Shown here in pieces: positions 1-56,220 of a stretch of DNA of 56,220 bases. Every line of letters starts with the position of its first letter. Positions within the stretch are counted from its first letter, which is position 1. The stretch lies in the UHGV virus genome UHGV-0008794. One strand, written 5' to 3'. The stretch comes from a virus. A model generated the notes under the pieces. It was not told the origin of the DNA, did no database searches, and worked only from the letters and a program-made list of their open reading frames with translations. A program made the translations under genes and the position numbers.

Positions 1-74
1 ATGGAGATTTCCTACGTCCCCATTTCATACCAAGGACACCGTAGTGCATTAAATAGTCTGGATATTGGTACATG
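1..74 (-). CDS. MYQYPDYL-family small protein, 5' partial (only N-terminus in window; ATG at 72-74, gene runs off window start)
   Basis: Revcomp of 1-74 translates MYQYPDYLMHYGVLGMKWGRRKSP; nt 15-74 identical to 446-505 and 3483-3542; strong RBS GGAAGGAGGAATC just upstream (75-90). Confidence 0.6.
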
Positions 75-166
75 ATTCCTCCTTCCTATTTAATCTATTT
101 ACTTTTTCGATTTAGGAATTTGATCCAATCGAGATTGTATAATGCTAACTCGCTACGGAGTGTTGT

Positions 167-505
167 TTATAATAATTCAGGACCAGGGTTCTTTTTCTTA
201 TAACTTTTAATAAATTTATCAACATCTTTTGAAGACTTAAAGTTTTGTTTATCCAATTCTGACAATAAAACTTTACCGTAATTAGCTAGAGCCAATTGTG
301 ATTTTCCTTTTCTTATAGCAACACTATCATTAGCCATTTTGCCATAAGAAACGTTCTCTTTTCCAAACGTCTCGAATTTATTAATGTCTCTAGAATACTG
401 GCGCTTAACCTTGGCAACTTTCTTAGCAGCTCGGCGTTCACGTCTACGTCCCCATTTCATACCAAGGACACCGTAGTGCATTAAATAGTCTGGATATTGG
501 TACAT
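167..505 (-). CDS. MYQYPDYL-family small basic protein (112 aa)
   Basis: ORF track; conserved N-terminus MYQYPDYLMHYGVLGMKWGRRR; K/R-rich remainder; upstream CTGAAAATTCAG(AG)7TCAAATC leader instead of canonical SD. Confidence 0.7.
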   Translation of the reverse strand: MYQYPDYLMHYGVLGMKWGRRRERRAAKKVAKVKRQYSRDINKFETFGKENVSYGKMANDSVAIRKGKSQLALANYGKVLLSELDKQNFKSSKDVDKFIKSYKKKNPGPELL

Positions 506-547
506 GATTTGACTCTCTCTCTCTCTGAATTTTCAGGAGAGATTATC

Positions 548-763
548 CTAAACTCTCCAATTATCAGGAAGAATATCAGTTAACTTTAAATCTTTTGCTC
601 GTTTCTTTATCCATTTCTTTACAGCTGGCTTATTAACACCTCTACCATAAGAAGAAATGGCGTTTTTTAAATCAGATTTATTTCGTATAGGATAACCGCC
701 ATCAGACATAGCTTTTCCTTGCTTTGCCAACTTTTCTCGTTCTTCAGAAGAAAACTTAGTCAT
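548..763 (-). CDS. hypothetical small basic protein (71 aa)
   Basis: ORF track; compact spacing to TerL stop; RBS GGAGATAAG upstream. Confidence 0.5.
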   Translation of the reverse strand: MTKFSSEEREKLAKQGKAMSDGGYPIRNKSDLKNAISSYGRGVNKPAVKKWIKKRAKDLKLTDILPDNWRV

Positions 764-773
764 AGCTTATCTC

Positions 774-2519
774 CTATTCAAATGAATCTTTATTAAGTTT
801 ATATGCAATGTAAGCATCCATCATTGCTGCAACCGAGTCGATTTTATCGTCTCTACGCTGTTTTGCAAGCTTTTTGTTACCATTAGTATCTTCAATAGTA
901 ATACAATTACCCATGCAAAATTCCATCAATTCTTCATCAAATAAAAGAAGACGATTCTCAGCCAATTTCTTCAATTCACCTAAAGGAACCGATTCTGTTT
1001 TAGCTCCCTGAATAACTTTTTCTATTCCAAAAGGACCGTTCTCAGTTTGCCATCTCTGAACAAAATCTTTAGCATTATAAGGATCATACCCAAAAGCACA
1101 AACATCATATTCTTTTTCATTTATGAATTGATCGAGATCATCATAGACTTCATTCATATCTAAAGTTACACAATCAAGGACTATCAAAGACCCTTCATTC
1201 ATAAAATCTTCATATTTCAAACGAGTAGCAATAGAAAGTTTATTCATTGTATCAGATGAAATATAGCAACGGGTTTTAACGCCATACCGTTCTTTTGATA
1301 AAGGAAATAAAAAAGTAAAAGCACAGAAGTCATCGCCTTGCGATAAGTCGGCTCCCATAGCACATGGTAATTGCCAAAAATCACGATGACGATGAACTTT
1401 AGTTTCTTCGTAAGTAAAGAAGAATGTAAAACCTTCCATTGGAAGACCAAAACGCTTAGCAAGAATATCGTTACGAGCAGAAGGAACCTTCTCAGCACGT
1501 TCAACATCCAATTGATATGTTTCATAGGTAACGGTTTTACCAATATTTGGAGCAGCCTTCATCCACATTGATGGGTCGGCTACTTCTTGAACACTATCAA
1601 GTTTATAATACCAAATGGAAACATGCGGATTCTCGTATTCGCCTTTTAGAATATCCATAAGTTCCATTTTAATACTGTCGCCAACACCATTACGAACGGT
1701 TCCTTCCGAACTCGTAGCCACAATAAGCCAATCATCTAGTTTAGAAGCGCCTTGTTCTGTTGCACCCACAACATCTTCACGAGTGTTTCCGGATAGCCAT
1801 TCATCGATAGTCGTATACTTAGGTCGACTACCCTGGATCTTATCAATAGACATTGGTCGAGATTCCAAAAGGGAATTCGTAAGAAAGTTTTCAATTCCCT
1901 TTTTTGTTGAAGACAACTTAACTCTATCCGCTTTACTTCCCGTAGTATTCTGAAGAGAACCTTCTGTTAAGAACTTAAATACTGGGCCAAGAGATCTAGC
2001 AATAGCAGTTCTTATTGGTGCCAATACCTCATCTGCTTGAGCAAGCGTTGGTGCCATTGTCATCTGAGTAGTTGTTTCGGTGTCGACTACAAGTCCGTAA
2101 GCTTGAATCGACGATGCATACAAAGACTTGGCACTACCGCGAGAGACGATCAAATATTGTTTATTAATAAGTCGTTTTTTCTTACGTTTAAGAACGTAAC
2201 GACCACCATGACCATCTTCAAAAGGTTCATAAACAGAACGCTCAACGAAATAATACCAACCAAATATCTGTTCGGCCCACAACTTAAATGTATCAAGCAG
2301 ATGAAGAGATGAACCATCGGTTAATGTTAGTTCGTTTTCACAAAACTTAATATAACCTTCAACGGCTTTATCATCGTAATAGTAACGAGGATCTAGAATA
2401 AGATTGTCTATACGATTCATTTCCATTGACACTTCTCGGCATACCGGAATCTCCCCAGCTATAACAGCATCTCGGAATTGCCCGTAATAGATAGGAGTTG
2501 CAGTGTTTGAAAGTGTCAT
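774..2519 (-). CDS. terL: terminase large subunit
   Basis: 584-aa ORF; N-terminal ATPase with Walker-A-like VSRGSAKS; C-terminal acidic nuclease-like region; size typical. Start moved to ATG (M4) with AGGTGA RBS; track M1 is GTG. Confidence 0.75.
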   Translation of the reverse strand: MTLSNTATPIYYGQFRDAVIAGEIPVCREVSMEMNRIDNLILDPRYYYDDKAVEGYIKFCENELTLTDGSSLHLLDTFKLWAEQIFGWYYFVERSVYEPFEDGHGGRYVLKRKKKRLINKQYLIVSRGSAKSLYASSIQAYGLVVDTETTTQMTMAPTLAQADEVLAPIRTAIARSLGPVFKFLTEGSLQNTTGSKADRVKLSSTKKGIENFLTNSLLESRPMSIDKIQGSRPKYTTIDEWLSGNTREDVVGATEQGASKLDDWLIVATSSEGTVRNGVGDSIKMELMDILKGEYENPHVSIWYYKLDSVQEVADPSMWMKAAPNIGKTVTYETYQLDVERAEKVPSARNDILAKRFGLPMEGFTFFFTYEETKVHRHRDFWQLPCAMGADLSQGDDFCAFTFLFPLSKERYGVKTRCYISSDTMNKLSIATRLKYEDFMNEGSLIVLDCVTLDMNEVYDDLDQFINEKEYDVCAFGYDPYNAKDFVQRWQTENGPFGIEKVIQGAKTESVPLGELKKLAENRLLLFDEELMEFCMGNCITIEDTNGNKKLAKQRRDDKIDSVAAMMDAYIAYKLNKDSFE

Positions 2520-2582
2520 GGATTTCACCTACTTCATTATATTTTTTCTCAACTTTTTAATTCCGATTTTACACTACTATTT

Positions 2583-2622
2583 GTCAAGATAGGATTCGAA
2601 CCTATACTCCTTAAGGATTATA
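2583..2622 (-). pseudogene. tRNA-Leu-like 3' fragment (variable arm + T-arm + partial acceptor, no 5' half)
   Basis: minus-sense TCCTTAAGGAGTATAGGTTCGAATCCTATCTTGAC closely mirrors variable-arm/T-arm of the intact tRNA-Leu at 4526-4609; no matching 5' acceptor/D/anticodon arms. Confidence 0.35.
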
Positions 2623-2624
2623 CA

Positions 2625-2996
2625 TTAGATAAACCCTTTGGTTGCAAGAAATACAGCTCCAGCAGTACCAATAGCGCCGCCTGCTACTGTTGCAATAGAT
2701 CCGCGTTTTGACACTTCTTTATTCAATGCGTTTGCATATTTAGCAGTCAATAGTCGGCCATCAGATTTAGCCTTAGATATTACCTGATGATTTTTATTTG
2801 TGTCATGTTTAGCTCCTCCAGCTTTAACATCTTTTCGCCATTGAAGAGCTTCTTCATCAGAAATTCTAGATTCGCTTTTATTAAGACGTTTTGACATTTG
2901 CTTTTTAGACCGACCAATAAGTATCTGTCTACGTCTCTGTCCCCACTTCATGCCTTTAATGCCATGGTGAGCAAGATAATCTGGATATTGGTACAT
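2625..2996 (-). CDS. MYQYPDYL-family paralog with C-terminal glycine-rich TM segment (123 aa)
   Basis: N-terminus MYQYPDYLAHHGIKGMKWGQRRR; C-terminus VAGGAIGTAGAVFLATKGFI hydrophobic; (CT)5 leader upstream. Confidence 0.65.
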   Translation of the reverse strand: MYQYPDYLAHHGIKGMKWGQRRRQILIGRSKKQMSKRLNKSESRISDEEALQWRKDVKAGGAKHDTNKNHQVISKAKSDGRLLTAKYANALNKEVSKRGSIATVAGGAIGTAGAVFLATKGFI

Positions 2997-3020
2997 GATT
3001 TGACTCTCTCTCTGAATGTG

Positions 3021-3542
3021 TTATGCATTAGATAAAAGTTCACCAACGGTAAGACCGGATTTGGTTTTCTTTTTGGCGTATTTACCAAGAATATCGTCTA
3101 CGGATTTTTGCCCAGTATTAACGTAATTATCCCAAGCCTTTCTTTCAGAAATCTCCGACTTTCCACTCGGTATATTTGAAAGGTAATGATCCTCTAAACC
3201 TTCTTGCCATTTTCTATACGACTTACTTCCCTTTTCAAAAGGATTACTTTTATCACGGTCAGCTTGCTTTTTTGCTTTAGCCATACGTCGGTCAAAATCT
3301 TTTTCTGATTTATCAAAAGCTTTAGACCATTTATCACGAGATGATTTTACATTACTCTCATGCCTCGTATATTCGGACGTACCTCGAACAGCAGAATACG
3401 TATCACTAACTTGTTTACTGCGATTGTAAGCTTTATTAGCTACTTTTTTAATATGCTTTGCCGATTTTTTTTGAGCCCTGCGTTGTCCCCATTTCATACC
3501 AAGGACACCGTAGTGCATTAAATAGTCTGGATATTGGTACAT
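3021..3542 (-). CDS. MYQYPDYL-family paralog (173 aa from internal ATG)
   Basis: Track ORF starts earlier (MSVEGGIM..) but GGAAGGAGGAATC RBS directly precedes the MYQYPDYL ATG; first 57 nt identical to other copies. Confidence 0.65.
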   Translation of the reverse strand: MYQYPDYLMHYGVLGMKWGQRRAQKKSAKHIKKVANKAYNRSKQVSDTYSAVRGTSEYTRHESNVKSSRDKWSKAFDKSEKDFDRRMAKAKKQADRDKSNPFEKGSKSYRKWQEGLEDHYLSNIPSGKSEISERKAWDNYVNTGQKSVDDILGKYAKKKTKSGLTVGELLSNA

Positions 3543-3961
3543 GATTCCTCCTTCCACGGACAAGTATCATGCGGTTTACGAACAATAGGATCTGATGGGA
3601 GGAGACTCTGATTACCATAATGAATAGCTTCGTGTGTTTTGTGAGAAACACAAATTACGTTATCCATTGAAAAGATTAACGGATCACGATCTTCGATTTG
3701 TTCGGATGTTATAGGATTAATATGATGGATGATTATTCGCCCAACAATATTATAACCTTCAAGTCCCATATCAAAACCTTGATCACGAATGATTACAAGA
3801 TTGCGAAACGAACGCCATTCTTGCGACCAATACAAAGCTTGGTTAAGATATCGATCAAATCCAAACGTTTCGCTTCCAACACATCCATTCAATTTCAAAT
3901 ACTTAAATCGATCTGTATAGTTCTGGATTTTCATCAACTCAGAATAACTCTTCAATGTCAT
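3518..3961 (-). CDS. HNH homing-type endonuclease
   Basis: HNH signature GLEGYNIVGRIIIHHINPITSEQ...NVICVSHKTHEAIH (His-Asn-His with CxxH); start trimmed to internal ATG (M44) to avoid 150-nt overlap with upstream ORF. Confidence 0.7.
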   Translation of the reverse strand: MTLKSYSELMKIQNYTDRFKYLKLNGCVGSETFGFDRYLNQALYWSQEWRSFRNLVIIRDQGFDMGLEGYNIVGRIIIHHINPITSEQIEDRDPLIFSMDNVICVSHKTHEAIHYGNQSLLPSDPIVRKPHDTCPWKEESCTNIQTI

Positions 3962-4379
3962 TGTCGTCACTTCCACGATAACCACGAAATGCTTTAAGAG
4001 CATCTTCATAAAGTTTAAGGTTATCTTTCTCAGATTCGATCTTCGCGCTCTTTGCTTGAAGAAGTTCGTTTTCACTTTTAAGTTTTTCATTCTCCAATTG
4101 AGTTCGCGTCGAACCGAGTTTAAGATAATGAACTAAAACCGATGGACTTGCAGTGCCATCTAAAATTTGTTTTTCGGCAAGATCGATGGCTGCTGATATA
4201 AGTTGATTCTCTCTTGCTTCAACTGTCAAAGCTGGAGCTCGACGCTTCTTTTTAGCAGTTGCCACCGCTTTTCGCCTCTCTTTCTTGAAATTGTCGCATA
4301 CTTCTATAAAAGAACTTCCGAGCAGAAGACCGCTTTTAATGGGTTTCTTGAAAGGAGAAAAGGAGAACTGGGTCACCAC
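3939..4379 (-). CDS. putative small terminase subunit / DNA-binding packaging protein (basic N-terminal HTH-like region + C-terminal coiled coil)
   Basis: 146 aa; KKKRRAPALTVEARENQLISAAIDLAEK helix-turn-helix-like; leucine-heptad C-terminus; position next to HNH and tRNAs near terL. Confidence 0.3.
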   Translation of the reverse strand: MVTQFSFSPFKKPIKSGLLLGSSFIEVCDNFKKERRKAVATAKKKRRAPALTVEARENQLISAAIDLAEKQILDGTASPSVLVHYLKLGSTRTQLENEKLKSENELLQAKSAKIESEKDNLKLYEDALKAFRGYRGSDDNDIEELF

Positions 4380-4448
4380 TACCAGTTTTTGTTTTTAACT
4401 CGGAAGTTCTTTTATAGAAGTATGAAGGTGTAAACTCCAAAAATATGA

Positions 4449-4524
4449 TTGGTGCGGGGTGACGGATTCGAACCGACAACCAAGAGATTATGAGTCACCT
4501 GCTCCACCCTTGAGCTAACCCCGC
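4449..4524 (-). tRNA. tRNA-Met (anticodon CAT), CCA encoded
   Basis: minus-sense GCGGGGTTAGCTCAAGGGTGGAGCAGGTGACTCATAATCTCTTGGTTGTCGGTTCGAATCCGTCACCCCGCACCA; cloverleaf with anticodon loop CTCATAA. Confidence 0.8.
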
Positions 4525-4525
4525 A

Positions 4526-4609
4526 TTGGTACCTCCGATGGGATTCGAACCCATACTCCTTAAGGAAACGGATTTTAAGTCCGTCGTGTCTGCCGTTCCA
4601 CCACGGAGG
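4526..4609 (-). tRNA. tRNA-Leu (anticodon TAA), long variable arm, CCA encoded
   Basis: minus-sense GCCTCCGTGGTGGAACGG...GGACTTAAAATCCG...TTCCTTAAGGAGTATGGGTTCGAATCCCATCGGAGGTACCA; anticodon loop CTTAAAA. Confidence 0.8.
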
Positions 4610-4631
4610 CGATTATAGGAAGAATCGGTGT

Positions 4632-4994
4632 TTACTTTTGTCGCAACGAATACTTTCTAGTTGAAACGTCGTAAACTACAACATATTTTTCTTGTGCTTT
4701 CTTTATATACGAATTGGTAGTCTTTGCATAATGATTGGCGTATTTTTGAAGTTGTTTTGCATTATCTTGAGCATGTTTGATTTGAGCGTACTTTTGACCA
4801 TACGCAATAGGCCCAGCCTCTCGAGCAGAAGCATCACGTTTTTTTGCTTCTATTTTCCAGGCATTGGCCTTTTGTTGATACCGGTCTGCTTTCTTAGCCT
4901 TACGATTTAATCGTGAAGTTATAACCTTTTTACGTACACCCCATTTCATGCCTGGGATACCGTAGTGCATTAAGTGGTCTGGATATTGATACAT
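4632..4994 (-). CDS. MYQYPDYL-family paralog (120 aa)
   Basis: N-terminus MYQYPDHLMHYGIPGMKWGVRKK (diverged at a few nt); (CT)7 leader upstream. Confidence 0.65.
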   Translation of the reverse strand: MYQYPDHLMHYGIPGMKWGVRKKVITSRLNRKAKKADRYQQKANAWKIEAKKRDASAREAGPIAYGQKYAQIKHAQDNAKQLQKYANHYAKTTNSYIKKAQEKYVVVYDVSTRKYSLRQK

Positions 4995-5152
4995 GATTTG
5001 ACTCTCTCTCTCTCTGAATTTTCAGAGGAAAACCCTATCTCTAAATTCAAAATTCCATTTTGACCCCCGGAGAATTTTTGAAGACCCGCGCGATGAAGGG
5101 AGGGGGTATTTTTTGCGAAACCACCTCTCCCCCCACCTTTGAATAAGATATA

Positions 5153-5386
5153 TTATTCATCAGTAACTTTTTTATAGAAACCATCTGGATTCATTTGAAT
5201 GATTTCATCAATTGCATCTTCGACAGCTTGGTCTTGGGCTAAGTTGCCTAAGTCATTTGAAGTTATCGCAATCCTTGCTAAGTAACCTGATGTACAGTAG
5301 CCTTTTGATTCATCATAATTATACCATTCATCAAACTCTGTAATAGGATTGAAAGGATTATCGACAGTTGTTAGCATCACAGTCAT
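5153..5386 (-). CDS. small acidic hypothetical protein (77 aa), last gene of replication/RNAP operon
   Basis: ORF track; D/E-rich; tightly follows the RNAP-like gene. Confidence 0.5.
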   Translation of the reverse strand: MTVMLTTVDNPFNPITEFDEWYNYDESKGYCTSGYLARIAITSNDLGNLAQDQAVEDAIDEIIQMNPDGFYKKVTDE

Positions 5387-5398
5387 GTCTCATCCTTT

Positions 5399-8098
5399 CT
5401 ATACTGTAAGTGCTTTCTGAATAGTAGATGTTGAGACGCCAAGACTATCAGCTATCTCAGCAAGGGTATAACCATTAGCCTCAAGAGCTTTAGCTTTCGA
5501 TACTTTGCCTGGGCTCATGCCTTTAAACTCTCTAGGCATAGCTAACTGTTTAAGAGTATCTAGATCCGAGTTGTTGATGATCTGCTTAAGTTTGTTAGAA
5601 GAGATAGCACCAGCTTGAATAGCTTCCCATTCAGAAGACGTTATCTGTATCTGTTGTTTACCAGCCCCCGTTTTAGCACGAGCCTTAATAAGAGCTCTGG
5701 ATTTAAGCTTTTTAATATCATCACTATCTAGATTAGGATTTGCATCTCGTACAGCTTTAACTTCGGCATTGGCTAATAGCTGGGCCTTTCTTTCTAAAGG
5801 TCTATTCTTTAATGCTGTGTTAAGCTTAGCATCCAAAGAAGAAACCTCTTTGTTATACTTCTTCTTAGCCTCAGGAGAATACGGAATTGGCTTGGTATTA
5901 CGAGACTGGATACGGGCTTGATTTGCTAGTGATTTTAATTTATTAGCATGTTCAGCATATACACTTTCAATCATAGTTCCAGAAGACAAAGAATATGCAT
6001 CACTTGTGTCCGCCATCTTTGTAGTCTTCTGTAAACGAAGAACTTCTTTCCCTGATTTATTCGTGTATGTTTCGCCAGTCTCTCGAAATATCTTTTCACC
6101 ACGGTTATAACGCGTCAATTCTTCAGGAGTCATATTCTTAGTGCTTGTAATTTCTTTTCTTACAGGCACTCGTTTATCACCTGAAGCTCGAGAAATAAGA
6201 GTTGAAGCTCCTGCATTTTCTCGACCTTGATATTTCTTCTTCAAAGCGCGAATATTATTATCAATCTCCGATTGTTTATAATTTAAATTATGCTTCTCGG
6301 CATCAATAACAACCATTGAATGACGAACTGCTGCCGCAATTTCATTCGGATCCGCACCTCGAATAGTCATATCAGTAATTAGATTTGAAACATCGCCCAT
6401 TTGACGTTGTTTATTAAATCCAGAACCTTTATCGCCAGTACGAATCATTCCAGGATATGCTGGATATGAAACCTTAGGATCAAAATCTTTCAAACCTTTC
6501 AATGGATCTGACGTTCGAATATTCGCACCACTCATTGGAATAACAAGAACTGTATCACCATCAAAGTCCGCACCAGACAAACGCTCAGCAACTTTAGGAT
6601 TAATACCGACAGCATCTTTAGCATTATGAATAAGACTATTAGCCGTTTTATGCTTATTATTCACTGTAAGTTCAGGAATCTCAAATGTTCCTCCATGAGG
6701 ATATCGAACCAAAGCTACTCGTTCACCATTACGAAATGAAGGAGCATAAATCTCGGTGTCTTTCATATCAGGGAATGGTAAAATAACTTTGGATGCCTGA
6801 CGAGGAAGACCGGCAGCTTTTAGATGAACAGCAGCTGAATCGCAACCATCAGCAAATTTTTCAAGAAGCTGTTGTTTGATAATGGGATTCTCTAATTTTA
6901 TAATCTCATTATATTCTTCAGCTTTAAGATCATAAGCCAATTTCAATTGCTTTTTTGCAAGCATGGGAGACTGTTTAGATAACATCTGAGAAGATAAGCT
7001 TTTTCGCCAAACGTTCCAATCGCCTTCTTCGTTAACGATATTTAAAGCCGATTGCTGTTTTTTACCATTCTTGTCGATGTAATATCGCTGAGCCATGACT
7101 AAGCGATCTTCACCCTTAATGGTTGCGCCAAAAGGATTATCAGAATCTTTCTTCATAGGTTTTAAAACACTATGGTCTTTTTCTCCGAGCATCGGAGTTC
7201 CTTTAGATTTGTTAGTGTTAAAGACAATGTCAACGCCTTCGGGCATGTTATCGCTATACATAGCCATACCCTTAATATAATGAGTGCCATCAACAGCAAT
7301 TCGAACTTGAGCATAACGAGCGTTACCTAAGGAAATATCATCAACACCTCGACGAAGCTCAATAACGCCATCTTTATCGATGCCACCATCCTCTTTGTAG
7401 TTAATTTTAACTCGCTTAGAGGATATACTTACTGGAGCCTTTAAAGAATCATATGAAGTTCCTTTATCGCTCGAATGATATCCAGGAAATTCAATTTTGT
7501 CTCGATTCTTAGAAACTTCAGAATATGTAGTACCTGGTTTAGCAAGAACCATGATCGATGTTTTTTTACCAGTGCCCATCTGTTCGGTCTGAATATAATG
7601 TCGAGTATATCCTTCTTCTTCCAATTTACGAATTGAATTATCCAGAACGTTACGACTTACACCCATTTGATTCTCAACGCCACCGCCAACATCAATATAA
7701 CCTTTCTTGTCAACAGCTTTTTTAAGCACATCGGCAGTCATGGTTGTCTTGTTTGCGCGATCTGTAGCTTGAGGTTTCAAATAATTACGAACAGTAGATT
7801 CATTAGTTCCCATTTTTTCAGCAATAGCGACATTAGAATATCCTTTTGCTTTTAACTTTTGAGCTTCTGAAACTCTAGCTGCATATACTTCATTTCGAGC
7901 ATTAGAATATTGAGAACGATATTGTTTAACGGTTAGACCGCATGCGTCAGCAACTTCTTTCTCGCTAAGTCCGCTTTTCTTTAATTCATTAGCATAATTA
8001 TAAAAGTCCGAATCGCGCTGATATGGATCATCACCGCTTCCCCACGGATATCGACCGGAATGGCGCTTAGTGCCATAATGATATAGTTCATCAAACAT
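5399..8098 (-). CDS. putative single-chain two-barrel (multisubunit-type, YonO-like) DNA-dependent RNA polymerase with HTH modules
   Basis: 899 aa; VRYPHGGTFEIPEL...SGADFDGDTVLVIPMSG matches the universal beta-prime active-site segment (RQPTLHRLGIQAFEP...NADFDGDQMAVHVPLS); several sigma-region-4-like HTH stretches at N- and C-termini; start ATG overlaps upstream stop (TAATG). Confidence 0.5.
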   Translation of the reverse strand: MFDELYHYGTKRHSGRYPWGSGDDPYQRDSDFYNYANELKKSGLSEKEVADACGLTVKQYRSQYSNARNEVYAARVSEAQKLKAKGYSNVAIAEKMGTNESTVRNYLKPQATDRANKTTMTADVLKKAVDKKGYIDVGGGVENQMGVSRNVLDNSIRKLEEEGYTRHYIQTEQMGTGKKTSIMVLAKPGTTYSEVSKNRDKIEFPGYHSSDKGTSYDSLKAPVSISSKRVKINYKEDGGIDKDGVIELRRGVDDISLGNARYAQVRIAVDGTHYIKGMAMYSDNMPEGVDIVFNTNKSKGTPMLGEKDHSVLKPMKKDSDNPFGATIKGEDRLVMAQRYYIDKNGKKQQSALNIVNEEGDWNVWRKSLSSQMLSKQSPMLAKKQLKLAYDLKAEEYNEIIKLENPIIKQQLLEKFADGCDSAAVHLKAAGLPRQASKVILPFPDMKDTEIYAPSFRNGERVALVRYPHGGTFEIPELTVNNKHKTANSLIHNAKDAVGINPKVAERLSGADFDGDTVLVIPMSGANIRTSDPLKGLKDFDPKVSYPAYPGMIRTGDKGSGFNKQRQMGDVSNLITDMTIRGADPNEIAAAVRHSMVVIDAEKHNLNYKQSEIDNNIRALKKKYQGRENAGASTLISRASGDKRVPVRKEITSTKNMTPEELTRYNRGEKIFRETGETYTNKSGKEVLRLQKTTKMADTSDAYSLSSGTMIESVYAEHANKLKSLANQARIQSRNTKPIPYSPEAKKKYNKEVSSLDAKLNTALKNRPLERKAQLLANAEVKAVRDANPNLDSDDIKKLKSRALIKARAKTGAGKQQIQITSSEWEAIQAGAISSNKLKQIINNSDLDTLKQLAMPREFKGMSPGKVSKAKALEANGYTLAEIADSLGVSTSTIQKALTV

Positions 8099-8655
8099 TA
8101 CGCTTCCTCCGCTCTCAACTCGTTAATGCATTTATCAAAAGTGATAATCTTGTCCATAAGATGGAAAATATCATTTGGATCTGGAACTTCAATCACAACA
8201 TTGCCTGACTGATATATTCGCAATTCAGCTTCGATTTCATTTGGTTTGACATCGTACTCAAGACAAAAGTATGCCATATAAATTTCCAACTGAACCATGG
8301 ATACTTCACTAACACCAGTTTTCAAATCATGAATTCGAAGTTTGTTGTTTTTGAAAGATATGGCATCAGCAGTTCCAAATGCATTATTGGAATAATATAA
8401 AACTTTCTCGGGCTCCATTTTAAAGCCAATTGCATCGTTGACATAAGAATTCAAAGTCTGTCCAGTATCTTCGAGTTTAATCCCCAAAGAAATAAGTGAT
8501 GCAGCCAATTCATGAAGTTGAGTTCCACGCATTGCAGCCATATTATTAGAATATACACGAATCAATTTGTCTTCATCATAGTTTACCCAAGCATGATTAC
8601 TAGCACTAAGAAACGAATGTTGACCGCTAAGATTTGAATGATTGTTCCAACGCAT
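8098..8655 (-). CDS. putative nuclease (possible PD-(D/E)XK fold)
   Basis: 185 aa; D...IHDLKTG...E.Y motif arrangement; located in nuclease/helicase/polymerase cluster; weak. Confidence 0.3.
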   Translation of the reverse strand: MRWNNHSNLSGQHSFLSASNHAWVNYDEDKLIRVYSNNMAAMRGTQLHELAASLISLGIKLEDTGQTLNSYVNDAIGFKMEPEKVLYYSNNAFGTADAISFKNNKLRIHDLKTGVSEVSMVQLEIYMAYFCLEYDVKPNEIEAELRIYQSGNVVIEVPDPNDIFHLMDKIITFDKCINELRAEEA

Positions 8656-8920
8656 CTAAAACTTCCTCCTTGTTTTCTGGAAATATAAATGCCGAGAACG
8701 ACATTTGATTCATTAGGTCAACATAGTAATCTTGATTTGGTTGATGAGAGGCATTGCCAGATCTTTTACACTCCAACGTTGCCCATCGATCGTTCCACAA
8801 AATAAGAAGATCGGGTATACCTTGATAATCTCCAGGATCAAGTTTTAAAACCATACATCCTGGAAATATATATTGCAACTCTTTCTTCAACTTTGTTTGA
8901 AAAGCACTTTCCTTAGCCAT
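8627..8920 (-). CDS. VRR-NUC domain nuclease
   Basis: 97 aa; GIPDLLILWNDRWATLECKRSG matches VRR-NUC G-PD...E-K core. Confidence 0.65.
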   Translation of the reverse strand: MAKESAFQTKLKKELQYIFPGCMVLKLDPGDYQGIPDLLILWNDRWATLECKRSGNASHQPNQDYYVDLMNQMSFSAFIFPENKEEVLDALEQSFKS

Positions 8921-8993
8921 AAAAACACCTTTTAAATAAAAAGACGAAGAGTAGAAGAACCTTAAATCAAGGTCTTATTCTACTCCTCTTCTA

Positions 8994-10262
8994 TTATAGC
9001 ACATGATTTTTCTGCGAATCAAGATTCTCTATAAAAATGGACTCATTGAAGTTTTTCTTAGATTGAATCGCTCTGAATATACTTGCGTCAATCGATGAGT
9101 TAGATCTCAGTCGATAATAATACAGATCGGAATATGGAGTATTGATCCTATCAATACGACCAGCAGCCTGTTCCATAATTTTGTATGAGTAATTCAATGA
9201 GTAAAATACAATCACATTGGTTTCCACACAATTCCAACCTTCAGCGCCGGCTGTATACTGAACCAAATATACCCATCGATCGCCATCTAAAATAGCCTCA
9301 TGCTTATGCCCATTCCACTCGGACCAAGGAATTTGATTGTTCTCTAATAGTTCTCTCAAGATTTCCAACTCATAATCGAAATTGTAGAATACGATTACCT
9401 TAGAATTCAAATTGAGAATACTAAGCAGTTCTGCAGTTCTAGAAATATCTGAATTAACAATTTTTCTAAAAACAAGACATGCTTCTCCAGCATTACGAAT
9501 TGGTCTTCCTTCAAATACGTGCCATTTATCTTTTGAAGCTTGCTTATAAAGCTCCTTGTCATAATCAACTAGTATATCATTAAAATGTCTAATAGCTTTC
9601 TTTTGATATTCCATAGTAACAACAATTTGCTTTCGATATTCTTCTAATCGATGACAATTAATGTAACGTTCAATTTTAGGATATTTGGAAAATCGACTAA
9701 AGACAGCATGTTCTCTAAGAAATTCAGTTTTATTTTTATAGAACCCATTCGCTAAGAACACCGGAATATAATCAGACCAAGTATCACCTGGCGTAGCAGA
9801 AAGCAGTATCCAATGATTGCTTTTAGAAATCTTGAGAAACGACTTAACCCATTTACCAGAACCGACTAAACGCTGTTCGTCAAATATAAAGAACGAATCT
9901 TTAACATTAACATATTTTGCGATATTATTCCAACTATCGATAACCAATTTTGTTCCCCAATAACTATCAGTCTTAGATAATAAAAATGGAAGACATTCTT
10001 GGTCCCACTCGCAAGTATTTCGTTTACGAGCAGTTGTAATAATATACAAATCTTTTGGTTTAGTCATTGGTAAAAGTTCGCCATCTTGAATTTTGCCTCC
10101 GCATTCATGACAAAAATAATAGGCGATGGAAGTTCTGGACTTGCCAGATCCGACCCCACCACATAAGATGGAGCCAGACCTTAGCTCGTCCATTGCTTTA
10201 CTCTGATGCGGATATAAACTAATATTCATCCGAGATATCAGCATACTTGTCGGCAAATTCAT
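8994..10262 (-). CDS. SF2 (DEAD/SNF2-like) helicase
   Basis: Walker A GGVGSGKS, DEQR Walker B (FIFDEQRL), motif III LLSATPG; start uncertain (track 10271 is TTG; ATGs at 10262 and 10229). Confidence 0.65.
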   Translation of the reverse strand: MNLPTSMLISRMNISLYPHQSKAMDELRSGSILCGGVGSGKSRTSIAYYFCHECGGKIQDGELLPMTKPKDLYIITTARKRNTCEWDQECLPFLLSKTDSYWGTKLVIDSWNNIAKYVNVKDSFFIFDEQRLVGSGKWVKSFLKISKSNHWILLSATPGDTWSDYIPVFLANGFYKNKTEFLREHAVFSRFSKYPKIERYINCHRLEEYRKQIVVTMEYQKKAIRHFNDILVDYDKELYKQASKDKWHVFEGRPIRNAGEACLVFRKIVNSDISRTAELLSILNLNSKVIVFYNFDYELEILRELLENNQIPWSEWNGHKHEAILDGDRWVYLVQYTAGAEGWNCVETNVIVFYSLNYSYKIMEQAAGRIDRINTPYSDLYYYRLRSNSSIDASIFRAIQSKKNFNESIFIENLDSQKNHVL

Positions 10263-10680
10263 CTTCGACAAGCGTCACATACATATTCTTTACGTAAGCC
10301 TTAACGCCAACCTTACCATTCACTTCCCAATTATAAGGGCGAATAATAAGATCAATATTCTCAATTTCAGCATAATCAAGAATATCAATAGTATCGCTAT
10401 TCAAACGATTCTTATGATGGCCAGTAATCGTAAAGATATTGGGTTCGATATTATCAAAACTTACTGCAACCTGAATATAAGGAGTCGCCTCATCACCTTC
10501 CTCACGAGGACGAAGGAATTTAACATTCCAACCCTCATCAATCATTTGATCTGCCAAATCCTGATCTAGTCGAACACAGAAATTACGCTTACCCGCAGCA
10601 TTGAACTTACTAGCTTCACCACGGAAATTACGGAACATGATATGAGCATTCTCAATTGCAATATTACCATTAACAGTCAT
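10219..10680 (-). CDS. putative ssDNA-binding protein (DUF2815-like)
   Basis: 153 aa; overall pattern and position between helicase and polymerase resembles phage DUF2815 SSB-like proteins; acidic C-terminal tail DEFADKYADISDEY typical of SSB tails. Confidence 0.35.
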   Translation of the reverse strand: MTVNGNIAIENAHIMFRNFRGEASKFNAAGKRNFCVRLDQDLADQMIDEGWNVKFLRPREEGDEATPYIQVAVSFDNIEPNIFTITGHHKNRLNSDTIDILDYAEIENIDLIIRPYNWEVNGKVGVKAYVKNMYVTLVEDEFADKYADISDEY

Positions 10681-13600
10681 TACTTTGCCTCTTTCTCAAA
10701 TATACCTTTTACCAACTCGCAATCTTTGTGCCAAACACATTGGGCACATTGATCGAGATTCAAATCTTTAACATCCGGTTGCGAACACCACGGTAGAATA
10801 TGACTTTCGTCTACATCGCTACTAGAAATATCGCTGAAGATCTCAAAGTCACCATAGCTCGAAATGTTTTTCTTAGCTTCATCAACAAAATTCACAAAAT
10901 ATGATTCATCGATGTCTTCAAGCTTGTTACAATTCTTAACGGTCTCGGATTCAAGCCAACGATATCCTTTAGTCCCAGTAGCAGAATGATACTTTCCATC
11001 TTTCTCACGCACCAATACTCCGCCGCCGCAACCAGACTTAATCGGACAGAAAGAACCAACCTTACCAATGAATGAATATGCATGACCTTTAGCAATCATA
11101 TTCTTTAAATTGTCATCAGAAATATCGCTGAATTCTGGATCAAGCCGCTTCGATTTCTTTTCTTGATCAGAATCGAGCTTTGCGTTAAATATACGATTGG
11201 TCAATTCTTTCTCTTCAGCAGAAACATCAGGAAGAGATTCATTCATATCCAAATACAAAGCGCTCGTCACAGATTTAGTTGTACAAAGATCTTCGAATCG
11301 AATAGGATCTTTAGAAAATAATGTCTTAAAGACATATGGTTCTTGAAACTGTGCACCAGTAGCTGTCCAACTTGTAGTTACTTTCTCACCAGTCGGCAAC
11401 TTAAATTCATGTTCGCCATCATTGTATCGAGCAATATAAACCGCATCGTTAACAATACACATTCGATCATATGTCGCTTCATGTTCGAAATTATAACCGT
11501 ACTTCTTGCCAAACTCCATGACGAAATCTTTCATTTCTTCCGTTACATTGGCAAGTTTGATAGAATCGGTCTTGATATGAACAACAGTCCAACCCTTATC
11601 CATACAAGCATTCTTCAAATCAATCATAAACAAAGCTCCACGCTTTGCCACGATATTATCAACATTACGAGGATCCCTAAACGGATTCTCGAACTTAGCA
11701 GAAGTCAATCCATAAATAGAATTGACAACTGTCTTCAAAGCATTTGATAAATCTTTGTTGGTAAAATCAGCGGTTCCGTCTTTAAGCTTTTCTACGAACG
11801 GAACCAACTTACCATCCAGAAGATCATCAAGCTCGTTATAATCTTTGTGCTTGATCAAAATACGCGACTTCTTAATATCACTAAATCGCTTCGTGTATTT
11901 ATCTCCAAACAAATTTAACTGCTCAATGCTCGTAGGATGCATGGATGCAATGTCGAACAACCCAACATTCCAATACATTCCAGGTTGAGCATAAACATAT
12001 CCGCCTTCACCGGTTTCCTCACCACGATAATAGCTCTTACCATGATCGAAAGTATATCCCGGAAACATCTCAGACAGATCAGTATATACAAACTGAGATT
12101 GAGGATGACGATCATTACCAAATATAATTCGAGCAGAATGCTGATTGGTTGTATCGTTAACACTCAGACCAGAAAGTTCTGCAAGAATTTGACGAGCAGT
12201 CCAGTCACCAGAAAGATGATTGAATACGGCTTCAGTAGAAATAACATCGTTATCACAATACTCTGCAACTTCTACCCATCGATCTTCCGGAACCGGTTGA
12301 TCCCAAGGAAGACCAAGCTCTTGATGATGAAGACCAAGCTCAATTTCCCACTTCTTCAAACTCTTCTTATTTACGGCTGATGCAAAATCATAAACATCGG
12401 TATAGGAAATATTGTAAGCTTCACCAAAGAATGCATTGCGACTGCCACTGACAATCTTTTGACTCAGATTATACAGCTCAATGTTACTGTAACCCAAATA
12501 TCGAGCATACAAAATGTGATTATCGTAACGACGACAATTAAAGCCAACAAGCTTCGCATTCATCAATTGCTCAACTTCTTCAGGAGTTGGATTAATCATA
12601 CGAACACATTGGGTATTGTCTCCTTGATATTTCCAATTGATCAAGAACAAATTAGGAAATACCTCAACATCGAAAAACACCAAACGATCGTCATTGTAAT
12701 CATTAACAAAATCACTTGGTGTCTCCGACTTAAAATGCATCTTGGCTACAAGCTTCAAACAATAATCAGCTTGGTGAGAGCTATTGTTTGCGAACACCAT
12801 GATCTTCGGACGCATATCTGTGACATCGTATGGAAGTCCAGATTCATATGCTTCCTCAAGAATCTTGTAAATAAAATCAACACTCGGTTTTGTACCTGGA
12901 TGATATTCCTTGTTAAGATTCTTCTCAATCAGAGTTCGCAATGCTCGTTCGGACTTCACGCTACTGAAGTTGAGCATCTTTTCTCCTTTCAAAGGCAACC
13001 CACTATTAATATGAGCCACAGGAACATCATTACAATAAGACAGCCTACGCCTTAATGAACTATTCCCGTTAAATACTTTAATCTCGATTCCTTCAGAATA
13101 TACACAACTCAATTTAGCGACATCACCATCGTAAATATAATGAAGATGAACTCCAGCACCGCCTTTGCTAAATTCACCATAGGTTGTTGGCCACTTTGAA
13201 GCAGCTTCCAAATTTAACTTAGCCGACTTCTCTCCATTCTCCCCTTTAATATCAAAGTCAATCACAATATGATTCAAAGGCGGTTTTACATAATGAACAC
13301 GAGTCGTTTGAATATCTTTCAGCGTAGTTTTAACGCTATCCCATTTACAAGAAGGAGTTTCTTTCTTTGTTGCATATTGAGCCAAACAATCTGCTAATTC
13401 GATATCCAACAACGATTCAGTCTTATCGAATATTAATCCGCATTTTTCTTCTTTGGTATCATTCGGTTCAGTTTTAATAGCTCCAGGAACCACATTAGAG
13501 AATTTCTCTCTTAAAAATCCACCATAATAATTTCGAACCTGTTTGCTATCATCACCAATTCGAATAATTGTATCGAATGTACGAAAATAATTCTTTAGCT

Positions 13601-14804
13601 CTTCACGGAATCGATATTTCGGCATTTTGTATTCAACTTGTGCTTCGTCACAATATGTTTTATACAAATCATATGCTTGCTTCAATGTTACACCATCTTG
13701 TTTATCAAAGATCAAATACGAATCTTCAATAAAATTGAAGAACACATCAGTCTTGAACATCATGTCTACGGGACGATAGGAATTATAGTAATTCTTACCC
13801 ATTTCCTTATAAACATCAAGACAATGTTGTGCAATAGCACCAAGCTCGAATGGAATCTTATCCATCAGATATTGATATCGGGAAGCTTCGATTTTCTTAC
13901 CGCTCGGACGAACATCAATCAAACGTCGAATAATACCAGACTTAGCGTCGGTAATCTTAACCGGACGATTCGTAGCCATGAAAAGAAAACAATTCAACTT
14001 AGAAGTATAACTCGCCTTATACTTTTCATTCATTATCATCTCTTCGTGAGAAATAATTGAATTAAGTTTCGTATTATCTTCAATTCGACTCAGATCACCA
14101 TCATGCTGAAGTGCAACCAAAGGATTCGATTTAAATGCTTCAGTAGAAAACGTATTATTGCTAGAAGCAAGAGCCTTGGCTTCGAATGCCGTATAATATC
14201 CTTCGAACAACATTTGAATGATGTTCAATATGGTGGACTTACCAGCACCGGCTTCGCCATACAGCACAATGAATTTCTGAATATCTCTACTGTCGCCAGA
14301 AACAACAGCTCCTATTCCCCATTCGAGCTTTGCTCTTTCCTCTGGTTCATAAAGAGTTCCAATTATCTCATCGAAAGAGCTATAATCTCCTGCTTCCAAA
14401 GGATATGACAACTTGTGTGAGGCGTAATCGTCTTTCTTAACTTCCGTATTAGAAAATATAAGCTTGCTATCCAATTGCTTATAATTATCCGGAAGATCTT
14501 TAACCCAACGGCAATAAGATTTCCAAGATCCAGAACCATAAGATGAAGCCCAAGCAATCTGAATATCTGAACTAGAAAACAAATCGACACATTTGTCATA
14601 CTCATCTTGAAGATCTTTATCGATAAGTTGACGAACAAAATATTCATCCTTAGACCAAAGTCCAGTATTCGGATCATACACTGCATAGAACGATTTGCCA
14701 CGAACCATAAAATCGCTGAAGCCGCCAACCTTAAAATCCGGGTATATCTCAAGAGTCTTACCCTTATCCTTCATTCGACGTCGAATTGTGTAAAAATCCA
14801 TCAA
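10680..14804 (-). CDS. fused replicase: P4/D5-type SF3 helicase NTPase + primase-polymerase (AEP)-like domain + family B DNA polymerase with 3'-5' exonuclease
   Basis: 1374 aa; Walker A GEAGAGKS with P4-primase C-terminal pattern; VIDFDIK...GGAGVHLHYIYDGD AEP-like; Exo I FFDVEVF, Exo II YCDNDV; PolB motif A FDIASMHPTS, motif B KTVVNSIYG, motif C HIKTDS. Confidence 0.75.
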   Translation of the reverse strand: MMDFYTIRRRMKDKGKTLEIYPDFKVGGFSDFMVRGKSFYAVYDPNTGLWSKDEYFVRQLIDKDLQDEYDKCVDLFSSSDIQIAWASSYGSGSWKSYCRWVKDLPDNYKQLDSKLIFSNTEVKKDDYASHKLSYPLEAGDYSSFDEIIGTLYEPEERAKLEWGIGAVVSGDSRDIQKFIVLYGEAGAGKSTILNIIQMLFEGYYTAFEAKALASSNNTFSTEAFKSNPLVALQHDGDLSRIEDNTKLNSIISHEEMIMNEKYKASYTSKLNCFLFMATNRPVKITDAKSGIIRRLIDVRPSGKKIEASRYQYLMDKIPFELGAIAQHCLDVYKEMGKNYYNSYRPVDMMFKTDVFFNFIEDSYLIFDKQDGVTLKQAYDLYKTYCDEAQVEYKMPKYRFREELKNYFRTFDTIIRIGDDSKQVRNYYGGFLREKFSNVVPGAIKTEPNDTKEEKCGLIFDKTESLLDIELADCLAQYATKKETPSCKWDSVKTTLKDIQTTRVHYVKPPLNHIVIDFDIKGENGEKSAKLNLEAASKWPTTYGEFSKGGAGVHLHYIYDGDVAKLSCVYSEGIEIKVFNGNSSLRRRLSYCNDVPVAHINSGLPLKGEKMLNFSSVKSERALRTLIEKNLNKEYHPGTKPSVDFIYKILEEAYESGLPYDVTDMRPKIMVFANNSSHQADYCLKLVAKMHFKSETPSDFVNDYNDDRLVFFDVEVFPNLFLINWKYQGDNTQCVRMINPTPEEVEQLMNAKLVGFNCRRYDNHILYARYLGYSNIELYNLSQKIVSGSRNAFFGEAYNISYTDVYDFASAVNKKSLKKWEIELGLHHQELGLPWDQPVPEDRWVEVAEYCDNDVISTEAVFNHLSGDWTARQILAELSGLSVNDTTNQHSARIIFGNDRHPQSQFVYTDLSEMFPGYTFDHGKSYYRGEETGEGGYVYAQPGMYWNVGLFDIASMHPTSIEQLNLFGDKYTKRFSDIKKSRILIKHKDYNELDDLLDGKLVPFVEKLKDGTADFTNKDLSNALKTVVNSIYGLTSAKFENPFRDPRNVDNIVAKRGALFMIDLKNACMDKGWTVVHIKTDSIKLANVTEEMKDFVMEFGKKYGYNFEHEATYDRMCIVNDAVYIARYNDGEHEFKLPTGEKVTTSWTATGAQFQEPYVFKTLFSKDPIRFEDLCTTKSVTSALYLDMNESLPDVSAEEKELTNRIFNAKLDSDQEKKSKRLDPEFSDISDDNLKNMIAKGHAYSFIGKVGSFCPIKSGCGGGVLVREKDGKYHSATGTKGYRWLESETVKNCNKLEDIDESYFVNFVDEAKKNISSYGDFEIFSDISSSDVDESHILPWCSQPDVKDLNLDQCAQCVWHKDCELVKGIFEKEAK

Positions 14805-14835
14805 AAACCTCCTTTCAAGCCTAAAAATGATAAAT

Positions 14836-14875
14836 TCACAAAATCTCCATAAAATCTACACAAAATCTCCACAAA
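14836..14875. repeat. three tandem ~12-bp direct repeats (minus-sense GGAGATTTTGTG / TAGATTTTATG / GAGATTTTGTG) about 30 bp upstream of replicase RBS
   Basis: seen directly in 14837-14872. Confidence 0.6.
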
Positions 14876-14894
14876 TACCCCGTTTTTAACGTTT

Positions 14895-15164
14895 GTGACA
14901 CTTTTCAAGGATTTGGCCTAAAAACTTTTATATATATACTATTTTACACTTTTTAAACTATTTTTTATAATAAAGTGTAACAAATATAACATTCCTATTC
15001 TCATCAGGTCTTTTGCCAAATCCGTTTTGTACAAATAACAATCACAAGTTACACTAAAGTGTCCTCTTCAACGCCGTATTTAGACATCATGTAGTCCATC
15101 ATTTGATACCAAATTTCAATTTGTGACACTTTCTGTGACACTTTTAAATTCAAAGTGTAACAAG
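14895..15164. promoter_or_regulatory. iteron-like array: at least 7 copies of TGTGACACTTT / AAAGTGTAACA (both orientations), including the palindrome ACACTAAAGTGT, in the AT-rich non-coding region upstream of the replication operon
   Basis: copies at ~14895, 14944, 14972, 15047, 15122, 15133, 15152; last three overlap the 3' end of ORF 15049-15663. Confidence 0.55.
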
Positions 15165-15663
15165 AATTTGGAGGAAATAGGCATCCAAATCCATCTTTAT
15201 CGTAATTTCGACTTAGAAATTTCTCTAAAACTTTCTCAATTTGGTATCGATTTTTAGGATCGCAGAACGAGTAATCATCAATATCGGCGATCTCAAGATT
15301 TTCAAGCATCTCCCAAAACCAAGTTACAGCCCGATTTCCCTTGCTAGGATTCCACATAACCTCCTCATCAATTCGTATAGACAAGGCGATAAGCATCTCT
15401 AAAACACTACAAGGTTTGTCGTAAATAACACTGTAATCGGAATATAAACTTTGATTCTCGAAGTCACTACGAAGGTGCTTTCCGTCTTCCGCTCGATTGA
15501 TATCATTATCGATAACCCAATAGAAATCGGTTTCGAAAAGCACCCTCATCAGTTCAATAAAACTGTCTTGCGGATCGTTTGCATGAACAATATCACAAAG
15601 CCAGCTAAAATAATCTTCAAGAATATCGTCCGGAGAAGCTTCGTGTCTATACGTCTTCCCCAT
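15049..15663 (-). CDS. hypothetical acidic protein (204 aa)
   Basis: ORF track; good RBS; C-terminal ~40 codons overlap iteron copies so true 3' end is uncertain. Confidence 0.45.
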   Translation of the reverse strand: MGKTYRHEASPDDILEDYFSWLCDIVHANDPQDSFIELMRVLFETDFYWVIDNDINRAEDGKHLRSDFENQSLYSDYSVIYDKPCSVLEMLIALSIRIDEEVMWNPSKGNRAVTWFWEMLENLEIADIDDYSFCDPKNRYQIEKVLEKFLSRNYDKDGFGCLFPPNSCYTLNLKVSQKVSQIEIWYQMMDYMMSKYGVEEDTLV

Positions 15664-15680
15664 AAAAATCCTTACTAAAG

Positions 15681-16499
15681 TTAACTAATATGAATTACCG
15701 GTTCGTCGTTATGATCTTCAGCTACAATATTCTGAGAAGATCCTGCATACGAAGCTGGTACTCGACAAATTTCATAATCACAGCCATTACGATCGTTACG
15801 AATCATAACAATATCCGGTTCGTCTTCATCGATCACTCCAAAGAACTTTTTGTAATCATTACCTACAAGTTCTTCTGGATTGTAAATCGGATCTTCTCGA
15901 TCATCTGTAAGAACATCATTACCTTCGAAATATGTCAGAGTAATCTTTTCATACCACTGCTGAGTGTTATGAAATTCTGCTGTATCGATAGGATAAGGAA
16001 GTTTTTGATCTTCTCGAGCTTTACGAAGAGCTTCTAGTTTTTCTTCGTTATCAAATTCCTCATTCAAATCCTCTTCGTTATCAAACTCTTCGGTGTGTGG
16101 ATTATAATATCCCTCTTCTTCTGGATGTTCTCGTTCGGCCATATGCTCGTCAAAGGCATCATCTTTAACCGCTTGGCTTACGGCATTCAATTCACTCCGA
16201 AGATCGCAATATTCGGTATTAACAGCTGATTTTCCATCATAAAATGATGTATAATCTACGAATTTATCATAGGAATTAGCCGCTTTATCGTAAGCTTCTT
16301 CGCTTTTTTTCTCTTCTTTAATCGCATTATCCATAAACTCATTAGCCGCACGAATACGCTGACGAGCAACTTCTCGATATTCATTAATTTCTTTTTGTGT
16401 TTCACGTGCAAATTTACTGCGTAGTCCAAAATATGTTCCAACTCCACCAGTAATTGCACCTGCCACAAAACCAATTGCAACTTTTACAACGGTATTCAT
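15681..16499 (-). CDS. hypothetical membrane-anchored acidic protein (N-terminal TM, 272 aa)
   Basis: N-terminal VAIGFVAGAITGGVGTYFG TM; AAAGGAGTTTGTTATG leader. Confidence 0.5.
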   Translation of the reverse strand: MNTVVKVAIGFVAGAITGGVGTYFGLRSKFARETQKEINEYREVARQRIRAANEFMDNAIKEEKKSEEAYDKAANSYDKFVDYTSFYDGKSAVNTEYCDLRSELNAVSQAVKDDAFDEHMAEREHPEEEGYYNPHTEEFDNEEDLNEEFDNEEKLEALRKAREDQKLPYPIDTAEFHNTQQWYEKITLTYFEGNDVLTDDREDPIYNPEELVGNDYKKFFGVIDEDEPDIVMIRNDRNGCDYEICRVPASYAGSSQNIVAEDHNDEPVIHIS

Positions 16500-16592
16500 A
16501 ACAAACTCCTAAAAGTACGTATACAGAGACGGGTAGTCAAGAATGTCCTGCTCGAATACCCCAGAACCAACGGAATTAAGACCGTCTCGCCT

Positions 16593-17537
16593 TCAGATCA
16601 GATCATAAATAACGCCATCAACGTTGAAATCAAGAAGAATGGATGGCTCATAACCATTTACGAAGTCACGTTTGTTAACATCGTTAATTTGGAAGATATT
16701 GAAATCAACATAGCCATCTCCATCTTCGCCAATATTACCATCATTCCAAATCCAACCAACAACGGCACCTGCTGCGGAACGCTTAAAGCCGAGATTATCG
16801 TAAACTTCGTTCAGGAAAAGATGACCACGAGAACGAAGCATATCGTTCAGCATATTCTGAGCAGTCTCCAGAAAGTATTTGTTCTGCTCAGGGCTCTTAG
16901 ACCAATTGGGATTTGCCTCGTCGAAGAATCGAGCGTACTGACTTACTTGAATACCGGGAATAACTTCAGTCTTAGTCTTTACGGTCTTAGTTTTACCATT
17001 TTCGGTCTTGATCTTTTCAGATTTGGTCTCAATCTCGGTTCCATAATAAAAATGACGATCTTGATCTTCGCCAAGCTCCGTGCGAACTCGATCTCGATAG
17101 TTGTTAAACGTCTCTTCACAAAGCTTATATGCTGCTACGAGAGCTACATTACGCTTCTTCATGATCCCATGTGCGCCGAAGAAGCAAGAAATACCCAGAA
17201 CGGTCAGAGTTACGCCTGGAGCATATTCCTTCACAAGCTTCTTACCGCAATTAATCTTATTGATGAGAATATCCTTCTTGTAATCTTCTTCAGAATATTC
17301 TACACCTTCTTCGAGTTCCACGTCACCATTGTGAACAGACTCGATCTTCTCCTTGTTTTCCTTATTTTCGTCTAGAATCTCATCAACCTTAAGTGTGGCT
17401 TTAGCCGTAGCTACCGTACCAGCGACAATAGCTACCGTACCAGCGGCCATCAAGATTTCAGGACTATATTTCTTAGCGATCAGTAGTGCTCGACTACCAT
17501 TCTTAATAGCAATATCTTTAATTGCTCCAATGTTCAT
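16593..17537 (-). CDS. membrane protein, paralog family A (full length, 314 aa)
   Basis: N-terminal TM pair and AHGIMKKRNVALVAAYKLCEETFNNY segment homologous to 20173-20988 product; C-terminal domain (VSQYARFFDEANPNWSKSP...GWIWNDG...LLDFNVDGVI) duplicated as ORF 29017-29346. Confidence 0.55.
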   Translation of the reverse strand: MNIGAIKDIAIKNGSRALLIAKKYSPEILMAAGTVAIVAGTVATAKATLKVDEILDENKENKEKIESVHNGDVELEEGVEYSEEDYKKDILINKINCGKKLVKEYAPGVTLTVLGISCFFGAHGIMKKRNVALVAAYKLCEETFNNYRDRVRTELGEDQDRHFYYGTEIETKSEKIKTENGKTKTVKTKTEVIPGIQVSQYARFFDEANPNWSKSPEQNKYFLETAQNMLNDMLRSRGHLFLNEVYDNLGFKRSAAGAVVGWIWNDGNIGEDGDGYVDFNIFQINDVNKRDFVNGYEPSILLDFNVDGVIYDLI

Positions 17538-17567
17538 GTGAACTCCTTCTGTTAATTGTGAAAAATA

Positions 17568-17605
17568 TAAGAAAGGAGGATCATGCTTTTATACACAATC
17601 CTCCT
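17568..17605 (-). terminator. rho-independent terminator (8-bp stem AGGAGGAT/ATCCTCCT, then TTCTTATATTTTT on minus strand)
   Basis: seen directly downstream of 17646-17852 stop. Confidence 0.5.
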
Positions 17606-17645
17606 AATCTTTAAATGGATTTTTACTACAGCGTTTTTAATTGAC

Positions 17646-17852
17646 TTATACGTTTGTCAATGGATTAATCTCAATTTCCTTGATCCAACCAATAATGTCT
17701 TTACCAGCGTTAGCGTATCCATTGGTGTAGCCAACGTCGTAAATGTTCTTCAAACATACGACACCAGCCAAGCCAATACTCGTTACGATGATTTCGACTT
17801 TATGATCGTCAACGAACTTGATAGATCCTTTGATTTTCTCTTTCAACGACAT
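17646..17852 (-). CDS. hypothetical small protein (68 aa)
   Basis: ORF track; AAAGGAGTTTGTTATG leader; preceded by conserved promoter motif. Confidence 0.5.
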   Translation of the reverse strand: MSLKEKIKGSIKFVDDHKVEIIVTSIGLAGVVCLKNIYDVGYTNGYANAGKDIIGWIKEIEINPLTNV

Positions 17853-17882
17853 AACAAACTCCTTTCATAAAGTTTCCACTCT

Positions 17883-17906
17883 ATTATAGGATATGTTATT
17901 TCTGCG
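17883..17906 (-). promoter_or_regulatory. conserved early-type promoter motif copy 1 (CGCAGA-N12-TATAAT, minus sense)
   Basis: minus-sense TTTCGCAGAAATAACATATCCTATAATAGAG about 30 nt upstream of ATG 17852. Confidence 0.5.
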
Positions 17907-18093
17907 AAAGTTGTGGAAGTTTCTCTTTACCGATCAAAATATCATAGAGATATTGAGCATCTTCATCTTGAAATGCATTAATTACTTCCGGAACAGGCTT
18001 AGTCGGATCTTGCACGCCAATGCAAATAAGATTGACCTGTCCATTAAATTTTCGATCGGTACCAATTACAAAACTATCGGGTTTATCAGACAT
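17896..18093 (-). CDS. hypothetical small protein (65 aa)
   Basis: ORF track; a further 48-52-aa minus-strand ORF (about 18081-18236, MGIQMSINIKDQRDW...) lies upstream and was not in the track. Confidence 0.4.
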   Translation of the reverse strand: MSDKPDSFVIGTDRKFNGQVNLICIGVQDPTKPVPEVINAFQDEDAQYLYDILIGKEKLPQLSQK

Positions 18094-18414
18094 TAATCTT
18101 ACCTTTCCTACGAAGGTTTAAAAATAGAGCTGTCACCTGCTTGTCAGACATGCGATCGACCTTGTCTTTCCAAGCGTCTCCAGGATATGCTTGTTTGCAC
18201 CAATCTCGTTGATCTTTTATATTAATACTCATTTGGATTCCCATTCTTTAAAAGCTTTGCGATAAGATTAATAGAAAAAACACAATGAATTCTTTAAGGC
18301 AAACTATGGAAAAAATAGCAGTTAAGATGTATAGAATAGTCAAAACTGCTATAATTCCTAACAGTAAATATGCAACAATGTTTTTCATTCCCAAGGAGGC
18401 CTCGTTGTTTCGTC

Positions 18415-19074
18415 TCAATCAATCTCATAAGCTTTGGGAAGATTTAGCACATATCCATCTCGACAACGACTAACCGATGCCATTGACAAGTTTGTCCAAC
18501 CGTATTTATTATCCGTATAATCGCTATCGATACCAACCAATGCATAAAGATCAGCAACCGATGCTGCTCCATATTCATCAATAATGTCCAGTAGACGATC
18601 AATTACAAGTTCTGCTTCAGAACGAGTATCAAGAATAATATCATCGTTATACAATCGACGAGAAGTTGAGCGTCGAGATTCTCCACGACGATCTCGACCA
18701 CGTTCCTCCTCCCTTCGACTATAACTCGAATAATTTACATAAGAGCGACCGCGATCTCGAGACATTGAACGACCACGACGTTCTCCGAATAGTAGCATTT
18801 CAATGCCGCCTGTAACCATATCACTAAGAGTATTTTTTGCAGCTGGGACCAAAACATCGTAAAGGATATAATCCACTACTGTTGCCTTGTCGCTTTCTTC
18901 TCCAATAAATGCTTCTGAGAATTTTTTACCAACACCCTTCTTGCGTTTTGTCGCATTCGTAGCGGTTACTTGCTGAATATCTTTCTTTTTTTCTTCCTCG
19001 TCATGTTTCCGTTCTTTTTCTTTGTGGGAATTAGACGGAAATGATTCAGAAGTTGGAATTTCTACTTTGGCCAT
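18415..19074 (-). CDS. hypothetical protein with Arg/Ser-rich low-complexity core (219 aa)
   Basis: RRGRSMSRDRGRSYVNYSSYSRREEERGRDRRGESRRSTSRR segment; basic N-terminus. Confidence 0.5.
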   Translation of the reverse strand: MAKVEIPTSESFPSNSHKEKERKHDEEEKKKDIQQVTATNATKRKKGVGKKFSEAFIGEESDKATVVDYILYDVLVPAAKNTLSDMVTGGIEMLLFGERRGRSMSRDRGRSYVNYSSYSRREEERGRDRRGESRRSTSRRLYNDDIILDTRSEAELVIDRLLDIIDEYGAASVADLYALVGIDSDYTDNKYGWTNLSMASVSRCRDGYVLNLPKAYEID

Positions 19075-19099
19075 TTGATAAAAAAACCTTTCTTATAAG

Positions 19100-19135
19100 A
19101 AAAAATAAGAGGGTATGGAAATCCTCTTATTTTAG
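19100..19135 (-). terminator. rho-independent terminator after 19159-19425 (stem AAGAGG/CCTCTT, then ATTTTTTCTT on minus strand)
   Basis: seen directly. Confidence 0.45.
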
Positions 19136-19158
19136 AGATTACTCGTTATAGTTTTTCT

Positions 19159-19425
19159 TTACTTTTCGACCTCTCCGCAAATCATACTAACCTGCTTACT
19201 AGCTTCTCTGCCGCAAGCATCGCCAACAATCGCTCCTACTAGTCCTGTACCAACAATATACGCACCTTTAATAAAGGCATTCGCATTCGCTGGAGCAAAG
19301 ACTCCTAGAACGGTTCCAGTCATGATACTTCCGCAAATATTGCCCGTAATTTCAACAGCATTTTTCACAGCATTAACGTCGATTGCAAACATAACAAACT
19401 CCTTTTCGCAAGTTTTCTCCGTCAT
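19159..19425 (-). CDS. small glycine-zipper membrane protein (88 aa), trio member 3
   Basis: GTGLVGAIVGDACGREA and ITGNICGSIMTGTVLGVFAPANA GxxxG repeats; own promoter motif upstream. Confidence 0.55.
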   Translation of the reverse strand: MTEKTCEKEFVMFAIDVNAVKNAVEITGNICGSIMTGTVLGVFAPANANAFIKGAYIVGTGLVGAIVGDACGREASKQVSMICGEVEK

Positions 19426-19447
19426 TATAGCGTATGAAATTCTTGCG
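19424..19447 (-). promoter_or_regulatory. conserved promoter motif copy 2 (CGCAAG-N12-TATAAT)
   Basis: minus-sense GTCGCAAGAATTTCATACGCTATAATGACGGAG. Confidence 0.5.
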
Positions 19448-19712
19448 ACACATAAGATTCTTTTTCTTCTGGGAGTATATCGTTGATCGTCTTCAGTACA
19501 TTTTTGGTATCGTCGATAATATAATTTGCGACTTTATCGCCAATATAAGCACCAATAGCTCCAGTTCCAATCGCAACGGCAATTCGTTCAACAAGACCCA
19601 TGTTGGTCGGAAGAGCGGCACCAATGACTTTACAAACTACTAAACCAATACAACCGCTACTAATAAGACCCGCGCCATTAGCAATCGTTTCAACGTTTTC
19701 GATCTTCTTCAT
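19425..19712 (-). CDS. small glycine-zipper membrane protein (95 aa from internal ATG), trio member 2
   Basis: IGTGAIGAYIGD, CIGLVVCKVIGAAL; start moved to MKKIENV ATG with GGGAGTTTGTT leader (track start is upstream leader read-through). Confidence 0.55.
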   Translation of the reverse strand: MKKIENVETIANGAGLISSGCIGLVVCKVIGAALPTNMGLVERIAVAIGTGAIGAYIGDKVANYIIDDTKNVLKTINDILPEEKESYVSQEFHTL

Positions 19713-19781
19713 AACAAACTCCCTAAAAATAAAGAAGGAGAACTCTTTTCGAATTCTCCTTCTCTTTGACATGAATATAAC

Positions 19782-20021
19782 TTAGATTGCAGTTTCCACA
19801 ACTTCGGGAACAACATCCTTCGCGACGTCCGTAGCAGCCTTTGCAGCTTCAACGACCGTTCCTCCATGACCGTTCAGAATAAGGTAGGCTGCGCCGGCGC
19901 CCAATGCGACGCCACCGATAACCATACCAGCGTTCTTAGCGATCTTGAAGGCTTTGCTCGATTTAGCAGCTTCCAGCTTAACTTCGACAGCCTCTTTGAC
20001 GTTCTTCTTCTCTTCGTTCAT
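19782..20021 (-). CDS. small glycine-zipper membrane protein (79 aa), trio member 1
   Basis: MVIGGVALGAGAAYLILNGHGG; own promoter motif upstream. Confidence 0.55.
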   Translation of the reverse strand: MNEEKKNVKEAVEVKLEAAKSSKAFKIAKNAGMVIGGVALGAGAAYLILNGHGGTVVEAAKAATDVAKDVVPEVVETAI

Positions 20022-20052
20022 GGTATTCTCCTTTCAACATTATTACCATGTC

Positions 20053-20075
20053 ATTATAGCGCATGAAAAAATTGC
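20053..20075 (-). promoter_or_regulatory. conserved promoter motif copy 3 (CGCAAT-N12-TATAAT)
   Basis: minus-sense ATTCGCAATTTTTTCATGCGCTATAATGACATGG. Confidence 0.5.
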
Positions 20076-20172
20076 GAATTATTTAATTCCTCGCAATCGA
20101 TCGAAAATATACACAACTAAACCAATAGATGTGATTAAGAAAAAACTTTAACTAATAAATCTTCTAGCAAAT

Positions 20173-20988
20173 TTATCTCCTATAATCTACTTGAGGTTCT
20201 GTGTTATAAACAACTTTCAAACAAGGTTCTCCATTTCCTGCTTTATGGCCGCCTCGAACTGAAATATCCAAAAGTTGATCACCGTTCCAACCTGCAAACT
20301 CGCCGAGATCAATTTCTGGAAGTCCAAGATACATATACCATTCATTTACGTCTAGATAGTAATCATCATTCAATCGATGGTTAAAATCGTTCATAGCAGA
20401 AAATATATGGTTCTCATTAGATCTAAAATATCGACCAGAAAGTTCATCATAACAAAGATATACTCCATACCCAAGACCCATAGAAAGATCCATTTCACTT
20501 TGAGCTTCTTGCTCTGCTTCTTTTAGAACTTCTTTATTTTGGTCATCTCCAACAATTTCTGCAATCTTCTCTTGATATTTATCGAGAGTCTTTTCCGCAA
20601 GAGTACAAGCTCCAGCCAAAGCAAGATTTCGTCCGTGAGAGATTCGATAAGCGCCAATAATACATGCAGTTGACAAAACAATCATTCCGATAGTTGGAAC
20701 ATAACATTTCCAACTAGCTTCGATAATTTCTTTAGTTGTTAGAATAGAAAGATTGTCGCTTAAAGTTCTATTTTCGCTTTTTGGATCGACTTCTTCTGCT
20801 TTTTTATCAAGAAGCTCAATGGCTTTCGGAGTGGCCTTGATGCCAAATATAACGGCTGTTCCATAACCAACGATACCAAAACCTGTTAAAAACGCTGGAG
20901 AATTCTCACCAACAAATCTACCAACGTTCGTAACGCCTTCTTTGATAATGTTTGCGTTAATCTTCAAGATTCTCTCCAATCTTATCAT
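20173..20988 (-). CDS. membrane protein, paralog family A (about 270 aa)
   Basis: TM helices plus AYRISHGRNLALAGACTLAEKTLDKYQEKI homologous to 16593-17537; start uncertain (ATG at 20988 lacks SD; TTG with GGAGAG RBS just downstream). Confidence 0.5.
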   Translation of the reverse strand: MIRLERILKINANIIKEGVTNVGRFVGENSPAFLTGFGIVGYGTAVIFGIKATPKAIELLDKKAEEVDPKSENRTLSDNLSILTTKEIIEASWKCYVPTIGMIVLSTACIIGAYRISHGRNLALAGACTLAEKTLDKYQEKIAEIVGDDQNKEVLKEAEQEAQSEMDLSMGLGYGVYLCYDELSGRYFRSNENHIFSAMNDFNHRLNDDYYLDVNEWYMYLGLPEIDLGEFAGWNGDQLLDISVRGGHKAGNGEPCLKVVYNTEPQVDYRR

Positions 20989-21394
20989 TTTCAATAAGCT
21001 TCTCCAAATATGCAATCGCATAACCTATATGCATAAGCTCTATGTCACTTCCGAGTTGAATTCGAGTTATTTCGACTTCGGCAGCATACAGACATTCGTT
21101 ATTTTTAATGTAATTGGTACGACCAAGTTTAATCCAACTTGTAAGTTTTTCATCGTCAAAATATGAAGCTACCCTTTTGAGATACCAAATGGCTTTCTCG
21201 ATATCTTGCTTGAAATTACCTTTATCTTGACAACGTTCAACATACTTGAATGCGTTGAGCAAACAAAAATGCCTAACAAATGAAACACCGAATGCAGCTT
21301 CCATTTTTTCAATACATTCAAGTTGGCCTGGTTTACAATAGTGACTAGGATGATTAACCGGATCATCCTCGATTTTCTTACAAGTTTCTGTCAT
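20957..21394 (-). CDS. DUF3310-like phage protein (conserved VNHPSHY motif)
   Basis: 145 aa; DDPVNHPSHYCKPG hallmark; start moved past ATGAAAGGAG leader to MTETCKK. Confidence 0.5.
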   Translation of the reverse strand: MTETCKKIEDDPVNHPSHYCKPGQLECIEKMEAAFGVSFVRHFCLLNAFKYVERCQDKGNFKQDIEKAIWYLKRVASYFDDEKLTSWIKLGRTNYIKNNECLYAAEVEITRIQLGSDIELMHIGYAIAYLEKLIENDKIGENLED

Positions 21395-21423
21395 AGCGAT
21401 TTCTCCTTTCAAGAAATTTGGTG

Positions 21424-21460
21424 AAAAATAAAAGAGGCTGCGATTAACAACCTCTTTTAA
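21424..21460 (-). terminator. rho-independent terminator after 21465-21677 (AAAAGAGG/CCTCTTTT stem, then ATTTTT)
   Basis: seen directly. Confidence 0.5.
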
Positions 21461-21464
21461 TAAA

Positions 21465-21677
21465 CTAGTTTCGATAAACTAATTTAGTCAGATCTACAAT
21501 TTCACTCACAAGTTCGTCGATTTCTTGATTTTGTTCGGAGATCTTTTTTGCAAGTCTGCGATACACAAATATTCCTGCTATAATAGCAATAGCAGCAATA
21601 AACATCGCAGCACTTGAACAAAAGTTCTGCCAAGCAATTTCGTTCATAACAACATTGTAAAGCTGATCAATAGACAT
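21465..21677 (-). CDS. small single-TM protein (70 aa)
   Basis: AAMFIAAIAIIAGIFVY TM; AAAGGAGTTTGTTATG leader; promoter copy 4 upstream. Confidence 0.5.
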   Translation of the reverse strand: MSIDQLYNVVMNEIAWQNFCSSAAMFIAAIAIIAGIFVYRRLAKKISEQNQEIDELVSEIVDLTKLVYRN

Positions 21678-21704
21678 AACAAACTCCTTTAACGATTTCT
21701 ACTT

Positions 21705-21729
21705 CGTTATAGGGTGTGAAATATCTGCG
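21705..21729 (-). promoter_or_regulatory. conserved promoter motif copy 4 (CGCAGA-N12-TATAAC variant); overlaps 3' end of an untracked 58-aa Cys-rich ORF (about 21699-21875)
   Basis: minus-sense GGTCGCAGATATTTCACACCCTATAACGAAG. Confidence 0.4.
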
Positions 21730-21874
21730 ACCTCAATATAATGCTCATCGTCAAACTTCTTAAAATTTACAGCATGACGAATATCAAGCGTATGACTGCA
21801 CTCGGGATTTGGAATGATATTACATCCATCGCAAGCTTTACGATCGCATAAATATGCGACTTTAATGTTATTCA

Positions 21875-22060
21875 TTATGCTTCTCGCTTTCGACGAACAT
21901 CTTTCAAATATAGTTCGTAATGCTGAAGACTCGATTCCTTTTTAGTTCGCCCCTGTTCAATATTAATAATTGTTTGTCGATCGACACGCATGTCCTCAGC
22001 GCATTTTCCGATCGTTAGTCCGAGTTCGATTCGCATTTTTCTTAGATTTCGAGCTAGCAC
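21875..22060 (-). CDS. XRE-family (Cro/CI-type) HTH transcriptional regulator
   Basis: 61 aa; RIELGLTIGKCAEDMRVDRQTIINIEQG canonical HTH_XRE pattern. Confidence 0.65.
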   Translation of the reverse strand: MLARNLRKMRIELGLTIGKCAEDMRVDRQTIINIEQGRTKKESSLQHYELYLKDVRRKREA

Positions 22061-22211
22061 TTTTTCCTTCTTCCCAAAAATATGGTTTGTGAGAGTCGTA
22101 ATTCGTAGGTTCTTCTAAGCAATCCCAACAAGGATCCTGATCTTCAGATAAATCGGAATATTTGCACGTCGGGCAATACTGATCAAAATATACTTCTTTT
22201 GGTTCAGCCAT
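21996..22211 (-). CDS. small zinc-ribbon-like protein (CPTC...CWDC), 71 aa
   Basis: start set at MAEPKEV ATG with GGAAGGAGG RBS; 3' end overlaps start of XRE gene so extent uncertain. Confidence 0.4.
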   Translation of the reverse strand: MAEPKEVYFDQYCPTCKYSDLSEDQDPCWDCLEEPTNYDSHKPYFWEEGKSASSKSKKNANRTRTNDRKMR

Positions 22212-22264
22212 TAAAACCTCCTTCCATCTCGATAATGTATTTAATATGTTCTGAATTTTATTTC

Positions 22265-22480
22265 TCATGATGGAGTACGATCTTGTCCGTAATAGAAATA
22301 TGTACCAGAAACCCTTGCTCCACATTCGGAACAATATCCATTATGATCGTCTACAGGATAACCACAGGCATTGCAGACATAACCGTAGGAGCCGTCTTTT
22401 CTCAATTTTTCATGTTTTCCAACTTCTGGCGGAACATCTACCCACGGATATCGACAGGAATGCTTCATTTCGTTACTCAT
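22265..22480 (-). CDS. small zinc-ribbon protein (CNACGYP...CSECGA), 71 aa
   Basis: start set at MSNEMKH ATG with AGGAGAAGAAAAATA leader. Confidence 0.45.
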   Translation of the reverse strand: MSNEMKHSCRYPWVDVPPEVGKHEKLRKDGSYGYVCNACGYPVDDHNGYCSECGARVSGTYFYYGQDRTPS

Positions 22481-22597
22481 TATTTTTCTTCTCCTAATGC
22501 GTCCGTAGATACTTAACAAAGATCCAAATAAGCCATAAACCTCCGGTAATAAAGATCATAAAAATATCAAATAATGCATGGAGACATCCGTAATTCT

Positions 22598-22936
22598 TCA
22601 TTTGAAATCCTCTTCATTTTCGGCTTCGACAAATTTACATACATCCATCTTTTCACAAGTTACAGTCCAATCCACACGTTTAGACTTGCAATCATAAAAG
22701 TCATTACTTGATAGCTTCAAATCTCCGTTATTGCATTTATAGCAGCATTCGGATAATTTAACTGTCAACATCGTTCCAAACCTCTGTAACATATCTTCTG
22801 ATAATTCGTAAGTTATCCATCGTTGTCCACAAGATAAGCATGCTCGTCGACGTTTTATTCCATCATGAGAAACGCCCTCATTACGGGAATCTAAAACTTT
22901 AAAATTATGACTCCCGCATCTTGGACAGACCATCAT
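22598..22936 (-). CDS. protein with NrdR-like N-terminal zinc ribbon (no ATP-cone) and Cys-rich C-terminus
   Basis: MMVCPRCGSHNFKVLDSR...RRRACLSCGQRWITYE parallels NrdR N-terminus (C-P-x-C-G...V-x-DSR...RRR-x-C-x-SCG-x-R-F-TYE). Confidence 0.45.
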   Translation of the reverse strand: MMVCPRCGSHNFKVLDSRNEGVSHDGIKRRRACLSCGQRWITYELSEDMLQRFGTMLTVKLSECCYKCNNGDLKLSSNDFYDCKSKRVDWTVTCEKMDVCKFVEAENEEDFK

Positions 22937-22938
22937 TA

Positions 22939-23466
22939 TTAAATATCCCCTTTGACACGATGTTGAGAACGATCGCTATCGAATCCGTCTGGATACCTCT
23001 TAGCAAGTTTATCAATATTCATCTGCATAACGTCAGACATACTTACGCCAAGAGCCTCGCAACCCATCGCCACATACCACAAAATATCGCCGAGTTCTTT
23101 TGCCAAATGCGTAACATCCAATTCGTGACCCTGATACAAATGCTTCTTGATTAGATCAGAATATTCTCCGGATTCACCGGCAAGTCCGAGAGCCGAGTTC
23201 ACCATAAGCTCTGTCCGACTCAAATTTTTAGGTGCAGTCCTCATTGCTAGTTTTTGGTAATCATATCCATCCATTTTAACATCCTCTGTATTCAAATCCC
23301 AATTGCCACGAACTCCATCCATACTGGAATATGCAATGCAATAATAAGTGTTTCTATTTCCCCAATATACCCAGAAATAAGGGCTTTCGTATTCTATTTC
23401 GATATCGTAAACAGTCCCATTACGTAGACCCTTATATCCACTAGCACCAATAAAACGAGATTTCAT
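22939..23466 (-). CDS. MazG-like nucleoside triphosphate pyrophosphohydrolase (C-terminal domain)
   Basis: 175 aa; ALGLAGESGEYSDLIKKH...ELGDILWYVAMGCEALGVSMSDVMQMNIDKLAKR typical MazG/NTP-PPase helices. Confidence 0.6.
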   Translation of the reverse strand: MKSRFIGASGYKGLRNGTVYDIEIEYESPYFWVYWGNRNTYYCIAYSSMDGVRGNWDLNTEDVKMDGYDYQKLAMRTAPKNLSRTELMVNSALGLAGESGEYSDLIKKHLYQGHELDVTHLAKELGDILWYVAMGCEALGVSMSDVMQMNIDKLAKRYPDGFDSDRSQHRVKGDI

Positions 23467-23754
23467 ATTTACTCCTCTAGTCTCTTAATGGGCAATAAGC
23501 CATACCAATGCGAATATTGAAATCGTTAAAATTACAGTGCAAAATATATCAAGCATCTTTCTCCTTAAACTGCAGTACTAGTTGAAATATATTTCTTGGT
23601 AATCCTTATCTATTGTTGGTGTTTTTTAGCGCCTCTAACTCATTTTCAAGTTTTTCTATTCGACTATTCATATCGTGAAGAATATCGACAACTCGCATAA
23701 CTTGTTTGGCAAGGTCGTTAATGCTTTCGATTAAAAATACTTCTTTCTCGAGTG

Positions 23755-24003
23755 TCATAGTCTATCCTTATTCTTAAAATATAGAAACGATTTCGGATTT
23801 TGCCGTGGCAATACGCTTTCGCTAACATCTCCGTTGGATCCGCAAATGAGAGTAACTACAATGCTTAGTTCAGGCACAATGAATTTCCATTTATTCGGAG
23901 TGGCGGAATCTACAAACCAGTTCACTGTTTCTTCGTACTGTCCATAATGCTCGTCAAAATATCTTTGAAGATGTCTTTTGTAATAACCATCATTTCTTGT
24001 CAT
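23755..24003 (-). CDS. hypothetical protein (82 aa from internal ATG)
   Basis: track start is TTG; ATG MTRNDGYY with AGGAAAG upstream; an untracked ~49-aa coiled-coil ORF lies at about 23610-23757. Confidence 0.4.
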   Translation of the reverse strand: MTRNDGYYKRHLQRYFDEHYGQYEETVNWFVDSATPNKWKFIVPELSIVVTLICGSNGDVSESVLPRQNPKSFLYFKNKDRL

Positions 24004-24020
24004 AACATTATGTCTTTCCT

Positions 24021-24599
24021 TTACCAATTGGTATAAATATCAGTCACGCCGTTAGCGCAACCAGAGTCATAAACCTTACCAGTACCAAACGAAGTTTCAA
24101 TTGTAGAACCTTGAGGTTTATCACTAGCCGCCACAACGACAAAACCATCCTTGTCGCGATATACTCCGTCCGACCCAGCTGTCCAAGTCGCAGTATCTTT
24201 GTGATACAAGGTATTACTACTATACCAAGTTTCCTTGCGGCCTTCGTGGTAATTGACACCGCCAGATTTAGTCAGACCAGAACCGTTAGAATATCCAGAA
24301 TAATCCTGCTGTATGGACTCGTAATATTGCTGCTCATAAACAGGCTCCTCGTAATATACAACTTCTTCGATGATTTCTTCTTCAACGGGGTCGGATTCTG
24401 TCGCATTTGCATTATCAACATTGGATTCTTCCGGAATATCATTGACCTCGACTTCAAATTCCACAATCTCGATTTGCTCCGTAACGGTCTTATTCGTTTC
24501 TTGAATATATTTGCCAGCTGCTCCGCCAATTGTCAAACCAACAAGCAACGACAAAATGGATGTCGTAACAATTTTACAAATATCCTTTTTATTATTCAC
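24021..24599 (-). CDS. membrane-anchored 3D-domain (YuiC/MltA-like lytic transglycosylase-type) protein
   Basis: N-terminal TM, acidic linker, C-terminus TAGSDGVYRDKDGFVVVAASDKPQGSTIETSFGTGKVYDSGCANGVTDIY matches 3D-domain three-Asp pattern ending IDIY. Confidence 0.55.
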   Translation of the reverse strand: MNNKKDICKIVTTSILSLLVGLTIGGAAGKYIQETNKTVTEQIEIVEFEVEVNDIPEESNVDNANATESDPVEEEIIEEVVYYEEPVYEQQYYESIQQDYSGYSNGSGLTKSGGVNYHEGRKETWYSSNTLYHKDTATWTAGSDGVYRDKDGFVVVAASDKPQGSTIETSFGTGKVYDSGCANGVTDIYTNW

Positions 24600-24666
24600 A
24601 ACCGCTTCCTTTCAAGAAAAAATAGGAGCCTAAGATTTCTCTTAGGCTCCAACTTTAGAATTATTT

Positions 24667-24927
24667 CTAGTCGCTATAAAAAATTCCGCCTTCGAAGTTT
24701 TCAAGTTCCGATATACGTTTCTCTGCTTGTTCGATATCACGATTGCAGTTATCGATAATTCGCTGATAAAGTTTCTGTTTTGTAGCATAACGTTCGTCGC
24801 CTTCTTCAAGACGATTAAGACTTTTAATATGCTTCTTAATAGAAAACTTATTGCGCTCGATTTCGAATCGATAAGATCGAATAACCATATTGATTTCTTC
24901 GTCGGTCAAATAAAACTGTGAATGCAT
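24667..24927 (-). CDS. hypothetical coiled-coil protein (86 aa)
   Basis: start moved past ATGAAAGGAGAAATT leader; promoter copy 5 upstream. Confidence 0.5.
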   Translation of the reverse strand: MHSQFYLTDEEINMVIRSYRFEIERNKFSIKKHIKSLNRLEEGDERYATKQKLYQRIIDNCNRDIEQAEKRISELENFEGGIFYSD

Positions 24928-24955
24928 AATTTCTCCTTTCATAGATTTTCACTCT

Positions 24956-24979
24956 ATTATAAGATGTGTTTTTTCTGCG
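24956..24979 (-). promoter_or_regulatory. conserved promoter motif copy 5 (CGCAGA-N12-TATAAT)
   Basis: minus-sense TCTCGCAGAAAAAACACATCTTATAATAGAGTG. Confidence 0.5.
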
Positions 24980-25003
24980 AGAAAAGGAGATGTAAATATA
25001 GCG

Positions 25004-25165
25004 CTACCAAACGCTGGCGCTAGCAGACTCGACTACGAAATGAAAAAAGTCTCCGGTGAATATCCACCAAAGAAGTTCAGCTCCGCCAAACATCAAAATA
25101 AGTGTCCACAAAACAATTTCAATAATAAAGAATAGAGCCATAACAGTAGCAAAGAATTTAGTCAT
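25004..25165 (-). CDS. small two-TM peptide (about 53 aa)
   Basis: MTKFFATVMALFFIIEIVLWTLILMFGG; start chosen to limit overlap with 25158-25364 ORF (68 aa, basic, also possibly real). Confidence 0.35.
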   Translation of the reverse strand: MTKFFATVMALFFIIEIVLWTLILMFGGAELLWWIFTGDFFHFVVESASASVW

Positions 25166-25326
25166 TTGATTCTCCATTTCTTCTCTTTGATTCGGGTTGA
25201 ATACCGGACAAGATAAGCTCACGGGTCTGTCGTTGGTATCGGTTAATATATGGATAAGGTCTGTTCAGCAACTTTGAAAATGTTAGCTTTGGTTTTCCAT
25301 CTTTTCTTGGTATTAAGTAAATGTAA

Positions 25327-25569
25327 TTATAGCAATGGCTTGACCGGTTCATAAGTTTCCTCATCTTGCATTAGCACCGGTTCGTTTGGAGCCCCACAAA
25401 CCGGACAGAAATTTGGATCTCGGCGTTGAGCCTTTCCATAGTCATAAATAAAAGTATCATGGCAATGATTACAAAGATACCAATTAGTATCGACTCCATA
25501 CCAATCGCTATCCGTATTGCTACGATCGGCTAGATATTCGATTCCAGGAAGTTCTTTATATTTAGTCAT
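25327..25569 (-). CDS. small zinc-ribbon protein (CNHCHD...CPVCG), 80 aa
   Basis: ORF track; ATG overlaps upstream stop. Confidence 0.5.
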   Translation of the reverse strand: MTKYKELPGIEYLADRSNTDSDWYGVDTNWYLCNHCHDTFIYDYGKAQRRDPNFCPVCGAPNEPVLMQDEETYEPVKPLL

Positions 25570-26231
25570 TATTCTTCTCCAGTAATAAGTTTGGAATAAG
25601 GAAGTCCCTCAATCCAATCACAGAATACATGCCATTCGTTCAACTTGTGATTTTTGCGTGACTTATACATGTTTGCAAGAACCTCATAGTTCAGCATGAC
25701 TGTGCGCTTCTGATTATATGAACTAGGGAGAAGCTGGATCATCTGCCACCAATACTTCTTATCCTTGGTCTCAAGATATAGTTTACGGTTTTGATTAAGA
25801 ACATCAACAATTCCATTTAACAAAGTCGTAGGATTAACCAACCCTGTAAAAGTTTCGCATAAAATATGTTCATGGCTAAAATCATCAATAGTAAACTCTT
25901 TAGCTTGAATCTTATGCATAGTGCTGCAAGAATTCGCGACAGTGCCGACCTTATAGGTATCGAATTCCTTCCACCAATATAACGGAGCAGTAATGTCGCA
26001 CGACACAGTAATCATACGCATATACTTACGATGATCAGTGCCAGCATTACGTAGACGCTCCATCAAATCAAGATCATTCGGTCCAATCTGTGCTTTGGCA
26101 CGTGGTTTTTCACCTTTTTGCTGAGTCAAGATAAAATACGAATCACTCTTAGCCCATGAGTTAAGCGGATTGCGCATTCCTCGAATAGCAGCTTCCCAAC
26201 CGTAGGTTTCGGTATTCTCAATTTTAATCAT
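25569..26231 (-). CDS. divergent ThyX-like (flavin-dependent thymidylate synthase family) protein
   Basis: 220 aa; C-terminal LLPSSYNQKRTVMLNYEVLANMYKSR...EWHVFCDWIEGLP fits ThyX LP-x-x-Y-x-T...N-x-R-x-L...R..EW pattern; central HR-x8-S partly matches RHR-x7-S motif but QRY absent. Confidence 0.4.
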   Translation of the reverse strand: MIKIENTETYGWEAAIRGMRNPLNSWAKSDSYFILTQQKGEKPRAKAQIGPNDLDLMERLRNAGTDHRKYMRMITVSCDITAPLYWWKEFDTYKVGTVANSCSTMHKIQAKEFTIDDFSHEHILCETFTGLVNPTTLLNGIVDVLNQNRKLYLETKDKKYWWQMIQLLPSSYNQKRTVMLNYEVLANMYKSRKNHKLNEWHVFCDWIEGLPYSKLITGEE

Positions 26232-26392
26232 TCTTCTTCTCCTTTGGCAAATAGTGTTCGAGACATTCTTTACATAACGTCTTATGGATAAATCTATCCA
26301 TTACCCATATAGATGCTTTACGATATGCTTCCATCCAAATATATCGTTTACAGTCAAAACATTGATGCGGAAAAATCGCGAATCGATTAGTT

Positions 26393-26689
26393 TTAAATTT
26401 CATCGCTTAATTTCTCATTCTCTGAATCCATCATTTCTTCAAGTTCGTCAGTTGTTATGTGCCATGCGTTTATACTTTCACGAATATGATTGATTGCCTT
26501 TTGTCTCATTAGGCGTACTTCATCCAAAGTAGAAACATAATTTACTCGGTTTACATAATCTTTATTGTTACCTAGCTCTTCGAAATATGTGCATCCATAT
26601 GGGCACTCTTGACTTAATGGATACTTATTGAGAATTGTCCGTTCATTCATCCAAGCACGACAAACATCGCCATGAATACAAACAGCCAT
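26393..26689 (-). CDS. hypothetical Cys-rich protein (98 aa)
   Basis: start moved past ATGGGAGGAAAAATA leader to MAVCIHG; an untracked 59-aa Cys-rich ORF (about 26224-26403) precedes ThyX-like gene. Confidence 0.45.
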   Translation of the reverse strand: MAVCIHGDVCRAWMNERTILNKYPLSQECPYGCTYFEELGNNKDYVNRVNYVSTLDEVRLMRQKAINHIRESINAWHITTDELEEMMDSENEKLSDEI

Positions 26690-26943
26690 TATTTTTCCTC
26701 CCATTTTAAATAAGGATAACGATTTCTTAATTCTGACGTTTTGGCTTCTAAACCTTCGCTAATCGTAAAATCCGGATGAGATCGCATCCAAGCCATTGCT
26801 TCGGTCCAGCCGTCGCTGAATCCTCGAGCCGATTCTTTAACTAATTCATCATAAACGGCATTACGTACAGACATATCTGCTTCGTTAAATTCTGATCTAT
26901 AAACATCTGCAACTCTTTTACTAGCTTGAGAATATCGATTCAT
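26689..26943 (-). CDS. hypothetical protein (84 aa)
   Basis: start set at MNRYSQ ATG with GGAGGGG RBS. Confidence 0.4.
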   Translation of the reverse strand: MNRYSQASKRVADVYRSEFNEADMSVRNAVYDELVKESARGFSDGWTEAMAWMRSHPDFTISEGLEAKTSELRNRYPYLKWEEK

Positions 26944-27145
26944 CGCCCCTCCATTTTTCGATTGCTTCATCCTTTGCTTTTGTGTTTCTATCGGCATCTA
27001 TTTTTGAAAAATCCAAGTTGAAATAATCTAAAACCCATAAAGTAGCTAACGTCCAGCCTTTGTCAAAACCTAACTCGAAATAATTCACATTATTCCCCTT
27101 AATGATCGCATAGTCATAATTACTGCTCGCTTCATCGCGCAACAA
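26921..27145 (-). CDS. hypothetical protein (74 aa)
   Basis: ORF track. Confidence 0.4.
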   Translation of the reverse strand: MLRDEASSNYDYAIIKGNNVNYFELGFDKGWTLATLWVLDYFNLDFSKIDADRNTKAKDEAIEKWRGDESIFSS

Positions 27146-27156
27146 ATAAAACCGGA

Positions 27157-27444
27157 TTAAAAGCGTTTTCTATTCTTTTGGAACGGCAGACACGACGGAC
27201 TTAAAATATGTTTATCGTTTACAAGCCTGCCGCATCGAGAACAATACTGGGCATCGAACTTCGCCCCCTTGCGCATATTTCGATAGCCATGTAAATATGC
27301 TTTGCAGAAAGGACATCTGATTTGATGAGCTGCTTTCCAACAGTCAATAGCATCTTTTAACAGATAACAAATACAAATTAGGATAATACCAATGACAACA
27401 AAAATAGTTATTACGCCTATGGATTCCAAGTAATTTAAATTCAT
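27157..27444 (-). CDS. membrane protein with C-terminal zinc ribbon (95 aa)
   Basis: N-terminal TM ITIFVVIGIILICICYLL; CPFCKA...CSRCG. Confidence 0.5.
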   Translation of the reverse strand: MNLNYLESIGVITIFVVIGIILICICYLLKDAIDCWKAAHQIRCPFCKAYLHGYRNMRKGAKFDAQYCSRCGRLVNDKHILSPSCLPFQKNRKRF

Positions 27445-27523
27445 TTCTCTGAATTCACCAATCCTAAGTCATTACAAACAAGCATAGCGTTTATCCTTTC
27501 AAAAAACACAGACTATTCGTGTA

Positions 27524-27751
27524 CTAACTCTCTTCCAAGTATCCATCGACAACCGTAAAATATAGCTCCGGTCCTTGCGCTGTTACGTACAGATTCGATG
27601 CCCCATGAAATGGTTTAAGCCAAACATCTCCAAATGCATCTGAACAATACTCAGAATATTTATTACGTATCCATGTTGATCCTTTAACGGTAATCCAAGA
27701 TGTTCCGGGCTCGAATGTTACCCGCATCTTTACTTTTTCTTTTGTTTTCAT
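27524..27751 (-). CDS. hypothetical protein (75 aa)
   Basis: ORF track. Confidence 0.4.
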   Translation of the reverse strand: MKTKEKVKMRVTFEPGTSWITVKGSTWIRNKYSEYCSDAFGDVWLKPFHGASNLYVTAQGPELYFTVVDGYLEES

Positions 27752-27769
27752 TTCGGTCCTTTCCGATTT

Positions 27770-27976
27770 TTAGTAGTCCATTTCGTCCAGATCATCATCG
27801 CTGAGGACTCGATAAAAATACCCACCAAGCGCAAGGTCGTATTCGCTTTCGCCATATAACCTCTCTTTGAATTCCAGATAGTCGTCTCGAAACTTTACAG
27901 CTTCCTCGCGATTATCAAATTCTTTAACGATGAACGGAATGTTGTTGTCCTCGCATTCGCAAACGTACCATTTCAT
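27770..27976 (-). CDS. hypothetical acidic protein (68 aa from internal ATG)
   Basis: start set at MKWYVCECEDNN ATG preceded by GAAAGGCGAAATC. Confidence 0.4.
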   Translation of the reverse strand: MKWYVCECEDNNIPFIVKEFDNREEAVKFRDDYLEFKERLYGESEYDLALGGYFYRVLSDDDLDEMDY

Positions 27977-28004
27977 GATTTCGCCTTTCGTCAAATACAC
28001 GTTT

Positions 28005-28193
28005 TTAGAGCTCAGCTTCCAACTCTTTATTAAGTTTTTCAATGCGCTTTGTCTGATCGTCTATCGTATCAATGATATTGTCGAATTCTTTCTCCCATAA
28101 TTTACTGTCTTTGTGATTCTTAATGGCCAAAACTGCAGTCAAGACAGAGGCTCCGATCAATCCACCAACGGTTAGAATATCAGTGGTTTTCAT
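28005..28193 (-). CDS. small TM + coiled-coil protein (62 aa)
   Basis: start set at MKTTDILTVGG with AGGAGTTTATA leader. Confidence 0.45.
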   Translation of the reverse strand: MKTTDILTVGGLIGASVLTAVLAIKNHKDSKLWEKEFDNIIDTIDDQTKRIEKLNKELEAEL

Positions 28194-28286
28194 TATAAAC
28201 TCCTTTCTGTTGGTTTTCACTCCATAAAAGGAGCTGTAAAATATGCGAAACAAAAGAGAAATCTTTTAATCTGATTTAGAATCAGA

Positions 28287-28718
28287 CTATTTGTGCTCAT
28301 CGTAATACGACTCAACGTATTTATGAATCTCGTTGTAATAGTTACCCTGGTTACCAAGAGCTTTCTTCGTGATAGCCATAGCTAGACCCTTCTCAGGATC
28401 GAACTTATCCTCGTAAGACTTGACCACAGTCTTAGTTCCATCTTTCCAGAACACAATAGTTGCGGGGTCGTTAAAAATAACTTTCTTGATTCTAGGCATC
28501 ACACAAGTATAGTTACGAGAGCCACCGGTAATCGTAGAAGCGACACCATACATATTGTTTAGCAGCTCTTTACAGTGCTTAGCGAGACTAGTATAAGAAT
28601 CGTCAGCGGCTAGCGTACATTCCAGTTCAATCTTAGACTTTCCATAAAAATCGATATGCTGTTTCGCATTGTTAACATTCCACGTATAACCACCATAAAT
28701 AATTTGTTCAGAATTCAT
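28287..28718 (-). CDS. hypothetical protein (143 aa)
   Basis: start moved past ATGAAAGGAATAGAA leader to MNSEQII. Confidence 0.5.
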   Translation of the reverse strand: MNSEQIIYGGYTWNVNNAKQHIDFYGKSKIELECTLAADDSYTSLAKHCKELLNNMYGVASTITGGSRNYTCVMPRIKKVIFNDPATIVFWKDGTKTVVKSYEDKFDPEKGLAMAITKKALGNQGNYYNEIHKYVESYYDEHK

Positions 28719-28771
28719 TTCTATTCCTTTCAAAATTCGGTACTGAATGTAAAGCTGTACTTACAGATCTT

Positions 28772-28960
28772 TCAATTATTATTTAGGAACTTTTCCAAGT
28801 CTTCTATACTCTTTATATTCTCTGAATTTTCCTCAGATATTTTTATGCGGATCAATGTTGTATCATAAGCCATGTTTATCCTTAAATTAATTAGGTATTT
28901 ATACTTAAAAAGCACAAACCCCTGCTTAAATAGCGTCTCAGCGCCTCGCTGATCAGGCAT
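28772..28960 (-). CDS. hypothetical small protein (62 aa)
   Basis: ORF track. Confidence 0.35.
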   Translation of the reverse strand: MPDQRGAETLFKQGFVLFKYKYLINLRINMAYDTTLIRIKISEENSENIKSIEDLEKFLNNN

Positions 28961-29016
28961 TATGTAATAATACTTTTACACTATAAAAACAAGAATTTAT
29001 GCTAAAATGGTCATTT

Positions 29017-29346
29017 TTAAATAACGCCATCAACGTTGAAATCAAGAAGAATGGATTGTTTATGATCATTTATAAAATCGATATTGAAAATAATATAGCC
29101 GGCGCCATCATTCCAAATCCAACCAACAATATCACCTTCTTTAGAATTCTCGAAACCGAGATAATCGTAAACTTCATTCAAGAACAACTGACCACGAGAA
29201 CGAAGAATATCATTAACCATATTTTGAACAATCTCCAGAAAGTATTTGTTCTGCTTAGGACTCTTGGACCAATTAGGATTTGTCTCGTCAAAGAGTCGAG
29301 CGTACTGACTTACTTGGTTATTAGAAATGATTTCAATTTTATTCAT
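29017..29346 (-). CDS. stand-alone copy of paralog-family-A C-terminal domain (109 aa)
   Basis: protein about 75% identical to C-terminus of 16593-17537 product; nucleotide blocks such as ATAACGCCATCAACGTTGAAATCAAGAAGAATGGAT shared between 16604-16641 and 29023-29060. Confidence 0.55.
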   Translation of the reverse strand: MNKIEIISNNQVSQYARLFDETNPNWSKSPKQNKYFLEIVQNMVNDILRSRGQLFLNEVYDYLGFENSKEGDIVGWIWNDGAGYIIFNIDFINDHKQSILLDFNVDGVI

Positions 29347-29358
29347 GGTATTTCTCCT

Positions 29359-29619
29359 TTAAAGATTGTAATCCAATTCGTTGATCGTTGGTTCCGCGAT
29401 AATTGGATCCATTGACAGACTTTTATAGTTTAGATCCCATACGCGATCGTGCATATTTGGAAAACGTTCATCTATCGATGTTATCATAACCATTGAGCCA
29501 TTTTTTAAATTGTTTTCCGTGCGCAAAACGCGAACTTTAAATCCTTTAAAATTGTGACACATGCCGTTGCAGTATAGAATATCGCCCTCGTTCAGATTGT
29601 TAAATTGCTTTCGATTCAT
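29359..29619 (-). CDS. hypothetical protein (86 aa)
   Basis: ORF track. Confidence 0.45.
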   Translation of the reverse strand: MNRKQFNNLNEGDILYCNGMCHNFKGFKVRVLRTENNLKNGSMVMITSIDERFPNMHDRVWDLNYKSLSMDPIIAEPTINELDYNL

Positions 29620-29929
29620 CTAAATCCCTTTCAATAAGAGCTTGCAATTCAGATACGGACGTTTTACCCAAACCCCTAAATCGCATAATGTCTTCTGGTT
29701 CCGACACGTCTAGTTCTTTCAGAACTTCTTCCAATGAACTATTTGCAAATTCTTGTTCTTTTTTGTCATGATACAAAGCGACTCGTTCGCCAAAACGAAA
29801 AACCTCGCAGCTATTGGTTATTGATAAATATTCTTCAAAGTTCTTAGGTGTTTGAAAAAATGCAACATTCAAATATTTATACAACCTATGGCTTATGTAC
29901 TTTTTCTCCTTCAACTCTTTCATCAACAT
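29600..29929 (-). CDS. hypothetical protein (109 aa from internal ATG)
   Basis: track start translates the conserved leader TTTTTCACCAAATTTCTTGAAAGGAGAAA (identical leader at 21401-21428); true start MLMKELKEK. Confidence 0.45.
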   Translation of the reverse strand: MLMKELKEKKYISHRLYKYLNVAFFQTPKNFEEYLSITNSCEVFRFGERVALYHDKKEQEFANSSLEEVLKELDVSEPEDIMRFRGLGKTSVSELQALIERDLDESKAI

Positions 29930-30066
29930 GGTTCTTTCTCCTTTCAAGAAATTTGGTGAAAAAATTAACACGACAAAAGTATAGCAGGACTCAGATCCTG
30001 CAGCTTCGTCCGTAGACGACGTTGTTCCGTTTTCAACTATATACTTTCCCCGCGTTAAAAAAGAAG

Positions 30067-30157
30067 AATGGCTAATGTGTACGTCCGGTTTGACTCTTAA
30101 TCTTCATCGCGTACTGTTACCATCGCCAGGGACTAATGCCCTACATTAGCTTCCTAC
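30067..30157 (-). ncRNA. candidate small non-coding RNA B (promoter copy 6 -> ~90 nt -> T-run), relatively GC-rich, internal hairpin CTAATG-TAGGG-CATTAG
   Basis: no ORF, bracketed by conserved promoter and TTTTTT; inference. Confidence 0.3.
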
Positions 30158-30163
30158 CTCTTC

Positions 30164-30187
30164 ATTATAAGACGTGAAAAAATTGCG
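30164..30187 (-). promoter_or_regulatory. conserved promoter motif copy 6 (CGCAAT-N12-TATAAT)
   Basis: minus-sense CCTCGCAATTTTTTCACGTCTTATAATGAAGAG; 30-nt core identical to copy 7. Confidence 0.5.
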
Positions 30188-30191
30188 AGGT

Positions 30192-30307
30192 AAAAAAAGA
30201 GGAATATTTGGATGGACTCGAACCATCTCTGAGCTACCTCATTCTTTTCATCTGAATTTAATCAGCTCGTGTGCAGCCAGTATTCTTCCTGAGCAATCTT
30301 TCCTCTT
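30192..30307 (-). ncRNA. candidate small non-coding RNA A (promoter copy 7 -> ~110 nt -> U7), closed by 8-bp stem AAGAGGAA/TTCCTCTT and containing tRNA-like D-loop (TAGCTCAGA) fused to a T-arm (GATGGTTCGAGTCCATC)
   Basis: no ORF; tRNA-like sub-elements but no anticodon arm; inference. Confidence 0.35.
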
Positions 30308-30308
30308 C

Positions 30309-30332
30309 ATTATAAGACGTGAAAAAATTGCG
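30309..30332 (-). promoter_or_regulatory. conserved promoter motif copy 7 (CGCAAT-N12-TATAAT)
   Basis: minus-sense TTTCGCAATTTTTTCACGTCTTATAATGAAGAGG. Confidence 0.5.
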
Positions 30333-30403
30333 AAAAAAATATACGCCATGTAATTTATACACAGCGTATATCTCAAATGTCATAAACCTGATGAAATTTC
30401 TAC

Positions 30404-30691
30404 TTAGATTTTCACTTTAGTAATGAGTTGGAATGCTTTGGAAGTGATGACTCCGATCCTCTCATAGTTTAAAATCAACAATGCCAAACCTACGTTGCTC
30501 ATAACTCCAATCGTCGCGTCTTTTGAAACCTTATCTTCCTTCGATTTGGCTTCTTCAAGCACTTTCAGATTTTCAGTCATGATTTTATAGTGTTCGGATA
30601 TTGGATCCTCCAAACTAATGTGCATAGTCAAAGAATCAATCAATTCCTCAATCTGTTCCTTATTCGATTTCTTTTTGGTGAAGATATTCAT
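30404..30691 (-). CDS. hypothetical protein (95 aa)
   Basis: ORF track; AAAGGAGTTTGTTATG leader; promoter copy 8 upstream. Confidence 0.5.
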   Translation of the reverse strand: MNIFTKKKSNKEQIEELIDSLTMHISLEDPISEHYKIMTENLKVLEEAKSKEDKVSKDATIGVMSNVGLALLILNYERIGVITSKAFQLITKVKI

Positions 30692-30720
30692 AACAAACTC
30701 CTTTCAAGAATATGACCTTC

Positions 30721-30743
30721 ATTATAGCGCGTGTTATTCTTGC
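30721..30743 (-). promoter_or_regulatory. conserved promoter motif copy 8 (CGCAAG-N12-TATAAT)
   Basis: minus-sense ATCGCAAGAATAACACGCGCTATAATGAAGGTC. Confidence 0.5.
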
Positions 30744-31063
30744 GATTGTTTATTATTCACAGTTACCATGAAGGACTTCTTCTTGGCTAGATCTGCCCAA
30801 TCGGAATTTACTTCAAGAGCATACTGCTTGTCTTCCTCAGCATTTGGATCGACATTCAGTATTGCGTCGCCAGAATAATTCGACGTGCTGATCTTCAAAC
30901 ATGCACCAAGAAATACAGTAACGGCGCCGATCGTTCCGACAACCTGTTCGACAAAAGGAAAACCCCACAAAACAGCAAGGGCTGCATACAGAGTAGCTGC
31001 GGCAGGAAGGAAGATCTGAACAAGCCACTTGAGAGCATCATATACTTTATCGTTCAAAACCAT
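30734..31063 (-). CDS. holin-like small membrane protein (2 TM, about 109 aa)
   Basis: LVQIFLPAAATLYAALAVLWGFPF and VVGTIGAVTVFLGACL TM helices, charged C-terminus; track start is GTG overlapping upstream gene; ATG with AAGGA RBS chosen. Confidence 0.45.
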   Translation of the reverse strand: MVLNDKVYDALKWLVQIFLPAAATLYAALAVLWGFPFVEQVVGTIGAVTVFLGACLKISTSNYSGDAILNVDPNAEEDKQYALEVNSDWADLAKKKSFMVTVNNKQSQE

Positions 31064-31079
31064 AAATATCAAATCCTTA

Positions 31080-31421
31080 CTATCTATGTAATGGAAGTTT
31101 TCGAACTTCACTCATCATTTTTTTAGCTGAACCATTGCCTCCGCAATTTTCATATGGAATAAACAAATAATCATTAATGTTTTCGTATTCATCACGAGTA
31201 ATATAACCACGTTCGATATATTGCATCCCAAGCCACATTATACGATCATGTGCCAATCCAACTAATAAATTGCGTTCGGCTTTTCTATCTTGTTCATGTT
31301 TAGTAGCTAATGCTATTTTCGCATCTAAACGTTTCCCAATATATGCCCACAGACCAGAGGCACCAAGTAACGCAGATGCAAGAGCGATAGCGGCGTTTAA
31401 AAGCATAGCATCATCAATCAC
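31080..31421 (-). CDS. membrane-anchored hypothetical protein (N-terminal TM, 113 aa)
   Basis: AIALASALLGASGLWAYIG TM. Confidence 0.45.
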   Translation of the reverse strand: MIDDAMLLNAAIALASALLGASGLWAYIGKRLDAKIALATKHEQDRKAERNLLVGLAHDRIMWLGMQYIERGYITRDEYENINDYLFIPYENCGGNGSAKKMMSEVRKLPLHR

Positions 31422-31435
31422 TTTTCAAGGCCCTC

Positions 31436-31825
31436 TTATCTGAAAATACTATCTAATTTATATGGAACAAATATCCAAGCATTTCGCCCAAGTATGCTAT
31501 ATGCAGATTTAAATATAGCATAACCATATTTAGCTATAAAATTACAAATCCATTCTTCTGCATCGATCCAATATTCTGGATACACATATTCGTGGATATC
31601 TTTAATAAGATCATAGCTAAATATAAAGCAATGCCCGAGCTCGTGGAGTAATACTTCTAGTTTGTATTCATTAGATAATCCTTCAGAAATATAAACTGTA
31701 CGTGTTTTTGGATCTGTCGTAGCTACTGTCAAACTACCAGATCTATCCACAAGCTCGGGACTATACGGTTTAACGTATTCTACATGCCATTGGATATTAT
31801 TAATGTAAAATACGTTCGTAGACAT
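31436..31825 (-). CDS. putative zinc metallopeptidase (HExxH; ImmA/IrrE-like size)
   Basis: 129 aa; LLHELGHCFIF HExxH motif. Confidence 0.4.
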   Translation of the reverse strand: MSTNVFYINNIQWHVEYVKPYSPELVDRSGSLTVATTDPKTRTVYISEGLSNEYKLEVLLHELGHCFIFSYDLIKDIHEYVYPEYWIDAEEWICNFIAKYGYAIFKSAYSILGRNAWIFVPYKLDSIFR

Positions 31826-31827
31826 GA

Positions 31828-32382
31828 CTATGCCATATCGTTAAGAAGCCTTGTCATGTCTTCTTTCATGCGCTGACGCAATTCGGGATCCGCTTCTCCC
31901 CAAATTTCACGCATAGAAGAAATCATAGAGTCGACATGCTCTTTCGCATGCTTGTTCATTTCTTCTTTATCCATCATGGAATTAGTCTCAGTATAATGTC
32001 GTTTTGCGTTCTTATACTCATTGTAAGAACGCCCATAGCGATCATCATAATTCTTTACTTTCTTATCGACATCATCCATGAATCGATTATACCGAGCACG
32101 TTTATGGTCCGGCATCAAATATTCCCAATCCTGTTCTTCGTCATATTCTCGATCCATTGGAATATAGCCACGTCGTCCCTCGTAACCATGCATTGCTTCC
32201 GTTACCGATTTATAATAGCAGGCTTCGTACATGTTACGTTCATACTCGGCAATATCCTTAATCATATCTACTACTTCACCTAATTCGTGAGTATCTACGC
32301 AATCTGCGTTATGATTAAGTTGTTCTTTGACTTGCGATATAAGAGAATTCTTAATCTCATGCATATCTTTACATTTTTCCAT
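31828..32382 (-). CDS. hypothetical acidic/aromatic-rich protein (184 aa)
   Basis: ORF track; ATG overlaps upstream stop. Confidence 0.45.
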   Translation of the reverse strand: MEKCKDMHEIKNSLISQVKEQLNHNADCVDTHELGEVVDMIKDIAEYERNMYEACYYKSVTEAMHGYEGRRGYIPMDREYDEEQDWEYLMPDHKRARYNRFMDDVDKKVKNYDDRYGRSYNEYKNAKRHYTETNSMMDKEEMNKHAKEHVDSMISSMREIWGEADPELRQRMKEDMTRLLNDMA

Positions 32383-32392
32383 GATTTACTCC

Positions 32393-32800
32393 TTACGCGA
32401 TTCGCTTGATAAAGAGCGTCGGATTAGCCGAAACCGTAATAGCGGTGGTTCCAGTATTGGTAATAGTCACTCGATCATAATCGCAACAATTATTACGCAC
32501 CGGGATAACCATGCTGACATTGCCAACAGCATTCGCTGCAGCAGGAGTATAAATCATAGTGGACTCGGTAATATTATCTCCACCAAGTTGAATGTTCAAT
32601 TGAACAGGAGTGGCTGCTGTTGCTCCTGTAACATTAGCATTGAAATTTACTTGATAAATAGCATTCTTAGCACAAAGTTTGATTGAACCAGTATTCTTAC
32701 GATGATATTCAGCGCAACCAGTTTTCAAAAGCGTTGTGTCAAAGGTAATGGACTGCCCAACATCAACGGATTGTGCAGTAGTATTTGATAGTTGTATCAT
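32393..32800 (-). CDS. beta-rich T/N/A-rich hypothetical protein (135 aa from internal ATG), possible jelly-roll (C1q/TNF-like) fold
   Basis: start set at MIQLSNTT ATG with GGAGGTATATT RBS; composition only for fold guess. Confidence 0.35.
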   Translation of the reverse strand: MIQLSNTTAQSVDVGQSITFDTTLLKTGCAEYHRKNTGSIKLCAKNAIYQVNFNANVTGATAATPVQLNIQLGGDNITESTMIYTPAAANAVGNVSMVIPVRNNCCDYDRVTITNTGTTAITVSANPTLFIKRIA

Positions 32801-32877
32801 AATATACCTCCTAAGAAAAAAGAAGAGGGATACCGGAGTCCAATCAACAGTATCCCTCCTCAAGAAATATAAACTAA

Positions 32878-33597
32878 TTAAGCAATTGCACCATTATTGC
32901 AATAGCAGCCATAGCCATAATTAGCATACGGATTCGGAACCGTGAATGCAGGAACAGCTGCCGGACGGAGCTGGTTAATCAAATATGCATTCTGAGCACA
33001 CTGAGAAGCAGCCAAGTCTTTCTGCTGAAGTTCAGTGCGTAACTGAGTAATCTGTTCGTTCTTATCTTCCATGCGCATAGCTACGAGCTCATCATGGAGT
33101 TGACGATAGTTCGCATTTGCATTATCAGTAATATCACGAGTGGCGTTACCAATAGCAGTCGTAATTGCACAGGTATCAGTAGCCATTGCGTACTTGATAT
33201 CTGCCTGACCCTGACGATTCTCGCAGCAGCAATTAGCCAGCTGGGTCGCCAAAGCGTTCGTATTCTGCATGCCAGCAACGGTATCAGCCTGGATAGCATT
33301 CCCAAGCGTATTCACGCCAGTCAGAAGAGACGTGTTCATCGCATAGAAACCATCGCAGATACCGCTATTGATTCCGTTAAGTTTGTTCAAGATGCTTTGC
33401 GTATCGAAACCATTTTGAAGATCGGTAGTAGTTGCAGCTGCCGCGCCTTGACGACCGCCCCAACCATTTCCGCCCCAGCCGAAGAGCGCAAACAAGATGA
33501 TGATAACCCACCAACCATTTCCGCCACCCCAACCATCGTTGTTATTATCAGTAACAGCAGCGATATCAGCAAGACTCGGAGTATTAGAAGCGAACAT
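32878..33597 (-). CDS. Gly/Trp/Asn-rich low-complexity membrane protein (239 aa)
   Basis: GWGGGNGWWVIIILFALFGWGGNGWGGRQG; CCC and CYC clusters. Confidence 0.45.
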   Translation of the reverse strand: MFASNTPSLADIAAVTDNNNDGWGGGNGWWVIIILFALFGWGGNGWGGRQGAAAATTTDLQNGFDTQSILNKLNGINSGICDGFYAMNTSLLTGVNTLGNAIQADTVAGMQNTNALATQLANCCCENRQGQADIKYAMATDTCAITTAIGNATRDITDNANANYRQLHDELVAMRMEDKNEQITQLRTELQQKDLAASQCAQNAYLINQLRPAAVPAFTVPNPYANYGYGCYCNNGAIA

Positions 33598-33623
33598 AAT
33601 ATCCTCCTTAGAACAATAAATTT

Positions 33624-33833
33624 TTATATATGAAAGAACTTGCGTGCTTCCTGTAGAGCTTGTTCTTTTGTGACACCGTATGTTTTGCAGAGATTCTCAG
33701 CCATCTGTTGACCTTTTGCAGAATCCCCGGATTGAATGACATCCATCAAACCTTTAGCTTGAGGATTATTCATGACTTGAGGATTACGTTGAAGCATATT
33801 CATAGCGAATTGCATAGGATTAACATTAGGCAT
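33624..33833 (-). CDS. hypothetical small protein (69 aa from internal ATG)
   Basis: ORF track, start at MPNVNPMQ. Confidence 0.4.
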   Translation of the reverse strand: MPNVNPMQFAMNMLQRNPQVMNNPQAKGLMDVIQSGDSAKGQQMAENLCKTYGVTKEQALQEARKFFHI

Positions 33834-34341
33834 TGTTCTCACCTTCTTGCTTAGGTGCACTCTGTTTGTTGTACGGTTTCCTAGAACTATTGTAATGTCC
33901 CTGATTCTTTACAGCTTTAAGAAGTTCATCCATACGCTTGTCAAAATGCGTCGCGAAATCAGAAGACTCAGTTACTTCTTCCGAAGCTGTAACAACCTCA
34001 GGGACAAAACGAAGAGTTTTGATAGTTCCATCAGAATTCCATTGCTTTGCGATAATAGTTGAATAATCGCTCAATGGAAATAAGCTTATCGAACCATCCA
34101 TTGCCACTTCCTGTGGAGTAATTTCTTGCTCGTTCTGAACAACCCTACCTGCAAGATTCACAATTTGTTGTGTGGACATTGGCTGAATAGGACGAGTCTG
34201 AGAATACTGAGGAACGGATGGAAGTTGCACCGGTGCATTTTGATTATACATCGATTGCTGCGGTAAATAGGTGGGATAAGCCGGAGAATATGGATTATAA
34301 CTCTGATTGGCTCCATTAGGTAACATGGCAAACTCCTTCAT
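33826..34341 (-). CDS. Gln/Pro/Tyr-rich low-complexity protein (171 aa)
   Basis: NPYSPAYPTYLPQQSMYNQNAPVQLPSVPQYSQ. Confidence 0.45.
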   Translation of the reverse strand: MKEFAMLPNGANQSYNPYSPAYPTYLPQQSMYNQNAPVQLPSVPQYSQTRPIQPMSTQQIVNLAGRVVQNEQEITPQEVAMDGSISLFPLSDYSTIIAKQWNSDGTIKTLRFVPEVVTASEEVTESSDFATHFDKRMDELLKAVKNQGHYNSSRKPYNKQSAPKQEGENNA

Positions 34342-34363
34342 TTTAAAAATATAAAATTAGCTA

Positions 34364-35446
34364 TTACAACTCGCCAACGTAAGCTTCGACTCGATAAATC
34401 GGCGACCCATCACCGGCAAAGGTATCAGAAGAACCACCAGTATCGATGTCGTCTTTCATCCAAGACAAATAATTCGGATAGCTATTTTGAGTCATTACCC
34501 TATACCAGATTCGCTTGTCTTCGTTCGGGAAATATGAGAACATGTAAAGCTTTGTGATAGGCGATCCGTCACCAACAGCTCCGTTTTCAAGGTCGTTAAT
34601 GTTGGACGGGTTCGTAAGAGAAGGCAGATCATTAGCGCTAACGACAAGATCAAAACCGTCGCCCCATGCAGACAAATATGTCATCGGGGCATCGATTCCA
34701 GCATTGTCATTATTATCCATCACTTGATCGAGTACTACGCCGTTGGAAATAGCCTGCATATGAATATGAAATTCTTTTGTGGCAGGTGCTGGAGATGGAA
34801 CTGGTTCTGGAGTAATTGGTTCTGGATTTACAGTCGAATCGCCGGATGCATTAGCGTAAGCGTTCCAACCAGCGGCATCAATATAAAACACAGAGCAATC
34901 GAGATTTTCATCATAGCCGTACACTCGACCATCCGAGCAGAACTGCCAGCCGACAAGAGTTCCGTCGATTTCTGGACAGTCCCAACCAGCTGCCTGATCG
35001 AAACTAGGAGAGAAAACATCAGGATAAGACGCAACCCAACGACCACAATTATATTCAACGCCACCTTGATTGAATCGCCAAGGATTTGCGTAAATAATGG
35101 GCCATACGCCAGTTACATCATGAACTCGCCTTACGAATTGATTTACCCATCCTACCGTCTGACTTCCTTCCCAATCAAGAACCGGGATACCATCATTGAA
35201 ATAGTTACGAGTATTCTCGATGAAGACATCGGCTTCGGTGATAGGGTTGCTGTTTCCAGCGAAATGATAGAAGCCTCGAAGAAGGCCTTTGGCTTTAGCG
35301 GCTTGATAAAATCCATCGCAATACGGATCGACGTAACCCACGTCCTCTGTAGCTTTGCAGATAACAGCATCAATTCCTGAAAGCGAGGAAATATCCAATC
35401 CGCCTTGCCAGTTTGAAATGTCAATAACTTTCAGCATTTTTCTCAC
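34364..35446 (-). CDS. endolysin: GH25 muramidase + Pro-rich linker + C-terminal binding domain
   Basis: N-terminus MLKVIDISNWQGGLDIS...GFYHF (classic GH25 DISxWQ start); PEPITPEPVPSPAP linker; RBS AAAGGAGGTGAGAAAA. Confidence 0.8.
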   Translation of the reverse strand: MRKMLKVIDISNWQGGLDISSLSGIDAVICKATEDVGYVDPYCDGFYQAAKAKGLLRGFYHFAGNSNPITEADVFIENTRNYFNDGIPVLDWEGSQTVGWVNQFVRRVHDVTGVWPIIYANPWRFNQGGVEYNCGRWVASYPDVFSPSFDQAAGWDCPEIDGTLVGWQFCSDGRVYGYDENLDCSVFYIDAAGWNAYANASGDSTVNPEPITPEPVPSPAPATKEFHIHMQAISNGVVLDQVMDNNDNAGIDAPMTYLSAWGDGFDLVVSANDLPSLTNPSNINDLENGAVGDGSPITKLYMFSYFPNEDKRIWYRVMTQNSYPNYLSWMKDDIDTGGSSDTFAGDGSPIYRVEAYVGEL

Positions 35447-35457
35447 CTCCTTTGCTA

Positions 35458-35568
35458 TTATTCGGATTCTGATTCAATCATCTCACGAACCTTGTCGCGC
35501 CATAGTTCAGGCACTTCGTCGATTCGATTGATATCGCCCTTAATACGTTTGTACCAGAATTTAACCAT
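35458..35568 (-). CDS. untracked 36-aa ORF (MVKFWYKRIKGDINRIDEVPELWRDKVREMIESESE) between tail-associated gene and endolysin
   Basis: ATG overlaps upstream stop (AATGGTTAA) with AAGGAG RBS 7 nt upstream; not hydrophobic. Confidence 0.3.
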   Translation of the reverse strand: MVKFWYKRIKGDINRIDEVPELWRDKVREMIESESE

Positions 35569-35899
35569 TGGAAACTCCTTCTAAAGTCATATTGCTAACA
35601 ATCTCTGAAAGCTCGGCAATTGCGTCAGAAATATCAGATATGGATACAGAACTCTCAGAAGCAACAGATGACAGATCCGCTAAAGCATCTGGAATATCAG
35701 GTAATAATTCTTCTGCTTCTTGCTTTGCTTTCTGTTTTTGCATTAGCTCAAGTTCGTATTCTGTATGTTTTCGACAATGCATAATAACATCGTCTATATT
35801 ATTTAAAGAATCTTCGACATACTCGCTCCGCCAGATGGTCCAATCTGGTTCGACGCCTTTTCCAAGAATAGTATTTTTTTCATCAACAAATATAACCAT
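35561..35899 (-). CDS. hypothetical tail-associated acidic protein (112 aa)
   Basis: ORF track; ATG overlaps RBP stop. Confidence 0.45.
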   Translation of the reverse strand: MVIFVDEKNTILGKGVEPDWTIWRSEYVEDSLNNIDDVIMHCRKHTEYELELMQKQKAKQEAEELLPDIPDALADLSSVASESSVSISDISDAIAELSEIVSNMTLEGVSNG

Positions 35900-37458
35900 T
35901 AGAACCCCAGCACTCCAAATAATACAACATAATCTAATCCGTTATTATTATTATACTGATACCCAACGAGTTTTGTATCAGTAATATAAATATTTTTATA
36001 ACCATCGGAGATCAAAGATCCTCTACCAACGCTACAACATACAGACTTTCCAGATGTTCCAACATTACTAGTTATATGATTTTTTGGAACAAACACATAA
36101 GTACAATCGCCGTGCAATGGTTGGCCATTGGAATAACCGCACCAGCATAATATAATCCCATGTTTCTGAGCTGATACTTTTTCTGACAATTCACATGATT
36201 GATTCGCAGCCATGTATAATGCTGAATTTGAAGTCATACCCCAAAGAACTTTGGTGGTTACTTTTTCTGTTATTCTGTCAATCGAATATTTATATAAACT
36301 CTGACCATTAAGAAAAAGGTGTCCGCCAGACTTAAAATAAGCCATTGAATTAAAAGTAGCGTTTCCGCTGAATGTTGCAGTATTTCCGAAGGCAACAGCA
36401 CTGTTAATATCAGTTTTATCAAATCCAATCGTCAAAGAATTAGCACTATCGGATGATGCGGCTCCAAGACCCATGGATTTTCCTTTATTACCGATATCGA
36501 AAGTATGGAATGAAGTTCCAACAAATCCAGATTTAGTAGCTGTCAAGCCAACGTTGTCGGTAAGCGTAGCGGTAAAGGAGTAAGTACTGTTAAGTTCAAA
36601 ATCTCCCGATCCGATTAATCGTGCGAATGTTCCTTTATAGCCAGTCAAAGTGTAGCTTTTAGAACTGCCTGTGGTGTTACTCGGAGACCAGCTAACGAGC
36701 ATCGTCTTACCAACATTGGAAGTTACTACAGCAGTATCAACTTTCCACTCAATAACGGCTTTAATGTAAGTTCCTTCTGAGCTTAATGTGCCATTTGATG
36801 TGCAACGAGAAAACGTAGCAGAAATTATGGTCGGAGCTACAGCCGCCAGTTTCCATACGGCATACAGAGTAACGGATGCATCATTAGTATACGATGCTCC
36901 AGCTTTGTAAGTAGCACTAGTAGCAGAAGAACTAGTTGCCCAGCCTAGAAACGTATAATTAGCTCGTTTAGGAGTTTGCGAAGACAATGTAAGAGCTTGT
37001 CCGCGCCATTTTGTTTGACTAGATGGCGCGTTTGATCCGCCGTTAGCGTTATAGGAAACGGTATAACTCGCTAGCTTCGGAATAGTTAGATACCAAGTAT
37101 ATGACCCAGCACCGGTTGTTACGAAGCCATTTCCCGAATAAGTGCCGGTAGAAGAATTCCAAGCCAAACTTAAAGCAATATTGTAGTCGCTTGTCTTACG
37201 TGAATAGGTTCTCGATGAAAACGTATCAATCAGTCGAATACCACTACCACTACCAAAGCTATTATCATTCCATCGGCCCCAAGAACCATCCGGTTCAGAT
37301 ATTCCTTTATCAAATGCTCCGGAATAATTGTCAGTATTTTGAGCATCGTATCGATAAATGAGAGGCGTGATAGTCACTGAAGTATTTCCGGTTGACGATT
37401 GCCAATCAACACCTAATTGAAAAGCGCTTCCATATAGTTCATACCAACTAATTGCCAT
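35899..37458 (-). CDS. tail fiber / receptor-binding protein
   Basis: about 519 aa, S/T/N/G-rich beta-type composition, directly after Tal. Confidence 0.5.
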   Translation of the reverse strand: MAISWYELYGSAFQLGVDWQSSTGNTSVTITPLIYRYDAQNTDNYSGAFDKGISEPDGSWGRWNDNSFGSGSGIRLIDTFSSRTYSRKTSDYNIALSLAWNSSTGTYSGNGFVTTGAGSYTWYLTIPKLASYTVSYNANGGSNAPSSQTKWRGQALTLSSQTPKRANYTFLGWATSSSATSATYKAGASYTNDASVTLYAVWKLAAVAPTIISATFSRCTSNGTLSSEGTYIKAVIEWKVDTAVVTSNVGKTMLVSWSPSNTTGSSKSYTLTGYKGTFARLIGSGDFELNSTYSFTATLTDNVGLTATKSGFVGTSFHTFDIGNKGKSMGLGAASSDSANSLTIGFDKTDINSAVAFGNTATFSGNATFNSMAYFKSGGHLFLNGQSLYKYSIDRITEKVTTKVLWGMTSNSALYMAANQSCELSEKVSAQKHGIILCWCGYSNGQPLHGDCTYVFVPKNHITSNVGTSGKSVCCSVGRGSLISDGYKNIYITDTKLVGYQYNNNNGLDYVVLFGVLGF

Positions 37459-37475
37459 TTGTATTACCAATCCTT

Positions 37476-40400
37476 TTATGCATCATGACCATGATATTCG
37501 ATTAAGAAATGGTCACTGGAAGTGACTTTTATAACCCATGGTTCTATGTTTATGGAGTTTATCTTAGCGCTATCGATCTTAGCATTAGATATAGACATAG
37601 CGTTGTTAGATATGCTAGCAACTTTGTTAGCACCATCCATAAAAGCTAACTCGTTGTTTGTCAATCGAGTCTTAAGATTTGATTCTGTTGTTCCGAGCTC
37701 CAAATACGGATTCGTTCCATCAGTACCTTCCGTGATCCAAGAACTAGTAACACTAGTCTTAGCATCTATTCGATCAGACAAGGTTTTAAAATTAGTAGTA
37801 ATACTATTTGAATTCTGAATAATTGTTGATTCTAGAATATTCATACGAGCAGAACTAGCATAACTGTTATTTGCGTCTTCTGTTTTTACATATTTTTCGC
37901 TGACGCTAGACTGTATTGAATCAGAACTGATTTTTATTTGAGAATCGGTATACGATTCCAAACTACCAACAGCATCACCTAGTTCTTTCTTAGTGGCTCT
38001 TAAAGCAATGTCTTTTGAATTTTGTTCGATGGAGGTTTCGGCAGAAGTTACTCGATTCTTTAAAGCGGCAACATCTTCTTGCGCTTTATTAGCATTTGCA
38101 GATGCTGTATCGGCTACAGCTTTTGCCTTTATAGCATTATCTTTAGCCGTATCGGCTGCTGTTTTAGCATCGGCAGCTGCAGTCTTTGCTTTCTCGACAT
38201 CTTCTTTCGCAGCGGTTAGTTGCTCATCCGTAGCGTTAGCTTGGTTTTGCAGTTTTTCAAGATTTGCTTCTGCTGTAGCTAAATTATTAGCAGCTTCATC
38301 GGCTTTGCTTTGAGCTGTAGCGGCATTTTCTTTTGCCAAATTAGCAGCGTTTTTAGCATCATCAGCAGCTTTCTTAGCATTATCAGCTGAGGTTTGAGCA
38401 GCTTCAGCACTCACTCTTACCGTTTCAAGAGAGCTAACCGTTGAACTTACTTGATCCGACAATATCTTTACTTCAGATTTAGTGGAATACGTCTGCTCTA
38501 TGTAATTTGATAACGTTGTTACGGCACTATCATCCGTATACTTGCTAGCCTTAACCCAGTCAGTGTCCGCATAGGACTGCGAAGAGGTCTTGGCGGTTTG
38601 GCAACGCATAATATCTCCAGTAGAACCTTGGGTCCACAAGTCGCCAATATCATACGGAGGAGTAGGAGTGGTAACAAAAACGCGTTTCTTACTATTCGCC
38701 GTGGTTTGAGCGGCGGCAGCATCTTTAAGAGCTTTGGTTACGTCAACATCGGTAATACGACTCCATGAGTAACTTCCATTTTGAAGTTGGTAACGCCAGC
38801 AGTAACCCGAGACCGTATTGTAATACAAGTCACCAAGATGAACTTTCTTCAAAGTGTCCGTAGTCCAATTTACAGTAGGTTCGTTCTCATCCGTCGGATC
38901 AACCTCGTAGAACCACGTTTCAATAGCTCCGTCGATTTGCCCTTGGAGATTATCGACATCGGCATTGAACTTACTAATGGCATTCGTAAGATCGGTAGCG
39001 TTCTTATTCGTCGCTTCAGTAGTAGTCTGAAGTTCTTTCTTAGTGGCATAATCTTGTGACACCGTATGAATAACGCCAGCAGCAGATTCGCTAATTTCAT
39101 TACGAAGAGTATTAGTAGTCTCAGACAATTCCGTCTTACGAGTATAGTCAGCTTCCATGGTATTTTTAATCGTGGTAATCTGACCAGACAAATCGTCTCG
39201 TAAATCCGTAGCGTCTTGCTTAATATTGCTAATCTCAGTATTAATATTTCCAACCTGAGACTGAACTTTACCAATTTCAGTATTAGCGGTAGAAGCATCA
39301 GCCTTAGCTTGCTCCGCGGCTTTATTTGCAGCATCAGCAGCATCTTTTGCGGCTTTAGCATTGGCGATTGCCGTAGCCGTATCTCCGCTAATCGTCTTGA
39401 TCGTATTCTCTACAATCGTGATTTTAGCGGTATTATCGTCGACTTTCTGAGAAGCGTCCGCAGCTTTATCCGCAGCATCCTTAGCACTACCAATAGCAGC
39501 AGCCGCATCTTCTTGCGCTTTCTTCGCAGCTTCGTTTGCTTTAGTGATATCTTCTGCTGCTTGATCTACCTTCGTAGATGCATCGTCAGCTTTCTTTTTA
39601 GCCTCATCTATATTCTTAGCATTTTCTTTAGTTACTTTATCCAAAGCAGCCACGGAATCTAGACTCGAATTGATACCAGCATTAAGAGATTTTAAATAAC
39701 TCGACTGCTGACCAGTTAGCGTATCATAAGCAGCACCAAGTTGATATTCGGTGTTACCTGGATCTTGAAGATCTAATGTTATTGAATTAACCATTAAATA
39801 TTCATCGACATTGTGAAGTTTACTACGTACGCGAGCTGCTTGACCTATCTGTAAGTGCTCGTATCCATTCTCCATATACAAAGCTAAGTCTACGGCTTTC
39901 ACGGTAATAGTCAAAGATGGAGACAATAAAGTATTTAAAGTTTTAACGGCATATCGTAAAAGACCATCGTATGTTGTTATGTCTGTATTAGAGATGTAGT
40001 ATTCTTTATAACCGTATTTAGCAACCGCATCTATATCATAAACAACATCTTTTTTCTTAACAACAGTTGCAGAATAAGGAGTTCCTCCATCAGTGGCACC
40101 TTCAAGAGTAATTGGACTTGATGAATTTTCAGGAGTATACCCAGTAGCAATAACAGCTGTGTATTGTTCATCAGTGGATATTGTTTTTGTGAAGTCAGTA
40201 ATATTAACACCAAAATCTATAATCTGAGTGTTCGCCTCATGAGCATCTGCATATAAGTCCAAAATATTCATATCGCCATCAAATCTAACGAACAGATATC
40301 CGCCTATGGAATTAAGTAATTTATCCTCTAATTCAGAAGCGGTCGTAGGTCGTTGACTTGAAGCTCTATAAATATAGTTGTTTGTATCAAGAATATTTCC

Positions 40401-40832
40401 TTGATTAACGCCAACTGTAAATCTCTTTTTAGAATCCATGCAATGAGAATTATGTTGTGAAATAAGCCATTGAAAATATCCGTCAACTGAAGATGGCGCC
40501 GTAAGCGGTGCTTCGCCTTCTATAGTAGAATATGGACGAACTATCGTATCCTTTAAATAATCAAGAATTCCTGTGCAGCTAATGGATTTATTGCCATAAA
40601 TGTCTGTGTCTATTTCGCTAATTTCTCCAGCAAACAGTTTTATCTTATCGAAATATAACTCTACTAGATCTACATGTTCTTCGACTTTATTATATAAACT
40701 ATGCTTTGTTGAAATAGTAAAATCGAAATATGACGCAGTATTAATAGACATAGAAAGTTGAGCATCGGTTATAGTATCGTTAGTATAAGGATCAAACAAA
40801 ATCTGCTTACCGTATAAAAGTTTATAACCCAT
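37476..40832 (-). CDS. tail tip protein Tal (N-terminal prophage-tail domain + long coiled coil + C-terminal domain)
   Basis: 1118 aa; N-terminal ~380 aa typical of Gram-positive siphophage Tal; aa ~400-700 Ala/Lys/Asp-rich heptads (AKKAQEDAAAAIGSAKDAADKAADAS...). Confidence 0.6.
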   Translation of the reverse strand: MGYKLLYGKQILFDPYTNDTITDAQLSMSINTASYFDFTISTKHSLYNKVEEHVDLVELYFDKIKLFAGEISEIDTDIYGNKSISCTGILDYLKDTIVRPYSTIEGEAPLTAPSSVDGYFQWLISQHNSHCMDSKKRFTVGVNQGNILDTNNYIYRASSQRPTTASELEDKLLNSIGGYLFVRFDGDMNILDLYADAHEANTQIIDFGVNITDFTKTISTDEQYTAVIATGYTPENSSSPITLEGATDGGTPYSATVVKKKDVVYDIDAVAKYGYKEYYISNTDITTYDGLLRYAVKTLNTLLSPSLTITVKAVDLALYMENGYEHLQIGQAARVRSKLHNVDEYLMVNSITLDLQDPGNTEYQLGAAYDTLTGQQSSYLKSLNAGINSSLDSVAALDKVTKENAKNIDEAKKKADDASTKVDQAAEDITKANEAAKKAQEDAAAAIGSAKDAADKAADASQKVDDNTAKITIVENTIKTISGDTATAIANAKAAKDAADAANKAAEQAKADASTANTEIGKVQSQVGNINTEISNIKQDATDLRDDLSGQITTIKNTMEADYTRKTELSETTNTLRNEISESAAGVIHTVSQDYATKKELQTTTEATNKNATDLTNAISKFNADVDNLQGQIDGAIETWFYEVDPTDENEPTVNWTTDTLKKVHLGDLYYNTVSGYCWRYQLQNGSYSWSRITDVDVTKALKDAAAAQTTANSKKRVFVTTPTPPYDIGDLWTQGSTGDIMRCQTAKTSSQSYADTDWVKASKYTDDSAVTTLSNYIEQTYSTKSEVKILSDQVSSTVSSLETVRVSAEAAQTSADNAKKAADDAKNAANLAKENAATAQSKADEAANNLATAEANLEKLQNQANATDEQLTAAKEDVEKAKTAAADAKTAADTAKDNAIKAKAVADTASANANKAQEDVAALKNRVTSAETSIEQNSKDIALRATKKELGDAVGSLESYTDSQIKISSDSIQSSVSEKYVKTEDANNSYASSARMNILESTIIQNSNSITTNFKTLSDRIDAKTSVTSSWITEGTDGTNPYLELGTTESNLKTRLTNNELAFMDGANKVASISNNAMSISNAKIDSAKINSINIEPWVIKVTSSDHFLIEYHGHDA

Positions 40833-40846
40833 ACTCTTAAACCTTT

Positions 40847-41332
40847 CTATTTATACCAACCAGTGGCGTATAAGCCGAAACGAGGGTTTGTATATGTATG
40901 CGGGCCATTGGCATCAACGACTGAGAAAATTGGAGGTTGGGTAAGCAAATCTTTTTCATTTGAGGCTCGATGGATATGGACCATTCCGCCATATGGATTT
41001 GTGTTTTCTTCATAGCGAAACAAAATAGTGACGAATGGCGCGCTAGAAAATGTAAACGGATACGCCGGGAAAGCCCAACCTCCGCATATATACATGTATT
41101 CGTTCCATTTTCTACTTTCTAGGGACGAAAACGTTTTTGCATCAATTCCGCATTCGGCTCGACCGGAATTCCATTTTCGATACCACCATTCTCCGGATTT
41201 GCCTTGTGCAATGACATAGTCCATGCCAAGCGCATCCAATTTCTTAAAATTATCAGAGAAATCCGCAACCGGATCAACGAGATCGGAACCAGTGGTAAGT
41301 GTTAAGCCAAGATTTTTAGTAGTCTCTGCCAT
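40847..41332 (-). CDS. hypothetical tail protein (161 aa)
   Basis: start set at MAETTKN with GGGAGGA RBS; stop of Dit immediately upstream. Confidence 0.45.
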   Translation of the reverse strand: MAETTKNLGLTLTTGSDLVDPVADFSDNFKKLDALGMDYVIAQGKSGEWWYRKWNSGRAECGIDAKTFSSLESRKWNEYMYICGGWAFPAYPFTFSSAPFVTILFRYEENTNPYGGMVHIHRASNEKDLLTQPPIFSVVDANGPHTYTNPRFGLYATGWYK

Positions 41333-42216
41333 TATAAATCCTCCCAATTATAAGATAGATATACGACCGTTTCAGGAAGATTGTTTCTTCCAAAATTAAG
41401 TTGGTCCCACGTTTTACTCTTCAAATCATCCCATCTTTTTCCATATAACTCAGACCACGATTGCGGTGCATCTTCTACTTGATCAGCTAATCTATGAATA
41501 TCATTCCATCGTTTAGTTTTAAGATCGTTCCAAGTTAGTTTTTTATTTTTAAGATCGGCCCATCGAACTAACCATAACTTATAAGAATTCAAATAAATAT
41601 CGTTAATTCCTTCTGTAAAAAGAATATCGTTAAGTTTATACGTTCCTGCTGGAATCAATGTCTCATTATCTTTCCATGTTATCCAACATGGCTCGCTACA
41701 TTCGATTATCGGATGAACCGGTCGTCTTCCACTTTGCAGTTGAAATAAACGTCCACCCGTGGCATTAAGACGATATGTCATCTTTTCCTTGATTTTATAA
41801 GGATTAGCATCGATTGTGATCTTGATATCGCCAAGAATTCCACTGGAATATGCGCTATGATTATAAGCACTAACGCTGAAACGTCCGTGGTAGGTATAGC
41901 CAGGATCCATAGTCATGGTATAGTCAAACGATTTACCATGAAGAAAATTAGATATCTTTGTCTTTACCCACTCAAAGTTTTTAACATCAATAAGCGCAAA
42001 TTCAAATTCTTGATGGCGATTGTTATAAACCACATCTCCGGTAAAAGATTCTGTAAGATCTATAACGCCGTTTCCACCAGGTATATCAACCGTATAAGTT
42101 TTAGGTTCAGGCGGATCTAGCGTATACCCATCCAGAAGAACCATCTGATAGGTTATCGAAAGATCCACGCCATTAACAATAAGCCTATTATCAGGTAAAT
42201 CTGGATAGGTACTCAC
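41332..42216 (-). CDS. distal tail protein (Dit)-like, C-terminal Trp repeats
   Basis: 294 aa; position directly after TMP; C-terminus has 5 repeats of W-x-DL-K-x-K-x-W (WADLKNKKLTWNDLKTKRWNDIHRL...WSELYGKRWDDLKSKTWDQL). Confidence 0.5.
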   Translation of the reverse strand: MSTYPDLPDNRLIVNGVDLSITYQMVLLDGYTLDPPEPKTYTVDIPGGNGVIDLTESFTGDVVYNNRHQEFEFALIDVKNFEWVKTKISNFLHGKSFDYTMTMDPGYTYHGRFSVSAYNHSAYSSGILGDIKITIDANPYKIKEKMTYRLNATGGRLFQLQSGRRPVHPIIECSEPCWITWKDNETLIPAGTYKLNDILFTEGINDIYLNSYKLWLVRWADLKNKKLTWNDLKTKRWNDIHRLADQVEDAPQSWSELYGKRWDDLKSKTWDQLNFGRNNLPETVVYLSYNWEDL

Positions 42217-45200
42217 TATAATCTTCCTCTCTTAGATAATGTTCCAAGCTCTCGATTCATCGGTTTTGCAATCGATGCCGCAAGCTTCTTACCATCGACA
42301 TACATAGCATTCTCCATATTAGACAAAGTATCGTTATAAGTGCTAATATCAGAACGAAGATTCTTAAGCGATTCAAGAACGTCATTATTACTTTTAACAG
42401 TAGCAGCTCGTTCCTGTTCAAAACTCTTTTGCATTGCTTGAACAGGACTAATGACCTGTGCGTTAGCAATACGTGCATTGTAAGTAAAAGTTTTACTTGC
42501 ATTAAATCCGCTCAACGTTCGAAGATTAGATGCATCGACAACTGGAGTAATGACTGGAGAATATGAATTCGCATTAATCTCCAAACTAGACATGCTATTC
42601 TTTAAGCCAGTTAGAGCTTCATTACCAACAAGCTCGCCAGATTTACGTACTTTGTGCAACAGGTCTTCCATACCATTAATAAGACCTTGATCGTAATAAC
42701 GACCCATCTTAGCAGTAGCTTTAGATGGAGAAGCTTCGTCAAGAGCCTCATGAGTAGCAGCCAATGCTTCCGTAGCAACGTTAATAGCAGCAGATATTAC
42801 TCCAGATCTTCCGTCTTGAATTCCATTTTGAAGTCCGATCATCATGTTGAGACCAGCTTGATAGAACGCTTCATTATTTGTACTAATCGAATTCGATAAG
42901 TCTGCTGCAAGATTCTGGACCACGGTAATAACGTTCTGACGGCCAGTATCAATAGCGTCTTTCAAAGCATTCAGAAGATTATCGCCAGCCTGTCTGAACG
43001 AGTCTTGACCGCTATTAATGGCGTCCTGACCGCTAGTAACAATATCGTTACAAACGTTCGTCATGGTTCCCGAAACTTCTCCAGATTTATCGTTAAATGC
43101 GCCGCTAAGAGCATCCATGGTCGAATTTCCCATATTGCGAGCCGAGTCGGTCATTGAACCGGTAGCATTGTCGATACTCGTATGCAATAAATTTAGAGCA
43201 TCGGTCAAACCAGGAACTGTGTTATTAATTCCCGAGGCTAAATCCGAAAGTCCTTGAGCAACCTGAACAGATGCTTCGGATAAAGCTTGATTAAAGTTCG
43301 GAAGTCCCATGTCGCCGATATCATTAATGGTTGTAGCAAAATTCTTAATACCTTCGGTATCAATGCCAGCGGCATCATTAACAAGTTCTACAACTTTCAT
43401 GCATGCAGAAGAAGCGGCTTCAACTTGATCGGTTTCAATACCATTAACAGCATCAGCATAAGATTTTAGTCCTTCACCAAGATTACTGCCAGCTGCAGCA
43501 AAACCGGTATAATCTTTACCGCCACTAATAATAGAATCTAATCCTCCCGAATTGCCGAGAAGATCAAACGCCTCTATCAAATTACGAAGAGGGGAAATGG
43601 TGTTTTCAACAATTTCTGGATCAACGCCATTAACGGAATCAAAATAGCTTTTAAAACCTTCGCCAAAGCTCTTCATAGCGCTAGAAACAGAACCATAGTC
43701 TTTACCGCCGGATATAATAGAATCAAGTCCGCCAGAATTCCCAAGACTATTAAATGCTTCCATCAAACCAGTTAAAGCGGGCAAACTATCTTGTACGGCA
43801 TCGAATAGAACATCCTTAATATTATCGCTATAATTAGCTAATCCCGTGCCAAGTTTACCCATGTTATTTGCAAAGTTATCGAGATCTTTAGAGCCCGTAA
43901 AGAACTGAGCAGCACCACCAGTATCGGTTAATCCAGATTGTACTTCACAGATAGCCTTCAATGCTTCGATCGCTGGGTTAATGTTACTAAAAGTAAGATT
44001 TGCAATTTGGCCATCGAAATTAGATAATCCTTCTCCAAGTTTACCTAAATTATCAGCAAAGTTTCCAAGATCCTTAGAACCAATAATTTGCTGTAAGAAT
44101 CCGCCTTCTTCTGGAATTCCTTGTGCCAATTCAGTAAGGGTTTTAGCGGCATTTGCAGCATTGCTCACAGAATCCGGGTCGACATCCTTAATAGCTTCGG
44201 CAAATTGAGCGACACCTTCTCCAAGAGCCTTAAGTTTACTACCAAACGAAGCTGGATCTTGCACACCCATGATAGTCTGCAAGACTCCTCCTTCCTTAGG
44301 AAGGTTGGTAGTAAATTCGGCTAAAGTTTTTGCAGCGTTAGCGGCTCCCGTAACAGCTTCAGTATTAATATCTTTTGCGATATTTCCAAACTCCAATAAA
44401 TATGGAGCAAACTCAGCCATCTTTTGACCAAAACCGACAATGTCAACATGGCCCATAATACCCTGAAGAAGGCCACCATCTTTAGGCAAATTATTAGCAA
44501 ATTCAGCTAAAGTTTTTGCAGCATTTGCAGCGCCATTAACAGCATCAGCATCAATATCTTTGACCATTGTGCTAAATACCAAGAAATATGGAGCAAACTC
44601 AGCAAGTTGCTTACCAAAGTCAGCTAATGTGGCCTTTCCGGTAAACCAGCTCGTTATAGCATCGAGCAATTCTGCGCCACTGATTGCTAACAATGCCACA
44701 GCAAGATTAGACATAGCTGAACCAATATTTGGATCCAGACCCTTCATGGAATCAAAGAACGGTTGAGCGTTATTTGCGAAATCCGATAAGCTACTACCAA
44801 CTGAGGGGAGAGCGTTAGCTATAGAACTCAAAGCTCCACCAACAACGCCACCAACAATTCCGCCAAAGAACGAGCCAAGAGCCTCGCCAATAGATTGTAA
44901 GAATTCTTTACCTTCATTAACAATCCATTTTGCTCCGGGAATCTGAGCTAATCCACCCATAGCAACAACAATGGCAGATATGCCGCCAATAATCATCGCC
45001 ATGGTAGCAACGCCCTTTGCTGCTTCAACCAATGGAACCATTCCAAGAACGGCTATAGCAGAGCTTGCAGCCAATAATGTACCAGATAAAGCGGTAGCTA
45101 CTTGCAATGCCGCATTTGGATCAAGCGAAGCTAACTGATGAAGAACTGCGCCAATACCAGCAATTACTGACATCATAACTGCTAATTTGGCAACGGTCTT

Positions 45201-48200
45201 CAAAGAGAATGACGGTAAAGTATTCATCGCTTCAGTAAGCATGTAAAGAACTGCGATGACTGCCGATAATCCAACAGCTCCAGAAAGCACTTGATTTGTA
45301 TCCATTCCACCAAGCATTTTGATAGGATACATGATAGCTGTTAAACCAACACCAAGAACAATGAGTGACGCTCCAAGTTGTGCTAAACCAGCTGCGGTCT
45401 TACCCATAGTTTTAACATGCGCTGTCAATTTATCGCAAGCAATGTAAAGAATAGCTAAAGCAGCAGAAAGACCAATAAGTCCCTGAACAAGACTTGCAGT
45501 ATTCATGTCACCAAGCATCTTAATCGGTCCAGCCAACATCGATATGGCTAAAGCAAATCCCATAAATGCTAAAGAAGCTTTACCCATGGTTTTAGCGTTA
45601 ACGTTCTTGGATACGCCTTTCATAGCTTTAACTAGGATAAACAAACTTCCACCAATAGCGACTAAAGATTTAGCAATCTCCTCAATTGACATTGAACCCA
45701 TCTGAACCAAAGCAGAAGCAAGAATTTTCATTGCTATAGATAAAGCAACCATTGCGGCGGCAGATTCAACAACTTGCTCCTTTGGCAAAAAACCAACAGC
45801 CTTAAGCATAATTACCAAACCGCCGCCAATACCGACCAAACCTTTTGCGATGTCACTAACAGACATAGTCGACATAACAGTAATAGCTTCGGTAAATTTA
45901 TTCAATGCGTCAGTAATAGCCCACATACCACCTGAGACTTCCAAGAAAGTCTGAGTCAATCCAGCTTTATTAAGAATCTTCATGGTAACAATAAGAATGC
46001 CGAAAAATCCAAGCATTGATGCTAGGCCTTTTATAATTGTACCCCATTCAATTTCTTGATAGGTTTTAAAAGTATCGGCCATGTTTCCAAGAACTTGCGA
46101 AAATGTAACAAAAACAGCAGCCATAGCGGCAATTTTAGTAATCTCGAGGTTGGCAAAACCCTTTGAAATGATTTTAATAGCGGCGACAATACCTGCTGCG
46201 GCAATTGAAGCATTTAATACTGAATCGAAATTAACATCATTAAATTCTCGCATCGCACTTGCAAGTATCTTTAATGAAACCGCAAACGATATAAGAATAA
46301 CACATGTTTTAACCATTCCGCTATCAATCTTACTAAGAATTTTAGTAGAAATAACAAGCATGCCACAAGCAGCGGCAATGGCCGTAATACCAACTGCAAT
46401 ATCGCTAAAATCCAAATCAGAAAATGAATGAATTGCAGAAGAAAGAAGTTTAATAGCCAAAGAAAACGCAATCAATGACGCACAGGTTTTAATAATATCA
46501 TTACTTTGACCAATGGTTTTAGTTGCAATTACTAATAAAGCAACTGAAGCTGCTACGCCACCAAGACCTTTTGCTAGATCACCCAAAGACATAGAGCCCA
46601 TAACTTCAATAGAACTTGCAAGAATACGAATAGAAGCTGCAAACAGTAACATAGATAATGCGACATTACGAAGCTGTTTTGCTAATTCGCCCATATTCTT
46701 AATTTCTTCAGAACCCTTAGCGAATTTTCGTATAAAAACAAGAATGCCTGCAGCTGTGGCAGCTAATATAGCTAATACGCCACTCAACGCACCAAGACTT
46801 GCAACTATTTGGTCTGCTGGAATACTAGAAATGGCTTTAAGTGATAGAGCAAGAACGCCCAATGCAATAGCGATTTTTAAAACAATATTTGCTTGAATCG
46901 ATTGAGCAAAAGCCTTGATTGAATCTTTTGCAGAATTTAAAACTCCAGCAAATGCGTCGATAGAGCCACCGATTTTGTCAAAGATTTCCGATATCTTACT
47001 AAATATATTAGTAGCTTCTTTTATTTTATCATCACTTTGCTTTAAGAAAGTAGAAATACGATACATAATGACACTGAATAAAGTGTCCTGCACCATCGAA
47101 TTAACTTCGTGAACAGGTATGGTTTCTAATAAAGTTGTTATAACCTGTCCAACAGCTGTAATAGCAGCACTTAAAGCTTCAGGAATAACATCGATTAAAT
47201 GAAGAAATATCTCAGTTAAACCTTGAGCAGCCGTACCTGCTCCTCCAGTTAAGTTCGCAATACCTTGAGTAACTTTTCCCACTTCATTAGTTAAAGCACC
47301 AAGAAGTGTAGTGATTAGAGTAGCAACACCACTGATGACATTGCCAACAACACTGAATCCGCCACTAAGAACGTTTAAAGCGACATCAAACAATGAAGAG
47401 AAATTAATAGCTTGAGATAATTGAGTAGCTAACTGCTTAACTGCTTCATAAATGGACTTTAACCCGTTTACGGCATCGCGGAATCCTTTTGTTTCCGTAA
47501 CCTGATTAACAAATTGGTCTAAACGCCAAAGCAAACCAATTAATCCATTATCTAATAAATGAGTGTTATCAATTAAGCCTTTGAAATCCTTGCCTACAGT
47601 AACAACGATTTCTCCAGCCTTCTTCAATACTTTAGCTACATCTGAAACTATTATACGAAGATGATCGGCGTCCTCTTCACTAAGAACAAGACCCGCCGTG
47701 AAGTCTTTAAGTTTATTAGTAAGATCCAGCAATTGTTCAGCAGTAGTGGCTGGAAACACATCTCGAATTCCAGCGCTAACAGAATTAACAATTTTCATTA
47801 ACGCGTTAAAAGAATTCCATAACGAATCAATCAATGCCTGACGACCGCCCATGTCCGCCCATGATTGAACCATCTCATTACGAGCATTTGCCGAATCGTT
47901 AATCATTTTTGACAAAACGTCGGAAACTTCTGTCCAAAGAGCTTTAGCCTCTTCGAAATCGCCGATAATTGTACGCCAAGTTTGAGTCCAACCGGAACCA
48001 AGAGCTTCTTTTAATGTATCGATAAGCTGAGAAAACGTTTTAACCTTAGTAGCAGCTTCTCCAGCTGTTTTAGCCATATCTGCAATGTTTTTAGCCTCTT
48101 CTTCGGTATAACCTTGATCGATGAGAGACTTCATCACATTTTCATAATCCTCTGCCGTTTCAACATTCAAAGAGAACTGTTTAAGTGTTTCTGTTAACAC

Positions 48201-48998
48201 TTCAGTAGTTAACCAACCCTCTTGTAAAGATTCTCGGAAGGAGCCTTTTGCTTCAATAGCTGCTTTGGCACCAGTCTGTAAATGCTCGGAAGTTCGAATA
48301 AGAGCGTCCTGGAATACCTGACCACCCATACCAGCGTTAACGACCGAATTCCAGTCCATAAGCTTGACGGTGCCAGAAGCAATAGCTTGAGAAAGCTGAT
48401 ACATAGCCGTAGACGCTTGCTGAGACGTCGAACCGGAGACGGCCGCAAGGTTTGCAATACCCTGAATACTATCTACCGACGTTTGTAGTCCAACGCCAGC
48501 AGCCGTAAATGTACCGATATTACGAGTCATCTCTGTAAAGTTATAAATCGTTTTATCGGCATACGTATTCAAAGTATCCAATGCGGCATTAACTTGATCA
48601 ATGTTCGTGCCTTCTTTTTGAGTGTTGGCAAGAATCGTTTGAACAGCGTTGATCTGAGTTTCATACTCAGCAAAACCATCTAATATGGGTTTAATGGTTA
48701 GTGCTTTAGTGATTTGTGTACCAGCATTAATAGCGGCGTTTGTAATGTTCTGAATAACGGTCATTCCAACAATGCCTAGAGTATCAAAGCGCTGTTTCAC
48801 ACTTTCTACTCCAGAAGCAATGCCTGCCAAACTAAAAGAATTTACCTGTTTTTGTAAATTCTTCATATTATCGGCAGCGCCTTTAAAATTAAGACCGCTT
48901 TTTAATTTTTCAATTGAAGAAAGGGAAGTTTTAACGCCCTTTTCAAATTGAGCATTATCGAATCGTAAATGAACCACTCGTTCGTCAACACTACTCAT
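42216..48998 (-). CDS. tail tape measure protein (about 2260 aa)
   Basis: size; long Ala/Gly/Ile-rich TM-like stretches (aa ~700-1300); at least six ~45-aa tandem repeats (GGxLQxIxGxKDxxxFxxxLGxLGEGLxxF...); start moved past ATGGAAGGAGGTAAC leader. Confidence 0.85.
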   Translation of the reverse strand: MSSVDERVVHLRFDNAQFEKGVKTSLSSIEKLKSGLNFKGAADNMKNLQKQVNSFSLAGIASGVESVKQRFDTLGIVGMTVIQNITNAAINAGTQITKALTIKPILDGFAEYETQINAVQTILANTQKEGTNIDQVNAALDTLNTYADKTIYNFTEMTRNIGTFTAAGVGLQTSVDSIQGIANLAAVSGSTSQQASTAMYQLSQAIASGTVKLMDWNSVVNAGMGGQVFQDALIRTSEHLQTGAKAAIEAKGSFRESLQEGWLTTEVLTETLKQFSLNVETAEDYENVMKSLIDQGYTEEEAKNIADMAKTAGEAATKVKTFSQLIDTLKEALGSGWTQTWRTIIGDFEEAKALWTEVSDVLSKMINDSANARNEMVQSWADMGGRQALIDSLWNSFNALMKIVNSVSAGIRDVFPATTAEQLLDLTNKLKDFTAGLVLSEEDADHLRIIVSDVAKVLKKAGEIVVTVGKDFKGLIDNTHLLDNGLIGLLWRLDQFVNQVTETKGFRDAVNGLKSIYEAVKQLATQLSQAINFSSLFDVALNVLSGGFSVVGNVISGVATLITTLLGALTNEVGKVTQGIANLTGGAGTAAQGLTEIFLHLIDVIPEALSAAITAVGQVITTLLETIPVHEVNSMVQDTLFSVIMYRISTFLKQSDDKIKEATNIFSKISEIFDKIGGSIDAFAGVLNSAKDSIKAFAQSIQANIVLKIAIALGVLALSLKAISSIPADQIVASLGALSGVLAILAATAAGILVFIRKFAKGSEEIKNMGELAKQLRNVALSMLLFAASIRILASSIEVMGSMSLGDLAKGLGGVAASVALLVIATKTIGQSNDIIKTCASLIAFSLAIKLLSSAIHSFSDLDFSDIAVGITAIAAACGMLVISTKILSKIDSGMVKTCVILISFAVSLKILASAMREFNDVNFDSVLNASIAAAGIVAAIKIISKGFANLEITKIAAMAAVFVTFSQVLGNMADTFKTYQEIEWGTIIKGLASMLGFFGILIVTMKILNKAGLTQTFLEVSGGMWAITDALNKFTEAITVMSTMSVSDIAKGLVGIGGGLVIMLKAVGFLPKEQVVESAAAMVALSIAMKILASALVQMGSMSIEEIAKSLVAIGGSLFILVKAMKGVSKNVNAKTMGKASLAFMGFALAISMLAGPIKMLGDMNTASLVQGLIGLSAALAILYIACDKLTAHVKTMGKTAAGLAQLGASLIVLGVGLTAIMYPIKMLGGMDTNQVLSGAVGLSAVIAVLYMLTEAMNTLPSFSLKTVAKLAVMMSVIAGIGAVLHQLASLDPNAALQVATALSGTLLAASSAIAVLGMVPLVEAAKGVATMAMIIGGISAIVVAMGGLAQIPGAKWIVNEGKEFLQSIGEALGSFFGGIVGGVVGGALSSIANALPSVGSSLSDFANNAQPFFDSMKGLDPNIGSAMSNLAVALLAISGAELLDAITSWFTGKATLADFGKQLAEFAPYFLVFSTMVKDIDADAVNGAANAAKTLAEFANNLPKDGGLLQGIMGHVDIVGFGQKMAEFAPYLLEFGNIAKDINTEAVTGAANAAKTLAEFTTNLPKEGGVLQTIMGVQDPASFGSKLKALGEGVAQFAEAIKDVDPDSVSNAANAAKTLTELAQGIPEEGGFLQQIIGSKDLGNFADNLGKLGEGLSNFDGQIANLTFSNINPAIEALKAICEVQSGLTDTGGAAQFFTGSKDLDNFANNMGKLGTGLANYSDNIKDVLFDAVQDSLPALTGLMEAFNSLGNSGGLDSIISGGKDYGSVSSAMKSFGEGFKSYFDSVNGVDPEIVENTISPLRNLIEAFDLLGNSGGLDSIISGGKDYTGFAAAGSNLGEGLKSYADAVNGIETDQVEAASSACMKVVELVNDAAGIDTEGIKNFATTINDIGDMGLPNFNQALSEASVQVAQGLSDLASGINNTVPGLTDALNLLHTSIDNATGSMTDSARNMGNSTMDALSGAFNDKSGEVSGTMTNVCNDIVTSGQDAINSGQDSFRQAGDNLLNALKDAIDTGRQNVITVVQNLAADLSNSISTNNEAFYQAGLNMMIGLQNGIQDGRSGVISAAINVATEALAATHEALDEASPSKATAKMGRYYDQGLINGMEDLLHKVRKSGELVGNEALTGLKNSMSSLEINANSYSPVITPVVDASNLRTLSGFNASKTFTYNARIANAQVISPVQAMQKSFEQERAATVKSNNDVLESLKNLRSDISTYNDTLSNMENAMYVDGKKLAASIAKPMNRELGTLSKRGRL

Positions 48999-49372
48999 GC
49001 GGACGTTACCTCCTTCCATAAATCTTCGGTCATTTTATCAAATACCGGTCGAATGGCAGGATTAATATAATCTCGTCCTTCAACATACCCACCAGTTCTA
49101 GTTCCATGACCATATTGCAAAATAACCGCAATATTAACGCCTTTATTAATATTGGTATTAATCCAGTATAAATTAAGACTTGTTTGTCCTATATAAATTT
49201 CATAATCCCAAGAAGCAGCGGTCTTACCAGAGTCAACTGGTGTAGCATTAGCTAAAACTTGGGCGCCTATTTTACCATACTTGTTAAGAATCCTGATCCA
49301 TTTCTGTTGTCGATTAAAACTGAGAAATTTTTCAAGATTCTTAAAAGCACCAGTTTGAGTAATTTCTATCAT
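48995..49372 (-). CDS. hypothetical structural/assembly protein (125 aa)
   Basis: ORF track; ATGA overlap with TMP start. Confidence 0.4.
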   Translation of the reverse strand: MIEITQTGAFKNLEKFLSFNRQQKWIRILNKYGKIGAQVLANATPVDSGKTAASWDYEIYIGQTSLNLYWINTNINKGVNIAVILQYGHGTRTGGYVEGRDYINPAIRPVFDKMTEDLWKEVTSA

Positions 49373-49398
49373 CAGTTGACTCCATTTTGACCTACTGA

Positions 49399-49662
49399 CT
49401 ACAGCTTGATCTTTTCGATCTTAGCACGAGTCTCAAGACAAACCAAATACGAATGCATCAAATCGCCCTGATGTTGAAGAAGCTCGATAGGACAATCCGG
49501 TTCGAAATCAAGTTTACCAAGATAATACTTTTCAACCATCTTAGACAAGGATTCATAACGACGTCGAAGTTGCCAATATTCGGCGACAAAACGTTCTTTA
49601 TAATCTTCGCTAAGCATCATATCAACAGTATCTTTGATTTCAATCTTTTTACGAGTAGCCAT
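49399..49662 (-). CDS. hypothetical protein, possible tail assembly chaperone (87 aa)
   Basis: position upstream of TMP. Confidence 0.3.
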   Translation of the reverse strand: MATRKKIEIKDTVDMMLSEDYKERFVAEYWQLRRRYESLSKMVEKYYLGKLDFEPDCPIELLQHQGDLMHSYLVCLETRAKIEKIKL

Positions 49663-49665
49663 CAG

Positions 49666-50205
49666 TTAACCTTTCGTTTTCATCTTAGCTCTTCTTTCAG
49701 CATTTAATCGTCTTTGTTGAGCAAGAACCTCATCTTTAGACATCTTCTTAGGCGGACTACTCTTTTCAGAGACCACCCGAATCAATGTTAACAAACGATT
49801 TAAATGCCATTTCTCGCATTCAAACGGAATTCCCAAAGCTATCATATCATAATAAAGAATCTCAGCAGTTATGACAGCTCGATCATTATTTCCACCACGA
49901 TTATTAAACCAAGTAGCGGTCATTGGATCATTCATATAATCATTAATCGCCTTAACGGCTCGACTATCAAGATTATTAAATACTGAAGGTTTTACATTCT
50001 TCGTTATAGTCATACATCGATAATAATCCAAAAGTTGTTCATCCGTTTTATCTTTATCAGAAAGAAAAGGGATATGCCATTTACTTTCCCATTTAGCGAG
50101 AGAAAGAAGAGAATGCTCCATTGTTAAAACGCATCCTTTTTGAATGACGAATTCATTAGTACGTTCATCATAGAACTCAACGTCTGGAATTTTTACTTGA
50201 AGCAT
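49666..50205 (-). CDS. hypothetical tail-module protein (179 aa)
   Basis: ORF track. Confidence 0.4.
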   Translation of the reverse strand: MLQVKIPDVEFYDERTNEFVIQKGCVLTMEHSLLSLAKWESKWHIPFLSDKDKTDEQLLDYYRCMTITKNVKPSVFNNLDSRAVKAINDYMNDPMTATWFNNRGGNNDRAVITAEILYYDMIALGIPFECEKWHLNRLLTLIRVVSEKSSPPKKMSKDEVLAQQRRLNAERRAKMKTKG

Positions 50206-50219
50206 TCTCTGTCCAATAA

Positions 50220-50657
50220 CTAATTACTGAATTTAGCTTCGATAACGTTCGAATTCTCCGACACCATCGAAGACAACGACTTACGATTCTCATCAACATC
50301 GATCTTTTTGCAGACATTATTGATAAATTTCGCAGCTTCATCAGCATTCATCATAAATTCGACAAACATGTTCGAATATGCTTCAGAAGCAAGGAACTGA
50401 TCGGTATACTCTGGCTTCTTTTCAAAATGACGACCATCAACCGAACGCTTACCATAGCTCATACGAACAACGGTTTCAAACAACGGAAGAAGTTTCGTGG
50501 TTTCTTCAGTATCAATGATCTTCTGAATAACATTTGTCATACCACCCTCTTGACTGTATTCCATCTTAAGAATCTCAGCCTGAGTCATATGAAAATAGAA
50601 GTCTTCTGTACGTTCGGTACCGTTAAAATCAGTATAGGTAATGGTTTTCTTGTACAT
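50220..50657 (-). CDS. hypothetical tail-module protein, possible chaperone (145 aa)
   Basis: ORF track; acidic. Confidence 0.35.
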   Translation of the reverse strand: MYKKTITYTDFNGTERTEDFYFHMTQAEILKMEYSQEGGMTNVIQKIIDTEETTKLLPLFETVVRMSYGKRSVDGRHFEKKPEYTDQFLASEAYSNMFVEFMMNADEAAKFINNVCKKIDVDENRKSLSSMVSENSNVIEAKFSN

Positions 50658-50696
50658 AAGGTAAAACTCCTTTCAAAAATTTAATTCTATTTTGAC

Positions 50697-51413
50697 TTAC
50701 TTAGAGACAACCGACTTGGACTGACTGGACGCTTCTTGAGAAGCAACAACACCCATGAGAGCAATAACCTCAGCAGGCGTAGGAAGCTTAGCGTTAGCCG
50801 TTTCATCCTTGCCGTACAACATGTCCTCAAGCTCCTTCACCTTTTCGGGATCAGCGAATCGAGTGTCGATCACCAGAGTAGCCGTCGGCTTATAGCCAGC
50901 AACATTTATCGGAGTCGTCTTAACTTCCCAGCTAAAGGTAATAGCGTCCGGCGAATCATTAACAGTCGCATAAGACTTCTCGGAAGGAGAAGCGGTGCAG
51001 CCATAAACAATGTGAATCTTATAACCGTCGTCTGCAGTAGTTGCAGTATCATTACCAACATTGGTACGATACGAGAAGCCAAAGCCCTTACGCTCCTGCT
51101 GACCAGCAAATACGCCCTTTGCAACCTGGACAGAACCATCGCATTCGGCGAATTCATCGGGATAAGTATATGCTTCGATCGTGCATCCAAACGTCTCGGT
51201 CGAACGAAGAGTAGCATACTTTCCGTTATCTGCATACAAATCAGTAGCCTCAGCGCCCTCTGGGGATTCGGTAACAGCAGTAAGACCATTCCAAGCTACG
51301 CCTTTTGCATAAGCGCCCTGCGCATCCATCGGATAAAGAACACCTCGATCGGTGCCGTTTTCATAAAAACGCTTACCTACTGCATCCCATTCAATAGCTT
51401 TTTCTCCAGCCAT
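50697..51413 (-). CDS. major tail protein (siphovirus-type)
   Basis: about 238 aa; composition/size and position downstream of neck genes; GGAGTG RBS before MAGEKAIEW. Confidence 0.45.
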   Translation of the reverse strand: MAGEKAIEWDAVGKRFYENGTDRGVLYPMDAQGAYAKGVAWNGLTAVTESPEGAEATDLYADNGKYATLRSTETFGCTIEAYTYPDEFAECDGSVQVAKGVFAGQQERKGFGFSYRTNVGNDTATTADDGYKIHIVYGCTASPSEKSYATVNDSPDAITFSWEVKTTPINVAGYKPTATLVIDTRFADPEKVKELEDMLYGKDETANAKLPTPAEVIALMGVVASQEASSQSKSVVSK

Positions 51414-51424
51414 GAACATCACTC

Positions 51425-51733
51425 CTAAAAGTAAAGATTAAAAATATCATGATTCAAATTATCTGCTGTATAATGCCTATCGAAAGTACACATTGGCATA
51501 ATTGCCATTTTATCAACAATCTCACTATCTGGATCTTGGTCGATAATTGTTATTTGATACCGTTTTGTAAAACGATAAGCATTATTATCAGCAAAAGAAG
51601 TATCACCAGTGCTACGCTTATAAACGATACATGGATACTTCATCGTTATACTAGCAGGAGGTTGAAAATAGACATTATTCGATCCTAGAATTTTCTTCAG
51701 TCGTTCGTGAAGAATCAATCGCCTCTCGTCCAT
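51425..51733 (-). CDS. neck/head-tail joining protein (102 aa)
   Basis: track start is TTG; ATG with GGAGGTG RBS; 59-nt overlap with upstream gene. Confidence 0.4.
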   Translation of the reverse strand: MDERRLILHERLKKILGSNNVYFQPPASITMKYPCIVYKRSTGDTSFADNNAYRFTKRYQITIIDQDPDSEIVDKMAIMPMCTFDRHYTADNLNHDIFNLYF

Positions 51734-52040
51734 TATACACACCTCCAACAGTAATACGAAGACGGGGGTGCTCGACAGTAATATCTTTTACTTTCCAGCA
51801 AACCCCCATCCATTTAATGTATCGAATGGCAAAGACTTTTTGATAAGCGTAACTGTCAGCAACGATTGTGATGATATTGCTAATATTCACATTATCGTTA
51901 AGATTTTCAGAACCTTCATGCTGACGAGTATCGCGAATAACATCGCCTCGGTAATTATGTTCTTCGATAACTTCTTGAAAAACGCCCGGACGAATTTCTT
52001 TTGTTTCAGCGAAGCCTATTGGTCCATAAAACTTTGCCAT
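51675..52040 (-). CDS. head-tail connector/adaptor-like protein (121 aa)
   Basis: position right after capsid gene. Confidence 0.4.
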   Translation of the reverse strand: MAKFYGPIGFAETKEIRPGVFQEVIEEHNYRGDVIRDTRQHEGSENLNDNVNISNIITIVADSYAYQKVFAIRYIKWMGVCWKVKDITVEHPRLRITVGGVYNGREAIDSSRTTEENSRIE

Positions 52041-52144
52041 TTTGATCCATCCTAACTAGTCTTGATTTTTAGTATCTTGGCCAGTCTCGGATTCGGTTCT
52101 ACCCGACCCCTGTTCGTTATGATCAGGGTTGGAAGGGATCGGGG

Positions 52145-53998
52145 TTACGCTTTTGGGTAGGTCTCCAAGGCGATAGCAGAATAAGGAACCGTAAGAGCAC
52201 CAGAGCAACGAGTCTCGATAAGGTACTTCTGCTGATTGTAGTCGATATCGAAGTCGTCAAACATCGAAACCGCACCGCCCTTATCGGCACCAACATTGTA
52301 GTCCTTCAGGTTGACGATCAAACCCTCAAGAGTGAACGTCTTAGACTGCAAACCAGAAGCGTCCTTAGTATCGCCAGCACGAGTAGTACCCTCAAACACA
52401 GGAATGGTAACAATCTTCTCAACACGAAGCTTCTGAGCAAGCTTATCAACAGAATCGTACAGATCTCGACCAGTGGTATCCGTCAGAAGAAGCATGGAAG
52501 TAAGATTATCTTCGGTTGTGTAGAACGTAGGATTACCAGAACCCTTGTAATTCTTACGAGCACGAATAGCAGCCTTAATAAGAGCACGAGCCTTATCGTC
52601 CTCACTCATAGTGGACTTATCATACTCGATCTGAGTACGAATGGTGTAGAACGGGTCATCACCATAAATAGGACGAATATGATCGGTAGAGATCTTGTCC
52701 TCAGAACCAGCAACACGACCGTCACCGATCATGTAAGCACGAGCAAGTTCCTCGTCCAACATCATACGCATTTCGCCCTTAAGCCAAAGGATAACATCGA
52801 AATCGGTGATATCAACAATATCGTCTCGATCAAGCTTCTGCTTCTTATAAACAGTCTGAGGATCAGTGGTGCGCTTTAACAAGGGGAATACTTCTTCCTT
52901 CTTCTGCTTACCCTTGATATAACCCTTAGCACGAGCCTCATCCTCATCAATAGTAGCAAAGACGCTCTTGATACGAGAGAACGGAGTATGAGAAACGGCT
53001 TGCATAACACCAGAAACCCACGTCTTATCTCGACCAACAAAACCAGGAGCATTGGTCACCGACTTATAATCAGGGAAGAGATAATCAATATGCTCTACGC
53101 CGTAATTGGTGGAATGCTGAAGAAATGCGTCAGCTTCTTCCATAGCATCATGCTGCATGAACGCTTCCTTAAGCGAACCGTAACGCTTAGCATCGCGAAT
53201 AACTTCGCTAAAATCAAAATGCGCCAATGTATTCTCCTCAGTATCATCATAAAACACGTTATGCTTCATATCTTCATTGTCCTCTCCGGTCTGACCCTCA
53301 CTAGCCATACCAACCAATGCATAAAGAACATTCTTTTGCTCTTCAGTCATGCTGTCAATAACATCCTGAACGGTCTTTTCTTCTTCGTCAGCATGTTGCA
53401 ATTGCTTAGCCATCTGCTTCTCTTTCTCTTGCTTTTTATTATCTTCAGTTTCCTCATCATCGGACGATTCTTCTGTAGATTCCTTATTTTCTTCTTCGTC
53501 ATCAATAGACGAATCTTCTTTCTTCTTTTTATCCTCTTCCGAATGGAAAAGTTCCAAAGTAGAAAATTGCGACATGATAGCTTCTTCCTCATCATCATAA
53601 TCATGAACCAAAATAGTATCAATCTTGGCTCCAGGATTTGCTCCGGCAAGGACCAAACTTACTTCACGAATCGCTCCGTGAATAACATCTGCTCCATTTT
53701 GCTTTAGCTTGTTGGCATAAATAGAGAAAGAATTAACATCTCGATTTTTTACAGCAGCCTTTGCGTGTTGACCCTCTGGAGTATCATTACACTTAGCGTA
53801 ACCATAAACGCCATCTGAACGATTCTCAAGATCACAATGACCGAGAATATTCAATGGAGACATATGATCATGCTGATATACAAGAGGTACACGAGTTCCA
53901 TCGCAATCTTTAAAAGCGTCCTGTCGAATGATTCGACCATCGGAACATCTTACATTATTGCGTGTAACATAACCGCAAAAATCATAATCGTTATTCAT
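52145..53998 (-). CDS. fused prohead protease (HK97/U35-like) - acidic scaffold-like linker - HK97-fold major capsid protein
   Basis: 617 aa; N-terminal ADVIHGAIREVSLVLAGANPGAKI fits U35 protease E-x-S-h-V...PA motif; aa ~150-215 extremely D/E/K-rich; C-terminal ~350 aa with MCP-like pattern. Confidence 0.55.
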   Translation of the reverse strand: MNNDYDFCGYVTRNNVRCSDGRIIRQDAFKDCDGTRVPLVYQHDHMSPLNILGHCDLENRSDGVYGYAKCNDTPEGQHAKAAVKNRDVNSFSIYANKLKQNGADVIHGAIREVSLVLAGANPGAKIDTILVHDYDDEEEAIMSQFSTLELFHSEEDKKKKEDSSIDDEEENKESTEESSDDEETEDNKKQEKEKQMAKQLQHADEEEKTVQDVIDSMTEEQKNVLYALVGMASEGQTGEDNEDMKHNVFYDDTEENTLAHFDFSEVIRDAKRYGSLKEAFMQHDAMEEADAFLQHSTNYGVEHIDYLFPDYKSVTNAPGFVGRDKTWVSGVMQAVSHTPFSRIKSVFATIDEDEARAKGYIKGKQKKEEVFPLLKRTTDPQTVYKKQKLDRDDIVDITDFDVILWLKGEMRMMLDEELARAYMIGDGRVAGSEDKISTDHIRPIYGDDPFYTIRTQIEYDKSTMSEDDKARALIKAAIRARKNYKGSGNPTFYTTEDNLTSMLLLTDTTGRDLYDSVDKLAQKLRVEKIVTIPVFEGTTRAGDTKDASGLQSKTFTLEGLIVNLKDYNVGADKGGAVSMFDDFDIDYNQQKYLIETRCSGALTVPYSAIALETYPKA

Positions 53999-54194
53999 CC
54001 ACTACCTCCTTAATATAATCAGATAAAAATGTATCGTTATCGACTACACTTTGACTTCCATAAACATTAGTCATGATATAATCTCCTGGATACGCGATTA
54101 TTAAATTACCATCTCCAGTTTCTACTTCTATCTGCATATTTGTCTGATAGCCTTCGTAAACCGAATTTGTTAATTTATTACGATAGTATTCCAT
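53991..54194 (-). CDS. hypothetical small head-module protein (67 aa)
   Basis: ORF track; ATGAATAA overlap with capsid-fusion start. Confidence 0.4.
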   Translation of the reverse strand: MEYYRNKLTNSVYEGYQTNMQIEVETGDGNLIIAYPGDYIMTNVYGSQSVVDNDTFLSDYIKEVVDE

Positions 54195-54206
54195 TTTGAC
54201 TTTCCC

Positions 54207-55505
54207 CTAAGTATACTGATTTTGTCCATCGACTGGATAATCTTCGTATCCAGAAGAACCTTGATCATCTACCGAATAGTTAGTAGAATCTGAACCGTAG
54301 TCAGCATTTGGGTCGATAAGATTTCTATTTCTAAGTTCATCAGAAGATTCATCCTCTGAAGGTTTGAACCCAAGAGCGGTTCTAAACTCGTTAGGAGTAA
54401 GAATCTCATTACGACTTAATGTATCAGCCATTTGAGCAATTTGTCCGACTGTCATATACCTAAACGGATCTTGGAACGTCATAATAGTTTGACCTTGAGT
54501 TCGAGCCGTTTTAGTAAGAAACTTACGAATAAGTTCATCTTTAATTGCGTCGATAATTGGAGCAACAGTTCGTTGATAATAATTGTTCATCGTCTCAGCA
54601 TTTGCTGTTCCGTTAAGAATGGTTTCATCAATACACAACTGAGTATAAAGTTGCTTGGTTAAATCGTTGATCTGTGACATCAAATTGTTATCGATTGAAC
54701 GATTCAATTGAGTAACTTTCTCCGTGGCATCAATATATGCAATGCCATACTTAGAGTTCGTCAATTGTGCTTCGATACTTCGTTTCCTAGTATCTGCTCG
54801 CTTCTCTTGAGTTTCGTTCTTGATTATATATGGAAGCTGGACAATCATGTCAAGTTTACTAGAATTGTTTTTAGCATCAGCATCATCTAACAATCCAAGT
54901 TTATACACAAGTCGACTCATTGTTGAATTCTTCTCATTCATAACCGAATAGAATGGATTTTCAACAATAGCAACGAAAGATTTAGGAAGCGTTATTGTTT
55001 GAAACTGTCCTTTTTGATCATTGTAAAGTTTGACATCGACATGTTTTGGATACCAAGCTACAATTTTTCCAACACGCATTGATTCGATTCTTAACGAATT
55101 TGTTTCGTAAGGATCGTCATACGTATCGACAGGAACAATTGCTATGCAGCCTTCATCTAGAAGAGATAAAGCAATATCTAATTTAAAAGCAAAACCGCTT
55201 TGATCGATATTAGCTTCCACGTTTAAACAATCGTTTAATGTGGATTTGATGGTTTCTTTATATCGATCTTGATCGTCAACTCGAACATGTTTGAAATCTG
55301 TAGACGCTACGTCTAAAGCTATTCGAGTATAAATCGCTGAAATAATGGTTCTTTCTTTTCCAGTTATTATCTTTTTGCGATCTGGACGATATCCCCATGT
55401 TCCAGAGCCAATATCTAAAGAAACCGGATAATAATCCTTTTTCTCTTCATTTGAAACGAAGGCATTCCAAGCATGCTTAAGACGATTCGAAAATGTCTCA
55501 GCCAT
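54207..55505 (-). CDS. portal-like protein
   Basis: 432 aa, size/position upstream of protease-capsid gene; acidic C-terminal tail. Confidence 0.4.
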   Translation of the reverse strand: MAETFSNRLKHAWNAFVSNEEKKDYYPVSLDIGSGTWGYRPDRKKIITGKERTIISAIYTRIALDVASTDFKHVRVDDQDRYKETIKSTLNDCLNVEANIDQSGFAFKLDIALSLLDEGCIAIVPVDTYDDPYETNSLRIESMRVGKIVAWYPKHVDVKLYNDQKGQFQTITLPKSFVAIVENPFYSVMNEKNSTMSRLVYKLGLLDDADAKNNSSKLDMIVQLPYIIKNETQEKRADTRKRSIEAQLTNSKYGIAYIDATEKVTQLNRSIDNNLMSQINDLTKQLYTQLCIDETILNGTANAETMNNYYQRTVAPIIDAIKDELIRKFLTKTARTQGQTIMTFQDPFRYMTVGQIAQMADTLSRNEILTPNEFRTALGFKPSEDESSDELRNRNLIDPNADYGSDSTNYSVDDQGSSGYEDYPVDGQNQYT

Positions 55506-55509
55506 ATAA

Positions 55510-55896
55510 TTACCTTATTTCACTAAACGATTTTTGCGTAACTTCATATAAATCGCCATCCAATGTTTCTGCTTCTAAACAAAGACGCCATCCTAACTCG
55601 TCAATTTGTTTATTGATCGCATCAACAACAAAAGAATTAGACGGAGGATCAAATAAAAGTTGTACTTTAAGTTTTATAAAAGTTTGAACTGCAGTTAGAT
55701 TTGTTTCTGACTTTATATAATCAGACCAAAGTTCAGTTGGACCAGTAATGGAGAATCCCTCTTCTGGTCCTATTCCAAGTTGTGAAAGTGTAAATAATAC
55801 TGAATTAATATAGGCGACAATTTCGGTATCAAATGCGTCGCAATCATCTTCAATGTTAAGCATTACTTTAATCGTATTAAGTATGCTTTCACTCAT
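55510..55896 (-). CDS. hypothetical acidic protein (128 aa)
   Basis: ORF track. Confidence 0.4.
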   Translation of the reverse strand: MSESILNTIKVMLNIEDDCDAFDTEIVAYINSVLFTLSQLGIGPEEGFSITGPTELWSDYIKSETNLTAVQTFIKLKVQLLFDPPSNSFVVDAINKQIDELGWRLCLEAETLDGDLYEVTQKSFSEIR

Positions 55897-55918
55897 AGGA
55901 TCCTCCTTTCAAATAAAA

Positions 55919-56215
55919 TTACATTTTAATCTTACTGAGTAAAGCTTTTCCAGCTTTTGCATAATCGCTTTGTGAAATAGCATATAATCCACCAATAGTT
56001 CCAGCAATTGCTACTGTTTTTTTTGCTACTTCGTAACCACGATTTATTTGTGAAGTACTCAAGCGATTATATTCTTGTTCTAATCGCATTCGATTATTAA
56101 GTTTTTTTAACTCATCATTCGAAAGTTTCTTTGACGACTTTCGACGCATTTTTCTAGTTTCTTTATAATCAGAACTATAAGAATCCATACGTTTCTTTTT
56201 TATACTTTTAAACAC
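55919..56215 (-). CDS. hypothetical basic protein with C-terminal glycine-rich hydrophobic segment (98 aa)
   Basis: K/R-rich N-terminal half, VAIAGTIGGLYAI segment; loosely reminiscent of C-terminus of the 2625-2996 paralog. Confidence 0.4.
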   Translation of the reverse strand: MFKSIKKKRMDSYSSDYKETRKMRRKSSKKLSNDELKKLNNRMRLEQEYNRLSTSQINRGYEVAKKTVAIAGTIGGLYAISQSDYAKAGKALLSKIKM

Positions 56216-56220
56216 ACTAG

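Follow-up and report, generated by a model that had tools for sequence, protein, structure and literature searches.

A tandem array of candidate small-RNA cassettes with tRNA-derived modules at the late/early boundary of a gut siphophage genome

Introduction

In a human-gut phage, a stretch of DNA with two copies of a promoter-like sequence and no gene of its own separates the lysis genes from the start of the early region, and the question it raises is what these promoters would express. An earlier note on this DNA had proposed two promoter-to-terminator units encoding small RNAs, one of them a tRNA-like molecule without an anticodon arm. We have followed up this proposal in the window, by which we mean the whole 56,220-nucleotide stretch that was analyzed, and in related phages. 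The window represents a near-complete ∼56-kb siphophage genome, and the phage is a virulent-type gut siphophage. The minus strand carries every one of its 79-80 genes; besides those for TerL and the portal (Table I), the landmarks are a 2267-aa tape-measure-sized protein, a GH25 endolysin and a Dp1-type holin, followed by many small early/replication genes.

Results

A gene-free gap separates the lysis genes from the early region

The island is a 474-nt gap (30403-29930) at the late-to-early boundary, limited by the stop codon of a 95-aa gene (30404), itself directly downstream of the holin gene, and by the ATG of a 109-aa gene (29929). Its features can be read on the minus strand only, and once that strand is read, the strings and promoter copies quoted in the earlier note are found at the positions given there. 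Independent ENA and Logan human-gut assemblies carry the identical sequence, so the island is not an assembly artefact. The description of the island as gene-free is borne out, with a longest sense ORF of at most 42 codons and one antisense ORF of 59 codons, none of them with a conserved start. Its description as GC-enriched is not, given a GC content of 0.394 compared with 0.386 for the window, a value that 36% of equal-sized windows reach; only units B (0.44) and C (0.48) rise above the window mean. In minus-strand order the island contains a late terminator, promoter copy 7, unit A, promoter copy 6, unit B, unit C and a leader, and the two real tRNAs of the phage lie ∼25 kb away from the units.

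Table I. Coordinates of the island elements, a related element and two landmark genes in the window
Feature	Position	Strand	Details
Intrinsic terminator of the late (lysis) region	30334..30375	minus	17-bp hairpin, then T7
Promoter copy 7	30302..30333	minus	TCGCAATTTTTTCACGTCTTATAAT + GAAGAGG; TATAAT at 30314-30309
Unit A, ∼117 nt	30192..30308	minus	own promoter (copy 7); T7 at 30198-30192
Promoter copy 6	30157..30188	minus	same as copy 7; TATAAT at 30169-30164
Unit B, ∼107 nt	30057..30163	minus	own promoter (copy 6); T6 at 30062-30057
Unit C	29972..30054	minus	tRNA-shaped cloverleaf, no own promoter
Short leader, 42 nt	29930..29971	minus	degenerate promoter-like remnant AATTTTTTCAC; RBS GAAAGGAG of the first early gene (109-aa)
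Cargo-free related element	8935..9017	minus	same promoter type; AGAAGAGGAGTAGAA...TTCTACTCTTC long hairpin + T-run
TerL	774-2528	minus	
Portal	54207-55505	minus	

A late terminator and two identical promoter copies

The terminator of the late region folds with a z-score of -5.7, none of 200 shuffled sequences being equally stable, and is 75-93% identical in relatives; it had not been part of the earlier description. The core shared by the two promoter copies proved to be identical over 31 nt, CGCAATTTTTTCACGTCTTATAATGAAGAGG (30332-30302 and 30187-30157), where shuffled sequences lead one to expect no match. Both copies belong to a motif family, TCGCA-N14-TATAAT, with nine members in the genome, all on the coding strand and most of them ∼25 nt upstream of an RBS; the family heads genes across the early region, and the motif also stands at the head of cassettes, protein-coding and non-coding alike, in about 10 related phages. 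The -10 TATAAT is perfect and the conserved upstream element TCGCA is just 13-14 nt off. By the sigma-70 criterion, a TATAAT -10 with a TTGACA-like -35 hexamer 16-18 bp upstream, a consensus promoter scan found no such -35 hexamer in either copy, which is why the scan does not call them. The positional evidence for putative promoter function is nonetheless good, as copies of the motif are found ahead of gene starts and behind terminators. A motif scan of the window detected no consensus promoter copy between 30188 and 24980, and copies 6 and 7 must therefore supply the first early operon, ∼5 kb, by read-through.

A classical -10 element places the transcription start 6-9 nt (about 7) downstream. 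If TATAAT acts as a sigma-70-type -10, the first 5-6 nt of the closing helices described below would lie outside the transcript, and one of the compensatory pairs (6:108) falls in the stretch that would so be left untranscribed. A start nearer to TATAAT would be compatible with the 13-14-nt spacing, with the bases after TATAAT, which are always purine-rich, and with the case of the real tRNA-Leu, which starts 2 nt past another TATAAT.

Three structured units with parts of tRNA

The ends of unit A pair as had been described, 5' GAAGAGGAA with 3' TTCCTCTT(T) followed by T7, in a closing helix of 9 bp (30308-30300 with 30204-30196). The interior comprises two hairpins, the UGAG-GUAG-CUCA hairpin (the "D-loop" string) and a tRNA T-arm. 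The string that had been read as a D-loop fused to a T-arm, GAGGTAGCTCAGAGATGGTTCGAGTCCATCC, is located at 30240-30210 on the minus strand. The T-arm within it, GATGG-TTCGAGT-CCATC (30227-30211), is perfect and the absence of an anticodon arm is genuine, although the "D-loop" is equally a local 4-bp hairpin. The unit contains GGTAGCTCAG joined via a single A to GATGGTTCGAGTCCATC, and real tRNA genes of 54 genomes have both strings at a distance of 30-55 nt from each other, for example the tRNA-Ile(GAU) of Exiguobacterium. Unit A thus resembles a tRNA with an internal deletion of ∼34 nt, placed inside a larger RNA. The genome scan for both halves returned generic tRNA-Ile/Lys-type sequence and singled out no host. 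A fresh promoter follows unit A in all four phages that carry it, which means that the unit is not a leader and regulates no downstream gene in cis; it is most simply read as an autonomous small-RNA gene, a stand-alone cassette.

Unit B, which ends in GCCATTCTTCTTTTTT as noted before, has an extended closing helix. Inside it, an acceptor-like stem of 7 bp, GCTAATG (30150-30144) with CATTAGC (30077-30071), is followed by a U8-A9-G10 junction and a D-position hairpin AGGG/CCCT. At the position of the T-arm is a 5-bp GTACG/CGTAC stem with a 26-nt insert, a single base separates the 7-bp and 5-bp stems, and there is neither an anticodon arm nor a T-loop. The hairpin CTAATG-TAGGG-CATTAG that had been proposed for this segment can be drawn, but the relatives favor the pairing of GCTAATG with the distal CATTAGC together with the AGGG/CCCT hairpin.

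Unit C, which the first description did not include, can be folded (z = -3.8) with an 8-bp acceptor, a 3-bp D-stem, an anticodon-like loop GUCUACG on a 4-bp stem with an A·A mismatch, C at position 37, and a 5-7-bp hairpin at the T position that has no TΨC, its acceptor and T stems being contiguous. ARAGORN reports 30047-29975 as "tRNA-???" by default, its only call in the island, and as Pyl(cta) at relaxed thresholds. A T-rich tract begins two bases past the closing helix.

The closing helix starts at the first base after TATAAT in type A, in the related type B' described below and in a cargo-free unit at 9017, and in units A and B a T-run (T6-T7) comes directly after it. Unlike canonical terminators, these helices enclose a structured "loop" of 75-100 nt (about 95 nt), which is why a pattern-based terminator scan does not call them. 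The element at 9017-8935 has a hairpin of the same GAAGAGG.../...CTCTTC kind and precedes the RBS of an operon encoding a 97-aa protein, an exonuclease and an 899-aa protein. Given this plain hairpin with its T-run, the closing helix and U-run of the island units are best read as a putative terminator/attenuator module whose loop has been filled with cargo. The PHROGs label of the 899-aa protein, "RNA-dependent RNA polymerase," had suggested a phage polymerase behind the odd promoters; we dropped this idea, and make no polymerase claim, as the protein carries solely an HTH annotation in 250 phages and has no PDB relative.

A variable slot in related gut phages

The flanking 109-aa protein has 42 homologues (48-94% identity), and the homologue contigs L019-L036 are ∼57-kb gut-phage genomes laid out as in the window, with the holin gene, the 95-aa gene, a variable slot and a gene of 109-142 aa. 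The slot is filled with mini transcription units, each under the same promoter motif and usually ending in a hairpin and T-run that abut the next promoter. Protein cassettes have the form TATAAT-gaagtggaaacttttgaaaggag-ATG, and non-coding cassettes run from TATAAT-GAAGAGGA... or GAAGGAGA... over 75-115 nt to ...TCCTCTTC and a T-run. Type A is found in the window, L022, L034 and L035; types B and C both in the window, L020/21 and L028; type B' in L022-L026, L028 and L034-36; type B'', which is B' without the T-arm, in L032/33; and types D, E and F in L029/30 and L020. The contents are freely swapped among the relatives, protein cassettes included, and the slot is a hot spot for the gain and loss of cassettes. 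Types D, E and F (L020/L029) are followed by a new or partial promoter and hence exert no cis regulation downstream; type E in L020 is hardly more than a promoter and a terminator. Types B, B' and B'' lie directly upstream of an RBS with no promoter between, and C is likewise placed between promoter and RBS. Searches of INPHARED and IMG/VR at the DNA and protein level with the island, its core strings and the 109-aa protein returned no relatives. The D-loop/T-arm fusion pattern gave 14 matches in IMG/VR, all unrelated, and a 14-mer from the B' loop gave 113 matches, none with the promoter or B' context, the five that we inspected being unrelated, protein-coding-looking sequence.

The units are better conserved than the genes around them

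Compared with their relatives, units A, B and C are 85-100% identical, whereas the flanking genes are 63-88% identical. Unit A is 94-95% identical to its counterparts in L022, L034 and L035 (flanking genes 63-77%), and units B and C are 95% identical to those of L028 (flanking genes 63-75%). Against L020, unit B has the lowest value (85%, with all others at 94-100%) and unit C the highest (100%), although the flanking genes there are 76-88% identical and so differ by 12-24%. Part of this high conservation could come from recent exchange of cassettes between phages.

Pairing was assessed with RNAalifold and by explicit pair counts on 3-5 sequences per type, a number at which covariation and shuffle controls alike are suggestive and not statistically decisive. 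The 27 pairs of type A are maintained in 99% of cells, with changes on both sides at three of them, namely 6:108 (A:U/G:C) and 8:106 (G:C/A:U) in the closing helix and 45:56; an internal hairpin shows the series U:A, C:A, C:G. The observed values were reached by 12 of 500 shuffles, and slid controls pair at 31-56%. Type B' keeps all of its 34 pairs (100%), of which 9 vary. One of the nine has changed from G:C to A:U, in a hairpin with an invariant 10-nt loop (UAUGCGGGUG), and the B'-type unit of L032 has lost its T-arm and flanking bases through an 18-nt deletion. In type B, the D-position hairpin AGGG/CCCT has a compensatory G:C to A:U change in L020, and the 7-bp acceptor-like stem has wobble-preserving changes. 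What counts against the covariation argument is that the pairing of a purine-rich with a pyrimidine-rich strand readily tolerates transitions. The cargo itself is strongly conserved, with a T-arm invariant at 17 of 17 nt besides the invariant B' loop. Together the comparisons support the view that units A, B and C are genuine structured RNA modules under selection, with predicted helices that are kept through compensatory changes.

Derived from tRNA but not working tRNAs

All three units bear tRNA signatures, the T-arm in A, the acceptor stem with U8-A9-G10 in B and the full cloverleaf in C, and all four unit types retain the junction of acceptor strand and U8-A9-G10 ("...TAG"). We scanned 93 kb with a tRNA covariance model built from 40 real tRNAs. 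The two tRNAs that the phage itself encodes reach 72 and 44 bits, compared with 0-17 bits for the units. Unit C scores 16-17 bits over its full length, the best non-tRNA match in the 93 kb; unit A scores 13.6 bits through its T-arm only; the D-arm-to-T-arm part of B' scores 10-14 bits; and unit B is not matched by the model. Units A, B and C all stay below the gathering score of 29 bits of the Rfam tRNA family (RF00005), and none of the three has the canonical cloverleaf with a 7-bp acceptor, U8, a D-arm, a 7-nt loop with U33 and a purine at 37, and TΨC. Rfam was searched at gathering thresholds with the window, at E ≤ 10 with the island and at E ≤ 1 with four relatives; the searches returned the two real tRNAs and otherwise chance-level matches only, with no island match to the tRNA, tmRNA, YrlA, T-box, leader or riboswitch families; ARAGORN and Rfam likewise found no tmRNA. 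As to an attP site, no integrase or recombinase family is present among the early-region proteins scanned, the genes are all on one strand, and the acceptor 3' strand of a real tRNA is not found after the T-arm of unit A. Units A, B and C were also scanned for duplexes with 78 start regions of the phage and paired with them no better than shuffled RNAs, which gives no antisense targets. Units A, B and C derive from tRNA, yet they are not working tRNAs.

Discussion

The proposal of small-RNA units stands in that the units are structured and selected, lie behind promoters and end in T-runs; where it has to be amended is in the number of units with tRNA-derived modules, which is three and not one. 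Our main reading, in which we have about even confidence, is that the island expresses small RNAs early, that these derive from tRNA and may act in trans as tRNA mimics, and that their closing helix also serves as a terminator/attenuator. The island would be a tandem array of small-RNA cassettes at the late/early boundary, in which, past the late terminator, two identical early-type promoters each lead into an RNA of ∼110 nt. The first 9-20 nt of this RNA (purine-rich, GAAGAGG...) would pair with its last nucleotides (...CCTCTTC) just before the U-run, so that the 5'-3' closing helix may both seal the RNA and serve as the stem of an intrinsic terminator/attenuator. The "loop" of the helix would hold a tRNA-derived module, the T-arm in A and the acceptor stem, U8-A9-G10 and D-position hairpin in B, with unit C as a complete but degenerate cloverleaf. 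Units B and C would come from the promoter that also feeds the first early operon, and since they share it, terminated or processed products would give the small RNAs and read-through the mRNA. Transcription start, termination and discrete transcripts of the units are predictions from the DNA. Mimicry in trans toward a tRNA-recognizing factor, be it a processing enzyme, a defense nuclease or a toxin, is our leading interpretation of what such transcripts might do. Structural features that recognition by RNase P, RNase Z, the CCA-adding enzyme, modification enzymes or defense nucleases would presuppose are seen in unit C, with its contiguous acceptor and T stems, and in unit B, with its 7-bp and 5-bp stems one base apart.

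A bolder version, which we consider unlikely, is that the units form a new class of modular "tRNA-part" decoy RNAs expressed at the very start of infection. Such decoys would sequester or misdirect a host factor that recognizes the elbow or the acceptor end of tRNA, candidates being a processing enzyme, a toxin that modifies the acceptor and a defense nuclease that targets tRNA, and their cassettes would be swapped like anti-defense genes. Small accessory proteins are encoded in the same variable slot.

The alternative that we weigh most seriously, though we think it rather improbable, is that the island acts purely in cis: the tandem promoters would drive the early operon, the helices would throttle or time read-through, and the short RNAs would be by-products. 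Relief by a phage antiterminator can be imagined. Copies 6 and 7 must indeed feed early genes over ∼5 kb, an RBS always follows directly on B, B' and B'', a promoter with a cargo-free hairpin and T-run precedes the exonuclease/899-aa operon, and units B and C, standing between the sole available promoter and the first early operon, also constitute a 5' leader/attenuator. The cis reading fails to account for unit A, behind which a new promoter stands in 4 of 4 phages, or for types D, E and F with their new or partial promoters, and a plain hairpin would do for attenuation, yet the cargo is strongly conserved. Conservation also speaks against decaying relics, former tRNA genes or emptied cassettes that have kept promoter and terminator but lost their function, a reading that we regard as quite improbable. 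The likeness of unit A to a tRNA-Ile-type gene with an internal deletion, the loss of the T-arm from the B'-type unit of L032, the near-empty type E and the turnover of cassettes in the slot would all fit decay. Relics would not be expected to remain 94-100% identical next to protein genes at 63-88%, to keep pairing in almost all helix substitutions, several of them double changes, or to be identical, as unit C is, where the flanking genes differ by 12-24%.

Three further readings are each very improbable. That unit C is a working amber-suppressor tRNA with the anticodon CUA is suggested by the cloverleaf that ARAGORN draws at relaxed settings, its 7-nt loop with U33 and CUA, and its rank as the best non-tRNA match to the tRNA model, but its 16-17 bits compare with 44-72 for the real tRNAs, and Rfam tRNA gives no match at E ≤ 10. 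The missing TΨC loop, C37 and the mismatched 4-bp anticodon stem, together with the use of TAG as an ordinary stop at the end of 19 of 79 ORFs, those for portal, tape measure and TerL among them, make a working suppressor unlikely, and we rejected it on stop-codon usage. The island could hardly be a replication origin primed or activated by transcription, although it would then resemble the early-promoter origin transcript of the lactococcal phage c2: it has no genes, it combines 31-mer repeats with strong promoters and predicted structured transcripts, and it lies at the late/early junction of a genome transcribed in one direction. Against an origin, the GC skew shows no inflection at 30 kb, the repeats are promoter copies of an ordinary kind that also occurs elsewhere in the genome, and the free swapping of the slot contents, protein cassettes too, is unexpected for an origin. 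As for micro-peptides, unit A contains a 12-codon TTG ORF (MLRKNTGCTRAD); an SD-like GAGGA precedes this ORF by 5 nt and its sole substitution in L022 is synonymous, and a 50-61-codon antisense ORF across unit A is open in the relatives too. Of the ∼117 conserved nucleotides the micro-ORF would explain just 39, in the window a stop interrupts unit B at codon 4, and relatives differ by indels whose lengths are not divisible by three. In the antisense ORF neither a start nor an RBS is conserved and the changes are non-synonymous, and the opposite strand carries all 79-80 genes. Both the antisense 59-codon ORF and the sense micro-ORFs were rejected for want of conserved starts.

Among known systems, the T4 "species 1" and "species 2" RNAs are stable, ∼120-140 nt long, end in a tRNA-like terminal structure and are made with true tRNAs, lying within the tRNA operon and being matured by tRNA-processing enzymes. 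The island units differ from them in having a promoter and T-run and in lying 25 kb from real tRNAs, and no sequence relationship between the two is known. The put RNAs of HK022 are cis-acting antiterminators of two simple stem-loops without tRNA features. Leader-terminator and put RNAs share with the island a structured RNA right after an early promoter, a T-run and an operon, and they differ from it in that the island has no Rfam leader or riboswitch match and unit A regulates no gene in cis. RNA-based counter-defense by phages is known from a handful of cases, namely complete phage tRNAs, RNA anti-CRISPRs and pseudo-antitoxins.

Architecturally closest are the YrlA RNAs, with a terminal 5'/3' stem, a tRNA-like body and no functional anticodon arm, some of them phage-encoded (PMC4201824), although in YrlA the T-arm comes before the D-arm and in the island the order is the reverse. 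YrlA-type Y RNAs carry GNCGAAN0-1G near the 5' end and an adjacent rsr (Ro60) gene within ∼4 kb (Chen et al. 2014, PMC4201824). The 5' ends of the units read GAAGAGG and the sole GACGAAG is inside unit C, a scan of 51 early-region proteins detected no TROVE domain, and the YrlA and Y RNA models of Rfam gave no match in the island (E ≤ 10) or in four relatives (E ≤ 1). Phage tRNAs neutralize tRNA-targeting defenses such as PARIS (PMC11464382) and retron effectors (PMC11555353), and a tRNA-shaped phage RNA with a proposed role against tRNA-recognizing host factors recalls them. Those tRNAs are complete, decodable and replace cleaved host tRNAs (PMC11464382; PMC11555353), whereas the units, at 0-17 compared with 44-72 bits, are not functional tRNAs, and only a role as decoy or competitor would be possible for them. 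Partial tRNAs, especially 3' halves with the T-arm, also occur outside intact genes in prokaryotes, usually as leftovers of integration sites with no promoter or selection (PMC9897764). Such fragments explain the origin of the island sequences and not their conservation; in contrast to them, the modules sit inside promoter-to-T-run units, covary and are better conserved than the neighboring genes.

Phage tRNA-like small RNAs are thus already known, and the island units are a real, conserved variant of them. Conserved, tRNA-derived, non-decoding RNAs with early promoters would, if the main reading is true, be a new type of phage small RNA, located where abundant human-gut phages have a hot spot of accessory genes, and A, B, B' and C provide concrete sequences with which to probe which tRNA-recognizing host factor is engaged. 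The units are also a case in which gene callers wrongly annotate RNA modules as ORFs. Even on a conservative reading, the locus shows how the late-to-early boundary of these phages is organized, with cassettes bounded by promoter and terminator and with terminator helices that bear cargo.

A cargo-free leader and the operon behind it

The promoter type found in the island, the gene-free gap that holds the tRNA-derived RNA units A, B and C, also occurs in front of an operon encoding a 97-aa protein, an exonuclease and an 899-aa protein. Directly after this promoter lies a long perfect hairpin, AGAAGAGGAGTAGAA...TTCTACTCTTC, then a T-run, and the ribosome-binding site of the operon comes only after both. 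Judged from its sequence, this leader is attenuator-like, having the architecture of the island units minus the cargo, the tRNA-derived module inside their closing helix.

The 899-aa protein carries sigma-70 region-4/HTH motifs at its two ends only, and the family that it matches, phrog_4291, is labeled "RNA-dependent RNA polymerase". Proteins with ∼53% full-length identity to it are present in 250 phage records, chiefly from phages of Streptomyces, Arthrobacter, Gordonia, Lactococcus and Faecalibacterium, where they are annotated as "HTH DNA-binding" only; the PDB holds no relative. In the listed actinophage records the homologue and TerL, the latter ∼73% identical to the TerL of the window, lie at opposite genome ends.

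Features in the window and in related gut-phage contigs (L numbers)
Feature	Coordinates	Strand	Remark
Promoter + hairpin + T-run leader	8935-9017	-	promoter type as in island
899-aa protein	5399-8098	-	full-length match to phrog_4291
tRNA-Leu(UAA), real	4527-4612	-	
∼87-nt repeat, five copies	18-5025 (+ coordinates)	coding on -	dispersed around tRNA/terminase region
DUF6353 paralogues, three	16593-17537, 20173-21021, 29017-29346	-	
∼95-nt non-coding block	∼28895-28992	-	kept across phages
∼95-nt block, relatives	L019 ∼285-390; L027 ∼2095-2200; L029 ∼1670-1775		
B', second tRNA-like cassette	L028 2840-2990		T-loop TTCGATT

Repeats and a conserved non-coding block

The five ∼87-nt repeats code for a small-protein N terminus (MYQYPDYLMHYG..GMKWG), and four of the proteins that bear it belong to Pfam DUF7211. 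The third DUF6353 paralogue is short (109 aa) and shares with the first a 240-nt repeat of 82% identity (16738-16977 and 29105-29344).

The ∼95-nt block (TGTTTTTATAGTGTAAAA.TATTATTACATAATGCCTGATCA.CGAGGCGCTGAGACGCTATTTAAGCA.GGGTTT) is itself conserved, whereas the genes behind it differ between phages. In the window, a 62-aa ORF of dubious status has its start overlapped by the block, and the ATG of this ORF is ACG in L029. The block is a candidate for a second promoter type combined with a leader or small RNA.

Real tRNAs and B' units

A perfect TATAAT (cctataatcGCCTCCG) lies 2 nt upstream of the tRNA-Leu(UAA) start. CCA is encoded in both real tRNAs of the window but in none of the tRNA-like units.

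In L028, B' follows the first early gene, and the same phage has B and C upstream of that gene; cassette positions therefore vary between genomes. In L034 and L035 (2134-2475 in each), a public 113-aa gene call starts at the ATG within the promoter's TATAATG, spans the B' unit and continues into the true ∼69-aa gene; such RNA units are thus being mis-annotated as protein-coding.
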